Below, piece by piece: positions 1 through 35,328 of a stretch of DNA of 35,328 nucleotides. Under the pieces are notes generated by a model, which searched no databases, was not told the DNA's origin, and was given only the letters and a program-made list of their open reading frames with translations. The position numbers and the translations under genes were made by a program. Positions within the stretch are counted from its first letter, which is position 1. Each line of letters begins with the position of its first letter. Source of the DNA: a virus. The stretch covers positions 1 to 35,328 of IMG/VR virus record IMGVR_UViG_2802429215_000001; one strand, written 5' to 3'.

Positions 1-99
1 CCTATCATTCAAGCAGTTGTAAATGTGTTCTCGTCAATGCAACCAGTTTTAAGTACAGTCGCTGAAAAAGCAGGTTTTGTTGTCGGAATGTTTACGAAC
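1..99. repeat. Terminal overlap copy 1 (identical to 35230..35328)
   Basis: Read directly: cctatcattcaagcagttgt...ggaatgtttacgaac is present at both window ends. Confidence 0.95.
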
Positions 100-966
100 G
101 TTGGTGCAGTTGCTTCAGCTATGTCAGCAGAAGGCTCGACGGCGTGGTCTGTTTTAAAAAGTGCTATTTCAAGTGCCTGGGACGGCATTAATGTTGCTAT
201 TAATTTCATCAAATCAGCTTTCACAAGTGCAGCAAACGTGGCAAAAGTTGTTAGCAGTGCCATTTCTGCGGTTTGGAACGGCGTTGGGAGTGTTATCAAA
301 TCAGTAGCTTCAGCAATTGGTGGTGCGATTAATACAGCCAAAGCCGTGTTCTCTTCATTTGGTAGTGGTGTTTCAGCTGTTTCAAGCTCGGTTAATGGCG
401 TTATCAACGGTGTCAAAAACACTTTCAATAGTTTGGCTCACATCAATCTTTCTGGTGCTGGTGCAGCAATCATGAACGGCTTTCTTGGTGGCTTGAAATC
501 GGCTTGGGGAGCAGTTCAAAGTTTTGTTGGAGGCATTGCTGATTGGATTAGAAAACACAAAGGGCCTATCAGCTATGACCGAGTGCTTTTAAGGCCTGCA
601 GGTCAAGCAATCATGCAAGGTTTAAACCAAGGACTGCAAGAGCAATTCAAAACAGTCCAATCAACGGTTTCTGGTATGGCTGGTGCAATCGCTGATGAAT
701 TTCAAGGAAATGTTTTGGCGGTTGATTTAGATCCAAACAAGCCAAATTATCCGATGCCGATGGCACCGACAGCATTTGCAGTTCCATCAGCTAGCTTTGA
801 TGATAGTCAAGCAATGGCTATGATTGATAGGCTTGCAAATCGGCCTGTTGAACTACACATTGAGGTCGATAAAGAAAGTGTTGTAAAAATCTTAGCGAAA
901 CCAATTTCGGACGAACAAAAGTCAATGGATGCAATCATAGATGCAGTTTATGGGAGGGGGTGGTAG
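1..966 (+). CDS. Tail tape measure protein, C-terminal part (5' partial in this linearisation; continues from 33820..35328)
   Basis: Open frame from base 1 to the stop at 966. Gly/Ala/Ser/Val-rich helical repeats typical of tape measure proteins. In frame with the ORF that runs off the 3' end of the window. Position is immediately upstream of Dit. Confidence 0.85.
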   Translation, partial: PIIQAVVNVFSSMQPVLSTVAEKAGFVVGMFTNVGAVASAMSAEGSTAWSVLKSAISSAWDGINVAINFIKSAFTSAANVAKVVSSAISAVWNGVGSVIKSVASAIGGAINTAKAVFSSFGSGVSAVSSSVNGVINGVKNTFNSLAHINLSGAGAAIMNGFLGGLKSAWGAVQSFVGGIADWIRKHKGPISYDRVLLRPAGQAIMQGLNQGLQEQFKTVQSTVSGMAGAIADEFQGNVLAVDLDPNKPNYPMPMAPTAFAVPSASFDDSQAMAMIDRLANRPVELHIEVDKESVVKILAKPISDEQKSMDAIIDAVYGRGW

Positions 967-969
967 CCT

Positions 970-2466
970 TTGGTAAAAGTGACTTTTAATGGTGTAGAAC
1001 TTACACAGTATATTACAGTTCTGGAAGGATTCAGCTTATGGGAAGGCGCTGATTTTGACCCTCAAATTACGGAAAATACAATTTTAAGTGGTTCTGAATT
1101 CAGCTATACTCGTAGAAAACATAAAACGATATCAATACCATTTTATGTTGAATACGAAAGCAGCGAAGGTTATGATTTCCTTCAATCTGCTCTTAATGTT
1201 AAAAAACCTAAGGAGTTAACATTTGACATTTATCCTAATCGTGTATTCTATGCGATACCAAGTGGCGATTTGAACTTCAACGAGTACAGATTGAATGGTA
1301 AAGGAACGATTAAATTTATCATTCCAGACGGTCTTGCTCACTCAACTTATACTAGAACGTTTGAGTTTACCAAAAACGACTTCGGCGTATACGAAGCTGA
1401 GATTGCCAACGACGGCAGCGAGGACGCATATGTCAACTACGAAATCAAACTCAAAAAAGAGTCTGGCTATGTGGCTGTCACAAGCCCTTATGGTTTGCTG
1501 CAGTTTGGTAAATACGATGAAGAGGACGGTTATATCGACCGTAAGAACGTCGTGGTAACTAGCAATCAAAAAGGCGACTTTGCCAATTGGACAGACGGAA
1601 CTGTTTTCTACGAAAACACAAACAAAATCGTAACAACACAAATGTCGTCAGACGCAGCATTTGGCGGACGCTTGGGCGTCATGCCACCAAGCTTCCCAAC
1701 AAGCGGAACAGCTGGGGCTTTCAGCTATGGTGCTTGCAAAGAGTACGTGCTAGAAATGCCAGTCGAGCAATGGTATATCTGGGCAAGGGCTTGGTTCGAA
1801 ACTGGTCTAGTTACTCAAAACGGTGAATGGTGTCTTGCGGTAATTGACGAAGATAACCATTTATTGGCAGGTATGGCAATTGAAAAGAACGACCGTACAC
1901 GTAATGAAGCTTACGTGCGCTTTTTGGTTGGCGACGGCAATGGCGGAAGTATCGTCAAGGAAGGTATCAAATTCACGCCGTCATATTGGATACCACCCAA
2001 CCCGTACGGTGCCCAAGCTATTGACCGCAATTCGAACATGTTTGACCTTGTCAAAGAAAAAGACCGTGTGCAGTTCTTTTGGTACGGTGGATACTATCCA
2101 TTTCCTGCAAGTCAACTTAATGGCAAGAAAGCGAAACGTATCCAGTTTTACGTCGGAAACTATGCAGGATCAAACAGTACGACAGAGCAGTTCGTGACAC
2201 ATCATTATCTAAATGATTTTATTTTCCAAGAGTTACATGTTCCTTATTGGAAAGACGTTCCAAACCGCTATCCAGACGGTTCTGTGATTGAAATTGACGG
2301 CAAAAAGGGCGAATTTAAAGTCAACAATCAAGTCAGGAAAGATGATGAAATTTTAGGCACAATGTACTTTAAAGTTCCGCCAGGAAAAACAAAAGTTCAG
2401 CTTAACATGTCAAGCTTCGCTGAATTAGATTATGCCAAAGCTACGATTGAGGAGGTATATATTTGA
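970..2466 (+). CDS. Distal tail protein (Dit), enlarged form with an internal insertion
   Basis: TTG start. The N-terminus MVKVTFNGVELTQYITVLEGF is typical of siphovirus tail-component (Dit) proteins. The gene sits between the tape measure and Tal genes. At 498 aa it is much longer than classical Dit proteins. Confidence 0.75.
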   Translation: MVKVTFNGVELTQYITVLEGFSLWEGADFDPQITENTILSGSEFSYTRRKHKTISIPFYVEYESSEGYDFLQSALNVKKPKELTFDIYPNRVFYAIPSGDLNFNEYRLNGKGTIKFIIPDGLAHSTYTRTFEFTKNDFGVYEAEIANDGSEDAYVNYEIKLKKESGYVAVTSPYGLLQFGKYDEEDGYIDRKNVVVTSNQKGDFANWTDGTVFYENTNKIVTTQMSSDAAFGGRLGVMPPSFPTSGTAGAFSYGACKEYVLEMPVEQWYIWARAWFETGLVTQNGEWCLAVIDEDNHLLAGMAIEKNDRTRNEAYVRFLVGDGNGGSIVKEGIKFTPSYWIPPNPYGAQAIDRNSNMFDLVKEKDRVQFFWYGGYYPFPASQLNGKKAKRIQFYVGNYAGSNSTTEQFVTHHYLNDFIFQELHVPYWKDVPNRYPDGSVIEIDGKKGEFKVNNQVRKDDEILGTMYFKVPPGKTKVQLNMSSFAELDYAKATIEEVYI

Positions 2467-5400
2467 TGAGTGTTGCTGAAATTCGACGTGAAACGTTTTA
2501 TAAGCTAACGAATAGCGCAGACGTGCCAGAAGTTCCGAGTGGAAATAGGAACTTATACGCAATTTCAAAAAATAGCGGAACATACACTAGTGGTGTTAGC
2601 GAATTTGTTCAAAATATTGAAACAGGCGAAATAAGCTGGAAAACAGCGAGTGTAAGCGATTCGCAATTTGGTGGGTTTACAGCAACAATTGGAACGACCT
2701 ACAGAAACGTTTATGGTATCAAAATTCCAGTCGTGCAAGGCAAAGACATACTGGTTAGCCTGACAGATGACCGCTTGATTAAAAACTATGTCATGTTTTG
2801 GGGTGAAGATAACACTCTCGTTAAAAAAACAATAAAATATACGACTAACCATTTTAAAGTTCAAGCTAACCAGCTCGAAAATGTAAGCTACTTGACGTTT
2901 AGGATTGGCGTCAAAGAAAACACGCAAGAAATTGGTACTTTGATTAAGACCAAAATTAAAGTTGAATATGGCAATGTGTACACCGACTGGACGCCAGCGC
3001 CTGAAGACTTCTGGTCAACAACCGCGCTCGTACCAACGCAGGAAGAACCTTACTTGTGGAAATTTGAATATATATACTATTCAGACGGCAGTGTTGAAGT
3101 TACACAGCCAGTCAATTTAACAAAACAGAATGCTCAAAGAACATCTCGAGACACAATTCATAATGTACGCATTGCGGTTCGTGATTCGACTGACAGTCAT
3201 AATGTAGCTTTCTTTGATAATATTTCTGGCATTCGTTACCAAAGTGCTAATTTACAGCGATTCTTGGCTGGCTCGGCTAGCATTTTGACGATTGAGTACA
3301 ATTCGAAAGACATTGACACGATTAGAACTGGCTGTAAGCTTGCTTTTATCTACAAGCAGCGCGCTTACTGGTTGAATATCATGGGCTTGAACAAGAAAGG
3401 CTACAAGGTTGAAATCACAGCTTACTCGCTCGGTCTAGAGCTTAACCAAGAGGAGCGAGGCGCACACAAGCCAGCTAATGCAATGAGTTTTGCTGAATAT
3501 TTGGCTTATTACGACCCAGAGCATGCTTTGGAAATAGGCGTTAACGAAGTGGCAGACAAACGTATCAAATTGGAGTGGACGGGCACAGACACGATTCTGG
3601 CGCGTCTTTTTTCAATTGCAAACAGCTTTGATGCCGAACTTGAATTTACTGTCGAGCTAAATCAAGATTATTCGTTAAAACGTCAAGTTTTAAATATCTA
3701 CAAGAAAGGCAATCTTGGTTCTAATCGCGTAGCTAGTCCAATTCGTGTTGGACGTGGCTTGAAAGTTATCAATTACAGCGACAACTTGAAAGAATTGCGC
3801 ACTGCAGTACGTGCTACTGGTAAGGACGGATTGACCATCGACGGACTGAACAAGAAAGTCTACGATGATGACGGCAATCTGCTTTACTATTCAAATGGCA
3901 TGACTGTATATGCGCCTCAGAGCCGTGATAAATATCCGTCAGTCGGCAAGAAGTCGAACGATAACTGGATTATTAAAGAACTCGGAGAGACCGAATACAG
4001 CACTAAAGAAGCACTTTGGGGCTACATGCTCGGAGAACTCAAAAAGATTTGTGTTCCAGAAATTACATACGACATCGAAGGTGCTGTCGATGGCGATGTT
4101 GGAGACACACGTACATTAATCGATGACGTGCATTACGACCCGCCTCTGTATGTTCAAGGGCGCATTTCAGAGCTGACAGAGGATTTAATCACTGGCAAAG
4201 TTACGAAGTCAACGCTTACGAATTTTGAACGTAAGTACTCGCAAGTCGCTAGCGAATTACTAAAACAAGTTGAACAGCTAGCAAATGACGCAGCACCTTA
4301 CATTGTTCGCTTATCAACTGATAATGGCTACAATTTTAAAAACGGGAAAGGCACGAGCACAATCACAGCTAAACTTGAGAAGTATGGCAAAATTGTAAAC
4401 GCAAATTGGAAGTGGCTAATTAATAACAACATCGTTAGCGATAATAACAGCGTCACAATCAACGCTAGTCAAGTTATTGGCACACTAAACGTCGTAGCTA
4501 TTGCAACCGTTGACGGTAACGAGTTAGCTCGTGAATACATCACTTTTACCAATTCTGACGATGGTGTTGGCATTAAATCAATCAAACGTTATTACACGAC
4601 TAACGACCAAGCAGAGGGTGTCACGGCAGGCGGTCAAAACTGGTCTACTAAACCAACGACTGTAACAGCAGACAAAAACTATATGTGGTCGTATGACGTC
4701 ATCACGTACACGAATGACACAAGTTTAGTTACTGAACCAGCTGTCATTGGAGCTAGAGGAAATGACGGTTTAGACGCAGACACGACAGGTGTCACAGAAG
4801 CACTTGACAAAGCTAAGCAAGAGTTGACTGCTTTATCAGCGAATATCGAAAAAGTGCGAGATGATTCGCTTGCAGCAGTCGAAGAAGCCAAACAGCAACT
4901 CACTACTGTAGCTAATGACTTGGGCACCGCTAAGCAAGATTTGCAAACGCAAGCTAGCCAACTAAAAGTACAAGCTAGCGCACAGTCAGAATTGACTAAA
5001 CGTGTAAGTAGCGTTGAAGAAACTGCTAATGGCACGAAGACGACTGTTAGCGAATTAAGTAAGACAGTAGAACAAAACAGCAAAGACATTACAAGTGTTA
5101 CTGCACGAACTAAGACAGTTGAAGATGACCTGACAAGCACTAAAACGACTTTGTTACAAGTGCAGACGACAGCTAACAGCGCAAGTCAAAAAGCGGCAAC
5201 ACTTGAAACTGGTTTGGACGGTGTCAAGGCTGATTTAGCTGCAACTACAGCAACTGCCGACACGACTAAAACAAATCTCGCTAACTACCAAGCGTCAATT
5301 GACCAAGCAGTGGCTAGTCTGCAAAGCAGTTTACAAACTACAGACGGCAATGTAAGCAGTCTACAAACGCAAATCAATGCAGTACCTGGACAAATCACTA

Positions 5401-7202
5401 GCGCAGTTAGTGCGGTCGAAGGCAAGATTCCGACGGAAATTGGCGGACGAAATTTATACGCATTATCACGAAATGCAAGTGTATATACACGATATATCAC
5501 CGAATTTGTCCAAAATGTTGAAACTGGTGAAATTAGTTTCAAAGTTGCTGGAACTGACCCGTTCTTTGGAATACATACTTACGCAGGAAATGCTTACGAC
5601 GTTAGTCGAGGAGTTAAAATTCCTGTCAAGGTCGGTCAAGACATAGCTGTTAAATTAACCAACGAATTGTTTGCCAAAAACTTCGTAAGCTATTTTGGCG
5701 CAGACGATAAAGCTGTTAAAGGCTTTAAAAATTATAAGACGAACAAGTTCGTAATTCCAGCTGACGACCTTGAAGGTGTTTCATATGTAACTTTCCGTTT
5801 TGGAATCAACGAGGGAACGCAGGAAATTGGCAGCGTACACTCAACAAAAGTTAAAGTTGAATATGGCAATGTGTACACCGACTGGTCACCAGCACCCGAA
5901 GACACAGCAAGCCAAATTAGCTCGCTATCTAGTCGAATTCAGCAGACTGCTGACGGCATGACGTTGTTGGCGACTAAAACAGAGTTGAATAGTGCTAAAA
6001 CCGACTTGCAAGCTGGCATTTCGACAGCGACAAGCAAAGCTGATAACGCACAAAGCACTGCTAACAGCAACGCGCAAACAATCAGCACACACACGACTCA
6101 AATCAGTGCATTGAATACAGGCCTGCAAGCCAAGGTTTCGCAATCTGATTTTGATTCGCTAAGTGGTGACGTTGATGATTTATCAAGTGAGCTTACTCAA
6201 ACAGCAAGTTCAATCACTGCGAGCGTGTCAAGTGTAGAGACCAAAGCAGATAATGCACAAACGACTGCAAACAGCGCCGTCTCAAAAGCTAACGCGGCAC
6301 AAACAGCAGTCAATACGCTAGACAGCGAAGTCGTCAAATCAGCAAGCTTGAATCTTGATAACAACGGCTTTGTGACAAAAGTAGGCAAAACCATCGACGG
6401 CAATAAATTTGCAACAATGATTGCTCAGAACGCTAACAACGTCAAAATCATCGCTGATGAAATGCAGGTGACAGCTGACATGATTGTTGATGGCGCAGTC
6501 ACAGCTAACAAGCTAAACGTAAACAATTTGTCTGCCGTCAATTCAAACCTTGGTAAAATCGAAGGCGGTTCGCTCTTACTCCAAGAAAACAAGACTGCGA
6601 GCAGCTCAGTTGACAACTGGGGCACGTTCAACCGTCCAGCGCATAAGCAAGGCCTATATATGGACAATCATGGATTAGCTTCATCTGGCGCGATTCAGCG
6701 AAAAAACGGCAGCGAAACAACGCCAACGGATATGCCCTTGGCAGTTCTACAATCTGGTGAACTACGTTTCCTAGTCGTTGATTACAACGATAATCTCGAG
6801 AACGTCCTACACTATGGTCTGTCTGACCCAGACTACGGCGCAATCCGTTTTGAGATTGACAGCGAGTTAAAACGTCGTTTGACCATGACGTCATCAGGCT
6901 ATCTAAACTTCCAAGCGACTAACTACACGAACTGGCAATCAACAGGTGTCAGTGGATGTGAGTATATGATTCAAGGGCGTTTGGTACTGGTTAACTACGA
7001 CGTGACATTTAGTAGCGCTGGAACGCATACGATTGGAAGTGTGCCGCAAGAATTTGTGAGAAAATCACTCATGCTTACCGCCAAAGGCTGGAGCGTTATA
7101 CCTCGAGACAAGAACGCGCAGCTTAATCCAGACGGTAGCTTGCATATTCTGGACGCAGAAGCTAACGTCAACTACCGTGGCACATTAGTATTTAGTTATT
7201 AA
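2463..7202 (+). CDS. Tail-associated (Tal-type minor structural) protein fused to a fibre/receptor-binding region; two CBM-like modules and two coiled-coil tracts
   Basis: 1579-aa ORF directly after Dit. A central region resembles the phage minor structural protein N-terminal (Tal) domain. There are long Ala/Thr/Gln/Ser heptad-like tracts. An alternative ATG start lies at 2466. GGAGG at 2451-2455. Confidence 0.8.
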   Translation: MMSVAEIRRETFYKLTNSADVPEVPSGNRNLYAISKNSGTYTSGVSEFVQNIETGEISWKTASVSDSQFGGFTATIGTTYRNVYGIKIPVVQGKDILVSLTDDRLIKNYVMFWGEDNTLVKKTIKYTTNHFKVQANQLENVSYLTFRIGVKENTQEIGTLIKTKIKVEYGNVYTDWTPAPEDFWSTTALVPTQEEPYLWKFEYIYYSDGSVEVTQPVNLTKQNAQRTSRDTIHNVRIAVRDSTDSHNVAFFDNISGIRYQSANLQRFLAGSASILTIEYNSKDIDTIRTGCKLAFIYKQRAYWLNIMGLNKKGYKVEITAYSLGLELNQEERGAHKPANAMSFAEYLAYYDPEHALEIGVNEVADKRIKLEWTGTDTILARLFSIANSFDAELEFTVELNQDYSLKRQVLNIYKKGNLGSNRVASPIRVGRGLKVINYSDNLKELRTAVRATGKDGLTIDGLNKKVYDDDGNLLYYSNGMTVYAPQSRDKYPSVGKKSNDNWIIKELGETEYSTKEALWGYMLGELKKICVPEITYDIEGAVDGDVGDTRTLIDDVHYDPPLYVQGRISELTEDLITGKVTKSTLTNFERKYSQVASELLKQVEQLANDAAPYIVRLSTDNGYNFKNGKGTSTITAKLEKYGKIVNANWKWLINNNIVSDNNSVTINASQVIGTLNVVAIATVDGNELAREYITFTNSDDGVGIKSIKRYYTTNDQAEGVTAGGQNWSTKPTTVTADKNYMWSYDVITYTNDTSLVTEPAVIGARGNDGLDADTTGVTEALDKAKQELTALSANIEKVRDDSLAAVEEAKQQLTTVANDLGTAKQDLQTQASQLKVQASAQSELTKRVSSVEETANGTKTTVSELSKTVEQNSKDITSVTARTKTVEDDLTSTKTTLLQVQTTANSASQKAATLETGLDGVKADLAATTATADTTKTNLANYQASIDQAVASLQSSLQTTDGNVSSLQTQINAVPGQITSAVSAVEGKIPTEIGGRNLYALSRNASVYTRYITEFVQNVETGEISFKVAGTDPFFGIHTYAGNAYDVSRGVKIPVKVGQDIAVKLTNELFAKNFVSYFGADDKAVKGFKNYKTNKFVIPADDLEGVSYVTFRFGINEGTQEIGSVHSTKVKVEYGNVYTDWSPAPEDTASQISSLSSRIQQTADGMTLLATKTELNSAKTDLQAGISTATSKADNAQSTANSNAQTISTHTTQISALNTGLQAKVSQSDFDSLSGDVDDLSSELTQTASSITASVSSVETKADNAQTTANSAVSKANAAQTAVNTLDSEVVKSASLNLDNNGFVTKVGKTIDGNKFATMIAQNANNVKIIADEMQVTADMIVDGAVTANKLNVNNLSAVNSNLGKIEGGSLLLQENKTASSSVDNWGTFNRPAHKQGLYMDNHGLASSGAIQRKNGSETTPTDMPLAVLQSGELRFLVVDYNDNLENVLHYGLSDPDYGAIRFEIDSELKRRLTMTSSGYLNFQATNYTNWQSTGVSGCEYMIQGRLVLVNYDVTFSSAGTHTIGSVPQEFVRKSLMLTAKGWSVIPRDKNAQLNPDGSLHILDAEANVNYRGTLVFSY
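2541..3008 (+). repeat. CBM-like module A inside the Tal gene (paralogous to 5445..5903)
   Basis: Protein-level duplication: NRNLYAISKN...VEYGNVYTDWTPAPED versus GRNLYALSRN...VEYGNVYTDWSPAPED. Contains a 35-nt block (2956-2990) identical to 5851-5885. Confidence 0.8.
5445..5903 (+). repeat. CBM-like module B inside the Tal gene (paralogous to 2541..3008)
   Basis: Same as module A. The identical 35-nt block is ttaaagttgaatatggcaatgtgtacaccgactgg at 5851-5885. Confidence 0.8.
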
Positions 7203-7225
7203 TTTTTTAAAAAGGAGAATATATT

Positions 7226-7561
7226 ATGGCAACAACAGAACTTATCAACGTAGACGAAATCACTCAACCTTTCGACTTAGCGCAAGCACTCACTTACATG
7301 AAAGAGAACGGTGAATACGTGCGCTATATTGCAGGAAATTACGACCTGTACATGCACATCGAGCACGAACGTAAGCCGGTCGTAATCAACGGCAAACGTC
7401 AATTTAAAGAGTTCAGCAAGGTCGTTGGTATTTCTAAATTCGGCGGTTCAATCCTTAGCCTTCCACTTGATGGATTCGCTGACGCTAAATGTTACATCAT
7501 GCAATTCGACGAAGATGGTAATCCGATTTGGGATTTGCCAGAAGAAACCACTGCTGAGTAA
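7226..7561 (+). CDS. Hypothetical protein between the tail and lysis modules
   Basis: ATG preceded by AAAGGAG. 111 aa. No motif recognised. Confidence 0.6.
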   Translation: MATTELINVDEITQPFDLAQALTYMKENGEYVRYIAGNYDLYMHIEHERKPVVINGKRQFKEFSKVVGISKFGGSILSLPLDGFADAKCYIMQFDEDGNPIWDLPEETTAE

Positions 7562-7586
7562 TCAGCTTAGGAAGTGAGAGGAGATT

Positions 7587-7811
7587 ATGCATGCCGAAAT
7601 TTTGACGGGAGTTTTCTCATTGATTGCGAGCTTGGTTGGCACGTTTGGCGGTATTATCACGAGCACTAAACTAACTAATTATCAAATCAATGAGCTGAAG
7701 AAGCAAGTCGATAAACACAACAGCGTCATTGAGCGCACGTTTAGGCTAGAGGAACATAGTCGCTACGTTGATGAACGCATTGCACGCTTGGAAAGCGAGG
7801 TTGAAAAATGA
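7587..7811 (+). CDS. Small membrane-anchored coiled-coil protein of the lysis cassette
   Basis: N-terminal hydrophobic segment (ILTGVFSLIASLVGTFGGIITS) followed by a charged helical tail. Its stop overlaps the holin start (ATGA). Confidence 0.55.
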   Translation: MHAEILTGVFSLIASLVGTFGGIITSTKLTNYQINELKKQVDKHNSVIERTFRLEEHSRYVDERIARLESEVEK

Positions 7812-8005
7812 AACGTTATTTTGAAAAATTAGGAATCAAGGTTTTGAAAACTATGGCGCAGTCAGCAGTTGGCGTCATCGGTGCTAGTACGTTAATTACA
7901 CAAGTTGACTGGAGAGTGGTTGTTTCAACCGCTCTTTTATCTGGCTTGGTTTGTGTTCTCACGAATTTGTCTGATTTGAAGGAGGAAGATGTCGATGAAG
8001 ATTAA
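7808..8005 (+). CDS. Holin (small, two transmembrane segments, acidic C-terminus)
   Basis: 65 aa. The pattern [14 protein letters not shown]...[25 protein letters not shown] resembles phi LC3/r1t-type holins. It lies immediately upstream of the endolysin and overlaps it. Confidence 0.8.
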
Positions 8006-9269
8006 ACGATTGTTAGCAGGTGCGCTTTTAAGCACCAGCTTATTATTGCAGTCTACAGCTTACGCGGCAGTTGGCGACCAAGGCGTCGACTGGTCACGTT
8101 ATCAAGGCCAAAACGGTATTTTTGGCTATGGCCATGATAAGTTTGCTATTTGTCAAATCGGTGGCGTGAATGGCGGCGGTATGTACGGTCAAACCACATA
8201 TGAAACACAAGTAGCGTCAGCAATTGCTCAAGGTAAACGCGCACATACTTACATTTGGTACCAAGTTGGCGGAAATGCAAGCCTTGGCGAGCAAGTGTTA
8301 AATACATTTTTGCCGCAAGTTCAAACGCCTAAAGGCTCAATTGTTGCCTTAGACTACGAAAGCGGCGCTAGTGCTGATAAACAGGCGAATACTAACGCAA
8401 TCTTGCATGGCATGCGCATGATTAAAGCGGCAGGTTATACGCCTATGTATTACAGCTACAAGCCTTACACAGTCGCTAATGTGTACGCGGACCAAATCAT
8501 TCGTGAGTTTCCGAACAGCTTGTGGATGGCTGCTTATCCAAATTACGCAGTAACACCAGCGCCAAATTATAACGTCTTTCCGTCAATGGACGGTGTAGCG
8601 ATTTACCAATTTACATCGACTTATATTGCAGGCGGTCTTGACGGTAATGTCGATTTGACTGGTATTACCGACAATGGCTATACTAAGCACGATAATCCTA
8701 AAACTAATACACCAGCTATCGCTCAAGGTCAACAAGCGGACAACACGCCAAAATCTGACATTGCTAACGGCAATCAAGTGAAAGTTAAATTTAGCGCTAA
8801 CAGCTGGGCTACTGGTCAAGGTATTCCAAACTGGGTTAAAGGTAGAACATACAGTGTAGCGCAAGTGTCTGGCAATCGTGTATTGCTAGCTGGCATTAAT
8901 TCGTGGATCAATAAGGCAGACGTTGAAATTATTTCAGTCTCATCTGCGCCAATTCAAGCACCAGCAACTAACACTTACACAGTACGTTCTGGCGACACAC
9001 TTTCTAGCATTGCTGCAAAATTTGGTACAAGCTATCAAGCGTTGGCTAGTCTCAATGGTATTGCTAATCCAAATCTTATCTACGTTGGACAAGTATTGCG
9101 TGTCAATGGTTCAGCAAGCACTGGTTCGGTTTACTACACCGTTCGCGCAGGCGATAACCTATCAGCTATCGCTAGTCGATATGGCACAAGCTACCAATCA
9201 ATTGCAGCGCTAAACGGTCTTGCTAATCCAAATTTGATTTATGCTGGTCAAACACTTAAAATTAAATAG
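7989..9269 (+). CDS. Endolysin: Sec-type signal peptide + GH25 muramidase + SH3-like spacer + two LysM repeats
   Basis: The N-terminus [28 protein letters not shown] is signal-peptide-like. The catalytic region aligns by eye with Cpl-1-type GH25 (LDYE...QANTNA...AGY.P.YYS.KP...FPNSLW...FPSMDG). Two LysM units are present ([13 protein letters not shown]..., [13 protein letters not shown]...). Confidence 0.9.
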
Positions 9270-9280
9270 ACACTTTAACA

Positions 9281-9313
9281 CCCCTAGTCTTTAATGGTTA
9301 GGGGCTTTTTTTT
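9281..9313 (+). terminator. Rho-independent terminator after the endolysin
   Basis: Stem CCCCTA/TAGGGG followed by an 8-T run. Confidence 0.7.
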
Positions 9314-9367
9314 GGTATAATAAAATCATGAAACAAGACTTGACTCTTGGCTCGTAACCGAGTTTAC

Positions 9368-9397
9368 GCCCAGTGTTAACGCGCTGGGTCTTTTTTT
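9368..9397 (+). terminator. Second rho-independent terminator
   Basis: Stem (G)CCCAG/CTGGG(T), 10-nt loop, then TCTTTTTTT. Confidence 0.6.
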
Positions 9398-9445
9398 ATG
9401 CGCAGAAAAAATTTAAAAAAACACAAAAATATTTGTAGAAAAGTG

Positions 9446-9474
9446 TTGACAGTATGTAGTATATATACTATAAT
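9446..9474 (+). promoter_or_regulatory. Consensus sigma-A type promoter (TTGACA-17-TATAAT) with an embedded 14-nt palindrome TAGTATATATACTA (9457-9470)
   Basis: Perfect -35 and -10 hexamers with a 17-nt spacer. A perfect palindrome spans the spacer and the -10 element. Confidence 0.8.
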
Positions 9475-9507
9475 ATACTTGTAAGATAAATAAAGACGAA
9501 AGAGGTA
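9446..9507 (+). repeat. 62-bp promoter/leader cassette, copy 1 (identical to 10061..10122)
   Basis: ttgacagtatgtagtatatatactataatatacttgtaagataaataaagacgaaagaggta is read identically at both sites. Confidence 0.95.
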
Positions 9508-9513
9508 AACAAA

Positions 9514-9852
9514 ATGAAAGAAATCATGACACGAGCTTGGGAAATTGCAAAACAAGGTCAAGCTAAATTTGGCGGTAAAGTCAGCGAATACATTTCAGAA
9601 GCTTTAAAAGAAGCATGGTTTGAATATCGTTCAGAAAAAGAAGAAAATACTTCAGCTAAAATGGAAGTAGTTCTTGCTAAATTAAGAAAAAACCAAAAAT
9701 TTACAATCGCAACATTGATTGAACAATCACACGAACTTGAATTTAACGAAGTAATGCACAAAGCTGGTGCTTACTACGGTATCGAAGTAATCGCGGACGG
9801 CGACAAAGCTACTACAGTATACGTTAGCGAACGCACTTGGGAAGCAGCTTAA
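9514..9852 (+). CDS. Moron gene 1, hypothetical 112-aa protein
   Basis: ATG 7 nt after GAAAGAGG in the duplicated leader. N-terminal motif RAWEIAKQGQAKFGGKVSEYISEALKEAW. No function recognised. Confidence 0.7.
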   Translation: MKEIMTRAWEIAKQGQAKFGGKVSEYISEALKEAWFEYRSEKEENTSAKMEVVLAKLRKNQKFTIATLIEQSHELEFNEVMHKAGAYYGIEVIADGDKATTVYVSERTWEAA

Positions 9853-9871
9853 TCTTTATTAAGGAGAATAC

Positions 9872-10051
9872 ATGGCAGAAGAATTAACAGCTCGTCAAAG
9901 AGCTGACAAAAAATGGAATGAAAAAAATAGAGAACATAGAAATTACATGACCAAAAGGTCGACGGCTCGCGGTTTTATTCGCAACCATGCGACAAAAGAA
10001 GACTTGCTTGAATTGCAGGAACTTATCCAAGAAAATTTAAAAAAATTTTAA
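9872..10051 (+). CDS. Moron gene 2, small basic 59-aa protein (below the ORF-track cutoff)
   Basis: AAGGAG at 9861-9866, ATG at 9872, stop at 10049-10051. Translation: MAEELTARQRADKKWNEKNREHRNYMTKRSTARGFIRNHATKEDLLELQELIQENLKKF. Confidence 0.55.
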   Translation: MAEELTARQRADKKWNEKNREHRNYMTKRSTARGFIRNHATKEDLLELQELIQENLKKF

Positions 10052-10060
10052 AAAAAGTTC

Positions 10061-10089
10061 TTGACAGTATGTAGTATATATACTATAAT
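10061..10089 (+). promoter_or_regulatory. Consensus promoter TTGACA-17-TATAAT with palindrome TAGTATATATACTA (10072-10085)
   Basis: Identical to the promoter at 9446-9474. Confidence 0.8.
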
Positions 10090-10122
10090 ATACTTGTAAG
10101 ATAAATAAAGACGAAAGAGGTA
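10061..10122 (+). repeat. 62-bp promoter/leader cassette, copy 2 (identical to 9446..9507)
   Basis: Direct comparison of the two sequences. Confidence 0.95.
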
Positions 10123-10128
10123 TTTAAA

Positions 10129-10497
10129 ATGATTAAATGGAACGGAAAATCAACAAACGGAACTTGGAAAAAAGAAATTATCGCAACCGACTATGAAGAA
10201 CTTCTAGAAGAATTAGTTGATCGCGACATCATCGACGGCTATTGGAATATGGATAGCCAAGCATTCGATGGGCTTTGTGATTGTTCAGAAATGCTTGAAA
10301 AACTTCGTGACGAATATCAAGAAGCCATCGAAGAAGATGACGATGAGAAAATGGCAAGTTTTGAAAAGCAATTCGATGATATTGATTGGCATGAAGACGT
10401 GTTTAGTAAATTATCTGAAGATGATTTTAAATATGTAATCCGCGGTTGCAATAGCCAAGCCTACTATCAAGAATTTGAAGAAGTAGAAGAAGATTAA
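10129..10497 (+). CDS. Moron gene 3, strongly acidic 122-aa protein
   Basis: ATG after the duplicated leader RBS. Very Asp/Glu-rich (EEDDDEK, EEVEED). No family recognised. Confidence 0.7.
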   Translation: MIKWNGKSTNGTWKKEIIATDYEELLEELVDRDIIDGYWNMDSQAFDGLCDCSEMLEKLRDEYQEAIEEDDDEKMASFEKQFDDIDWHEDVFSKLSEDDFKYVIRGCNSQAYYQEFEEVEED

Positions 10498-10499
10498 TC

Positions 10500-10524
10500 A
10501 AGCGGTCATTACGACCGCTTTTAT
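10500..10524 (+). terminator. Rho-independent terminator (short T tract)
   Basis: Stem AAGCGGTC/GACCGCTT, 5-nt loop, then TTTTAT. Confidence 0.55.
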
Positions 10525-10540
10525 AAAAAGGAGAAGCAAT

Positions 10541-10810
10541 ATGGCTTACAATTGGCAACAGTTTAAGAACGGTCTTTTCGGATTTTCGTACGATTACGAA
10601 GAAATGCTAGCGAAGTTAAGAAAAGACGTCGCAGCAAGTGATGTTGGCGATAAAGTCGTCGTCGTTCGTTATCGTAGAGATGATACCAACTACAGACCTA
10701 TCCAAGATTATCTGCACGATGGCGAATCAGTAAGTGAAGATGAAGAATACAGTTTTGAAAAAACAGCTGATGTTTTGGAAGAAATGGAAGCAATGAATCG
10801 TATTTTTTAA
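10541..10810 (+). CDS. Moron gene 4, hypothetical 89-aa protein
   Basis: AAAGGAG RBS before the ATG. Acidic C-terminal half. Confidence 0.6.
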   Translation: MAYNWQQFKNGLFGFSYDYEEMLAKLRKDVAASDVGDKVVVVRYRRDDTNYRPIQDYLHDGESVSEDEEYSFEKTADVLEEMEAMNRIF

Positions 10811-10826
10811 GGAGTAGGAATAAAAT

Positions 10827-11042
10827 ATGGCAGTAAAGAAAATTGAAATAGCACAGCTAGCTATAGCAGAAAAACTAGCTTTGGCTGGTTCAGAATTAAA
10901 TATAGAAGATGCTTTAGATATTTTAGATCGTACCAAAGACAGCACTCTCAAAGAGGTCTATTCAAAAGATAAAAGTTTTGTTGCTATCTGGGACTTACTC
11001 AAAAAACATAACTTTGAAAGATATCAATCAATTGTCGCTTGA
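10827..11042 (+). CDS. Moron gene 5, hypothetical 71-aa protein
   Basis: AAGGAG at 10809-10814 upstream of the ATG at 10827. Last gene before the attP region. Confidence 0.6.
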   Translation: MAVKKIEIAQLAIAEKLALAGSELNIEDALDILDRTKDSTLKEVYSKDKSFVAIWDLLKKHNFERYQSIVA

Positions 11043-11071
11043 ACTTATCTAAAAATATATGTTATAATAAG

Positions 11072-11100
11072 AGAGCCTTATTTAAGGCTTTCTTTATTTT
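11072..11100 (+). terminator. Rho-independent terminator
   Basis: Stem AGCCTT/AAGGCT, then a T-rich tail. Confidence 0.55.
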
Positions 11101-11107
11101 ACAACCG

Positions 11108-11131
11108 CACCCGATTTTTCGGGTGTTTTTT
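11108..11131 (+). terminator. Rho-independent terminator
   Basis: Stem CACCCG/CGGGTG, 6-nt loop, then TTTTTT. Confidence 0.7.
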
Positions 11132-11370
11132 AGTGCAATAAAAAAAGCCTTGTCCATAAAGCTTAAGGCGGGGAATTGGCGGGGACGAGCGCTAGAAAGC
11201 GCATAGTATCAGCATTCTTGTTTTTCTACTAAAAAAATGAGATTTTCATGATACCTTTCAATATCGAATTTCAGCGTTATTTTGCAGGTGTTATTGAGGA
11301 ATAAAACAAGAATAAGCAGCTATTTTCAGGTGTAATTAGGTGTTGAGACGGGGACAAATACGGGGAAATT
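11132..11370. other. Probable attP region (core not identified)
   Basis: Non-coding segment directly downstream of the integrase 3' end. Two pairs of CGGGGA-containing direct repeats (11167-11185 and 11348-11366) flank an AT-rich centre. An 11-nt inverted repeat lies at 11214-11224 and 11303-11313. CAGGTGT-ATT-AGG direct repeats are also present. Confidence 0.5.
11145..11156 (+). repeat. Degenerate inverted copy (AAGCCTTGTCCA) of the 18-bp repeat at 12557 and 15090
   Basis: 12 of 18 nt match contiguously, then the sequence continues taaagctt where the full repeat has gaagct. Confidence 0.6.
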
Positions 11371-12531
11371 TCACTTAATTGCTCGCAAGAATGAATCGGT
11401 AACTTCGCTTGCTACCTCGTCTTTGATATGCGTATACTTTTGGGTCATGTATGCTGTTGAATGTCCTAAAGCTGCAGCCATATGTTCAACTGGCACACCA
11501 GCGATTTGACCTTGCGTAGCGAAGAAGTGCCTCATCATGTGAGGCGTTATGTGCATGTCGCAAGCTTCGTTTACTTTTCTAAAAACCGCATAAATTCGTG
11601 AGCAAGCAACTGGCTGTCCTAATGTTTTTTTGGTTTTTTCTCCAGCATCTAAAAAAAGAAAATCATTCTTGTTTAGAATACGCCCAGACTCTTTTGCTAA
11701 TTTGCGAGAGACTTTGGTTGCGTATTGTAATAACTTGGTCGTTTCTTCGTCGACAACAATATAGCGTTCAGAGCTTTTAGTTTTCATACCTTTTCCGTTC
11801 GGACGGTAAAAAGTTCGACTCTCATCTAAAAGTATTTTAAAACGTGACCCAATTAATTGTAACGAGCCTAATTTAACCCCAAAAACTTCGCTTTTCCGGA
11901 GTCCAAAATAAGTAAGTCTAACCATTGCATATTCGTATTTTGTCAATAGTTTTCTAGCGCAAGCGTCCCATTCGCGAAACTCTTCTAAAGAAATTCTTTT
12001 GTTTTTTGGCGGGTTTTTGCTTTCGCCGATATAGATTTTAAAAACCGGATTTTTGTCTAAATAGCCATTTACTACAGCGTCATTGAGCATCGCTTCAAAA
12101 ACGGAATTTATCTGTCTTACAGATGAGCGGGTCAATCTCTTCAGCAATCCAGTCATATATTTCTCGTATTCAAGACGTTCAATATCTTTCAATCGCATAT
12201 TTCCGTATTTTTTAGCAAAGTGTCTGTTGTATACATTCCTTTTGTCGACTATCGTATCTGGTGCCCATCGGCCCGTTTTAATACGGTTCTCGCTGTATAT
12301 TTCCCAATAATCGTTGACCGTCATGTTTTTCTTCGGGTCATACTCATTGTTTGCGATTTTATTTTCAATTTCAGCAAGCGCGTGTCTAGCTTCAGCAAGT
12401 GTTTTTAATCCGCTAGCGCTTATTTCTTTTTTCTTGCCGTTTAATTTAAAGTTTCGGCGAACGTAGTAGCGTTTGCCTTTCTTAGTTTCATATGTATAGA
12501 TATTTGGATATTTTGTTTTATTGTATTTCAT
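11371..12531 (-). CDS. int: Tyrosine integrase with an N-terminal arm-type DNA-binding domain
   Basis: Catalytic motifs GLRKSE, HMMRHFFAT and LGHSTAYMTQKYTH. The N-terminus KYPNIYTYETKKGKRYYVR is typical of the AP2-like arm-binding domain. AAAGGAG RBS. Confidence 0.9.
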   Translation of the reverse strand: MKYNKTKYPNIYTYETKKGKRYYVRRNFKLNGKKKEISASGLKTLAEARHALAEIENKIANNEYDPKKNMTVNDYWEIYSENRIKTGRWAPDTIVDKRNVYNRHFAKKYGNMRLKDIERLEYEKYMTGLLKRLTRSSVRQINSVFEAMLNDAVVNGYLDKNPVFKIYIGESKNPPKNKRISLEEFREWDACARKLLTKYEYAMVRLTYFGLRKSEVFGVKLGSLQLIGSRFKILLDESRTFYRPNGKGMKTKSSERYIVVDEETTKLLQYATKVSRKLAKESGRILNKNDFLFLDAGEKTKKTLGQPVACSRIYAVFRKVNEACDMHITPHMMRHFFATQGQIAGVPVEHMAAALGHSTAYMTQKYTHIKDEVASEVTDSFLRAIK

Positions 12532-12556
12532 TATTTTTCTCCTTTGTTAAAAAAAT

Positions 12557-12574
12557 AGCTTCTGGACAAGGCTT
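12557..12574. repeat. 18-bp exact repeat AGCTTCTGGACAAGGCTT, copy 1 (upstream of the int start)
   Basis: Identical to 15090-15107. Confidence 0.9.
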
Positions 12575-12593
12575 TTTAACTTCAGAGAAATTC

Positions 12594-12621
12594 TTGACAT
12601 CACCACCTTTTTTGATAAAAT
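12594..12621 (+). promoter_or_regulatory. Candidate promoter TTGACA-16-TAAAAT with an extended -10 TG
   Basis: TTGACA at 12594-12599 and TGaTAAAAT at 12613-12621. It faces a + strand terminator about 100 nt downstream. Confidence 0.45.
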
Positions 12622-12627
12622 TAAATA

Positions 12628-12754
12628 GACGACATATTTTAAGCTAAGTTTTTCTTACTTCTCCAAAAGTAATCACTTGCTTAATCGTGTGTTGTTAATG
12701 ATTTCTTTACACCCTTGCACTCAATTTTGCGATGGAGAGTGCGAGGGATTTTTT
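12628..12754 (+). ncRNA. Candidate ~125-nt non-coding RNA between int and the Ltp-like gene
   Basis: Bounded by the promoter at 12594-12621 and a + strand-specific terminator. No ORF with an RBS inside. Confidence 0.35.
12712..12754 (+). terminator. Rho-independent terminator oriented for the + strand
   Basis: 11-bp stem CCCTTGCACTC/GAGTGCGAGGG (one G-U pair) followed by ATTTTTT. In the minus direction no U tract follows the stem. Confidence 0.65.
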
Positions 12755-12764
12755 GTATTGTTTT

Positions 12765-13328
12765 TTATTTATCTAAATTATCAATGGCATATTGCGCTTC
12801 TGATTCCGTAAATTTTTCACCAGATTCAGAAATTAGCTGATCATAGATAGCGTCTGGAGACATTGCCATGCTTTCTTGGTAAGTTTTTGCTTGTTTCAAA
12901 GCGGCTTTGTTGTAATCAAAGTTAGAGTTGTCAATAGCATATTGAGCTTCTTCAGGAGTGAACTTTTCGCCCATTTCAGAAGAAAGTTGATCATAAATAC
13001 CTTGTTTTGACATATGCATATTTTTGTAATAGCTTTTTGCTTGTTTCAAGGCAGCTTTCTTGTAATTAGCTTTCAAGTGGTCAACAGCATATTGAGCGTC
13101 TTCTTCTGAATATTGGTCATAATCAGAAGTCAATTGGTCAAAGATACCTTGCTTAGACATGTGCATGTTCTTGTAGTAGCTTTTTGCTTGTCGTAATGCC
13201 GTTTTTTGAGTAGTAGTAGCAGCATAAACAACAGTCGGTTCGTTAACCGCAGGGACGTTAACGACATCAAGCATTGCTGCACCAAGAATAGCAGTAGCAC
13301 CGAGCATAAAGACAGTTTTCTTCTTCAT
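12765..13328 (-). CDS. ltp: Ltp-family superinfection-exclusion-like protein: three tandem Ltp repeats, signal peptide without a lipobox cysteine
   Basis: Three repeats of AL(K/R)QAK(S/T)Y...M.MS..GI(Y/F)DQL......(F/Y)..E(E/S)AQYA(I/V)D match the host cell surface-exposed lipoprotein (Ltp) repeat. Located between int and the repressor. The N-terminus is MKKKTVFMLGATAILGAAML and no Cys is present anywhere in the signal region. Confidence 0.8.
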   Translation of the reverse strand: MKKKTVFMLGATAILGAAMLDVVNVPAVNEPTVVYAATTTQKTALRQAKSYYKNMHMSKQGIFDQLTSDYDQYSEEDAQYAVDHLKANYKKAALKQAKSYYKNMHMSKQGIYDQLSSEMGEKFTPEEAQYAIDNSNFDYNKAALKQAKTYQESMAMSPDAIYDQLISESGEKFTESEAQYAIDNLDK

Positions 13329-13383
13329 TATATATATTCTCCATTTCCAGCTTTTAACGTGGTTCAGTCCTTTGCACGTTTTT

Positions 13384-13665
13384 TTATTTGCCGTTTAATT
13401 TTTTAAGTTCGTCAATGATTTGTTGATTTTGATTGATTAAAATCCAGTTTTGCTCAACAAGCGCAGATAAGTAAGAAAGTTTAGTTTGGTCAACACTATT
13501 ACTGCTAAAAGACAAAGCTAGACCAGCTTTTATTAATCCATTGCCAGCCATTTCATTCGCAATACGTCGGACTTGCTCGTAGCTTTCTTCTGGCAAGCCT
13601 TTAACACCACGCGCAGCAAGATAATCTTCAGTTTTTTCATTTTTTGTTTTTCCAAATAGTGCCAT
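13384..13665 (-). CDS. Hypothetical 93-aa protein co-transcribed with the repressor
   Basis: Its start overlaps the repressor 3' end by 29 nt. GGGGAAG RBS. No transmembrane segment and no family recognised. Confidence 0.6.
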   Translation of the reverse strand: MALFGKTKNEKTEDYLAARGVKGLPEESYEQVRRIANEMAGNGLIKAGLALSFSSNSVDQTKLSYLSALVEQNWILINQNQQIIDELKKLNGK

Positions 13666-14122
13666 TTTCTTCCCCTTTGTTTAATTTATCCAAAATCTTC
13701 TCTGTATTAGATAGCAACTGATTTAAGATATTGGTTTGTTGTTCTAAATAGGATAAGATTTCTTTTTGCAGCTCAAAATCAGCAACCTGTTGGTCGTGGC
13801 TCCTATCAAAGTTTTCTTTTGATGTGCCATGATTAATAGTGACCGAACTATTATTGTAGCTATTTAAGCCGTTGTTATCACCGTGAATTATATTTTGGTC
13901 TTTGAACGTTGAGTCAATATCTGATTTTTCGACTTCGAAATAATCAGCCATCTTTTGAATAATTCCAAAAGAAGGGGCGCTTCTGAGTTTCATATAATCA
14001 GTAATTGTCCCTGGAGCAACACCGATAGCGTCAGCCAACTCTTTCTGAGTGATTCCTTTCTTCTTTCTATAATAGGTAATATTATCAGCGATAATCTGCA
14101 TACGTTGTTTGTTTTTATCCAT
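13637..14122 (-). CDS. cI-like repressor (XRE-family HTH)
   Basis: HTH ITQKELADAIGVAPGTITDYMKLRSAPSFGIIQKMADYF. Divergent from a Cro-like gene across an operator-containing intergenic region. Confidence 0.85.
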   Translation of the reverse strand: MDKNKQRMQIIADNITYYRKKKGITQKELADAIGVAPGTITDYMKLRSAPSFGIIQKMADYFEVEKSDIDSTFKDQNIIHGDNNGLNSYNNSSVTINHGTSKENFDRSHDQQVADFELQKEILSYLEQQTNILNQLLSNTEKILDKLNKGEENGTIWKNKK

Positions 14123-14150
14123 ATTATTTTCCTCTCGTATGTTTGATTCT

Positions 14151-14179
14151 ATTATATATGATTTTTATTATCAATACAA
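14151..14179 (-). promoter_or_regulatory. Leftward (repressor) promoter TTGTAT-17-TATAAT
   Basis: On the minus strand, -35 is the complement of 14174-14179 and -10 is the complement of 14151-14156. Confidence 0.6.
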
Positions 14180-14208
14180 GAAAAATACGAAAAAAACTTA
14201 ATTTTGTG

Positions 14209-14237
14209 TTGACAATACGAAAAAATCGTATTATAAT
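14209..14237 (+). promoter_or_regulatory. Rightward early promoter TTGACA-17-TATAAT
   Basis: Perfect hexamers. The spacer is entirely occupied by the palindrome ATACGA-N5-TCGTAT. Confidence 0.8.
14214..14232. promoter_or_regulatory. Operator palindrome AATACGA-aaaaa-TCGTATT inside the rightward promoter
   Basis: Perfect 7-nt arms. A half-site ATACGA also occurs at 14185-14190. Confidence 0.7.
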
Positions 14238-14288
14238 ATACTCGTAAGGTTGAAAGACCTAAAGAAAAAAAGAAAGGAAAAAGAACAT

Positions 14289-14501
14289 ATGAAATGGACA
14301 TTGGAAGCTCTCCGAATTGCCGCTGGGATGACGCAGGAAGAACTTGCAAGTGAGTTCGGCGTCTCTACCAACACGCTTGCGAAGCTTGAAAACGACAGTT
14401 CGAATATCGGAATGATTATGCTAAAAAAATATATGTTTAAATTTCACGTTGGATTTGATGATATTTTTTTAGGCAAGAAATACGAAAATTTCGTATTTTA
14501 A
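14289..14501 (+). CDS. Cro-like XRE-family HTH regulator
   Basis: ATG at 14289 after AAAGGAAAAAG; the TTG at 14250 is too close to the promoter. HTH MTQEELASEFGVSTNTLAKLEN. Confidence 0.8.
   Translation: MKWTLEALRIAAGMTQEELASEFGVSTNTLAKLENDSSNIGMIMLKKYMFKFHVGFDDIFLGKKYENFVF
14478..14498. promoter_or_regulatory. Distal operator palindrome AAATACGAAA-A-TTTCGTATTT at the 3' end of the cro-like gene
   Basis: Same ATACGA-N5-TCGTAT core as the operator at 14215-14231, about 265 bp away. Confidence 0.6.
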
Positions 14502-14510
14502 CGTAATTAT

Positions 14511-14611
14511 TTCCAGCTGGGTTGATACGGTTCTAGCACAGTTACAAAATAACAATCGGGCTCATTAACACTTTAACAAAAAGTGCTAGAACTATACCAG
14601 CTCAGCTGGAA
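14511..14611 (+). promoter_or_regulatory. Long imperfect hairpin (29-position stem, 43-nt loop) in the early leader
   Basis: 14511-14539 pairs with 14583-14611: 24 Watson-Crick pairs, 3 G-U pairs and 2 mismatches. The G-U pairs exist only in the + strand RNA. Confidence 0.55.
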
Positions 14612-14768
14612 ACCACGCTCTCGGTTAGTAGCTATGGCTCTAACAAGATGATAACCTCCTTTAAAATAAATAAAAAATGCAGTTATTAAATTACTCTAAA
14701 CGATAATATTTGACAAGACAACAACGATTGACGAACTTGTTAGAGCTTTAACTGCTAATCGGGAGCAC

Positions 14769-14795
14769 AAAAAAAGCCACTGAAAATCAGTGACT
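14769..14795 (-). terminator. Rho-independent terminator oriented for the minus strand, just upstream of the xis-like gene
   Basis: On the minus strand: AGTCACTGA-ttt-TCAGTGGCT followed by TTTTTTT. One stem position is G-U on the minus strand and C-A on the plus strand. Confidence 0.6.
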
Positions 14796-14837
14796 TACAA
14801 AACAAAACTACTTACATTATACCAGAAAGGAAACAAC

Positions 14838-15089
14838 ATGGATAGTGTAATGCAACAATTTTCCGATTGGCTGAAAGGCATAATCAAGGAAACATTAAAC
14901 AAGCTTTTGGAAATCGAACGCGATGATGGTTTTAACGAGTTGATGTCGCAAAAAGAAGCATGCAAGTTCCTTGGGATTTCAAAAGACACGTTTCAAACAT
15001 ACCGCTATATGGACGGCTTTCCAAAAGAACTACCAGCTAAACGCTGGTCAAAGCGAGCTATTAAGAAATGGCTTGAAAATCAAATTTAA
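14838..15089 (+). CDS. Xis/AlpA-like HTH DNA-binding protein (possible excisionase or early regulator)
   Basis: ATG at 14838 after GAAAGGAAAC. The motif LMSQKEACKFLGISKDTFQTYRYMDGFPK is typical of the excisionase-type HTH. Confidence 0.6.
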   Translation: MDSVMQQFSDWLKGIIKETLNKLLEIERDDGFNELMSQKEACKFLGISKDTFQTYRYMDGFPKELPAKRWSKRAIKKWLENQI

Positions 15090-15107
15090 AGCTTCTGGAC
15101 AAGGCTT
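15090..15107. repeat. 18-bp exact repeat AGCTTCTGGACAAGGCTT, copy 2 (immediately after the xis-like stop codon)
   Basis: Identical to 12557-12574. Confidence 0.9.
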
Positions 15108-15122
15108 AGAAAAGAGAAAAAC

Positions 15123-15293
15123 ATGGATTTATTTATTATCTGCTTTAGCTTAGCAATGATCATATACGTGCTAACATTGCCGTTCGTTGGTAAACGAAGA
15201 AAAAAAGAAGAAGTAAAACCAAATTATCACGGTTGGGAAGCGAACGCAATTGCGTACAATCGTGCGCATGGTTTGCCAGATGACGCAATTTAA
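15123..15293 (+). CDS. Small 56-aa membrane protein (not in the ORF track)
   Basis: MDLFIICFSLAMIIYVLTLPFVGKRRKKEE... has one hydrophobic helix. The RBS is weak. Confidence 0.35.
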   Translation: MDLFIICFSLAMIIYVLTLPFVGKRRKKEEVKPNYHGWEANAIAYNRAHGLPDDAI

Positions 15294-15345
15294 GGAAAGT
15301 TAAAGACGTTTAAAAGAAAACGTAAAACAATAGGAGAATAAAACA

Positions 15346-15681
15346 ATGAAACAAGCACAAACATTTATCGTTTTTCGCAGCAAAGAAAATGGACATTTCT
15401 TGATGGAGTATAAGAACAGAACTAGAGCGTTAGCATTTGAAGCAGGTTGGTGTAAAAACGTCAATGACGCAATTATTACTACCGAAGAGGCTTACACGGA
15501 AGACAAAGAGAAATATGAAGGAATGCTACAAATGTTCAATGCAGAACCTTTAAAAGTCGAAGCTGAATATACGTTCAAAACGTTAGATGGCAAAGAACCA
15601 GAAGAAATTGAAGTCGACAGCAAAGCTAAATGTGAGGAACTGGCTGATGCACTATTTGATGCGCTTTTCGGAGATGATTGA
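15346..15681 (+). CDS. Hypothetical early protein
   Basis: TAGGAG RBS. 111 aa. No motif recognised. Confidence 0.65.
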   Translation: MKQAQTFIVFRSKENGHFLMEYKNRTRALAFEAGWCKNVNDAIITTEEAYTEDKEKYEGMLQMFNAEPLKVEAEYTFKTLDGKEPEEIEVDSKAKCEELADALFDALFGDD

Positions 15682-15683
15682 TA

Positions 15684-16541
15684 ATGGCACAAAAAAGAAT
15701 GTTTAACATCTCTATAACAGATACCGATAAATTTCTAGACATGCCAGCAACCTCACAAAATTTATATTTTCATCTAAATATGCACGCTGACGATGACGGT
15801 TTTGTAGACTCGCCAAAAAGGATAATGCGAAATGTTAACGCATCACAAGATGATATGAACATTCTGTTAAGCAAGCAATTTGTATTTGTTTTTGATACTG
15901 GAGTGATGGTGATAAGAGACTGGAAAATTCACAACATAATTCGCAAAGATACTTATAAACCAACGCTTTATCAGGAAGAAAAATCTATGCTAGAAATCAC
16001 CGAAACAGGTGCGTATCGGTTTCGTAACGAACCCGTAACGGTAACGGGAGAAAACGTCGCACAGATTAGATTAGATAAGAATAGGATAGATAAGAATAGG
16101 ATAGAAGAGGTAAAAAAAGAAGAATCCTCTACCTCCTCTCAAAATTTGAAATATTTTTTTGAAAAATGGCAGGAAATTACAGGTAGAGTTCTAACGCCTT
16201 TTGAAATCGAGGATATTCCAAAATTACACAAAGAAGATGGGTTTAGTATTGAGCTAATGCTGACAGCTTTGAAAGAAGCTGCTAACTCTACCAGCAATTT
16301 CAATTTTAATTATTTCAAATCTATTCTAATGCGTTACAAACGCCAAGGATTACTAACACCAGAAATGGTAGCAGGAGCTGAAAAGCAAAGGCAAGAGGTT
16401 AGGAATAAGCAATTCGCTAACCAACAACAACCGGCCAAAAGCAATGTACCTGACTGGGTTGATGAAGATTTCAAACATGAAGCAAGCGCAGAGGAACAGG
16501 CACAGCTTGATGCGCTAAAAGCAGCAATGATGGAGGATTAG
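15684..16541 (+). CDS. Replication initiation / replisome organizer protein with a C-terminal DnaD-like domain
   Basis: The N-terminal part KRMFNISITDTDKFLDMPATSQNLYFHLNMHADDDGFV and the C-terminal part FEKWQEITGRVLTPFEIEDI...NFNYFKSILMRYKRQGLLT follow the DnaD/DnaB_2 pattern. Internal iterons are present. Confidence 0.75.
   Translation: MAQKRMFNISITDTDKFLDMPATSQNLYFHLNMHADDDGFVDSPKRIMRNVNASQDDMNILLSKQFVFVFDTGVMVIRDWKIHNIIRKDTYKPTLYQEEKSMLEITETGAYRFRNEPVTVTGENVAQIRLDKNRIDKNRIEEVKKEESSTSSQNLKYFFEKWQEITGRVLTPFEIEDIPKLHKEDGFSIELMLTALKEAANSTSNFNFNYFKSILMRYKRQGLLTPEMVAGAEKQRQEVRNKQFANQQQPAKSNVPDWVDEDFKHEASAEEQAQLDALKAAMMED
16074..16103. repeat. Tandem 15-bp iterons GATAAGAATAGGATA x2 (candidate origin), with GTAACG x3 at 16024-16046
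   Basis: Read directly. The repeats lie in the linker of the replisome-organizer gene. Confidence 0.6.
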
Positions 16542-16543
16542 AA

Positions 16544-16744
16544 GTGGAATTTTACAAAGAATATGTTGACGACTATTTTGACGACGGTAGGTCTTCAGCA
16601 ACAGAAAAATTGAATGAAGATGTAAAGGGCAATCCGCAATGGAAAAGCGAAGTTCAAGGATATAGCGTATATGATGACACCGCATGCATTTTGGTGCGTT
16701 GGGTAGGTCTAAGCAAAACGCCTTTCAAAGGAGATGAACAATGA
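16544..16744 (+). CDS. Hypothetical protein
   Basis: GTG start 7 nt after GGAGG. 66 aa. Confidence 0.55.
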   Translation: MEFYKEYVDDYFDDGRSSATEKLNEDVKGNPQWKSEVQGYSVYDDTACILVRWVGLSKTPFKGDEQ

Positions 16745-16962
16745 ATACACAGGAACTTTTGAACCGCAATAGTTTCCTCGAAGATGAAGTACATCGCTGC
16801 TATGCTGAAATCGAAGACTACGAGGTTAAAATTAAAGAATTTGAAACAAAAATTGCAGGACTAGAGAAGCTGCTGAACGAGCAACGTGTAATAATAGCGG
16901 ATTACGAAAAACTGTTTGATGAGATTGAGGAACGATTGGAGGAGAAATATGGCAACAAATAG
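16741..16962 (+). CDS. Hypothetical coiled-coil protein
   Basis: ATGA overlap with the previous gene. Heptad-like charged sequence. Confidence 0.6.
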   Translation: MNTQELLNRNSFLEDEVHRCYAEIEDYEVKIKEFETKIAGLEKLLNEQRVIIADYEKLFDEIEERLEEKYGNK

Positions 16963-17275
16963 AATTTATTCATCTTGGGCTTTTACGGAAAACGAAAGAG
17001 AAAAAAGTAACTCTAACAATAAAGCTTATAAAGAATTGAAAGAGAAATACATTATCAAACAAAAGTATGAATTCGACAAAATGGAAATCGCTGAGCAAGC
17101 AGATGTAGATGTTGTGTTCGGACGAGCAGGCGGTGGCTATGGACATTCGCTTTATAAAATTTATAAAAACAAACCTCAACTATCCAACTTGGAACTGGCT
17201 CTTATTTGTGATAGTGGCAATCTATGTTTTGGACACTCTGTCTTTAACGGAATGATTAAGATATACACAGATTAA
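16949..17275 (+). CDS. Hypothetical protein
   Basis: ATG at 16949 after GGAGGAG. 108 aa. Confidence 0.6.
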   Translation: MATNRIYSSWAFTENEREKSNSNNKAYKELKEKYIIKQKYEFDKMEIAEQADVDVVFGRAGGGYGHSLYKIYKNKPQLSNLELALICDSGNLCFGHSVFNGMIKIYTD

Positions 17276-17290
17276 AAACAAGAGGCTTAC

Positions 17291-17479
17291 ATGATAATTT
17301 TGAAAGAAGATTACGAGCAAGCTTACTACAGCAGGACGAGCGACTATCTAAACCTTGCTACTGAGTATGGCGAGATTATCAATCAATATCAAGACAAGAT
17401 TGTGAGCTTGCAGCAAGAAAACAAACGTTTGAAGCGTGAAATATGGAATTTGAAGAAAACGAAAGGAAGAAGAAAATAA
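17291..17479 (+). CDS. Hypothetical coiled-coil protein
   Basis: 62 aa. Its stop overlaps the recT start. Confidence 0.55.
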   Translation: MIILKEDYEQAYYSRTSDYLNLATEYGEIINQYQDKIVSLQQENKRLKREIWNLKKTKGRRK

Positions 17480-18234
17480 TGGCAAATCAAGTAGCAAAAC
17501 AAACGAAACGCGACATCACCGTAGACACTAGCGTATGGACACCACAAGATGTAAAACGATTTTTTGACCCACAAAACCTTTTGAGTGAAAAACAAATCGG
17601 ACAAGCCTTAACACTTATCAAAGGGCGCAATCTTAACCCGTTCGCGAACGAAGTTTACATTGTGGCTTATAAAAACAAAGGCGGTGGGACAGAATTTAGC
17701 CTGATTGTTTCAAAAGAGGCATTTTTAAAACGCGCAGCACAATGCAAGGATTACGAGGGTTTTGAAGCAGGAGTTGTAGTTTTAGATGCTGACGGAGTGC
17801 AAGTTGAACGTAAGGGCTCGCTGGTATTACCAAACGACACGATTGTCGGCGGATGGGCAAGAGTCTATAGAAAAAATTTTAAAGTACCTGTTGAAGTGTA
17901 CATCAGCATGAGCGAGTACGACAAAGGTCGAAGCACTTGGAAAGCAATGCCGGCAACTATGATTCGTAAGACAGCGTTAGTCAATGCATTGCGCGAAGCT
18001 TTTCCAGATGATTTAGGAAATATGTACACTGAAGATGACGGCGGAGAAACATTTGACCGTATTAAAGACGTAACGCCAGAACCACAAGAAAGCCGCGAAG
18101 ACGTCTTAGCACGCAAACAAGCTCAAATTGAAAATTGGCAAAATCAAAAATCTAAGCAGGAAGAGCCGCAACCAGAACCTGTCAAAGAAGTACAAACAGA
18201 GCTTTTGGATGAAAATGATGAGTTGGTTTATTGA
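17479..18234 (+). CDS. recT: RecT/Bet-family single-strand annealing recombinase
   Basis: Motifs LNPFANEVYIVAY, SLIVSKEAFLKRA, GGWARVYRK and KAMPATMIRKTALVNALREAFPD. Confidence 0.85.
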   Translation: MANQVAKQTKRDITVDTSVWTPQDVKRFFDPQNLLSEKQIGQALTLIKGRNLNPFANEVYIVAYKNKGGGTEFSLIVSKEAFLKRAAQCKDYEGFEAGVVVLDADGVQVERKGSLVLPNDTIVGGWARVYRKNFKVPVEVYISMSEYDKGRSTWKAMPATMIRKTALVNALREAFPDDLGNMYTEDDGGETFDRIKDVTPEPQESREDVLARKQAQIENWQNQKSKQEEPQPEPVKEVQTELLDENDELVY

Positions 18235-18248
18235 GAGGTGAATAGCAA

Positions 18249-19247
18249 ATGCAAGAATTACAAGCAAATGTAAAACAAGCGGAAGTTGAAATTATTGATC
18301 GCGAAGCATTCGAGCAAGGCATTAATGATGTAGTAACTAAATACCAAAATTACACAGTCACAGCGTCGACTATTAAAGGTGATAAGAAAGTTTTAGCTGA
18401 TTTGCGCAAGCTCAAAAAGCAAATTTCAGACGAACGCATCAAAATCAAACGTGAGCTTTCCAAGCCAACAGATGAATTTGATACTTACATTAAAAGCAAA
18501 TCAAAACCGCTTGATGAAATCATAGATAAGATTGCTGGCGACGTTAAAGAGTTTGAAGATAATCAAAAGGCTTTGCGATTAGACACGGTTAAAGGCTATA
18601 TTGCCAACAAATGCGCTGAGTATTTACTTGACCCACGAATTTTTGACGAAAAAGCAACAGAGTTTATTAAAGCAGGCGATTTCATGGCGGACGGTGTGAC
18701 GCTCAAAAAAGTAACAATGAAATCACTTGATGACGCGATCACATTTGAACTTCAAAAGCAGCAAGAATTTGAAAAAGCAAAAGCAGCAGTTTCTGGACAA
18801 TGCGCTGAATACAATATGACAGACCAACCATATATTCGAATGTTGAATGAGTTGACGCTCGCAGAAGTTTTGGAGCAAATCAAATCAGATTATCGTTTTG
18901 AAAAACAAAAAGAGGAAGCAAGGAAAGCTCGAGAAGCAGAACTAGCACGTCAGCAAGCAACAGAACAGCAAGAAACACCAAATTTTGACCCAGAAACGGG
19001 CGAGATTTTAGAAAACGATGAATTATCCAGAAATAAAGAAACAGCGCTTAGAGGAGCTGAAAATAGCTCAAAACGCTATACCCAAAAAATGACATTGGAA
19101 GTATATTTTGCGGATTCGGCAGAAAAAGACTTCTTCAAATCTGAACTTGAAAAAATCGGCTTTGAATACAAAAAGAATTATGCGGTTAGCGGCTACAAGA
19201 AAATCAAGCCACTAACACAAGAAGAGCTGGCGGAAGTGCTTAATTAG
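18249..19247 (+). CDS. DUF1351-like protein (recombination-module partner)
   Basis: Located between recT and ssb. The N-terminal part resembles the siphovirus DUF1351 family as I recall it. Confidence 0.6.
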   Translation: MQELQANVKQAEVEIIDREAFEQGINDVVTKYQNYTVTASTIKGDKKVLADLRKLKKQISDERIKIKRELSKPTDEFDTYIKSKSKPLDEIIDKIAGDVKEFEDNQKALRLDTVKGYIANKCAEYLLDPRIFDEKATEFIKAGDFMADGVTLKKVTMKSLDDAITFELQKQQEFEKAKAAVSGQCAEYNMTDQPYIRMLNELTLAEVLEQIKSDYRFEKQKEEARKAREAELARQQATEQQETPNFDPETGEILENDELSRNKETALRGAENSSKRYTQKMTLEVYFADSAEKDFFKSELEKIGFEYKKNYAVSGYKKIKPLTQEELAEVLN

Positions 19248-19256
19248 GAGAAATCA

Positions 19257-19700
19257 ATGAACAATGTAAATTTAATCGGTCGCTTGACAAAGGCGCCAGA
19301 ACTAAAACAAACAGCGAGCAACACAAACGTATTAACAGGAACGCTTGCGGTAAATCGCTCTTTCAAGAATCAAAACGGTGATCGTGAAGCGGATTTTATT
19401 AATATCGTAGCTTGGCGACAAACTGCAGAGATTATCGCGCAATATTGTGGCAAAGGTTCGCAAATCGGTATTACTGGTCGTATTCAGACACGTAACTATG
19501 AAAATCAGCAAGGACAGCGTGTATATGTGACGGAAGTAGTAGCTGAACATGTCGACTTGTTAGATACAAGAAACGAAAGCCATCAAGGACAATCAAACGG
19601 TTACAATCAGCAACCGCAGCAAAACAGCTACATGCAGCAGGAAAGCCCATTTGGTAACTCAAGCCCAATGGACATCTCAGATGACGACCTTCCTTTCTAA
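19257..19700 (+). CDS. ssb: Single-stranded DNA-binding protein
   Basis: OB-fold N-terminus [19 protein letters not shown], a Gln/Gly-rich linker, and the acidic tail DDDLPF. Confidence 0.9.
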
Positions 19701-19711
19701 GAGGTGCATAG

Positions 19712-20173
19712 ATGTTTTTAATACCATTTGAACCAAAACCACAATCAAGACCACAAGCTACAATCAGAGGGAAGCATGCTGGCACTTACGAAAAAGCTGA
19801 CATGACGCGGTGGAGGAGCAAAGTAACTAATTTTGTTAAGCAAAATTATGCTGGACGTTATTTTGACGGAGCAATAAGAACCAAAGTTACGTTCTACATG
19901 AAGGCACCTAAAAAAATGGCAGAACCTCCAAAACCACGTTCAAGACAAAAGAAGAAAGATGAATATGCTAGGTTTATTGCGGAAAAAATTCCGCACGATA
20001 AAAAAATCGATTTGGACAATTTGGAAAAATCGGTATATGACAGCATTTCAAAATCAGAGATTGTTTGGAAAGATGATTGCTTGATTGTTGAACACACAAC
20101 AAGAAAGCTGTATAGCCCAAATCCAAGGATTGAAATTGAAATCGAGGAAATTGAAGAAGATGAGGATAATTAA
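19712..20173 (+). CDS. rusA: RusA-family Holliday junction resolvase
   Basis: Motifs PKPQSRPQ and DLDNLEKSVYDSISKSEIVWKDDCLIVE. Confidence 0.8.
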   Translation: MFLIPFEPKPQSRPQATIRGKHAGTYEKADMTRWRSKVTNFVKQNYAGRYFDGAIRTKVTFYMKAPKKMAEPPKPRSRQKKKDEYARFIAEKIPHDKKIDLDNLEKSVYDSISKSEIVWKDDCLIVEHTTRKLYSPNPRIEIEIEEIEEDEDN

Positions 20174-20174
20174 A

Positions 20175-20423
20175 ATGGCAAGCAAGCGAGCACCGCGATG
20201 CTGTGTTGTTTGGAATGAACGACACGAAGAATGCCCACTCGATGTATTAATGAATTTTAAAGAGTGGACGCACAAACATCATTTAAAAAGCTATGTGGTC
20301 ATTGCAAAAATGCTGCATGTTGAGACAAATGAAGCGAAAAAATATTTAGATTTGGCTAAAATGCCAGAAACTGACAGCGCAGTTTTGAAACGCATGAAGG
20401 AGCTAATGTATGTCAAAAATTAA
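20175..20423 (+). CDS. Hypothetical protein
   Basis: ATG at 20175, immediately after the rusA stop. 82 aa. Confidence 0.55.
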   Translation: MASKRAPRCCVVWNERHEECPLDVLMNFKEWTHKHHLKSYVVIAKMLHVETNEAKKYLDLAKMPETDSAVLKRMKELMYVKN

Positions 20424-20856
20424 AATATATGATTTCATCGACACCGAAACAGGTGATAAGTTTAGTGGCACAAAAAAAGAGCTAGCAAAGCACACTGGAA
20501 TCGTACGTCAAACAGTTGACACACGAATTAGAGCAGGGCGCATAATTGCCAAACAAACAGGCGAGATTGATAACTTACCCAAAACTACATTTACTCGAAT
20601 CGTTGGCGGAAAAGCAGACGTATTCGTCGGGTTTAAAGGTACTGCAGCTAGACATTACGGCATTACCGAATATGCTTTGCGACGAGAAATCGCCGAAGGA
20701 AGAATCATTATGGATGACAGAGCTGTTAAAGCGGATTTGGAACGCAAGAAAAAAAGCAATCCACTGCATTTTATTACTGATAAAAAATCAGATCCAGAAA
20801 CGAAAAGAAAGCTCACAAAGCAGATGTATGACGTCATCTATGCGATGGGAATGTAA
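20410..20856 (+). CDS. Hypothetical protein with two HTH-like repeats
   Basis: Internal repeat FSGTKKELAKHTGIVRQTVDTRIRAGRII / FKGTAARHYGITEYALRREIAEGRII. Confidence 0.6.
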   Translation: MSKIKIYDFIDTETGDKFSGTKKELAKHTGIVRQTVDTRIRAGRIIAKQTGEIDNLPKTTFTRIVGGKADVFVGFKGTAARHYGITEYALRREIAEGRIIMDDRAVKADLERKKKSNPLHFITDKKSDPETKRKLTKQMYDVIYAMGM

Positions 20857-20912
20857 TTCTATTCGAGGCACTTTAAAGTGGCACACAGAGCAAAATAGGA
20901 AGGTTAAATGTA

Positions 20913-21230
20913 ATGCAAGGAATTAAATTAGTGGACGTAGATTTATCCAGAGCGTGTACCGAAACGATTGGAACGTGTGAACTGTGCTTTGGCTCACGGT
21001 GGTGTGATAATCCTGTTTTGACTTTTGAAAATCCGAACGGCGAACGTGTTAAAATTGACGGCTACGTATGGGATTGGGGCGATTATTTCGAACTTGAAAT
21101 CGATAATTATTTAGATTTTTCAGATTGGCTAGTCAAACAAGATATTGACTGGAACGAATTCAAAACATTTGACTTTTGGAATTTGTTTGAATTCGCCGAT
21201 AAATACAAAGAGGGCAAATTAGATGATTGA
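20913..21230 (+). CDS. Hypothetical acidic protein
   Basis: TAGGAAGG RBS. 105 aa. Confidence 0.6.
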   Translation: MQGIKLVDVDLSRACTETIGTCELCFGSRWCDNPVLTFENPNGERVKIDGYVWDWGDYFELEIDNYLDFSDWLVKQDIDWNEFKTFDFWNLFEFADKYKEGKLDD

Positions 21231-21306
21231 TTTATTATATTGGCTTATGGCAATTACAATACTTTTGAACGGCGTCGTGATTGGTATTGGTCTTGTCAGC
21301 CTGTGA
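21223..21306 (+). CDS. 27-aa hydrophobic peptide (not in the ORF track)
   Basis: MIDLLYWLMAITILLNGVVIGIGLVSL. Overlaps the previous stop. Confidence 0.35.
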   Translation: MIDLLYWLMAITILLNGVVIGIGLVSL

Positions 21307-21321
21307 CTATAGGAGGAATAA

Positions 21322-21522
21322 ATGATGTTTTTGGTTAAATGTTACTTAATTGCCATTGTGGTTTTTATTTTAATAACAGGAATGGCACTTGGTTGTTGTG
21401 ATGACTTACCTTGGAAGTGGCTAAACATTTTATGTCAAGCCATTCTTATGGGAATAATTTTGTTTATGATATTATCATTTTTAGCCTTACTTGTAGGAGC
21501 GGCTTTAAAAGGTACATTGTAG
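21322..21522 (+). CDS. Small membrane protein (two hydrophobic helices)
   Basis: TAGGAGG RBS. 66 aa. Confidence 0.6.
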   Translation: MMFLVKCYLIAIVVFILITGMALGCCDDLPWKWLNILCQAILMGIILFMILSFLALLVGAALKGTL

Positions 21523-21535
21523 AAAGGGATAAATT

Positions 21536-22102
21536 ATGAATAAACAAGAAGCGATTAAAAAAATCGAGGAGTTAAAAAAGTACTCTTGCGGCGCGCTTGG
21601 AGACGGTTGGATTAGCTTAGGCATTGATAAGGCATTGAACGTTGTAAAACAACTTGATGAGCCAGAGAAAGTAGTGCTTACCAAAGAAGAAGCTGAATGG
21701 GTTGATAAACTTACTGATTTTTACAGTTTATCAGACGCTTTGTATTACATTACTCGCTGGGGCTATGGTTACTCATTTAATTTTGAAATGTGTGGGAAAA
21801 CATATGAACTGCCAGTTGATAGTGATGCACCTTATGGTGAAATTAGAAAGCTCAAAGAACGTCTCATTAATGCTATTATTTACGGTTATGAAGTCGAGAA
21901 AGAGAAGCTCTACACGGTTAAATTTGCAAACGAAGATTTTGGCAAAATATACATTGGGATAATGAAAAAAGCTAATAAAATCGGTCTTAGTACTCTTCCG
22001 ATGAATGACGAATATTCTAAGTGCTACTTTACTGAGAGTGAACTTAAAGAGCTTAAATTTTGGAAAAACCCAGCATTTGAAGTTAAAGAGGTGAAAAAAT
22101 GA
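21536..22102 (+). CDS. Hypothetical protein (possibly DUF1642-like)
   Basis: 188 aa. The family guess is from memory only. Confidence 0.55.
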   Translation: MNKQEAIKKIEELKKYSCGALGDGWISLGIDKALNVVKQLDEPEKVVLTKEEAEWVDKLTDFYSLSDALYYITRWGYGYSFNFEMCGKTYELPVDSDAPYGEIRKLKERLINAIIYGYEVEKEKLYTVKFANEDFGKIYIGIMKKANKIGLSTLPMNDEYSKCYFTESELKELKFWKNPAFEVKEVKK

Positions 22103-22278
22103 AAAAATATTTTAAAGAATTTAAAGATAATATTTATCAAGGTAGCGCAGTAGAAGACCTTAACTCTTATATAGAAGAAAATCCATCTAGCGTGGTTACA
22201 GTCTTACAATATTACGTCGTACGCTATGAACAATTGAACCAAGATAGAACATATATTTTGGTAGAGGTGAAAGAATGA
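22099..22278 (+). CDS. 59-aa hypothetical protein (not in the ORF track)
   Basis: ATGA overlap with the previous gene. GAGGTGAAA RBS. Confidence 0.5.
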   Translation: MKKYFKEFKDNIYQGSAVEDLNSYIEENPSSVVTVLQYYVVRYEQLNQDRTYILVEVKE

Positions 22279-22445
22279 AAATCTATGTATTTACTGGTTT
22301 TAATGATGGCGAATATGTATTTTCATTTTCTGTCACAGCTTACAATTCACATCAAGCAATTGAAATAGCAAGTAATGATGAACTTATAAAGGATATGCAA
22401 TTCGATAGATTAGTTATGAAAGAAGTAGAAACATGGTTACATTAA
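22275..22445 (+). CDS. 56-aa hypothetical protein (not in the ORF track)
   Basis: ATGA overlap with the previous gene. GAGGTGAAAGA RBS. Confidence 0.5.
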   Translation: MKIYVFTGFNDGEYVFSFSVTAYNSHQAIEIASNDELIKDMQFDRLVMKEVETWLH

Positions 22446-22594
22446 TAATGTTATTCACTGCATTGACATTAGGCTTGCAAGTTGTCTTAATAATTGCACT
22501 AGAACGTGTGAATGATACTGTTTTAAAGGTATATGAGTTAGTTTGCAATGAGTCAGATAAAATTTTAGAGGAAATGAACAAAGAGGTGAAATGA
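22433..22594 (+). CDS. 53-aa protein with an N-terminal hydrophobic helix (not in the ORF track)
   Basis: MVTLIMLFTALTLGLQVVLIIALE... Translationally coupled at both ends. Confidence 0.4.
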   Translation: MVTLIMLFTALTLGLQVVLIIALERVNDTVLKVYELVCNESDKILEEMNKEVK

Positions 22595-22815
22595 TGTTCG
22601 ATACTCTTAAAAAGATTGCTTATAAGTTCAACGAACAAAAGAAAGAACTTAGACATAATTTGAAACAATTCTTTTGCAGACACGATTATATAAAGAAAGA
22701 GACGAAGGGTGTGCTTAGTTTTAGCATAAACTATCATCTTGAATGCCAAAAATGCGGGAAGCACAGTTCTATTGAGCCGTGGCTAAATTATAGAGAGGAA
22801 GAGGAAGAAGAATGA
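22591..22815 (+). CDS. Small Cys/His-containing protein with an acidic tail
   Basis: C-x-H...C-x2-C pattern (FCRHD...ECQKCGKH). GAGGTGAA RBS. Confidence 0.55.
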   Translation: MMFDTLKKIAYKFNEQKKELRHNLKQFFCRHDYIKKETKGVLSFSINYHLECQKCGKHSSIEPWLNYREEEEEE

Positions 22816-23201
22816 GAGAATTAAAATTTAGAGCGTGGGTTAAGTGGGATAAACGAATGTTGCCTGTTAAAAGTATTATTTTTGAAACAAACCGTGTTAG
22901 TGTAAGGTTGAGAGAAAGATTTTGGATTTCAACAGAATTTAATGAAATTGAATTAATGGAGTCTTCAGGTTTACATGACATTCATGGTAAAGAGGTATTC
23001 GAGGGTGACATTGTAAAGATACCAGAAAATTATGATAAATTTGGTAGAAATGCAGGTGAAATTCTCAAAGTAGCATTTGATAGTGGTTGCTTTAGATTAA
23101 AAAGACCAAACAGCAAAGGTCGTGGCTTCTACTTTGAAGATGACAACATGGTTGAAGTTATTGGAAATATTTATGAGAACCCAGAATTGTTAGGAGAATA
23201 A
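22812..23201 (+). CDS. YopX-family protein, paralog 1
   Basis: MRELKFRAW... at the N-terminus and VIGNIYENPELLGE at the C-terminus. Confidence 0.8.
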   Translation: MRELKFRAWVKWDKRMLPVKSIIFETNRVSVRLRERFWISTEFNEIELMESSGLHDIHGKEVFEGDIVKIPENYDKFGRNAGEILKVAFDSGCFRLKRPNSKGRGFYFEDDNMVEVIGNIYENPELLGE

Positions 23202-23202
23202 T

Positions 23203-23601
23203 ATGAGAGTACCAAAATTTAGAGCATTGGATAGACTTACAGGCAAGATGTTTCCAGTCGGAATAATTGATTACTCTATTCAGAGCGTATATATTGAAGA
23301 GCCTAATGGAATGTATTGCGAAAGAGATTTTGATGAGGTCGAACTCATGCAGCCAACAGGTCTTAAAGATGTTCGTGGTAAAGAAATTTATGAGGGAGAC
23401 ATAATCAACTATAAATATGGTCGCCACACTTCAACACAATTTGTTATTAAATATGACGAATTTCAAGCAACTTTCGTTGTTGTTGATAACCATAATGACC
23501 TTATTTATACTTTCAGAGAATTAGCAGATTACATTCAATTAAATTCTCTCGAAGTCATTGGTAACATTTATGAAAATCCAGAATTATTAGGAGGAAAATG
23601 A
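23203..23601 (+). CDS. YopX-family protein, paralog 2
   Basis: MRVPKFRAL... at the N-terminus and VIGNIYENPELLGGK at the C-terminus. Confidence 0.8.
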   Translation: MRVPKFRALDRLTGKMFPVGIIDYSIQSVYIEEPNGMYCERDFDEVELMQPTGLKDVRGKEIYEGDIINYKYGRHTSTQFVIKYDEFQATFVVVDNHNDLIYTFRELADYIQLNSLEVIGNIYENPELLGGK

Positions 23602-23602
23602 A

Positions 23603-23779
23603 ATGTCTTTTATGGAAGATCATCCAGAATGGTATGGAACCTACAGTGATTACCATCCGGAAATTGCAAGACAGAAAACAATGCAAGATCTTGAAGAAGA
23701 GATTGAGCAATTAAGAACAGAGGTAGGCACATTGAAAAGATGCCTCGGTGAACTAAAACGCACTGTGTCTGGTTGGTAA
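23603..23779 (+). CDS. 58-aa hypothetical coiled-coil protein (not in the ORF track)
   Basis: AGGAGG RBS, ATG at 23603, stop at 23777-23779. Confidence 0.55.
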   Translation: MSFMEDHPEWYGTYSDYHPEIARQKTMQDLEEEIEQLRTEVGTLKRCLGELKRTVSGW

Positions 23780-23796
23780 TTAGGAGGAATATTAAT

Positions 23797-24015
23797 ATGG
23801 AAGACTATAAAGTAAGATTTATTAAAGAATACAAAGAACTAAAAGAACGTGCTGATAAACTATGTCGTATGCTTGATAGATGGTTAAATAATGATTTAGA
23901 CTTTGTACCATCTTGCTCATTTGAATTGCTTGAAAGTCAGTATCATGTGATGAAAGCATATCTTAGCATTCTGGAACAACGTGCTGAAATTGAAAATATC
24001 GATTTAGAAGCATAG
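23797..24015 (+). CDS. Hypothetical 72-aa helical protein
   Basis: ATG at 23797 after TAGGAGG. Confidence 0.6.
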   Translation: MEDYKVRFIKEYKELKERADKLCRMLDRWLNNDLDFVPSCSFELLESQYHVMKAYLSILEQRAEIENIDLEA

Positions 24016-24054
24016 CCAACAACGGTACTGCGGGCGTTCGACTCGTCCGGTTGG
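24016..24054 (+). other. tRNA-like minihelix (T-arm plus acceptor-like stem), not a complete tRNA
   Basis: CGGGCG-TTCGACT-CGTCCG forms a 6-bp stem with a T-loop-like 7-nt loop. It stacks directly on CCAAC/GTTGG. No D arm or anticodon arm is present. Confidence 0.35.
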
Positions 24055-24392
24055 TATAACCCGAAAAAATTGTGTCTTTAATAGTGAGGTGATTAAAGCA
24101 CTTCTTCTTACAACTTTAATCTAATCATTCAAAATTAGTGCATTAGTTAGTGTGTTCATCGGGTTACTCACTAGCAAACAGACTGAAATAAAAAAGAAAC
24201 GAGGACTTCTTTTCTTGGTTAAACTCATTCTAAAGCAGTTTATCAGTCGGCTGTGATTATGCAAGGCGTGAATCATGGTAATTCTTACAGGTCGTGCGCC
24301 TGCCTGTATTTTAAATAAAAAAGAGCCTGCACACGCAAGCTCGATATGATTGAAAACGTTACATCTATTATATCATATCGGGAGGAAAGAAA

Positions 24393-24818
24393 GTGAGCAG
24401 AGCTAAGACTATTTTGAAAGATTTAAGGAATTTAGATTTATATATTCAAAGCTTGATTAGAAGGCGAGATAGGCTTAACGCTTCACTGCTTTCAAGCCCT
24501 CGATGGTCTGCTGATAAAGTCAAAGGTGGATTAAACAGGAAACAAGATGATGTATATGCTGAATTGCTTGATTCAATTGATGAGATTGATAATAAGACGG
24601 TTGAAGCTATTCAAAAGCGCAGAGAACTGCAAGATATGATTGACAATCTAGAAGATACTGCAAGCAGAACTATTTTAAGTCTCGTATATATTGATAAGAT
24701 GTCGATGTATGAAGTGATGGATGAAATGGGAATCAGCGAGCGAACTTATTTCAGATTAAAAAAAGCAGCACAAAAGGACCTTGAAAGTGCTGACATAAGC
24801 AGTCATATCAAGGCATAA
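24393..24818 (+). CDS. Putative late transcriptional activator (C-terminal sigma-70 region-4-like HTH; ArpU/DUF1492-like); a small terminase role is not excluded
   Basis: GTG start after GGGAGGAAAG. The C-terminal MSMYEVMDEMGISERTYFRLKKAAQKDL resembles a sigma region 4 HTH. The gene lies just upstream of the packaging genes. Confidence 0.5.
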   Translation: MSRAKTILKDLRNLDLYIQSLIRRRDRLNASLLSSPRWSADKVKGGLNRKQDDVYAELLDSIDEIDNKTVEAIQKRRELQDMIDNLEDTASRTILSLVYIDKMSMYEVMDEMGISERTYFRLKKAAQKDLESADISSHIKA

Positions 24819-24928
24819 TAAAACATAATGAGACAGTGCACTGCAGTTTCAACGTGTTATTATAGTATCATCAAGAAATGAGGGACGAGGTAGTCAAATA
24901 CCCCGCCCCTTTTTTTGGAGGCATACCC

Positions 24929-25279
24929 ATGGCAAAAGATACCCGCCCCGATAGACACGGTCCCCACCGCGTCGCATTCGAGAAGAATAAGAAAGTAATA
25001 TTAAAGACTAGAAACGTTTGTGGTATTTGTGGTAAGCCAGTGGATAAATCATTGAAGTATCCGCATCCATTATCGCCAGTCATTGACCACATCATTCCAG
25101 TTGCGAAAGGTGGTCATCCATCCGACATTGACAACCTGCAGCTTGCGCACTGGCAATGCAACAGACAGAAGTCAGATAAGTTATACAATGATGAGCCGAG
25201 CAAAGGAAAAGGAACGAATGTGATTGGCAATCGCAACTTGCCGCAAACCATAAATTGGTTAAATTATGTTTCAAAATAA
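24929..25279 (+). CDS. HNH endonuclease
   Basis: CGICGK...DHIIPVAKGG...NLQLAHWQCNRQK. ATG at 24929 after GGAGG. Confidence 0.85.
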   Translation: MAKDTRPDRHGPHRVAFEKNKKVILKTRNVCGICGKPVDKSLKYPHPLSPVIDHIIPVAKGGHPSDIDNLQLAHWQCNRQKSDKLYNDEPSKGKGTNVIGNRNLPQTINWLNYVSK

Positions 25280-25307
25280 TTTTTTTGGCTTGGTTTGAAA
25301 TTTTTTA

Positions 25308-25360
25308 AGTGGGGGCATGGGACCCCCTCCGCTCTCGCGGCCGAGGTTCAAGCCGTCACT
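25308..25360. other. GC-rich candidate cos/packaging recognition region
   Basis: gtgggggcatgggaccccctccgctctcgcggccgaggttcaagccgtcac stands out in an AT-rich genome. It contains the hairpins GGGGG/CCCCC and CGGC/GCCG. It lies directly after the HNH gene and before the portal gene. Confidence 0.3.
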
Positions 25361-25399
25361 GTACATTTTTTCTCGCGCCAAATTCGAAAGGAGTAAAAA

Positions 25400-26662
25400 T
25401 TGAGTTTAAAAGGAATGAATTACTTAAAGCGCAAGCTTTCAACGGTACGTCCAAGGGTTAAAATGCGGTATAGACAGTACGCTATGAAGCATTATGACCC
25501 ACCAGTCGGATTAGCTATCCCACATCAAATTATAAGCAAGTATCAAGCGGTTTTAGGTTGGTCAGCAAAGGGCGTTGATAGCTTAGCGGACAGACTAGTT
25601 TTCCGAGAATTCGCTAACGATGATTATAATGTTAATGCTATTTTCGCTCAAAATAACCCTGATATCTTTTTTGATAATGCAGTTTTGTCTGCCTTAATTG
25701 GCTCATGCTGTTTTGTTTACCTCTCGAAAGACGAGGATGAGCGAGTTCGTCTGCAGGTCATCGAAGCAAGCAATGCAACGGGTGTTATTGATCCAATCAC
25801 AGGCCTTTTAACTGAAGGTTACGCTGTTTTACAACGTGATGATAACGATAACCCGATTTTAGAAGCGTATTTCACCGACGAAGAAACTTGGTTTTATCCA
25901 AAAGATGAAACGCCTTTTAGAGTTTCTAACCCTACAGGAGTGCCTTTGCTTGTTCCTGTTATTCATCGCCCAGATGCCGTCAGACCATTCGGACGCAGTC
26001 GAATTACTCGCTCTGGTATGTATTATCAAAGATACGCAAAAAGAACACTTGAGCGAGCTGATGTTACTGCCGAATTCTATTCTTATCCTCAAAAATACAT
26101 TTTAGGTATGGACCCAGATGCGGAAGCAATGGACACTTGGAAAGCTACAGTATCATCATTGTTGCGAATTGATAAAGATGACGATGGTGACCACCCAGTC
26201 GTTGGACAATTTACAACTGCGAGCATGTCGCCGTTTATTGAACAGTTGCGAATGGCTGCATCTGGTTTTGCTGGTGAAACGGGTTTGACCTTAGATGACC
26301 TTGGTTTTGTTTTAGACAATCCATCAAGTGTTGAGGCAATTAAAGCTAGCCATGAGAATTTACGTGTGGCAGGCCGCAAAGCTCAACGCTCGCTTGGAAG
26401 TGGATTGTTAAACGTTGCTTATGTCGCTATTTGTTTGCAAGATGAATTTCAGTATTTGCGTAGTCAATTCGTGAATACGTCTGTCAAGTGGGAACCGCTG
26501 TTTGAAGCCGACGCAAGCACATTAACACTGATTGGAGATGGTGCTATCAAGCTTAATCAAGCCATTCCTGGTTTTGTAGACGGAGAAACAATTCGAGATT
26601 TGACTGGTGTTAAAGGTTCGGGCAATGTTGCTCCAGTAGTAGAGGAAAATAACGATGAATGA
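25400..26662 (+). CDS. Portal protein (SPP1 gp6-like)
   Basis: TTG start 5 nt after AAAGGAG. The motif LGWSAKGVDSLADRLVFREF and the 420-aa size fit a portal. It is followed by a MuF-like gene. Confidence 0.75.
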   Translation: MSLKGMNYLKRKLSTVRPRVKMRYRQYAMKHYDPPVGLAIPHQIISKYQAVLGWSAKGVDSLADRLVFREFANDDYNVNAIFAQNNPDIFFDNAVLSALIGSCCFVYLSKDEDERVRLQVIEASNATGVIDPITGLLTEGYAVLQRDDNDNPILEAYFTDEETWFYPKDETPFRVSNPTGVPLLVPVIHRPDAVRPFGRSRITRSGMYYQRYAKRTLERADVTAEFYSYPQKYILGMDPDAEAMDTWKATVSSLLRIDKDDDGDHPVVGQFTTASMSPFIEQLRMAASGFAGETGLTLDDLGFVLDNPSSVEAIKASHENLRVAGRKAQRSLGSGLLNVAYVAICLQDEFQYLRSQFVNTSVKWEPLFEADASTLTLIGDGAIKLNQAIPGFVDGETIRDLTGVKGSGNVAPVVEENNDE

Positions 26663-27869
26663 TGATGTATTACCAGCACTTCTAGAAGAGGTTCAAGACA
26701 ATTTTGGACAGGAATTTGGTAAGAGCGAGGTTGTTGTCAAAGCTTTAAAAACTCTCGAAGCTAAAAAAGCAACATATGCAAATGCAAATGATTTTGCCAT
26801 CGAAGTCGGAGAGATACTCTCTAAAGCTCTCACAACGTCTGTAACGGCAGATAAATTGCCAGACGGTAAAATGTATTATAATATCGCAAAACGTTTGCTA
26901 GAACCAGTTTTACAGCAAAATCATGAGCTTGTAGCGGATTATTCAAGTAAGGTTCAAACCATTTTGAATGAAAAAGCAAAAATAAGTCTTGCTGCGCAGC
27001 CTGTTGAATTAAATCAAGATAGGATTAATGGCTTTATCGAGCGGTTTTCAAAAGAAGACAAGTTCGATGATGTTAAATGGCTTTTAGGTGACCCAATCGT
27101 CAATTTCACGCAAAGTATTGTTGATGACAGCATTAAGAAAAATGCTGAATTTCACGCAAAAGCTGGCCTGCAACCTAAAATCGTTAGAAAAACAGCTGGT
27201 CGTTGCTGCAAATGGTGCCAAAGTTTGGCCGGAAGTTACAATTATCCAGACGTTCCTAAAGACGTTTACAGACGTCACCAAAATTGCCGATGCACTGTTG
27301 ATTACAAGCCAGGTGACGGGAAAAAGAAGAACATTTGGTCTAAAAAGGTAACTGCAGACAGTAAAAATAAGCGCGAACAACGACGTCAAATGAATATTGA
27401 TATTCGTGACAACAACAGAAAAAGTGATAGGATTGAATATCTAGAATTTGCTAAAAAACTTGATTCTAAATTCGTGCCTGTTTCGCTAGCTAAATTTCAG
27501 GAATTGAAGTATAATGACGTTGAAAGATACAAGGAGCTGAAAGACCGTGTCGTTTGGAGTGAAGCTAAATTTCCAAGTGAAAAATCTTTTAACGGGCATT
27601 TTGAAAAGCATGCTAAAGAATTTATTCAAAATCTTACTAAGGAAGATTATCAAAAAGCAGCTGCAAGTTTGTTGTCACAACCAATTGCTGAAGATGTTAT
27701 AGGTTATGAAACCGATAAAGGTCGCAGAGTAAGATATGACAAGAAGAATAACATCATGGCTATTGGCAATCGTACTACTAGCGGTAAAATCAGAATTAAT
27801 ACGATGTTGAGACCGGAGAAAGGAGAAGAATATTACTATGAAAACTACGACAGAGATCATAATGGTTGA
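26655..27869 (+). CDS. MuF/SPP1 gp7-like head morphogenesis protein with a C-terminal toxin-like (putative RNase) extension
   Basis: The MuF signature is RKTAGRCCKWCQSLAG...RRHQNCRCTVDY. The C-terminal ~100 aa carry GHFEKHAKEF...GRRVRYDKKNNIMAIGN...GKIRINTMLRPEKGEEYYY. Confidence 0.75.
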   Translation: MNDDVLPALLEEVQDNFGQEFGKSEVVVKALKTLEAKKATYANANDFAIEVGEILSKALTTSVTADKLPDGKMYYNIAKRLLEPVLQQNHELVADYSSKVQTILNEKAKISLAAQPVELNQDRINGFIERFSKEDKFDDVKWLLGDPIVNFTQSIVDDSIKKNAEFHAKAGLQPKIVRKTAGRCCKWCQSLAGSYNYPDVPKDVYRRHQNCRCTVDYKPGDGKKKNIWSKKVTADSKNKREQRRQMNIDIRDNNRKSDRIEYLEFAKKLDSKFVPVSLAKFQELKYNDVERYKELKDRVVWSEAKFPSEKSFNGHFEKHAKEFIQNLTKEDYQKAAASLLSQPIAEDVIGYETDKGRRVRYDKKNNIMAIGNRTTSGKIRINTMLRPEKGEEYYYENYDRDHNG

Positions 27870-28038
27870 TGGAGAAGAATGTATCCATTGTCCAGTCTGT
27901 GGTCGGATAGTTCAATTGTTCGACGTATGTGAATGCAATTGGGAAAACACTGGTGAAACAAATATTGATGGTGGTCCCAATAAAATGACGTTGTCAGAAG
28001 CAAAAGAAGCTTATGCTAAAGGTTTAGAAATTTACTAA
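27838..28038 (+). CDS. CPCC-type cysteine-rich zinc-ribbon protein (candidate immunity partner)
   Basis: CIHCPVCG...DVCECNWENTGE...DGGPNKMTLSEAKEAY matches my recollection of the Cys_rich_CPCC family. It overlaps the MuF gene by 32 nt. Confidence 0.6.
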   Translation: MKTTTEIIMVDGEECIHCPVCGRIVQLFDVCECNWENTGETNIDGGPNKMTLSEAKEAYAKGLEIY

Positions 28039-28076
28039 GCACACTAACAAGTAAATAGGTTAGGGTGCTTTTTTTA
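28038..28076 (+). terminator. Rho-independent terminator inside the packaging/head module
   Basis: 11-bp stem AGCACACTAAC/GTTAGGGTGCT with one mismatch, followed by a T7 run. Confidence 0.65.
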
Positions 28077-28097
28077 TACCCAAAAATAGGAGAAAAA

Positions 28098-28238
28098 ATG
28101 ATTAATACACTTTGGAACTTTTCGGAATTCTTGGCTAGTGCCACAATGGCGGGAATGATGCTTTTTATTTTCGTTGTATTCACTATCGGGATAATAAACG
28201 CGATTAATCAAGAATTTAAAAAAATGTTTAAAGATTAA
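28098..28238 (+). CDS. 46-aa membrane peptide (not in the ORF track)
   Basis: TAGGAG RBS. Translation: MINTLWNFSEFLASATMAGMMLFIFVVFTIGIINAINQEFKKMFKD. Confidence 0.45.
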   Translation: MINTLWNFSEFLASATMAGMMLFIFVVFTIGIINAINQEFKKMFKD

Positions 28239-28290
28239 TACCTCCCAGCGACAGGGTTATCATGCAATTACATGATTGAAAGGAAAAGTT

Positions 28291-29703
28291 ATGGCTGAGA
28301 AAAAGAAAAAACTTGGCAATCAAAATCCTACTCAATCGGTAATTCTTCCATTTGACAAATCTTTATCTGATGAAGCTATCGAGATATACGAGAGAACGGG
28401 TTTAAAAAGTTATCCATGGCAGCAAAATCTTCTAAGAAGCGTAATGGCCATTGAAGAAGATGGGCTTTGGACACACCAAAAGTTTGGCTATTCTATCCCT
28501 CGTCGTAACGGTAAGACAGAAATTATTTATATGCTTGAACTGTGGGGCCTATACCATGGGCTTAACATCTTGCACACAGCGCACCGAATCAGCACATCAC
28601 ACTCATCTTTTGAGAAAGTCAAACGCTACCTGGAGAAAATGGGGCTTGAGGACGGAAAAGATTTCAATTCTATTCGTGCCAAAGGCCAAGAGCGTATTGA
28701 ACTTTATGAAACAGGTGGGGTTGTGCAGTACCGCACCAGAACGTCCAACGGTGGACTTGGTGAAGGTTTTGATTTATTGGTTATTGACGAAGCGCAAGAA
28801 TATACCACAGAACAAGAGTCTGCTTTAAAATATACCGTGACAGATAGCGATAATCCGATGACAATCATGTGTGGTACACCACCAACACCAGTTTCAAGTG
28901 GTACAGTATTTACAAAATATCGCGAGACTTGTCTCTTTGGCCGTGGTAAGTATTCTGGATGGGCTGAATGGTCCGTTCCTGAAGAAAAAGAAATTGATGA
29001 CGTTGATGCTTGGTACAATTCAAACCCGTCAATGGGATTTCATTTGAACGAGCGTAAAATTGAAGCTGAGCTTGGTGAAGATAAACTTGACCACAATGTT
29101 CAACGTCTTGGTTATTGGCCAACCTACAACCAAAAATCAGCTATTTCTGAAACTGAATGGAATGCTTTAAAAATTGAAGATTTACCACAATTTCAAGGTC
29201 AGTTATTCGTCGGCATCAAGTATGGGCAAGACGGTACGAATGTCGCTCTTAGTGTTGCAGTTCGTACAAAAGATAAACGTGTCTTCGTCGAAACGGTAGA
29301 TTGTCAATCTGTCAGAAACGGCAATCAATGGATTATCAACTTTTTAAAACAAGCAGATATTGCACAAATTGTAATTGATGGTGCTAGCGGTCAAAAGATT
29401 TTGAATGATGAATTGAAAGACTTCCACATCAAAAACACGATTTTGCCAACAGTAAAAGAAATCATTGTTGCAAATTCAATGTGGGAACAAGCTATTTATC
29501 AACAAACTCTTTGCCATGCTGGTCAACCATCACTTACTAAAGTCGCAACCAACTGTGATAAGCGTAACATTGGTTCAAACGGCGGCTTTGGGTACCGTTC
29601 GCACTTTGATGATATGGATATTAGTCTTATGGACAGTGCTTTGCTGGCACATTGGGCTTGCGCAACAACCAAACCCAAGAAAAAGCAAAAAGTTAGCTAT
29701 TAA
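28291..29703 (+). CDS. terL: Terminase large subunit
   Basis: ATG at 28291 after GAAAGGAAAAG. Walker A-like PRRNGKTE and Walker B-like LLVIDEAQE. The C-terminal half is nuclease-like. Confidence 0.85.
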   Translation: MAEKKKKLGNQNPTQSVILPFDKSLSDEAIEIYERTGLKSYPWQQNLLRSVMAIEEDGLWTHQKFGYSIPRRNGKTEIIYMLELWGLYHGLNILHTAHRISTSHSSFEKVKRYLEKMGLEDGKDFNSIRAKGQERIELYETGGVVQYRTRTSNGGLGEGFDLLVIDEAQEYTTEQESALKYTVTDSDNPMTIMCGTPPTPVSSGTVFTKYRETCLFGRGKYSGWAEWSVPEEKEIDDVDAWYNSNPSMGFHLNERKIEAELGEDKLDHNVQRLGYWPTYNQKSAISETEWNALKIEDLPQFQGQLFVGIKYGQDGTNVALSVAVRTKDKRVFVETVDCQSVRNGNQWIINFLKQADIAQIVIDGASGQKILNDELKDFHIKNTILPTVKEIIVANSMWEQAIYQQTLCHAGQPSLTKVATNCDKRNIGSNGGFGYRSHFDDMDISLMDSALLAHWACATTKPKKKQKVSY

Positions 29704-29706
29704 ATT

Positions 29707-29727
29707 GCACCGCAAGGTGCTTTTTTT
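29707..29727 (+). terminator. Rho-independent terminator after terL
   Basis: GCACC-gcaa-GGTGC followed by a T7 run. Confidence 0.6.
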
Positions 29728-29778
29728 GTGCTCAAAATTACCGAACGCACGGGAAATGCGGAGAAAGGAGACATTGAT

Positions 29779-30234
29779 ATGTCTGAATTTAAACCAATTG
29801 AAACACAAGAAGAACTTGATCGTATCGTAAAAGAACGCTTGGCGCGCCAGAAAGAGAAATATTCTGATTACGGCGAGTTAAAAGAACGTGTTCAGAAATT
29901 GGAGAAAGAAAACGTTGATTTACAAGCGACTATTGAAGAATCTGGTCAAAGCAAAACAGAGCAGGAACAACATATTGCAGAGCTCGAAGCGAAAATTTCT
30001 GGTTATGAGACAGAAAAGATGCGAACTCGAGTAGCTCTTGAGTATGGTTTGCCAATTGATATGGCTGGACGTCTTCAAGGTGATGATGAGAATGCTTTGA
30101 AAGCTGATGCTGAACTTTTAGCAGGTTTTATGAAAGCCAAAGAACCAAAATCACCGCTTAAATCAACAGAACCGCCTATTGGCGATAAAAATGGTTGGGC
30201 CGAATTGGCTCGTAATCTAACTGAAGGAGAATAA
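29779..30234 (+). CDS. Capsid scaffolding protein
   Basis: ATG at 29779 after GAAAGGAG. Charged coiled-coil protein directly upstream of the major capsid gene. Confidence 0.7.
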   Translation: MSEFKPIETQEELDRIVKERLARQKEKYSDYGELKERVQKLEKENVDLQATIEESGQSKTEQEQHIAELEAKISGYETEKMRTRVALEYGLPIDMAGRLQGDDENALKADAELLAGFMKAKEPKSPLKSTEPPIGDKNGWAELARNLTEGE

Positions 30235-30238
30235 AATC

Positions 30239-31159
30239 ATGACAGATAACTCACTTAAAAACAACTCACAATTCAATCCTGAACTTGTAACAGAACTTAT
30301 GTCAAAAGTTCAAGGTTATTCAGTCTTAGCTAAACTTGCTTCGCAAACACCAATTCCATTTAATGGGTCAGAACAATTTATTTTTAACCTTGAAGGAAAT
30401 GCTCAGATTGTTGGTGAAGGTGAACAAAAATCAGCTGGGAAAGCCACTCTTACATCTAAAATTATTCGTCCACTTAAATTTGTTTATCAAGCACGCATTA
30501 CTGATGAATTTAAATATGCAACTGAAGAAAAACGAATTGATTATCTTAAAGCATTCTCAGACGGCTTTGCTAAGAAAATCGCAGTTGCGTTCGATTTGGC
30601 TGCATTGCATGGTCTAGAACCCAAATCATTGACAGACGCATCCTTCCGCAATACTAACTCATTTGATGGTTTGATTACGGACAATGTAGTTACATTCGAT
30701 GCTAACGCAATTGACGACAACATTGATGCAGCGGTTCAAATCGTGGTAGCAAATAACTACGATGTTACTGGTCTTGCATTGTCACCACTTGCAGGTCAAT
30801 CACTTGCCAAAATCAAAGTAAACGGCGTTGCTCAATATCCAGAATTCCGATTTGGTCAAAACCCAGATTCATTCTACGGTATGGCTTCAGATGTTAACAA
30901 GAACTTGGTTGCAACTGGCGGAACAGCTGAAAAAGACCACGTTATCGCTGGTGATTTCCAAAACATGTTTAAATGGGGTTATGCCGAAAACATTCCTTTG
31001 GAAGTTATCGAATATGGTGACCCAGATGGTGCAGGTCGCGACCTTAAAGCGCACAATGAAATCTTGCTTCGTGCTGAAGCATTTATCGGCTGGGGTATTC
31101 TTGACGCAGACGCATTCGCTCGCGTTGTTCCAGCTGCCGCAGGGGGAGCAGGTGCATAA
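30239..31159 (+). CDS. Major capsid protein (HK97 fold, no delta domain)
   Basis: 306 aa. It follows the scaffold gene, and its composition and length fit the MuF/scaffold-type head module. Confidence 0.8.
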   Translation: MTDNSLKNNSQFNPELVTELMSKVQGYSVLAKLASQTPIPFNGSEQFIFNLEGNAQIVGEGEQKSAGKATLTSKIIRPLKFVYQARITDEFKYATEEKRIDYLKAFSDGFAKKIAVAFDLAALHGLEPKSLTDASFRNTNSFDGLITDNVVTFDANAIDDNIDAAVQIVVANNYDVTGLALSPLAGQSLAKIKVNGVAQYPEFRFGQNPDSFYGMASDVNKNLVATGGTAEKDHVIAGDFQNMFKWGYAENIPLEVIEYGDPDGAGRDLKAHNEILLRAEAFIGWGILDADAFARVVPAAAGGAGA

Positions 31160-31281
31160 TGACAGAATACGTGCATTCAAGAACTGGTGTAGCAATTGCA
31201 ACAAACAGTGTCCTATCTGGCGCATGGAAACCAGTAAAGAAAACTAGAAAAACAAAAAAAGAAGAAAAAGAAGCTAAATAG
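31159..31281 (+). CDS. 40-aa Lys-rich peptide (not in the ORF track)
   Basis: TAATG overlap with the capsid stop. Weak support. Confidence 0.3.
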   Translation: MTEYVHSRTGVAIATNSVLSGAWKPVKKTRKTKKEEKEAK

Positions 31282-31302
31282 GCGCTTCTTAGGAGGTGGC
31301 TT

Positions 31303-31692
31303 ATGAGTAATTTTGCGTCGACTACCGACCTAGAAAGGTTGTGGCGCAGTTTGAAACCTGCAGAAGTAGAGAGAGCAGAAGCACTATTAGAAATTGTTTC
31401 TGATTCTCTTCGCTTTGAGGGTGAGAAAGTTGGCAAAGATTTAGATCAGCAAGCAGCGGACAGCGTTGCTTTTGCTAATGTACTAAAATCTGTAACTGTC
31501 GACGTAGTAGCACGAACTTTGATGACATCTACCGACCAAGAACCAATGACGCAGATGACAGAAAGCGCCCTAGGATATTCCTACAGTGGCTCTTTTTTAG
31601 TTCCTGGCGGCGGTCTGTTTATCAAAGAAAGTGAATTGAAACGTTTAGGTCTTAAACGTCAACGTTATGGGGTGATTGACTTTTATGAGTAG
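31303..31692 (+). CDS. Head-tail connector protein (Gp19/Gp15/Gp42-like adaptor)
   Basis: TAGGAGG RBS. N-terminus STTDLERLWRSLKPAEVERAEALLEIVSDSLR. First gene after the capsid. Confidence 0.65.
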   Translation: MSNFASTTDLERLWRSLKPAEVERAEALLEIVSDSLRFEGEKVGKDLDQQAADSVAFANVLKSVTVDVVARTLMTSTDQEPMTQMTESALGYSYSGSFLVPGGGLFIKESELKRLGLKRQRYGVIDFYE

Positions 31693-32023
31693 ATTAAAAG
31701 GTATTACAATCACACTTGTTGGTGAAACAGTCACAAGAAAAGACCCGTTTGGAAAAGAGATGGTTGTGGAAAGTGAGATTGATGTTGAAAATGTGCTAGT
31801 AGCGCCAGCTTCAACAGATGATGTTACTAACCAGCTTAATCTTGACGGTAAGAAGATTGAATATACTCTTGCAATTCCAAAAGATGATACAAATGACTGG
31901 ATTGATAAGAAAGTTAGATTCTTTGGCCAAACTTGGCACACTGTTGGTATCCCGTTAGAAGGAATTCCTGATTTAATTCCACTTGACTGGAATAGAAAGG
32001 TAATGGTTGAACGATATGAGTAA
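31685..32023 (+). CDS. Head closure / head-tail joining protein
   Basis: The ATG at 31685 overlaps the previous gene. Position in the connector gene block. Confidence 0.55.
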   Translation: MSRLKGITITLVGETVTRKDPFGKEMVVESEIDVENVLVAPASTDDVTNQLNLDGKKIEYTLAIPKDDTNDWIDKKVRFFGQTWHTVGIPLEGIPDLIPLDWNRKVMVERYE

Positions 32024-32255
32024 AATTAAATTTGAGCTTAATCGAGCAGGTGTTGCCGAATTAATGAAGTCAAGTGCTATGCAAGAAATTTTAACAGAAG
32101 AAGCTGGTCGCATACGTAATAAATGCGGTGACGGTTACGAACAAGATGTTTATGTCGGGCGAAATCGTGCAAATGCAATGATAACAGCCAGCAGTTTTAA
32201 AGCCAAAAGAGATAACTTGAAAAATAATACTCTTTTGAAGGCGGTGAGCAAGTGA
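32007..32255 (+). CDS. Tail-component (HK97 gp10-like) protein
   Basis: Position in the connector block. The start is TTG at 32007 or ATG at 32016. Confidence 0.5.
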   Translation: MNDMSKIKFELNRAGVAELMKSSAMQEILTEEAGRIRNKCGDGYEQDVYVGRNRANAMITASSFKAKRDNLKNNTLLKAVSK

Positions 32256-32587
32256 TTGAATTGATTTTAAAACAATTTTTGGACAGTCGTCTTGAGGTAC
32301 CTGTTTTGCTAGAAAAAGAACGAAAACTAACAGGTAAATTCGTTATTTTTGAAAAAACGGGTGGCAGTAGTTTGAATCAGTTAAAAAGAGCTACGATTGC
32401 TGTCCAAAGCTATGCTGATTCATTATACGAAGCTGCACTGCTTAACGAAGAGGTTAAAACGGTAATGAGTAATCTTGTTGAGGTCACTAACGTCTCTGGC
32501 GTTAGTCTCAACAGTGATTACAATTTTACTGATGCAGAAACTAAACAATATCGCTATCAAGCGGTGTTTGATATTAATTATTGTTAA
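32252..32587 (+). CDS. Tail completion protein
   Basis: GTG start overlapping the previous stop. Immediately upstream of the major tail protein. Confidence 0.5.
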   Translation: MIELILKQFLDSRLEVPVLLEKERKLTGKFVIFEKTGGSSLNQLKRATIAVQSYADSLYEAALLNEEVKTVMSNLVEVTNVSGVSLNSDYNFTDAETKQYRYQAVFDINYC

Positions 32588-32598
32588 AGGAGAAAATA

Positions 32599-33177
32599 AT
32601 GGGGACAAATAATGCAAGTAACGTAACTTCCGCAAAACCTAAAGTCGGTGGTGGTATTTTTAGTGCACCTTTGGGAACTGCGTTGCCAACTGATGCAACG
32701 ACTGCTCTAAATGCAGCGTTTAAGAACCTTGGCTTTGTTTCAGATGATGGTGTAACCAATTCTGATGAACGTTCAAGTGACGATATTCAAGCTTGGGGCG
32801 GAAGCGTCGTTAATTCTGTTCAAAAAGAAAAGAAAGACACTTTCAAATATACGCTTATCGAAGCTTTGAACGTTGATGTTCTCAAAGAAGTTTACGGCGG
32901 AGACAATGTAACAGGAACTCTTGAAACAGGTATCACTATCAAATCAAACGCAAATGAGTTAGCACCTCATTCGATTGTTATTGACACAGTTCTTAAGGGT
33001 AACGCATTAAAACGTATTGTCTTGCCAAATGCGAAAGTTACTGAAGTTGGCGAAATTAAGTATGGGCATGCGGACAATGTCGGCTACGAAACAACAGTAG
33101 CATGTTATCCAGACGAAAATGGTAACACGCACTACGAATATATTATTCGTCAAGCTGCAGCAGGAGGAGAAGGGTAA
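32599..33177 (+). CDS. Major tail protein
   Basis: ATG at 32599 after AAAGGAG. 192 aa. Followed by the G/T chaperone pair and the tape measure gene. Confidence 0.8.
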   Translation: MGTNNASNVTSAKPKVGGGIFSAPLGTALPTDATTALNAAFKNLGFVSDDGVTNSDERSSDDIQAWGGSVVNSVQKEKKDTFKYTLIEALNVDVLKEVYGGDNVTGTLETGITIKSNANELAPHSIVIDTVLKGNALKRIVLPNAKVTEVGEIKYGHADNVGYETTVACYPDENGNTHYEYIIRQAAAGGEG

Positions 33178-33180
33178 TTT

Positions 33181-33435
33181 ATGATTAAAGGTACAACATC
33201 ATCTGGTTTTAAATTTGAAATCGATGAAAAACAGTTAAAAAACTATGAATTTGTTGAATTAATTAGCGAAGTTGATGAAAATGAGCTATTAATGCCTAAA
33301 ATTTTGAAAATGTTGCTTGGAGACCAAGTAAAAGCTTTGAAAGACCATGTCCGTGACGAAGATGGAATTGTTCCAATCGAAAAAATGGTCGAAGAAATCA
33401 AAGACATTTTTGGGAATGCTCAAGTAAAAAACTAG
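33181..33435 (+). CDS. Tail assembly chaperone (gpG-like)
   Basis: Acidic 84-aa protein between the major tail and tape measure genes. It ends at a slippery heptamer. Confidence 0.75.
   Translation: MIKGTTSSGFKFEIDEKQLKNYEFVELISEVDENELLMPKILKMLLGDQVKALKDHVRDEDGIVPIEKMVEEIKDIFGNAQVKN
33426..33432 (+). promoter_or_regulatory. -1 programmed ribosomal frameshift slippery heptamer A_AAA_AAC
   Basis: gtA AAA AAC tag in the G frame. The -1 frame is open from here through 33830 (KKLAILASMIKTDED...). Confidence 0.65.
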
Positions 33436-33830
33436 CTATCCTCGCTAGCATGATAAAGACAGATGAAGACGCTCTGATTTGCGACTTAGCGGAAACTTAC
33501 CACATATATAACTACAGACAGCTACCAGCAGATTTGGTGGCTGTTTTTTCTGTAGGATTGCGTGATGATTCGCGAATCAAGATGAAGATGTCTGGTCAAA
33601 AAATACCTTTAAAAACTTTATTATTAGCGAGTATTGCTGATAGAGTTGGTATTTTGGCTTGGCAGAACACAAAAGACGGCCACGAAGGACGCAACGTTCC
33701 AAAATCACTAGTTGAAAGCATGACTAGCGAGCCAAAAGAGCGTGAAGAATCTGTTTTTGATTCTGGTGAGGAATTCAAGAAAGCTAGAGCACGAATTTTG
33801 AAAGATTTGGAGGTAAATAATGGCAACTGA
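33432..33830 (+). CDS. gpT-like extension, expressed as a G-T fusion by a -1 frameshift
   Basis: The downstream ORF lies in the -1 frame relative to the gpG-like gene and has no convincing RBS of its own. This is the conserved G/T arrangement of long-tailed phages. Confidence 0.6.
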   Translation, partial: LAILASMIKTDEDALICDLAETYHIYNYRQLPADLVAVFSVGLRDDSRIKMKMSGQKIPLKTLLLASIADRVGILAWQNTKDGHEGRNVPKSLVESMTSEPKEREESVFDSGEEFKKARARILKDLEVNNGN

Positions 33831-35328
33831 ATTAGGTAAAGCATATGTCCAAATCATTCCATCTGCTAAAGGTATTAGCGGTTCGATTACTGGTGCAATT
33901 TCACCAGAAGCAACATCTGCGGGTAAAACTGCTGGATCTAACTTAAGTTCTACGCTTATCAAAACTGCAACTAGCGCTATTGCTGCTGCAGGAATTGGTA
34001 AAGTATTTGCTTCTTCAATTACTGAAGGTGGAGCATTACAACAATCTATCGGTGGTATTCAAACGCTTTTTAAAGATTCCGCACAAACGGTTTTGAATTA
34101 TGCTCAACAATCATATAAATCTGCTGGTATGTCAGCTAATGCCTACATGGAGAACGTTACATCGTTCTCTGCTAGCTTGATTAGTTCGCTTGGTGGTGAC
34201 ACTGCTAAAGCTGCAGAACTAGCCAACATGGCAATGACAGATATGAGCGACAACGCGAATAAAATGGGTACAGATATGGACTCTATCACTCAAACATATC
34301 AATCACTTGCTCGCGGTAACTACGCTATGTTGGATAACCTTAAGTTAGGTTATGGTGGTACAAAATCCGAAATGGAACGCTTGATGAAAGATGCCGAAAA
34401 GCTAACTGGTGAACATTACACTGTTGGAGATTTCGCAGATACTGTTAAAGCAATCCATGCTGTACAAGATAGCCTTGGCATTACAGGTACGACAGCACGA
34501 GAAGCTTCGACTACAATCGAAGGTTCTTTTAATTCCATGAAAGCAGCTTGGCAAGATGTTATTGGGAATATCGCAGACGGTGAACTAGATATCACACCTT
34601 CGCTTCAAGGTTTAGCTGAAACAACTTCAACATTTTTGTTCAGCAATTTCATACCAATGGTAGGTCGTGTGTTCTCAGGTTTGCCTAGCGCGATAGGAAC
34701 GTTTATTCAAGCGGCAGCACCTCAGATTCAGCAGAATCTACAAGATTTATTTTCTGGTCTGGGTATCAATATCGATTTTTCTAGCATGATTGCTGGAATG
34801 ACATCTAGTTTTTCTCAAATTCAAGCAACAGTACAGCCTGTTATTGACGGGTTGAAAACAGCATTTGGACAATTACCTGCGCTGTTTCAATCAGTTGTCA
34901 GTGCTGCACAGCCAGTTATTCAAACGTTGGTTAACGGGTTCACGCAAATGGATTTTAGTGGTATTCAATCTTTGATTGAATCTATTATTCCAGCTCTACA
35001 AGCTGGGTTTGAGCAATTTATGACAATCGCAGGACCAGCTATTGACCAAGTTGTCCAATCGTTTGTCGCATTGTGGAATGCAGCTCAACCGTTGGTAAGT
35101 ATTTTAGCTAGCGCATTAACGCCTGCATTCCAAGTTTTAGGCTCATTCTTAGGTGGTGTGTTTAGCGGCGTTTTGACAGGAATAAGCACTGTTTTCAACA
35201 TTTTAAAAGGTGTTATTGAATTTTTAACACCTATCATTCAAGCAGTTGTAAATGTGTTCTCGTCAATGCAACCAGTTTTAAGTACAGTCGCTGAAAAAGC
35301 AGGTTTTGTTGTCGGAATGTTTACGAAC
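33820..35328 (+). CDS. Tail tape measure protein, N-terminal part (runs off the window; continues at position 100 via the circular junction)
   Basis: The ATG at 33820 overlaps the gpT stop. The frame is open to the window end. Motif QSLARGNYAMLDNLKLGYGGTKSEMERL. The total reconstructed ORF is 2376 nt including the stop codon. Confidence 0.85.
   Translation, partial: MATELGKAYVQIIPSAKGISGSITGAISPEATSAGKTAGSNLSSTLIKTATSAIAAAGIGKVFASSITEGGALQQSIGGIQTLFKDSAQTVLNYAQQSYKSAGMSANAYMENVTSFSASLISSLGGDTAKAAELANMAMTDMSDNANKMGTDMDSITQTYQSLARGNYAMLDNLKLGYGGTKSEMERLMKDAEKLTGEHYTVGDFADTVKAIHAVQDSLGITGTTAREASTTIEGSFNSMKAAWQDVIGNIADGELDITPSLQGLAETTSTFLFSNFIPMVGRVFSGLPSAIGTFIQAAAPQIQQNLQDLFSGLGINIDFSSMIAGMTSSFSQIQATVQPVIDGLKTAFGQLPALFQSVVSAAQPVIQTLVNGFTQMDFSGIQSLIESIIPALQAGFEQFMTIAGPAIDQVVQSFVALWNAAQPLVSILASALTPAFQVLGSFLGGVFSGVLTGISTVFNILKGVIEFLTPIIQAVVNVFSSMQPVLSTVAEKAGFVVGMFTN
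35230..35328. repeat. Terminal overlap copy 2 (identical to 1..99)
   Basis: Read directly. The overlap keeps reading frame 1 of the tape measure ORF continuous (35328 corresponds to position 99). Confidence 0.95.

Follow-up and report, generated by a model that had tools for sequence, protein, structure and literature searches.

A probable acr-aca13 locus between the lysin gene and attP of a streptococcal phage

Organization of the block between the lysin gene and attP

The window analyzed here is a stretch of 35,328 nucleotides of viral DNA (IMG/VR record IMGVR_UViG_2802429215_000001). Five small open reading frames, here designated P1 to P5, lie on one strand between the lysin gene and an approximate attP core region, beyond which an integrase gene is found on the opposite strand (Table 1). 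All five, including the one for a 59-aa protein, were found as the initial annotation of this DNA had described them, and its view of an autonomous set of accessory genes at the lysin-attP hotspot is upheld. The two terminators it had placed after the lysis operon correspond to a pair of hairpins that follow the lysin gene. Folding of positions 9318-9398 gave an MFE of -23.2 (z -3.3), and the unit for a possible small transcript that ends at the second hairpin is kept in Javan213. An Rfam scan of positions 9200-11400 found nothing close to any threshold.

Table 1. Features of the lysin-attP block and its surroundings; positions are those of the window
Feature	Positions	Strand	Evidence or remark
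Terminator-like hairpin closing the lysin gene (7989-9269)	9281-9304	+	9-bp stem with 5 GC pairs, then T-run
Second terminator-like hairpin	9368-9389	+	also ends possible small transcript from extended -10 TGGTATAAT (9313-9321)
Cassette copy 1, presumed upstream acr-aca13 promoter	9446-9507	+	-35 at 9446-9451, -10 at 9469-9474, leader, GAAAGAGG RBS
Putative Aca13 operator TAGTATATATACTA, copy 1	9457-9470	.	palindrome family follows Aca13 domain across loci; S. uberis GTACATGTAC in same register
P1, 112 aa, Phage_Gp111 (PF07410)	9514-9852	+	Pfam 70.3 bits vs cutoff 27.1, residues 3-111
P2, 59 aa, pI 9.8, Aca13 (non-HTH anti-CRISPR-associated repressor)	9872-10051	+	56/59 identical to prototype WP_094140901.1
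Cassette copy 2, presumed downstream acr promoter	10061-10122	+	-35 at 10061-10066, -10 at 10084-10089
Putative Aca13 operator TAGTATATATACTA, copy 2	10072-10085	.	palindrome scan and cross-locus comparison
P3, 122 aa, pI 4.05, stand-alone homologue of AcrIIA15 C-terminal domain	10129-10497	+	fold and profile matches
G+C hairpin in P3-P4 gap	10500-10520	+	weak T-run; kept 5' of P4 homologues
P4, 89 aa, pI 4.4, homologue of Aca12 C-terminal (non-HTH) half, distantly paratox-like	10541-10810	+	sequence and profile
P5, 71 aa, orphan	10827-11042	+	good RBS
Two terminator hairpins ending the block	11069-11094 and 11107-11126	+	MFE -27.7, z -6.9
attP core region, approximate	11140-11211	.	similarity to prophage-host junction L022 stops near 11211
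Integrase gene	11371-12531	-	ORF

The block contains two exact copies of a 62-bp cassette, TTGACAGTATGTAGTATATATACTATAATATACTTGTAAGATAAATAAAGACGAAAGAGGTA, which remain 88% alike when extended to 93 nt; none of 100 dinucleotide-preserving shuffles yielded any match. Both copies are perfect (12/12) TTGACA-17-TATAAT sigma-70 promoters and are the only 12/12 sites within positions 7500-13500, so the cassette with promoter, palindrome, leader and RBS stands as the initial annotation had reported it. The palindrome TAGTATATATACTA spans spacer positions 6-17 and the first two bases of the -10 element, and no further site with 0-1 mismatches was found in the whole window. Perfect 14-nt palindromes are as frequent in the window as a first-order Markov model predicts (3 seen, 3.2 +/- 1.7 expected), and the weight of this one comes from its position and from comparative data, not from its rarity. 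An exact-pattern scan for the promoter core gave 5 loci in the viral collection and 0 matches in a one-genome-per-species collection. The possibility that the cassette is a mobile promoter unit had been raised before, and a survey of related phages bears it out: it is a reusable promoter/operator with differing cargo in siblings, and it doubles as a recombination joint after which siblings place other cargo. In Javan213, copy 2 drives AcrIIA32.1 (87% identical), a validated Acr, and in Javan237, L006 and L025 its cargo is orf16.1, a candidate with a negative test result.

Only 9 nt without a terminator lie between the stop of the aca13 gene (10051) and copy 2, which leaves the two transcription units without insulation. 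Neither P4 nor P5 has its own promoter, and transcription of both must come from copy 2 and/or copy 1. The copy-2 unit had been thought to stop at a terminator directly after the acidic P3 gene; the hairpin there has a weak T-run, was called as a terminator on the minus strand only, and may be an attenuator or a terminator that leaks. The block actually ends at the pair of hairpins downstream of P5.

The five products and their relatives

Contrary to the initial annotation, which could assign none of the five products to a family, P1 to P4 belong or are related to named families; P5 has a homologue in none of the compared loci. PADLOC defense models matched none of the five proteins and an NCBIfam search gave nothing meaningful. 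P1 is a Gp111 protein, 57% identical to orf110 of phage Sfi21, and in the acr loci of streptococcal phages gp111 is conserved as the first gene. When tested in E. coli, a homologue of P1 from phage P7602, orf1, proved toxic (PMC8934645). The AF2 model of P1 (pLDDT 73) gave no fold match better than E 0.29, and hhalign of gp111 with the first gene of the S. uberis locus was weak (22%), which is a hint of similarity.

P2 falls into the same 90% cluster as the Aca13 prototype WP_094140901.1 from S. equinus AR3 (95% identity), which was taken from Table S1 of the study that first defined Aca13 (NAR 2022, PMC8934645). The DNA-contact residues K92, W99, R107 and S111 of AcrIIA32 correspond to R8, W15, R23 and T27 of P2; the tryptophan and the second arginine are identical and the changes K to R and S to T are conservative. 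Song et al. [quoted passage not shown] Binding and repression were backed by EMSA, reporter repression and alanine mutants, and extend from the S. uberis locus to other Aca13 loci (PMC12282945).

The palindrome follows the regulator across loci. In a survey of 75 related loci with at most one mismatch allowed, TAGTAYAYRTACTA was found in the promoter spacer of 14 of 15 distinct loci with an Aca13 domain; of the 60 loci without one, none had it. The 14 positive loci include phages of the S. salivarius type whose gp111 is only approximately 51% identical to that of the window; the palindrome family is absent from L082, the locus with a distant Aca13 (42% identical). Counts were kept at this limit because a two-mismatch search brought in 4 off-register matches in promoters of the S. 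thermophilus type, where the right arm of their own palindrome enters the TATACT -10. Loci with approximately 95%-identical gp111 DNA, but with an Aca12-like gene (L025) or no known Aca (L021-26, L031), have the unrelated palindromes CGTATATTTAAATATACG and TTAGTTATAACTAA at the same place. Additionally, L019 and Javan213 have an Aca13 allele that is 72% identical and bears Q8 and S27, and in both the palindrome centre is TACATGTA. We infer from its homologues that this Aca13 binds this palindrome, and small basic P2 is Aca13, a repressor predicted to bind both cassette palindromes. The dedicated dimeric regulator that the initial annotation had deduced from the palindrome and left without a name would be this 59-aa Aca13 encoded in the block, as judged by sequence identity and operator co-occurrence.

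P3 is strongly acidic, with 38 D+E among 122 residues, and its AF2 model (pLDDT 92.6) has 3 strands and 6 helices. The best three Foldseek matches of this model in the PDB were all AcrIIA15 (probability 1.0, TM 0.51-0.56, rmsd 5.9 A), led by 8jft_C (E 1.3e-3, TM 0.51/0.56), and the next match outside AcrIIA15 had an E of 0.8. The similarity is remote (approximately 21% identity). Because a narrow P3 profile aligned by hhalign with the single AcrIIA15 sequence reached 25% probability, over the C-terminal 26 residues only, the link had to be backed by a broader profile and by bridging sequences. Such a profile, built from 32 stand-alone P3 homologues, matched 8jft_C over its entire length at E 7.3e-6 (next match E 0.065), and the bridging HTH fusion P0120 matched AcrIIA15 at E 4e-21; P0113 also bridges. 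The only phmmer match of P3 in the PDB was a spurious repeat match to lysozyme, and a BFVD fold search returned one uncharacterized siphovirus protein.

AcrIIA15 is a Staphylococcus protein (PDB 8jfo, 8jft, 8jfu) whose C-terminal domain mimics PAM/dsDNA and so blocks Cas9, and mutation of its tyrosines Y161 and Y162 abolishes this inhibition, to which S157 and S158 are essential as well (PMC10901769, Nat Commun 2024). NSQAYY (108-113) of P3 aligns with S157-S158-x-x-Y161-Y162 of AcrIIA15. Y112 and Y113 are the equivalents of Y161 and Y162, and in the family alignment, which includes AcrIIA15, Y113 is invariant and Y112 nearly so; S109 matches S158, and N108 stands in place of S157. The first residue of P3 aligns with AcrIIA15 residue ~64, and P3 has no N-terminal HTH autorepressor domain; it is therefore a relative of the C-terminal domain only. 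The P3 family occurs with three kinds of Aca, namely Aca13 (in the window), an Aca11-like gene with an inverted repeat in its promoter (S. uberis Javan626), and HTH fusions (P0113, P0120 and AcrIIA15 itself).

These similarities make P3 a candidate type II-A anti-CRISPR. The initial annotation had considered the acidic protein a possible DNA mimic or anti-restriction factor; the former is upheld in that P3 is related to the AcrIIA15 mimic, and, since the target of P3 is most likely Cas9, an anti-CRISPR is likelier than the latter. AcrIIA15 is specific for SaCas9 (PMC10901769), so the target of P3 cannot be read off AcrIIA15; given a Streptococcus host, the target Cas9 of this candidate, if any, is probably not SaCas9. 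The five proteins matched none of the Acr sequences compared, a set without AcrIIA33, AcrIIA34 and AcrIIA35; P3, P4 and P5 do not occur among those compared from the 2022 table, and P3 may already have an Acr name. In tests by others, the Aca13 neighbors orf1, orf16.1, Cand1 and Cand3 gave no inhibition of SpyCas9, St1Cas9 or St3Cas9.

P4 shares 31-38% identity with the C-terminal half of Sfi21 orf140b/Aca12. Alignment by hhalign with 8 paratox (Prx) sequences gave 94.8% (E 4.9e-8, Prx columns 4-62), and Prx was the top match of a P4 profile in the PDB, at E 0.25. P4 stays below the gathering threshold of Pfam Paratox (PF24313), with 20.1 bits against 27, as do six relatives with 14.6-19.7 bits, and phmmer against the PDB returned nothing for P4. 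Prx binds ComR through E6, E9 and D32, of which D32 is essential and the two glutamates are both required (PMC8383118). The equivalent of D32 is the invariant D56 of the P4 family, within I-x-D-Y, and P4 has K25 and K28 at the positions of E6 and E9, which are variable in the family.

Proposed function and alternative readings

Very probably, the block belongs to a temperate phage of the Streptococcus bovis/equinus group and is its acr-aca13 locus. This builds on the observed sequence identities, the anatomy of the block, the co-occurrence of operator type and Aca type, and the homology of P3 and AcrIIA15. In the published model, an early burst of transcription is followed by repression by Aca13 (PMC12282945). 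By analogy, the two near-consensus promoters flanking aca13 would fire strongly early in infection, copy 1 transcribing gp111 and aca13, and copy 2 with read-through from copy 1 transcribing P3, P4 and P5. Aca13, which has no HTH, would build up, dimerize and bind the 14-nt palindrome over the spacer and -10 of both promoters, so that one repressor would shut both units, its own gene included; in the lysogen it would keep both low. P3 would be the likely effector, an acidic mimic of the PAM duplex like its AcrIIA15 relative, which sits in the PAM-binding cleft of Cas9. We infer inhibition of Cas9 by P3, as well as the roles of P1, P4 and P5, and part of the block may serve something besides anti-CRISPR.

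Among the 75 loci, gp111 is found without Aca13 in approximately 60, where it accompanies Aca12 or no known Aca, and Aca13 is found away from gp111 (after P4 in L006 and Javan213) or fused to AcrIIA31 or AcrIIA32. It is therefore very improbable that P1 and P2 are a toxin-antitoxin or abortive-infection pair, as had been suggested, in which the antitoxin P2 represses its own operon through the palindrome. Such a pair would suit a small, basic, putatively DNA-binding P2 located directly 3' of P1 in an operon that is probably self-repressed; yet one operator type precedes unrelated cargo, PADLOC and Pfam give no toxin-antitoxin match, and the Aca13 domain is a demonstrated promoter repressor (PMC12282945). 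There is hardly any likelihood that the palindrome is instead an operator of phage CI/Cro or of a host factor, coupling the block to the decision between lysis and lysogeny. The promoter of the lysis-lysogeny switch at 14209 has the same chassis, TTGACA-17-TATAAT followed by ATACTCGTAAG, and a dyad in its spacer, but that dyad, ATACGA-N5-TCGTAT, is unrelated to TAGTATATATACTA, which is absent from the rest of the window. The type of palindrome follows the type of Aca encoded in the block even where flanks are almost identical, and a host factor would leave unexplained four different palindromes within the phages of one species group.

The lysin-attP site is known in the S. thermophilus phage literature as the 'lysogenic conversion module', terminators bracket the block, and P4 is similar to paratox, which is encoded by prophages and affects the physiology of the host. 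These points agree with the initial view of a moron block whose constitutive prophage promoters drive genes for host benefit or superinfection defense. However, homologous cassettes drive validated anti-CRISPRs (PMC8934645; PMC12282945), no PADLOC defense model matches, and virulent S. thermophilus phages without a lysogenic state, D4276 among them, retain the gp111-led region. As the promoters bear a putative operator for a repressor encoded in the block, unregulated constitutive expression is unlikely and at odds with the published burst and repression; we consider the moron reading improbable. On this evidence all three readings were rejected.

Because a 2025 publication already described the architecture of an acr-aca13 locus, the core finding adds no new biology. 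It turns five 'hypothetical' genes into a probable regulated anti-CRISPR locus with a named regulator and a putative operator. Aca13 with R8/T27 and TATATATA, set against Q8/S27 and TACATGTA, forms a natural specificity pair that makes DNA reading by a non-HTH protein testable and is also relevant to existing Aca13-based detection tools. Candidate P3 could extend the PAM-mimic fold to streptococcal Cas9s. We found no mention of the similarity between P4, the C-terminal domain of Aca12 and paratox in the acr-aca literature consulted on these systems; the similarity is a hint that anti-CRISPR loci and competence control may communicate. A doubtful broader reading is that P4 and every Aca12 C-terminal half form a module of the paratox type whose target is the DNA-binding domain of a further regulator, and that P3 founds a stand-alone branch of the AcrIIA15 fold. 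If true for P4, streptococcal acr loci would carry a second function, possibly blocking ComR/Rgg-type quorum sensing and hence natural competence, or alternatively tuning the Aca repressor as an anti-repressor or sensor. If true for P3, the AcrIIA15 PAM-mimic branch would extend across Streptococcus under three Aca regimes.

Comparison with known systems

The closest parallel is the acr-aca13 locus of S. uberis. [quoted passage not shown] The S. uberis Aca13 is fused to an Acr, whereas that of the window is free-standing, and the first gene is AcrIIA3 there and gp111 here. The operator centre is TACATGTA in S. uberis and TATATATA in the window, the core tested in the literature being GTACATGTAC and not GTATATATAC; two contact residues differ, with R for K and T for S in the window. 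Phage 700P1 holds a near-identical copy of the S. uberis NZ01 prophage locus (AcrIIA32 99% identical), in which a duplicated core, TTGACTTTTTAACGTACATGTACTATAATATAA, flanks the Aca13-domain gene on both sides and GTACATGTAC adjoins the -10 in a register equal to that of GTATATATAC in the window. The promoter core is duplicated in both phages, over 33 identical nt in 700P1 and 62 nt in the window.

The lysin-attP module of the S. thermophilus phages Sfi21, O1205 and D4276 occupies an equal genomic position and reads orf110/Gp111 - orf74 - AcrIIA5 - Aca12. The homologous Sfi21 region is also an acr locus, with AcrIIA5 matching PDB 6lkf at E 1.5e-85. The first gene family (57% identical) and the promoter chassis are shared, the leader is similar (…AAGATAAAG…AGAGGTAAACAAAATG), and the last gene bears a P4-like domain. 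In contrast, the Sfi21-type module has one promoter with its own dyad, TTGAC-GTAT-GTCAA, the HTH protein Aca12 as its regulator and AcrIIA5 as its Acr, and the window has two promoters with TAGTATATATACTA and, as regulator, probably Aca13.

P4 aligns along the whole of paratox (PDB 6cka, 7n10), the prophage inhibitor of ComR. Like paratox it is acidic and located at the attR-proximal prophage end, being the last gene in Javan288. P4 differs in its 89-aa length, being extended by 20 residues at the N-terminus and containing an insertion of 6 residues, and in that its nearest relatives are the C-terminal halves of Aca12 regulators. P3 and the C-terminal domain of AcrIIA15 have in common a strongly acidic fold of three strands and helices (about five in AcrIIA15) and the C-terminal motif (S/N)SQxYYxEFE with the essential YY. 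In both, a palindrome in the gene's own promoter controls it, or for P3 is predicted to; AcrIIA15 contains an HTH autorepressor domain, whereas P3 would be repressed by Aca13 in trans.

Setting and anatomy of the block

The phage is a temperate siphovirus of the Streptococcus bovis/equinus group whose nearest relative, prophage Javan288 of S. macedonicus, is classified in Moineauvirus. At the equivalent position, S. thermophilus phage Sfi21 carries orf110, orf74a, orf140a and orf140b ahead of attP and its integrase gene. Because orf140a is AcrIIA5 (E 1.5e-85 against PDB 6lkf) and orf140b is homologous to what was later named Aca12, an anti-CRISPR-associated regulator, the lysin-attP 'lysogenic conversion module' of these phages is an anti-CRISPR locus.

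All five ORFs of the initial annotation (P1 to P5) are present, as are the two terminator-like hairpins 3' of the lysin gene, and the reported 62-bp duplication is real: TTGACAGTATGTAGTATATATACTATAATATACTTGTAAGATAAATAAAGACGAAAGAGGTA occurs exactly twice in the window, while none of 100 shuffles contained a match. Similarity between the copies extends beyond 62 bp (88% across 93 nt). The promoters described as perfect each score 12/12 against TTGACA-17-TATAAT, and in both, the palindrome TAGTATATATACTA extends over the 3' portion of the spacer into the first two -10 bases; a search of the whole window found no third occurrence. Three perfect 14-mer palindromes were observed in the window against 3.2 +/- 1.7 expected, so that the palindrome alone is not improbable, and its weight comes from position and comparison. 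P2 ends 9 nt before copy 2 without a terminator between them, and neither P4 nor P5 has its own promoter. The feature annotated as a terminator behind the acidic gene P3 is a hairpin with no more than a weak T-run. This G+C hairpin, AAGCGGTC…GACCGCTT, is also found in comparison loci L001 (~5120-5140), L006 (~1765-1785) and L009 (~3010-3030) and stands directly upstream of every P4 homologue, irrespective of the preceding gene. One possible role is attenuation or processing that tunes how much P3 is expressed relative to P4.

Features of the block and its surroundings, in window coordinates
Feature	Position	Strand	Remark
Extended -10 TGGTATAAT	9313-9321		directly after lysin terminator
Candidate small RNA unit	9313-9396		conserved in Javan213
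Terminator of this unit	9368-9389		
Cassette copy 1	9446-9507		
Palindrome, copy 1	9457-9470		
P1	9514-9852	+	112 aa
P2	9872-10051	+	59 aa, pI 9.8
Cassette copy 2	10061-10122		
Palindrome, copy 2	10072-10085		
P3	10129-10497	+	122 aa, pI 4.05
Hairpin behind P3	10500-10520		weak T-run
P4	10541-10810	+	89 aa
P5	10827-11042	+	71 aa
Region after P5	11060-11135		
TGTTATAAT	11060-11068		
Block-end terminators	11069-11126		shortly before attP and integrase gene
Integrase gene	11371-12531	-	
187-aa ORF	12765-13328	-	between integrase and CI-like genes
CI-like gene	13637-14122	-	divergent from promoter at 14209
Third 12/12 promoter	14209-14237	+	
Cro-like HTH gene	14289-14501		driven by promoter at 14209

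Several neighboring features were recorded. The ~75 nt that follow the extended -10 element fold into three hairpins (MFE -23.2, z -3.3) and finish in the terminator, and this unit, for which no Rfam match was found, may be a small RNA gene between the lysin gene and the acr locus. After P5 there is a unit of similar make-up, in which TGTTATAAT is directly followed by two strong hairpin-terminators (z -6.9), and Sfi21 has two comparable units of TGTTATAAT, short hairpin and T-run between lysin and orf110 (L002 2430-2590). Either small transcripts recur at such places, or the units are plain terminators next to -10 boxes that arose by chance. The N-terminus of the 187-aa ORF resembles a signal peptide, and three repeats (…ALKQAKSYYKNMHMSKQGI(Y/F)DQL…) lie within it; as part of the lysogeny module, its product may act at the cell surface or in superinfection exclusion.

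Aca13 and its putative operator

P2 is Aca13, identical at 56 of 59 positions to the prototype WP_094140901.1 of S. equinus AR3 (sequence from Table S1 of PMC8934645), with which it forms one 90% cluster. Aca13 has no HTH; its dimer contacts DNA via a coiled helix (Song et al., NAR 2025, PMC12282945). In that system two strong acr promoters, upstream and downstream of aca13, are both repressed through an inverted repeat between -35 and -10; scrambling the repeat abolishes binding, and K92A, W99A, R107A and S111A abolish repression (PMC12282945). The counterparts of these residues in P2 are R8, W15, R23 and T27. S. uberis phage 700P1 carries a near-identical copy of the published locus, with AcrIIA32 99% identical. 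Its core TTGACTTTTTAACGTACATGTACTATAATATAA flanks the Aca13-domain gene on both sides, as the duplicated cassette does here, and its GTACATGTAC abuts the -10 in the same register as GTATATATAC in the window. The duplicated cassette is therefore a hallmark of the system and no oddity of this phage.

We collected 75 distinct loci with gp111, the P1-family gene, as probe and typed their promoters and Aca genes. The palindrome family TAGTAYAYRTACTA, counted at no more than one mismatch inside the promoter spacer, was present in 14 of the 15 loci with an Aca13 domain and in none of the 60 without. S. salivarius-type phages, with a gp111 only ~51% identical and an Aca13-AcrIIA31 fusion, show TAGTACATGTACTA or TAGTATATGTACTA at the same place, whereas loci with ~95% identical gp111 DNA and an Aca12-like gene (L025) or no recognizable Aca (L021-26, L031) have the unrelated spacer palindromes CGTATATTTAAATATACG and TTAGTTATAACTAA, their spacers matching that of the window at 6/17 and 4/17 positions. 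This pattern across sequences argues that the association is more than shared ancestry. The Aca13 allele of L019 and Javan213 (72% identical; Q8, S27) accompanies the palindrome center TACATGTA and the window allele (R8, T27) the center TATATATA, two symmetric changes that leave the dyad intact. Phage-specific variants are common to both cassette copies within one phage, which is consistent with gene conversion or with a single repressor exerting selection on both. The TTAGTTATAACTAA carriers L021-L024, L026 and L031, which have ~95% identical gp111 and neither Aca12 nor Aca13, encode a 182-aa protein and an acidic 101-aa protein downstream; L026 additionally carries a canonical 59-aa paratox.

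The proposal that the block is a constitutive moron conflicts with the repressor encoded within it and with the retention of the same region in virulent phages. A toxin-antitoxin reading of P1 and P2 is contradicted by gp111 and Aca13, which assort freely among phages. Against a CI/Cro operator stands the switch promoter (14209), where a different dyad is found. That promoter shares the chassis and the start region TATAAT-ATACTCGTAAG and has the spacer dyad ATACGA-N5-TCGTAT; the acr promoters look like an early-promoter chassis with another operator fitted.

The remaining products

The cargo behind copy 2 varies among phages. The window, Javan288 and L006 have P3 there, L003 and L030 a 125-aa protein, and Javan237, L006 and L025 orf16.1, which was negative when Song et al. 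tested it; in Javan213 it is AcrIIA32.1 (87% identical), validated as inhibiting SpyCas9 and St3Cas9. P3 (MIKWNGKSTNGTWKKEII…AYYQEFEEVEED) gave a confident model (pLDDT 92.6) whose only credible PDB fold matches are three entries, all AcrIIA15 (best 8jft_C, E 1.3e-3, probability 1.0, TM 0.51/0.56; next match E 0.8). An exhaustive profile search found 43 relatives. Two of these with an N-terminal HTH, P0113 and P0120, match AcrIIA15 directly (E 2.4e-9 and 4.3e-21), and a profile of the 32 stand-alone relatives only matches the AcrIIA15 C-terminal domain at full length (E 7.3e-6; next 0.065). The C-terminal motif NSQAYYQEFE aligns with AcrIIA15 SSQVYYHEFE, which includes S157, S158, Y161 and Y162; mutation of Y161/Y162 abolishes inhibition. 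The family occurs in three regimes: downstream of Aca13 in the window, downstream of an Aca11-like gene in S. uberis Javan626 (promoter palindrome TATACAATATTGTATA), and fused to an HTH in AcrIIA15, P0113 and P0120. WP_094140903.1, in the 90% cluster of P3, lies two genes away from the prototype Aca13 in S. equinus AR3. P3 may already be named among AcrIIA33, AcrIIA34, AcrIIA35 and Cand1-5, and AcrIIA34 is the most likely, being described as a low-pI protein encoded downstream of aca13.

P1 is a full-length member of Pfam Phage_Gp111 (PF07410; 70.3 bits, cutoff 27.1) and 57% identical to Sfi21 orf110. Its homologue orf1 of phage P7602 gave no inhibition and was toxic in E. coli, and its status was therefore left open (Song et al. 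2022, PMC8934645). The AF2 model of P1 is mediocre (pLDDT 73) and matched no known fold. According to the published map, the S. uberis acr-aca13 locus opens with AcrIIA3 (phage 700P1, L094 299-670), which has the N-terminal motif EIMTxAW … LKEAW in common with Gp111. An hhalign match between the two is weak (22%, E 9e-4, 37 columns, 43% identity). AcrIIA3, too, is reported to be toxic in E. coli. For P5, no relative was found in any library or in ~90 fetched loci.

P4 shares 31-38% identity with the C-terminal half of Sfi21 orf140b/Aca12, the half without the HTH, and matches whole paratox, the ComR inhibitor Prx, in profile-profile comparison (94.8%, E 4.9e-8), while its score against Pfam paratox is under the Pfam threshold. 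The essential paratox D32 is kept as D56, whereas both equivalents of paratox E6 and E9 are lysines. Aca12 itself (Sfi21 orf140b at L002 3811-4233; Aca12 of PMC8934645) combines an N-terminal Cro/CI-type HTH with a C-terminal domain homologous to P4 and, more distantly, to paratox. In L006 and Javan213 aca13 directly follows a P4 homologue, an arrangement resembling a two-domain Aca12 taken apart with its order reversed.

Relation to known anti-CRISPR systems

The anatomy, identities and co-variation were observed directly in this analysis; Aca13 binding and repression have been demonstrated by others for homologues, and the window allele would bind its operator likewise. Both cassette promoters would fire early, and accumulating Aca13 would occupy the dyad over the spacer and -10 at each, shutting off its own operon and the cargo operon. 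P3 probably blocks PAM recognition by the host type II-A Cas9. The block is a new instance of a published system, and what may go beyond published accounts is the homology of P3 to the AcrIIA15 C-terminal domain, the relationship of P4, the Aca12 C-terminal domain and paratox, and the natural pairs of operator and Aca13 allele.

Follow-up and report, generated by a model that had tools for sequence, protein, structure and literature searches.

The 336-nt untranslated gap between the cro-like and xis-like genes of this virus is a composite of three modules: two long hairpins in tandem, H1 and H2, and a leftward promoter-terminator unit, module 3. By sequence comparison, H1 and H2 are paralogous tandem members of one undescribed family of accessory intercistronic elements. 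The comparative data support selection of the hairpin structure in the rightward mRNA. Among the functions that an earlier note on this DNA had proposed, "processing or riboregulatory element" remains the best reading of what is still a candidate function.

Architecture of the gap

The window analyzed here is the whole virus record of 35,328 bp, which is complete, with terminal repeats. Its nearest relatives, both temperate and virulent phages, infect Streptococcus equinus and species close to it. Positions are counted from the first base of the window, and the features discussed below are these:

11371-12531, minus strand: integrase gene
13637-14122, minus strand: cI-like repressor gene (HTH_3)
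14209-14237, plus strand: rightward promoter of consensus type
14289-14501, plus strand: cro-like gene, 70 aa (HTH_3), the upstream neighbor of the gap
14478-14498: distal operator palindrome (inverted repeats) in the 3'-terminal part of the cro-like gene; it bounds the leader on the left and lies outside the hairpin elements
14502-14837: untranslated gap of 336 nt between the cro-like and xis-like genes
14510-14612, plus strand: H1 hairpin, arms 14510-14539 and 14583-14612 (30 nt), about 43 nt between them (inverted-repeat search)
14617-14766, plus strand: H2 hairpin, arms 14617-14647 and 14736-14766 (31 nt), 88-nt conserved loop (inverted-repeat search)
14655-14662, plus strand: anti-Shine-Dalgarno-like tract CCUCCUUU in the H2 loop
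14767-14824, minus strand: module 3, a conserved leftward unit made of a TGnTATAAT promoter, 21 nt, and an intrinsic terminator
14767-14775: A-rich run, read as A's after H2 on the plus strand and as the U-run of the leftward terminator on the minus strand
14774-14796, minus strand: intrinsic terminator hairpin with U-run
14824-14816, minus strand: extended -10 promoter TGGTATAAT, adjoining the RBS of the xis-like gene
14809-14768 (about), minus strand: predicted leftward RNA of ~42 nt, its ends deduced from the promoter and terminator
14826-14831, plus strand: Shine-Dalgarno (SD) sequence AAAGGA of the xis-like gene
14838-14840, plus strand: ATG of the xis-like (HTH_17-like) gene, 83 aa, the right boundary of the gap

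The xis-like gene scored 24.4 bits against Pfam HTH_17, which is below the cut-off of 27. The distal operator palindrome at 14478-14498 has the same core as a palindrome at 14214-14232 in the spacer of the rightward promoter, and a copy of it is kept in the related cro genes of loci L062, L079, L056, L066, and L078, whether or not a hairpin element lies downstream. A search for tRNA and tmRNA genes found none.

The gap had been described as a highly structured leader with no credible ORF, and both statements hold, the observation being stronger than first stated. There is no ORF of 30 aa or more in 14502-14789. The plus-strand RNA of the gap folds at -94.3 kcal/mol, compared with -51.2 ± 4.5 kcal/mol for shuffled sequences (z = -9.6); the minus strand gave a z of -6.5. 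H1 and H2 are the longest inverted repeats of the entire 35-kb window, and their long helices have ensemble pair probabilities of about 1.0.

H1 begins 8 nt past the stop codon of the cro-like gene. It had been reported as a 29-position repeat (14511-14539 with 14583-14611) with three non-Watson-Crick positions, which were G-U only in the plus-strand RNA. The repeat and its three G-U pairs are real, but the arms are 30 nt long (14510-14539 with 14583-14612) and contain five non-Watson-Crick positions, the other two being A-C/C-A on the plus strand. On model R1, H1 scored 82.8 bits on the plus strand versus 49.9 bits on the minus strand. A 12-bp long-range pairing (14636-14647 with 14736-14747) likewise exists, but it is the inner part of the 31-nt repeat of H2, and RNAalifold applied to 11 H2 copies returned the same H2 helix. 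A local hairpin at 14624-14644, which uses some of the same nucleotides, had suggested a switch between two mutually exclusive folds. This hairpin can form alone (-7.4 kcal/mol), but its equilibrium probability is 0 versus about 1.0 for the long helix, and the switch is not borne out.

The first description of the gap did not mention the minus-strand terminator or promoter of module 3. We found that the hairpin at 14774-14796 scores as a terminator on the minus strand only. In 12 variants, the minus-strand hairpin (-9.8 to -13.2 kcal/mol) was always more stable than the plus-strand hairpin (0 to -9.9 kcal/mol), because the mismatches are A-C on the plus strand and G-U on the minus strand. A TGn and a TATAAT-like hexamer are kept 20-23 nt before the hairpin in 34 of 35 distinct module-3 variants, in which the n base and the flanks vary, and the promoter is kept although the downstream genes differ. 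In the window, the TATAAT of this promoter is at 14816-14821, and the AGAAAGGA tract (14824-14831) begins within its TG (14823-14824). Thus, the conserved promoter and terminator predict that an RNA of ~42 nt is made leftward, in antisense to the xis-like gene's 5' leader. The A-rich run also trails copies of the hairpin elements that are without module 3.

In lambda, the short OOP RNA is transcribed leftward from a promoter of its own and ends at an intrinsic terminator. The predicted module 3 RNA resembles RNAs of this type: it is short and leftward, it has its own promoter and terminator, and it is antisense to the part of the rightward early transcript that follows cro. It differs from OOP in that it would be only ~42 nt long, in that it overlaps the 5' leader and not the 3' coding end, and in that its promoter abuts the downstream RBS. 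The promoter looks constitutive, and module 3 would make an antisense RNA that probably damps leaky rightward expression, while the terminator would keep leftward transcription out of the hairpins. In Javan235, Javan231, Javan227, and Javan288, the hairpin element and module 3 are separated by a leftward gene that has a TGGTATAAT promoter of its own and a AAAGGAGGTGATTAT-ATG start (L050:2960-3010, L048:3140-3190, L047:4030-4080, and L083:1470-1510; the ORF in Javan288 is unannotated).

Members, spread, and selection of the hairpin family

We found 54 copies of the family in about 50 Streptococcus phage loci. The hosts of the phages that carry it belong to the S. equinus/bovis complex and S. 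thermophilus. Phages of the P0095 and Javan213 types are among the carriers. The stems are 30-33 bp long and have one design: about 14 bp, a 1x1 mismatch, 2 bp (a U-A/A-U step), a second 1x1 mismatch, and 11-13 bp. This design is common to H1, H2, and two divergent copies in Javan214, and G-U pairs occupy the same positions in H1 and H2. In the window, the stem segments around the conserved mismatches are 14523-14532 / 14590-14599 in H1 and 14630-14639 / 14744-14753 in H2. The outer ends of the arms read TTTCCAGC/GCTGGAAA or CTCTCGG/CCGAGAG. A covariance model built from 20 H1 copies only found the H2 of the window in register and on the plus strand only, at 42.9 bits (E = 4e-8).

Copies are single or paired, and they stand behind antirepressor genes and others besides cro-like genes. 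H2 alone follows unrelated cro-like genes, directly before the RBS of various genes (pSY22, Javan221, and several IMG/VR contigs). In many phages, hairpins of the H1 type whose loops differ widely lie behind antirepressor and other genes, and dozens of virulent S. thermophilus phages share a 113-nt H1-type version at 99-100% identity. The Javan214 prophage of S. equinus Sb05 has two more divergent members in tandem (L020:1280-1530), which the model built from H1 missed at the thresholds used. Javan227 has a hybrid hairpin made of an H1-type 5' arm and an H2-type 3' arm. This copy is of normal size, which ruled out the idea that H1 arms form the ends of a 2-kb cargo in that phage.

The placement of the hairpins between cistrons is regular. 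A same-strand ORF ends 4-18 nt upstream of the hairpin in 43 of the 54 copies. From the hairpin it is about 10-25 nt to the next RBS. The next start codon is ~21-29 nt past the hairpin unless module 3 or a second copy intervenes. Since the hairpin spans the distance from shortly after the upstream stop to about 10 nt before the next RBS, its folding would bring the two cistron ends together.

The Rfam scan that the earlier note had called for gave no matching family: with Rfam 15, there was no match in the element of the window at E values up to 10 and none in four related loci at E values up to 0.5. A full-text literature search found no description of these hairpins.

A CRISPR array in a Streptococcus genome (G338; L025:1400-1600) has, among its spacers, one of 30 nt with a match to the element's 5' arm (TTCCAGCTAGGTTGATACGGCTCTAGC); we take the repeat of this array to resemble that of S. 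thermophilus CRISPR1. Because the spacer matches the conserved 5' arm, the arm is a natural CRISPR target common to many phages. We also considered a CRISPR-repeat or tracrRNA mimic (an RNA anti-CRISPR) from GTTAGAGCT in the 3' arm of H2. This candidate was dropped, since the likeness covers only ~10 nt and is explained by the arm consensus common to H1. Two candidate promoters in the hairpins were set aside as well. A sense-strand promoter using the loop TTGACA has no -10 element at a consistent spacing, and a minus-strand promoter in the 3' arm (TGGTATAGC) is weak, with its final T missing, and is absent in H2.

Covariation was assessed in 41 distinct sense copies over 32 paired positions, with 500 shuffles and slid controls. 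Standard pairs were formed in 91.4% of the cells. Both sides had changed at 18 of the 32 pairs, in 146 cells, compared with 13.8 ± 1.4 pairs and 43.8 ± 7.2 cells in the shuffles. None of the 500 shuffles reached the observed values, and the slid controls gave at most 5 pairs. Within a subfamily, double changes occurred at 3 pairs in H1 and at 0 in H2, where only one-sided changes to or from G-U were seen. Thus, most of the compensatory evidence comes from comparing the paralogous subfamilies.

The imperfect pairs differ between the two strands. The ratio of G-U to A-C was 175:70 on the gene-sense strand and 53:136 on the antisense strand, and the A-C cells of the sense strand lie almost all at the two conserved mismatch positions. 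All 54 copies are co-oriented with the flanking early genes. The earlier note had argued from the G-U pairs of H1 for selection on the plus-strand RNA structure and had asked for folding and covariation in related phages. In these phages, the helices are conserved and covary across subfamilies, and together with the sense-strand G-U excess and the orientation of every copy this supports the argument.

Candidate functions

By analogy with known phage hairpins, we tentatively predict that the H elements are processing or stability hairpins of the RNase III type, with anti-Shine-Dalgarno loops exposed, that set early-gene output. The elements would be transcribed within the rightward early mRNA, each folding to a long helix capped by a large loop. 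Host RNase III would most likely cut the long imperfect stem, or the stem would at least block exonucleases, and processing of the polycistronic early transcript would tune mRNA stability and translation for cro relative to the genes that follow. Cleavage may be guided or restricted by the conserved mismatches. The shared sequence of ~100 nt may also be a recombination joint at which early-gene modules are reshuffled. All 3 host genomes that were searched encode an RNase III domain.

The early mRNA of T7 contains the intercistronic RNase III hairpins R0.3-R1.3. Like these sites, the H elements occur as several paralogous copies between early cistrons just upstream of the next RBS, they have a long stem with a small internal loop, and RNase III would be supplied by the host. 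They share two further features of RNase III sites. They are intercistronic and in sense orientation in a co-directional early operon (54/54 co-oriented; 43/54 starting 4-18 nt after a stop), and a helix of about two or more turns with an internal loop is kept by compensatory change. Unlike the T7 sites, they have longer stems (30-33 bp) and very large loops (33-114 nt) with conserved motifs, and they are optional and differ between close relatives; cleavage here is proposed by analogy. A pure nuclease substrate also does not explain the near-invariant arms across phages, the two conserved mismatches, or the loop motifs (CUCC, CGCAGUU, and UUGACA).

A somewhat unlikely alternative to RNase III-type processing is that the elements are selfish or neutral, MITE-like or linker sequences that spread among phages into intercistronic junctions by recombination or transposition and whose only role is as a homology patch for module exchange. 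Phages would tolerate such an element since, once folded out of the mRNA, it leaves the stop again close to the next start. Presence and absence at identical junctions fit this reading. In other phages, the same upstream gene ends with a stop codon that overlaps the next SD (TTAGAAAGGAG-N-ATG) and with no hairpin, and behind these upstream genes there are empty junctions of the form TAGAAAGGAG-ATG. The element is therefore optional: other phages join those gene ends directly. One group retains only a 14-nt deletion scar of the 5' arm. Since the element is dispensable, any regulatory role would be modulatory at most.

The flanks of the copies point in the same direction. In 46 copies, the upstream flanks fell into 17 classes and the downstream flanks into 19; these occurred in 34 combinations, and the arm sequences are far more conserved than the flanks. 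The hybrid copy of Javan227 also favors spread by recombination or transposition. In one context, H2 is flanked by an imperfect direct repeat of 8-9 nt (GAAAATTAA ... GAAATTAG), and the empty site has a single copy of it.

Related loci contain other forms of these junctions. A damaged H2 at L029:9950-10000 has lost its inner stem and loop, with the basal 12-bp stem left, and a damaged H1 copy at L080:5130-5155 has a truncated 3' arm. A TAG stop inside the next RBS (TTAGAAAGGAG) is the default early-gene junction in L078, L065, L061, L054, L083, L077, L060, and L059. The word TAGAAAGGA is often retained after the hairpin element though it no longer ends an ORF.

A precedent for such a homology patch exists in the PeSLs of T4-type phages. 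These are conserved short intergenic cassettes of the early region, each with a strong early promoter and a terminator stem-loop, that mark where genes have been inserted, deleted, or replaced (Arbiol et al. 2010, PMC2839356). Because PeSLs lie at break points of gene content, they act as joints for modular shuffling (PMC2839356). The H elements, too, sit at break points where the gene content of related phages diverges. Unlike PeSLs, they have no promoter scoring better than 9/12 and no terminator on the sense strand; only the adjoining module 3 has a promoter and a terminator, and both are leftward.

However, several observations do not fit a selfish element. No transposase is associated with the copies, and a consistent target-site duplication for H1 was not found. 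Dispersed copies in host genomes are absent: we found one in S. equinus Sb05, and Streptococcus genomes gave hits in 6 of 401 by BLAST and in 2 of 151 with the covariance model. A host MITE was rejected on these counts. Selection on RNA is indicated by the strict co-orientation, by the bias toward G-U, and by the conservation of the mismatches and of motifs in the loops.

Pneumococcal BOX and RUP elements and Neisseria Correia elements are intergenic inverted repeats that are co-transcribed into mRNA and have many chromosomal copies. The H elements resemble them in their complementary conserved arms and variable or modular center, and in being intergenic, transcribed with their neighbors, and able to form long RNA hairpins. 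In contrast to BOX, RUP, and Correia elements, they are not dispersed in host chromosomes; they occur in phage early operons only and always in sense orientation. No sequence similarity to these elements was detected.

It is unlikely that the loops act as riboregulators, in which CUCC(U)/CCUCCUUU would pair with the SD of the next gene in cis, or with other phage or host mRNAs in trans after processing, and would time or limit delayed-early translation. The loops are 33-114 nt long, of several types, and mostly unstructured, with no conserved secondary structure, and the words CGCAGUU and UUGACA are common to several types. CUCC was present in 15 of 16 representative loops of several otherwise unrelated types, with a chance of 0.02-0.2 per loop; the exception, the window's own H1, speaks against this reading. 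The anti-Shine-Dalgarno tract that the earlier note had reported as CCTCCTTT at 14658-14665 does exist, but its position is 14655-14662, where it is the sole copy on either strand of the window. Its bases have unpaired probabilities of 0.45-0.99 each in the ensemble, and the distance of about 10-25 nt from the hairpin to the next RBS would suit such a role, as would a match of the H2 loop to the host 16S 3' tail over GAUNACCUCCUUU. However, pairing of the tract with the xis-like RBS AAAGGA, which had been suggested, is predicted to be negligible: it is essentially zero at equilibrium, and the tract sits atop a 30-bp helix, far from the SD at the base. Moreover, there is no covariation between the loop motif and the SDs downstream, and a given loop type stands before many different genes.

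The likeness to 16S rRNA extends over positions 14641-14662, in the upper stem and loop of H2 (TAACAAG[G/A]TGATAACCTCCTTT), which resemble the 3' end of the host 16S rRNA without helix 45 at 9/9 and 12/13 nt. The 3' end compared was TAACAAGGT-[helix 45]-GATCACCTCCTTT, and the observation refers to L012:4245-4270 as well as to the window. Gapped local alignment of whole elements to 16S rRNA did not score above shuffled controls. Because the match is short and post hoc and the whole-element alignment is at the shuffled level, we treat it as a curiosity. It is very unlikely that processed hairpins yield stable RNAs whose loops imitate the 16S 3' end (in H2, UAACAAG(G/A)UGAUAACCUCCUUU) and act in trans early in infection, as an SD sponge or as a decoy for factors or defense toxins that recognize the 16S 3' tail.

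We consider it highly improbable that the elements act as DNA, as a cruciform or single-strand hairpin for replication priming or for attC-like site-specific recombination of cassettes. An imperfect inverted repeat with conserved unpaired positions and a variable center, right after stop codons and flanking variable genes, would be compatible with this, and DNA hairpins tolerate G-T pairs too. Integron attC sites have R''/R' core sites (RYYYAAC / GTTRRRY) at their outer ends and are used by an integron integrase. Unlike attC, the H elements have no R''/R' core sites at their outer ends, with GTTAGAG-like words in the inner stem only, and no dedicated recombinase adjoins the copies. Their losses are imprecise deletions and not clean excisions, and the fixed short distances to stops and RBSs, always in the sense orientation, fit an mRNA element.

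The position of the gap directly downstream of cro had led to the proposal of a nut/put antitermination signal. We now regard as scarcely tenable that the nascent early RNA contains a processive signal of this kind for reading through terminators before delayed-early genes. The lambda nut site consists of a boxA consensus and a short boxB hairpin (5-bp stem, pentaloop), with terminators downstream. Read-through at HK022 put requires two neighboring stem-loops that have a fixed position behind the early promoter. The elements resemble lambda nutR and HK022 putR in being structured RNA directly downstream of cro in the rightward early transcript, and in this phage there are two adjacent stem-loops, as in put. 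However, unlike nut, they have stems of 30-31 bp and loops of 43-88 nt, no boxA- or boxB-like feature is conserved (CGCTCT at 14616-14621 is not kept in other H2 copies), and we found no credible plus-strand terminator between 14.8 and 24 kb. Unlike put, they occur singly or paired behind different genes, antirepressor genes among them, and are missing from the same junction in relatives; the element is thus dispensable, and its position is not fixed. The Rho RNA-binding domain was found in 0 of 3 host genomes, with controls in which the domain was detected.

Finally, it is barely credible that the loops encode leftward mini-ORFs, possibly for toxin-like peptides, with CUCC as the complement of their SD and the rightward transcript as their antisense: type B loops do have AGGAG-N6-10-UUG followed by 15-18 hydrophobic codons (MKIIT...) on the minus strand (L048:2410-2460, L050:2195-2250, and L047:2125-2180), in a frame kept across a 3-nt indel in Javan231, Javan235, and Javan227, and Javan220 has a 14-codon ORF after AGGAG, but the H2 counterpart has only 4 codons, type A variants (L068 and Javan414) have lost the start and SD, loop types C and F have no such ORF, the helix is optimized for the plus strand, and module 3 would end leftward transcription before the element.

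Meaning for streptococcal phages

Structured RNAs in phage early transcripts have been little studied outside T7, lambda, and T4. Intercistronic hairpins are a known kind of element; what is new is this optional streptococcal hairpin family with long stems and large loops, which has no match in Rfam 15 and no description that we found. Copies of the family from dozens of virulent dairy phages of S. thermophilus and from rumen phages of S. equinus are almost the same, and at least one CRISPR spacer targets the family. It marks the exact joints of early-gene module exchange, and the natural versions of the same junction with and without the element make clean experiments easy. If the hairpins are indeed processing or stability signals, they would give a handle on how streptococcal phages adjust gene dosage within one early operon in a host without Rho. 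If they are mainly recombination joints or selfish inserts, they would show how mosaicism arises in this group of phages.

Follow-up and report, generated by a model that had tools for sequence, protein, structure and literature searches.

Fusions of a MuF head protein to a C-terminal toxin are an established class of phage polymorphic toxins, and according to Jamet et al. they are confined to temperate phages (PMC5576092). In 2017 the same authors seeded their 'MuF3' group on gp35 of the Streptococcus mitis phage SM1, tied this group to the MuF superfamily by HMM-HMM comparison, and aligned SM1 muf and its downstream ORF with a Neisseria mafB-mafI module (Additional file 5; PMC5576092). For other MafB toxins, MafI proteins have been shown by experiment to act as immunity proteins (PMC4287609), and a MafB2-CT with an RNase A fold exists (PMC9970974). 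MuF proteins are thought to be DNA-binding proteins of the head interior, with 2-3 copies in each head (PMC12226406). Apk2 of a S. pneumoniae prophage is the one MuF toxin for which we found an experimental characterisation in the literature; it is a (p)ppApp synthetase with the immunity IapK/Aph1 (PMC12226406). Outside phages, a toxin-immunity complex of contact-dependent growth inhibition (CDI) in E. coli O32:H37 is deposited as PDB entry 8EY4, and 8EY3 is its CdiI alone. The locus described here lies in a viral DNA of 35,328 nucleotides (IMG/VR record IMGVR_UViG_2802429215_000001; this whole stretch is called the window). It is very probably an SM1 gp35/gp36-type MuF polymorphic toxin module of a temperate Streptococcus siphophage, with a cognate CPCC immunity protein and a predicted RNase toxin. 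The identification of the pair is correct but not new, since it was pointed out in SM1 in 2017 and a homologous complex entered the PDB in 2023.

Gene order and the head domain

The phage is a temperate siphophage of Streptococcus (bovis/equinus group), and its relatives are of the S. equinus/infantarius type. The temperate features within the window are an integrase (11374-12531, minus strand) and an Ltp lipoprotein. The features of the locus are as follows.

25400..26662, plus strand: portal protein gene, 420 aa; an ORF whose equivalents in pSY22, Javan221 and SM1 carry a portal annotation
26655..27404, plus strand: MuF3-type N-terminal head-morphogenesis domain, residues 1-250, with the CCKWC...HQNCRC cysteine motif; from phrog_2494 and identity to SM1 gp35
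27390..27530, plus strand: conserved linker or 'pre-toxin' region, residues 246-292, MNIDIRDNNRK...KFQELKYNDVERY; the toxin domain attached to its end varies between proteins
27546..27869, plus strand: C-terminal toxin domain of ~107 aa, residues 298-404 plus stop; from 8EY4_A homology, AlphaFold2/Foldseek and conserved columns
27564..27599, plus strand: AKFPSEKSFNGH motif, near-invariant, bordering the variable cassette on its 5' side; from conservation and the drop in identity just after it
27597-27599, 27609-27611 and 27801-27803, plus strand: candidate catalytic residues H315, H319 and T383, respectively; from conservation and fold
27600..27960, plus strand: diverged toxin/immunity cassette, comprising the toxin core and the first ~40 CPCC codons (the zinc-ribbon half); from identity in 60-nt bins
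27838..28038, plus strand: 66-aa Cys_rich_CPCC zinc-ribbon protein, predicted immunity; from PF14206, phrog_6332, SM1 gp36 and 8EY3/8EY4_I
28037..28076, plus strand: hairpin and T-run resembling an intrinsic terminator, starting within the CPCC stop codon; from fold energy and a sequence kept in relatives
28276..29703, plus strand: large terminase (TerL), 475 aa; from the annotations of pSY22, Javan221 and SM1; scaffold and major capsid genes follow

The order portal-MuF-CPCC-small ORF-TerL equals that of SM1. The MuF gene is directly 3' of the portal gene and starts 8 nt inside the portal ORF. The portal ORF has no Pfam match, the scaffold and the major capsid protein do have Pfam matches, and a PADLOC run returned nothing.

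ORF 26655..27869 (plus strand) encodes a 404-aa MuF-type minor head protein, in agreement with the coordinates and sequence given in the preliminary description, and it carries CCKWC...HQNCRC, NGHFEKHAKEF, GRRVRYDKKNNIMAIGN and GKIRINTMLRPEKGEEYYY. The protein matches phrog_2494 'minor head protein' (3e-174), and its residues 1-250 are 62% identical to residues 1-250 of SM1 gp35, the MuF3 seed. There was no match to Phage_Mu_F (PF04233) in Pfam at E <= 1, the sole Pfam match of the N-terminal 250 aa being VG15 below its threshold (20.8 bits vs a cut-off of 26), and a PDB sequence search with the N-terminus gave no match. In addition, when a shallow MuF3 alignment was compared with SPP1 gp7 by hhalign, only the NCRC motif was aligned, with a probability of 0.9%, which is not significant. 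The link to the superfamily therefore comes from the published HMM-HMM comparison. Thus the 'normal SPP1 gp7/MuF domain' that had been described holds at the superfamily level, on literature evidence, but not as a PF04233 match or as a similarity to gp7 beyond NCRC.

The C-terminal domain

The linker is not restricted to one toxin type: the homologues P0023-P0025 have it in common with the window protein and then continue into Ntox50 (PF15542). In the domain that follows it in the window, A304, P307, E309, K310 and S311 are invariant among the Firmicute homologues. A family alignment of 69 sequences shows no variation at F323, Y361, T383, P387 and Y393, and conservation of 90% or more at H315, H319, Y332 and N366. 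All of these family-conserved residues (H315, H319, F323, Y332, Y361, N366, T383, P387 and Y393) are present in the window domain, and the H..KH..EF / Y-D..N...T...P...Y pattern that had been noticed by eye proved in this alignment to be a true family signature. Some homologues lack one conserved histidine; P0008, for instance, has P in the place of H315.

The family is large, with 4601 cluster representatives, and the domain is C-terminal in nearly all of the matches listed, among them RHS, filamentous-haemagglutinin, CdiA/PT-VENN, PT-HINT, MafB, Pyocin_S and TcdB/SpvB proteins. With the single sequence, phmmer matched the toxin domain to 8EY4_A (E 8.4e-4), and a Firmicute-only profile matched the same chain at 4.1e-5. 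Two broader profiles (A3 and A4) gave very strong PDB E-values, but they include close CdiA/CdiI relatives of 8EY4, and for this reason the profiles free of Proteobacteria were relied on instead. The PDB sequence searches, whether with the single sequence or with profiles, returned nothing beyond 8EY4_A and no RNase A-like toxin.

The AlphaFold2 model of the domain (pLDDT 94.6) consists of two helices, a four-stranded beta-meander and a final helix (DSSP: H12-25, H32-44, E51-55, E60-65, E70-76, E82-88, H94-105). Its best Foldseek match is again 8EY4_A (E 6.5e-6, TM 0.66/0.79, rmsd 2.5 A over 87 columns), and ranks 2-11, which are weak (E 0.02-0.15), hold HigB, BrnT, RelE and CdiA-CT Kp342. The domain is thus predicted to have a BECR (Barnase/EndoU/Colicin/RelE), RelE-like fold. 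Pfam and NCBIfam searches with the full protein and with the C-terminal 154 aa gave no toxin family, only weak DUF7874 and VG15 matches and chance matches; across the family, DUF7874 matched weakly in 8 of the 69 members, with a best E of 1e-4. For Ntox35, Zhang et al. 2012 described a like residue logic, with a His on the helix and a Thr on the last strand (PMC3482391). The Ntox35 pattern, two N-terminal His and an S/T on the last strand, is similar to that seen here, but membership is not claimed because no Pfam match was obtained. The CDI target of CASP14 (BWH57) was also considered and belongs to a different family.

Our literature search found no biochemical activity for any member of the toxin family and no paper on 8EY4, and searches on Cys_rich_CPCC, on CdiA-CT with CPCC and on O32:H37 with CdiA found nothing. 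The assignment therefore draws on the fold and the residue pattern, according to which the domain is very likely a small metal-independent toxin of the RNase type.

The CPCC gene and the diverged cassette

The 66-aa ORF (CIHCPVCG...CECNWE...GGPN) overlaps the MuF gene by 32 nt, as had been described, the MuF stop codon being at 27867-27869. The sequence AAGGAG (27820-27825) lies 12 nt upstream of its ATG. An alternative in-frame ATG at 27862 would shorten the overlap to 8 nt and equals the start annotated in SM1 and pSY22; overlaps of 32-35 nt are also found in Javan221, Ligilactobacillus ruminis and Neisseria lactamica. The protein itself matches PF14206 (Cys_rich_CPCC) marginally, at 24.6 bits against a cut-off of 24.5, and phrog_6332 at 5e-29, and all ten of the ten aligned homologues match PF14206 (best 2e-20). 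The predicted Cys ligands C18, C21, C31 and C33 are all invariant across the aligned homologues; the window protein has a CxC (C31-E-C33), vs CxxC in most homologues. In Pfam and NCBI the small protein is named 'CPCC family cysteine-rich protein', without immunity annotation.

As a single sequence the ORF matches the Cys_rich_CPCC immunity chains 8EY3_A and 8EY4_I at E 0.04, and a profile of Firmicute and Neisseria sequences only (without Proteobacteria) matches 8EY3 and 8EY4_I at 1.5e-4. The structural model (pLDDT 85.9), which is small, zinc-free and has little secondary structure, gave no Foldseek matches at E < 1, and 8EY3 was not listed. The CPCC gene is directly 3' of the toxin domain in 15/15 Streptococcus phages and in 12/12 species-representative genomes, it also adjoins the toxin in the cdiA locus of Enterobacter, the mafB locus of Neisseria lactamica and the pyocin-S locus of Pectobacterium, and it is absent from all of the remaining ~81 phages that have a MuF3 N-terminus. 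The pairing is thus obligatory in the genomes covered, and together with the homology to the 8EY3/8EY4 immunity chain it bears out the earlier proposal that CPCC is the immunity gene of this toxin; almost certainly the two overlapping genes form a cognate pair. Likewise, the proposed MuF-toxin fusion of the polymorphic-toxin type is supported by the MuF3 N-terminus, by a toxin domain common to CdiA, MafB, Pyocin_S and RHS proteins, and by a small downstream ORF. Two further features used to define MuF polymorphic toxins are seen at the locus, a small ORF (<150 aa; here 66 aa) immediately downstream and a temperate-phage context.

A comparison with pSY22 and Javan221 gives the limits of the unit. 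The flanks (24.2-30.6 kb) are about 80-100% identical to these two, mostly at least 90%, and the identity falls to 53-73% (60-nt bins) in 27600-27960, immediately past the AKFPSEKSFNGH motif. Since the divergence is limited to this interval among near-identical phages, it is read as a swapped toxin/immunity cassette. From these alignments it appears that the toxin core and the CPCC zinc-ribbon were exchanged as one unit between ~96%-identical phages, and it is possible that the AKFPSEKSFNGH motif acts as the recombination anchor. Parts of the module also occur elsewhere. Streptococcal satellite prophages without the toxin carry two different CPCC alleles, and the two S. mitis/oralis satellites examined have in addition a homologue of the Ntox50-associated small ORF. 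Moreover, a prophage remnant in L. ruminis holds an array of orphan 'linker+toxin/immunity' cassettes, whose stand-alone ORFs begin at a Met equivalent to that of the linker.

Downstream, the hairpin (28037-28070) runs into a T-run (28069-28075), and the stretch is 96-100% identical in pSY22 and Javan221. The 'strong terminator' that had been reported at this place is real as a hairpin with a T-run, but its strength is moderate (-11.6 kcal/mol, z = -1.9, with 7/200 shuffles folding equally well). A consensus scan, which admits loops of up to 8 nt, did not list it, probably on account of its 10-nt loop. As had been proposed, the hairpin may set portal-MuF-CPCC apart as a transcription unit of its own. 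Upstream, a 10/12 sigma-70-like site is present at 27763-27790, and the EJ-1 record annotates a promoter at the equivalent position. An internal promoter for the immunity gene was nevertheless rejected, as promoter-like sites in the region are no commoner than in shuffles and none is found in SM1, pSY22 or Javan221. CPCC belongs to the late operon, and no internal promoter conserved among the phages was found, so that expression of the immunity in lysogens is unsupported.

Possible mode of action and comparison with known systems

Considering these features, we assume that the MuF3 N-terminal domain would serve as the head-morphogenesis, portal-associated part and bring the protein, in a small number of copies, into the capsid, and that the conserved linker (~246-292) would connect it to the ~107-aa BECR/RelE-like toxin domain. 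After ejection into the infected cell, the helix-borne H315 and H319, with T383 on the last strand, would most likely catalyse a metal-independent cleavage of RNA. CPCC would be made from the same late transcript as the toxin, probably via translational coupling, and may neutralise it by direct 1:1 binding, as in the CdiA-CT/CdiI complex 8EY4; the joint exchange of toxin core and zinc-ribbon could then generate specificity variants. The biological role may be competition against non-lysogens or host takeover. The competition model is one that needs CPCC expression in lysogens.

The preliminary description had likened the C-terminus to RNase A-like CdiA-CT and PBECR-type domains with a novel immunity partner. 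In this reading the C-terminus is either RNase A-like (of the CdiA-CT Ykris or MafB2-CT type) or a Pfam PBECR nuclease, and CPCC belongs to a previously unrecognised immunity class. The two histidines and the threonine do resemble RNase A-type catalysis, a toxin with an RNase A fold is known in MafB2-CT (PMC9970974), and the database name of the CPCC family is silent on immunity. However, the model has a helix-helix-beta4-helix topology with RelE, HigB, BrnT and other BECR matches, no RNase A fold is among its best 50 Foldseek matches, and the PDB sequence searches point equally away from RNase A-like toxins. Moreover, of the 69 members of the family none matches a PBECR, Ntox or other toxin model of Pfam at E <= 0.1, so that both assignments were given up. 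Nor is the partner novel: the immunity chain of 8EY3 and 8EY4 is already a Cys_rich_CPCC protein, and MafI and gp36 were implicitly reported as such partners in 2017, when the SM1 pair was aligned with mafB-mafI (PMC5576092). We regard this reading as very improbable. Slightly more improbable still is a C-terminal extension that acts without toxicity, as a structural or DNA/RNA-binding appendage, with CPCC as an unrelated zinc-ribbon regulator or assembly factor. The literature holds no enzymatic data for the family and P0008 has P for H315, which would suit such an appendage, but thousands of proteins whose N-termini are of the classical toxin-delivery kind end in this domain, the PDB title of the homologous pair (8EY4) calls it a toxin-immunity complex, and a structural role would leave the strict toxin-CPCC adjacency across four delivery systems unexplained.

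A possible but less likely alternative keeps the same domains and changes their role. The packaged nuclease would be an effector that benefits the phage rather than a competition toxin; ejected with the DNA, it would remodel or shut down host RNA or counter defence, and CPCC would only protect the producing cell during late gene expression ('polyvalent protein' logic). The late head operon, the overlapping frames and the lack of a conserved private promoter suit lytic co-expression better than lysogen immunity, and the head-internal, DNA-bound location thought to hold for MuF proteins (PMC12226406) fits as well. [quoted passage not shown] (PMC5576092). Under the preferred reading as a polymorphic toxin module, we tentatively suggest, as a doubtful extension, that an arms race over immunity specificity is under way, in which the locus is one allele and which reaches beyond whole phages. 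If satellites carry CPCC because capsids built by the helper deliver the MuF toxin together with satellite DNA, this would be genetic evidence for injection of the toxin and its action in recipients, and would add a new layer to satellite-helper biology. An activity assigned here would be the first for a nuclease-type MuF toxin and the first in a family of >4,600 representatives. The locus is also of value for annotation, as the toxin domain is without a Pfam model despite >4,600 cluster representatives and CPCC is named without a function, and the phage, with the natural cassette variants in the near-identical pSY22 and Javan221, offers a convenient system for studying specificity.

Compared with the known systems, Apk2 likewise belongs to the MuF polymorphic toxins, comes from a temperate phage of a streptococcus and is followed directly by its immunity genes, but its toxin chemistry and immunity proteins are unrelated to those of the window. 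The BECR RNase toxins (RelE, HigB, BrnT, CdiA-CT Kp342 and colicin D/E5) have the same N-terminal helical segment followed by a four-stranded meander, and the window domain has, like them, a catalytic-type His on a helix and a Thr on the last strand; the structural similarity is weak (E 0.02-0.15, TM 0.3-0.6), with no match to an Ntox/PBECR Pfam model. Both chains of 8EY4 have a counterpart in the window: the toxin domain is a homologue of its toxin chain by sequence and by fold, and the 66-aa ORF is a homologue of its immunity chain, likewise a Cys_rich_CPCC protein. The adjacency of toxin and CPCC genes is also the same, as seen in the Enterobacter cdi locus. Unlike the phage module, the CDI system relies for delivery on a type V CdiA filament with a PT-VENN pre-toxin and not on a phage head protein; the toxins are ~28-32% identical, and insertions are present in the proteobacterial CdiI both within the zinc ribbon and ahead of the GG.N motif. 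The class 3 MafB of Neisseria has a toxin domain ~45-46% identical to that of the window, followed by a CPCC protein that is 62% identical, near-identical in its C-terminal half and encoded with a 35-nt overlap, but it carries an N-terminal DUF1020/MafB secretion domain in place of MuF. SM1 differs in its host group, in a toxin core only ~45% identical to that of the window, and in a CxxC where a one-residue deletion leaves CxC in the window CPCC. It shares with the window the order HNH, portal, MuF-toxin, overlapping small ORF, small ORF, TerL, scaffold and capsid, and the MuF protein is 57% identical to gp35 over its full length and the CPCC protein 67% identical to gp36.

The MuF gene and its neighbourhood

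The window represents a temperate siphophage or prophage of the Streptococcus bovis/equinus group, with phages pSY22, Javan221 and Javan263 as its nearest records. It carries a MuF3 toxin and CPCC immunity module that is real and well supported, the toxin and immunity roles being predicted. The two ORFs of the module and their overlap are as first described, and the features discussed here are:

11374-12531, minus strand: integrase, a temperate-phage marker
12768-13328, minus strand: Ltp-type surface lipoprotein of superinfection-exclusion type with three Lipoprotein_Ltp repeats (lysogeny module)
23773-24015, plus strand: crAss001_48-related small protein, upstream of the packaging region
24393-24818: DUF1492 late-region protein of 141 aa whose C-terminus has an HTH-like segment; HNH and portal follow closely
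25400-26662, plus strand: portal ORF, 420 aa, upstream of the MuF gene
26655-27869, plus strand: MuF ORF, 404 aa, starting 8 nt within the portal ORF
27838-28038, plus strand: CPCC ORF, 66 aa, overlapping the MuF gene by 32 nt
28098-28238: strongly hydrophobic 46-aa ORF preceded by a good AGGAG ribosome-binding site, located after a terminator-like hairpin and before the gene for the large terminase

The order of genes in the late region is DUF1492, HNH, portal, MuF, CPCC, the 46-aa hydrophobic ORF (which has no family match), TerL, scaffold (DUF4355) and capsid. Residues 1-250 of the MuF protein hit phrog_2494 ('minor head protein', 3e-174) and share 62% identity with gp35 of Streptococcus mitis phage SM1, the seed of the 'MuF3' family of Jamet et al. 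(PMC5576092). The preliminary description called this part a normal SPP1 gp7 domain, which is overstated, since the protein has no match to Pfam Phage_Mu_F and in a shallow hhalign comparison of MuF3 with SPP1 gp7 the NCRC motif alone could be aligned; membership of the MuF superfamily rests on synteny and a published HMM-HMM comparison.

Fold and family of the C-terminal domain

In the homologues P0023-P0025 the linker (...KFQELKYNDVERY) shared with the window protein is followed by an Ntox50 domain instead, and this switch places a polymorphic junction at residue ~292. The toxin domain (residues ~298-404) matched one PDB chain, 8EY4_A, the C-terminal domain of a PT-VENN (CdiA) protein; the E value was 8e-4 with the single sequence as query and 4e-5 with a profile of Firmicute sequences only. 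The entry bears the title 'Contact-dependent growth inhibition toxin-immunity protein complex from E. coli O32:H37'. The AlphaFold2 model from a 69-sequence alignment (pLDDT 94.6) has the order helix-helix-four strands-helix, and Foldseek again ranked 8EY4_A at the top (E 6.5e-6, TM 0.79), followed by HigB, BrnT, RelE and CdiA-CT Kp342 (E 0.02-0.15). The RNase A-like fold proposed earlier was not borne out: the modelled topology and the Foldseek ranking speak against it and indicate a BECR/RelE-like fold. Nor does the PBECR-type assignment hold, for none of the 69 family members matched the Pfam Ntox or PBECR models.

The family comprises 4601 cluster representatives at E <= 1e-3 (2559 at E <= 1e-10), and the domain is C-terminal in nearly all among the matches listed, its carriers including RHS, filamentous haemagglutinin, PT-VENN, PT-HINT, MafB, Pyocin_S and TcdB/SpvB proteins. 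This placement and these carriers therefore argue for a genuine polymorphic-toxin C-terminal domain and, together with the homology to 8EY4_A, support the proposed MuF-toxin fusion. P0245 (1530 aa; sole Pfam match a weak TnpV), P0247 and P0248 have 3-5 tandem toxin-domain matches, unlike the usual single C-terminal copy. Conserved across the alignment are H315, H319, F323, Y332, Y361, N366, T383, P387 and Y393; two helix histidines and a last-strand threonine are the pattern in some BECR clades (Zhang et al., PMC3482391). A literature search for the activity of the toxin family found no publication, and we infer RNase chemistry for it.

The CPCC protein as predicted immunity partner

The assignment of the 66-aa protein to Cys_rich_CPCC was upheld against Pfam: its score to PF14206 (24.6) is barely above the gathering score (24.5), and 10 of 10 aligned homologues match, the best at 2e-20. 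C18, C21, C31 and C33 are invariant. Both 8EY4 chain I and 8EY3, the immunity protein alone, are Cys_rich_CPCC proteins, which the 66-aa ORF matched with an E value of 0.04 (single sequence) and 1.5e-4 (profile without proteobacterial sequences); Foldseek with the CPCC model, a very small zinc-dependent query, did not recover 8EY3. With chain A related to the toxin domain and chain I to the 66-aa ORF, 8EY4 is therefore, by sequence comparison, a toxin-immunity complex homologous to the window pair in both components.

The pairing is also seen in genome surveys. CPCC lies directly 3' of the toxin in all 15 Streptococcus records among 17 phage records with the domain; the exception is Faecalibacterium phage FP_Brigit, counted twice (MG711465.1 and NC_047909.1), where a distant copy (24934-25242, 32% identity, phrog_15528) is at the C-terminus of a ~790-aa portal, not MuF, and tblastn detected no CPCC. 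None of ~81 further phage records with a MuF3 N-terminus but without the toxin domain has CPCC, and a CPCC ORF comes next in 12/12 species-representative genomes with the toxin. Adjacency extends to Enterobacter roggenkampii cdiA, Neisseria lactamica mafB class 3 and Pectobacterium pyocin-S loci; in that of Pectobacterium brasiliense (L011 2982-3406) a DUF4926 gene comes after the CPCC gene. Jamet et al. aligned SM1 muf and its downstream ORF with mafB WP_003711327.1 and mafI WP_002235294.1 of N. meningitidis NM3001 (PMC5576092, Additional file 5), and for other MafB toxins the immunity function of MafI proteins has been validated by experiment (PMC4287609). Given 8EY4 and these precedents, the 'novel immunity partner' is therefore unsupported and the novelty claim is withdrawn, the module type being already known. 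Database names of CPCC proteins are still uninformative, and a single cluster (at least 90% identity) covers Ligilactobacillus, Lactobacillus iners, Facklamia and Streptococcus.

Identity of the window to pSY22 and Javan221 is ~80-100% (mostly at least 90%) across 24.2-30.6 kb, except at 27600-27960, where it drops to 53-73%. This diverged block starts directly behind a near-invariant AKFPSEKSFNGH motif and stops midway through the CPCC gene, ahead of the invariant GETNIDGGPNKMTL.EAKEAYAKG half. Thus the toxin core and the CPCC zinc-ribbon have been replaced as one, the outcome expected when toxin and immunity specificity co-evolve, and this suggests that the zinc-ribbon half carries that specificity.

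An AAGGAG lies 12 nt ahead of the CPCC ATG at 27838; an alternative in-frame ATG at 27862 (overlap 8 nt) corresponds to the annotated start of the SM1 and pSY22 genes, and the long overlap is kept in Javan221, Ligilactobacillus ruminis and Neisseria lactamica. A sigma-70-like site (TTGGCA-16-TAAAAT, 27763-27790) lies inside the toxin gene ~50 nt ahead of the CPCC start, and a promoter is annotated at the equivalent position of the EJ-1 record (L026 1726-1755); the site is not conserved in SM1, pSY22 and Javan221, and shuffled sequences contain such sites at least as often. A lysogen-immunity model is weakened for the window phage, because the search revealed no conserved promoter dedicated to CPCC. 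Downstream, the reported 'strong terminator' is present as a hairpin (28037-28070) plus T-run, plausibly an intrinsic terminator, of only moderate predicted strength (-11.6 kcal/mol, z -1.9, 7/200 shuffles equally good).

MuF proteins reportedly occur at 2-3 copies per head and bind DNA, as summarised in PMC12226406. From family knowledge, the MuF domain would bring a few protein copies into the capsid. In the proposed mechanism the toxin domain would cut RNA via H315, H319 and T383, and CPCC, co-translated from the overlapping frame, would bind and block it after the manner of 8EY4; newly infected cells may be the target, for competition or host takeover.

Satellites, orphan arrays and related systems

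Six streptococcal satellite prophages have two CPCC matches apiece and no toxin match, and in the three examined the paired genes are two different alleles: Javan218 (L002 4501-4701 and 5406-5627, one copy unannotated), Javan339 (L012 1-360 and 401-610) and Javan344 (L013 882-1325 and 1357-1566). Satellites may thereby stockpile immunity against MuF toxin arriving in helper-built capsids. The first copy in Javan339 and Javan344 has an extra ~60 aa fused to its C-terminus, a stretch that might be related to the Pectobacterium brasiliense DUF4926. A 71-aa ORF without a Pfam family in the S. mitis/oralis satellites examined (L013 1597-1812, L012 641-856) shares 31% identity (pairwise E 1e-7) with the small ORF after an Ntox50 MuF-CT in L. 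ruminis (L005 2355-2555), and is a putative second immunity type beside the CPCC genes. Between its two CPCC genes Javan218 has a counterpart of the window's DUF1492 protein (L002 4785-5210).

In SM1 the gene order is identical to the window's, with a DUF6275 gene (gp37) in place of the 46-aa hydrophobic ORF. On the L. ruminis chromosome, beside galK/galT (L005 1975-5001; also L004 and L006), a prophage remnant contains a series of free-standing 'MuF linker + toxin' ORFs (Ntox50, truncated Ntox50 and a 154-aa protein homologous to window residues 251-404), with a small ORF after each; a truncated TerL N-terminus closes the array. The arrangement resembles the orphan toxin/immunity cassette arrays of CDI, Rhs and Maf loci, but for MuF toxins.
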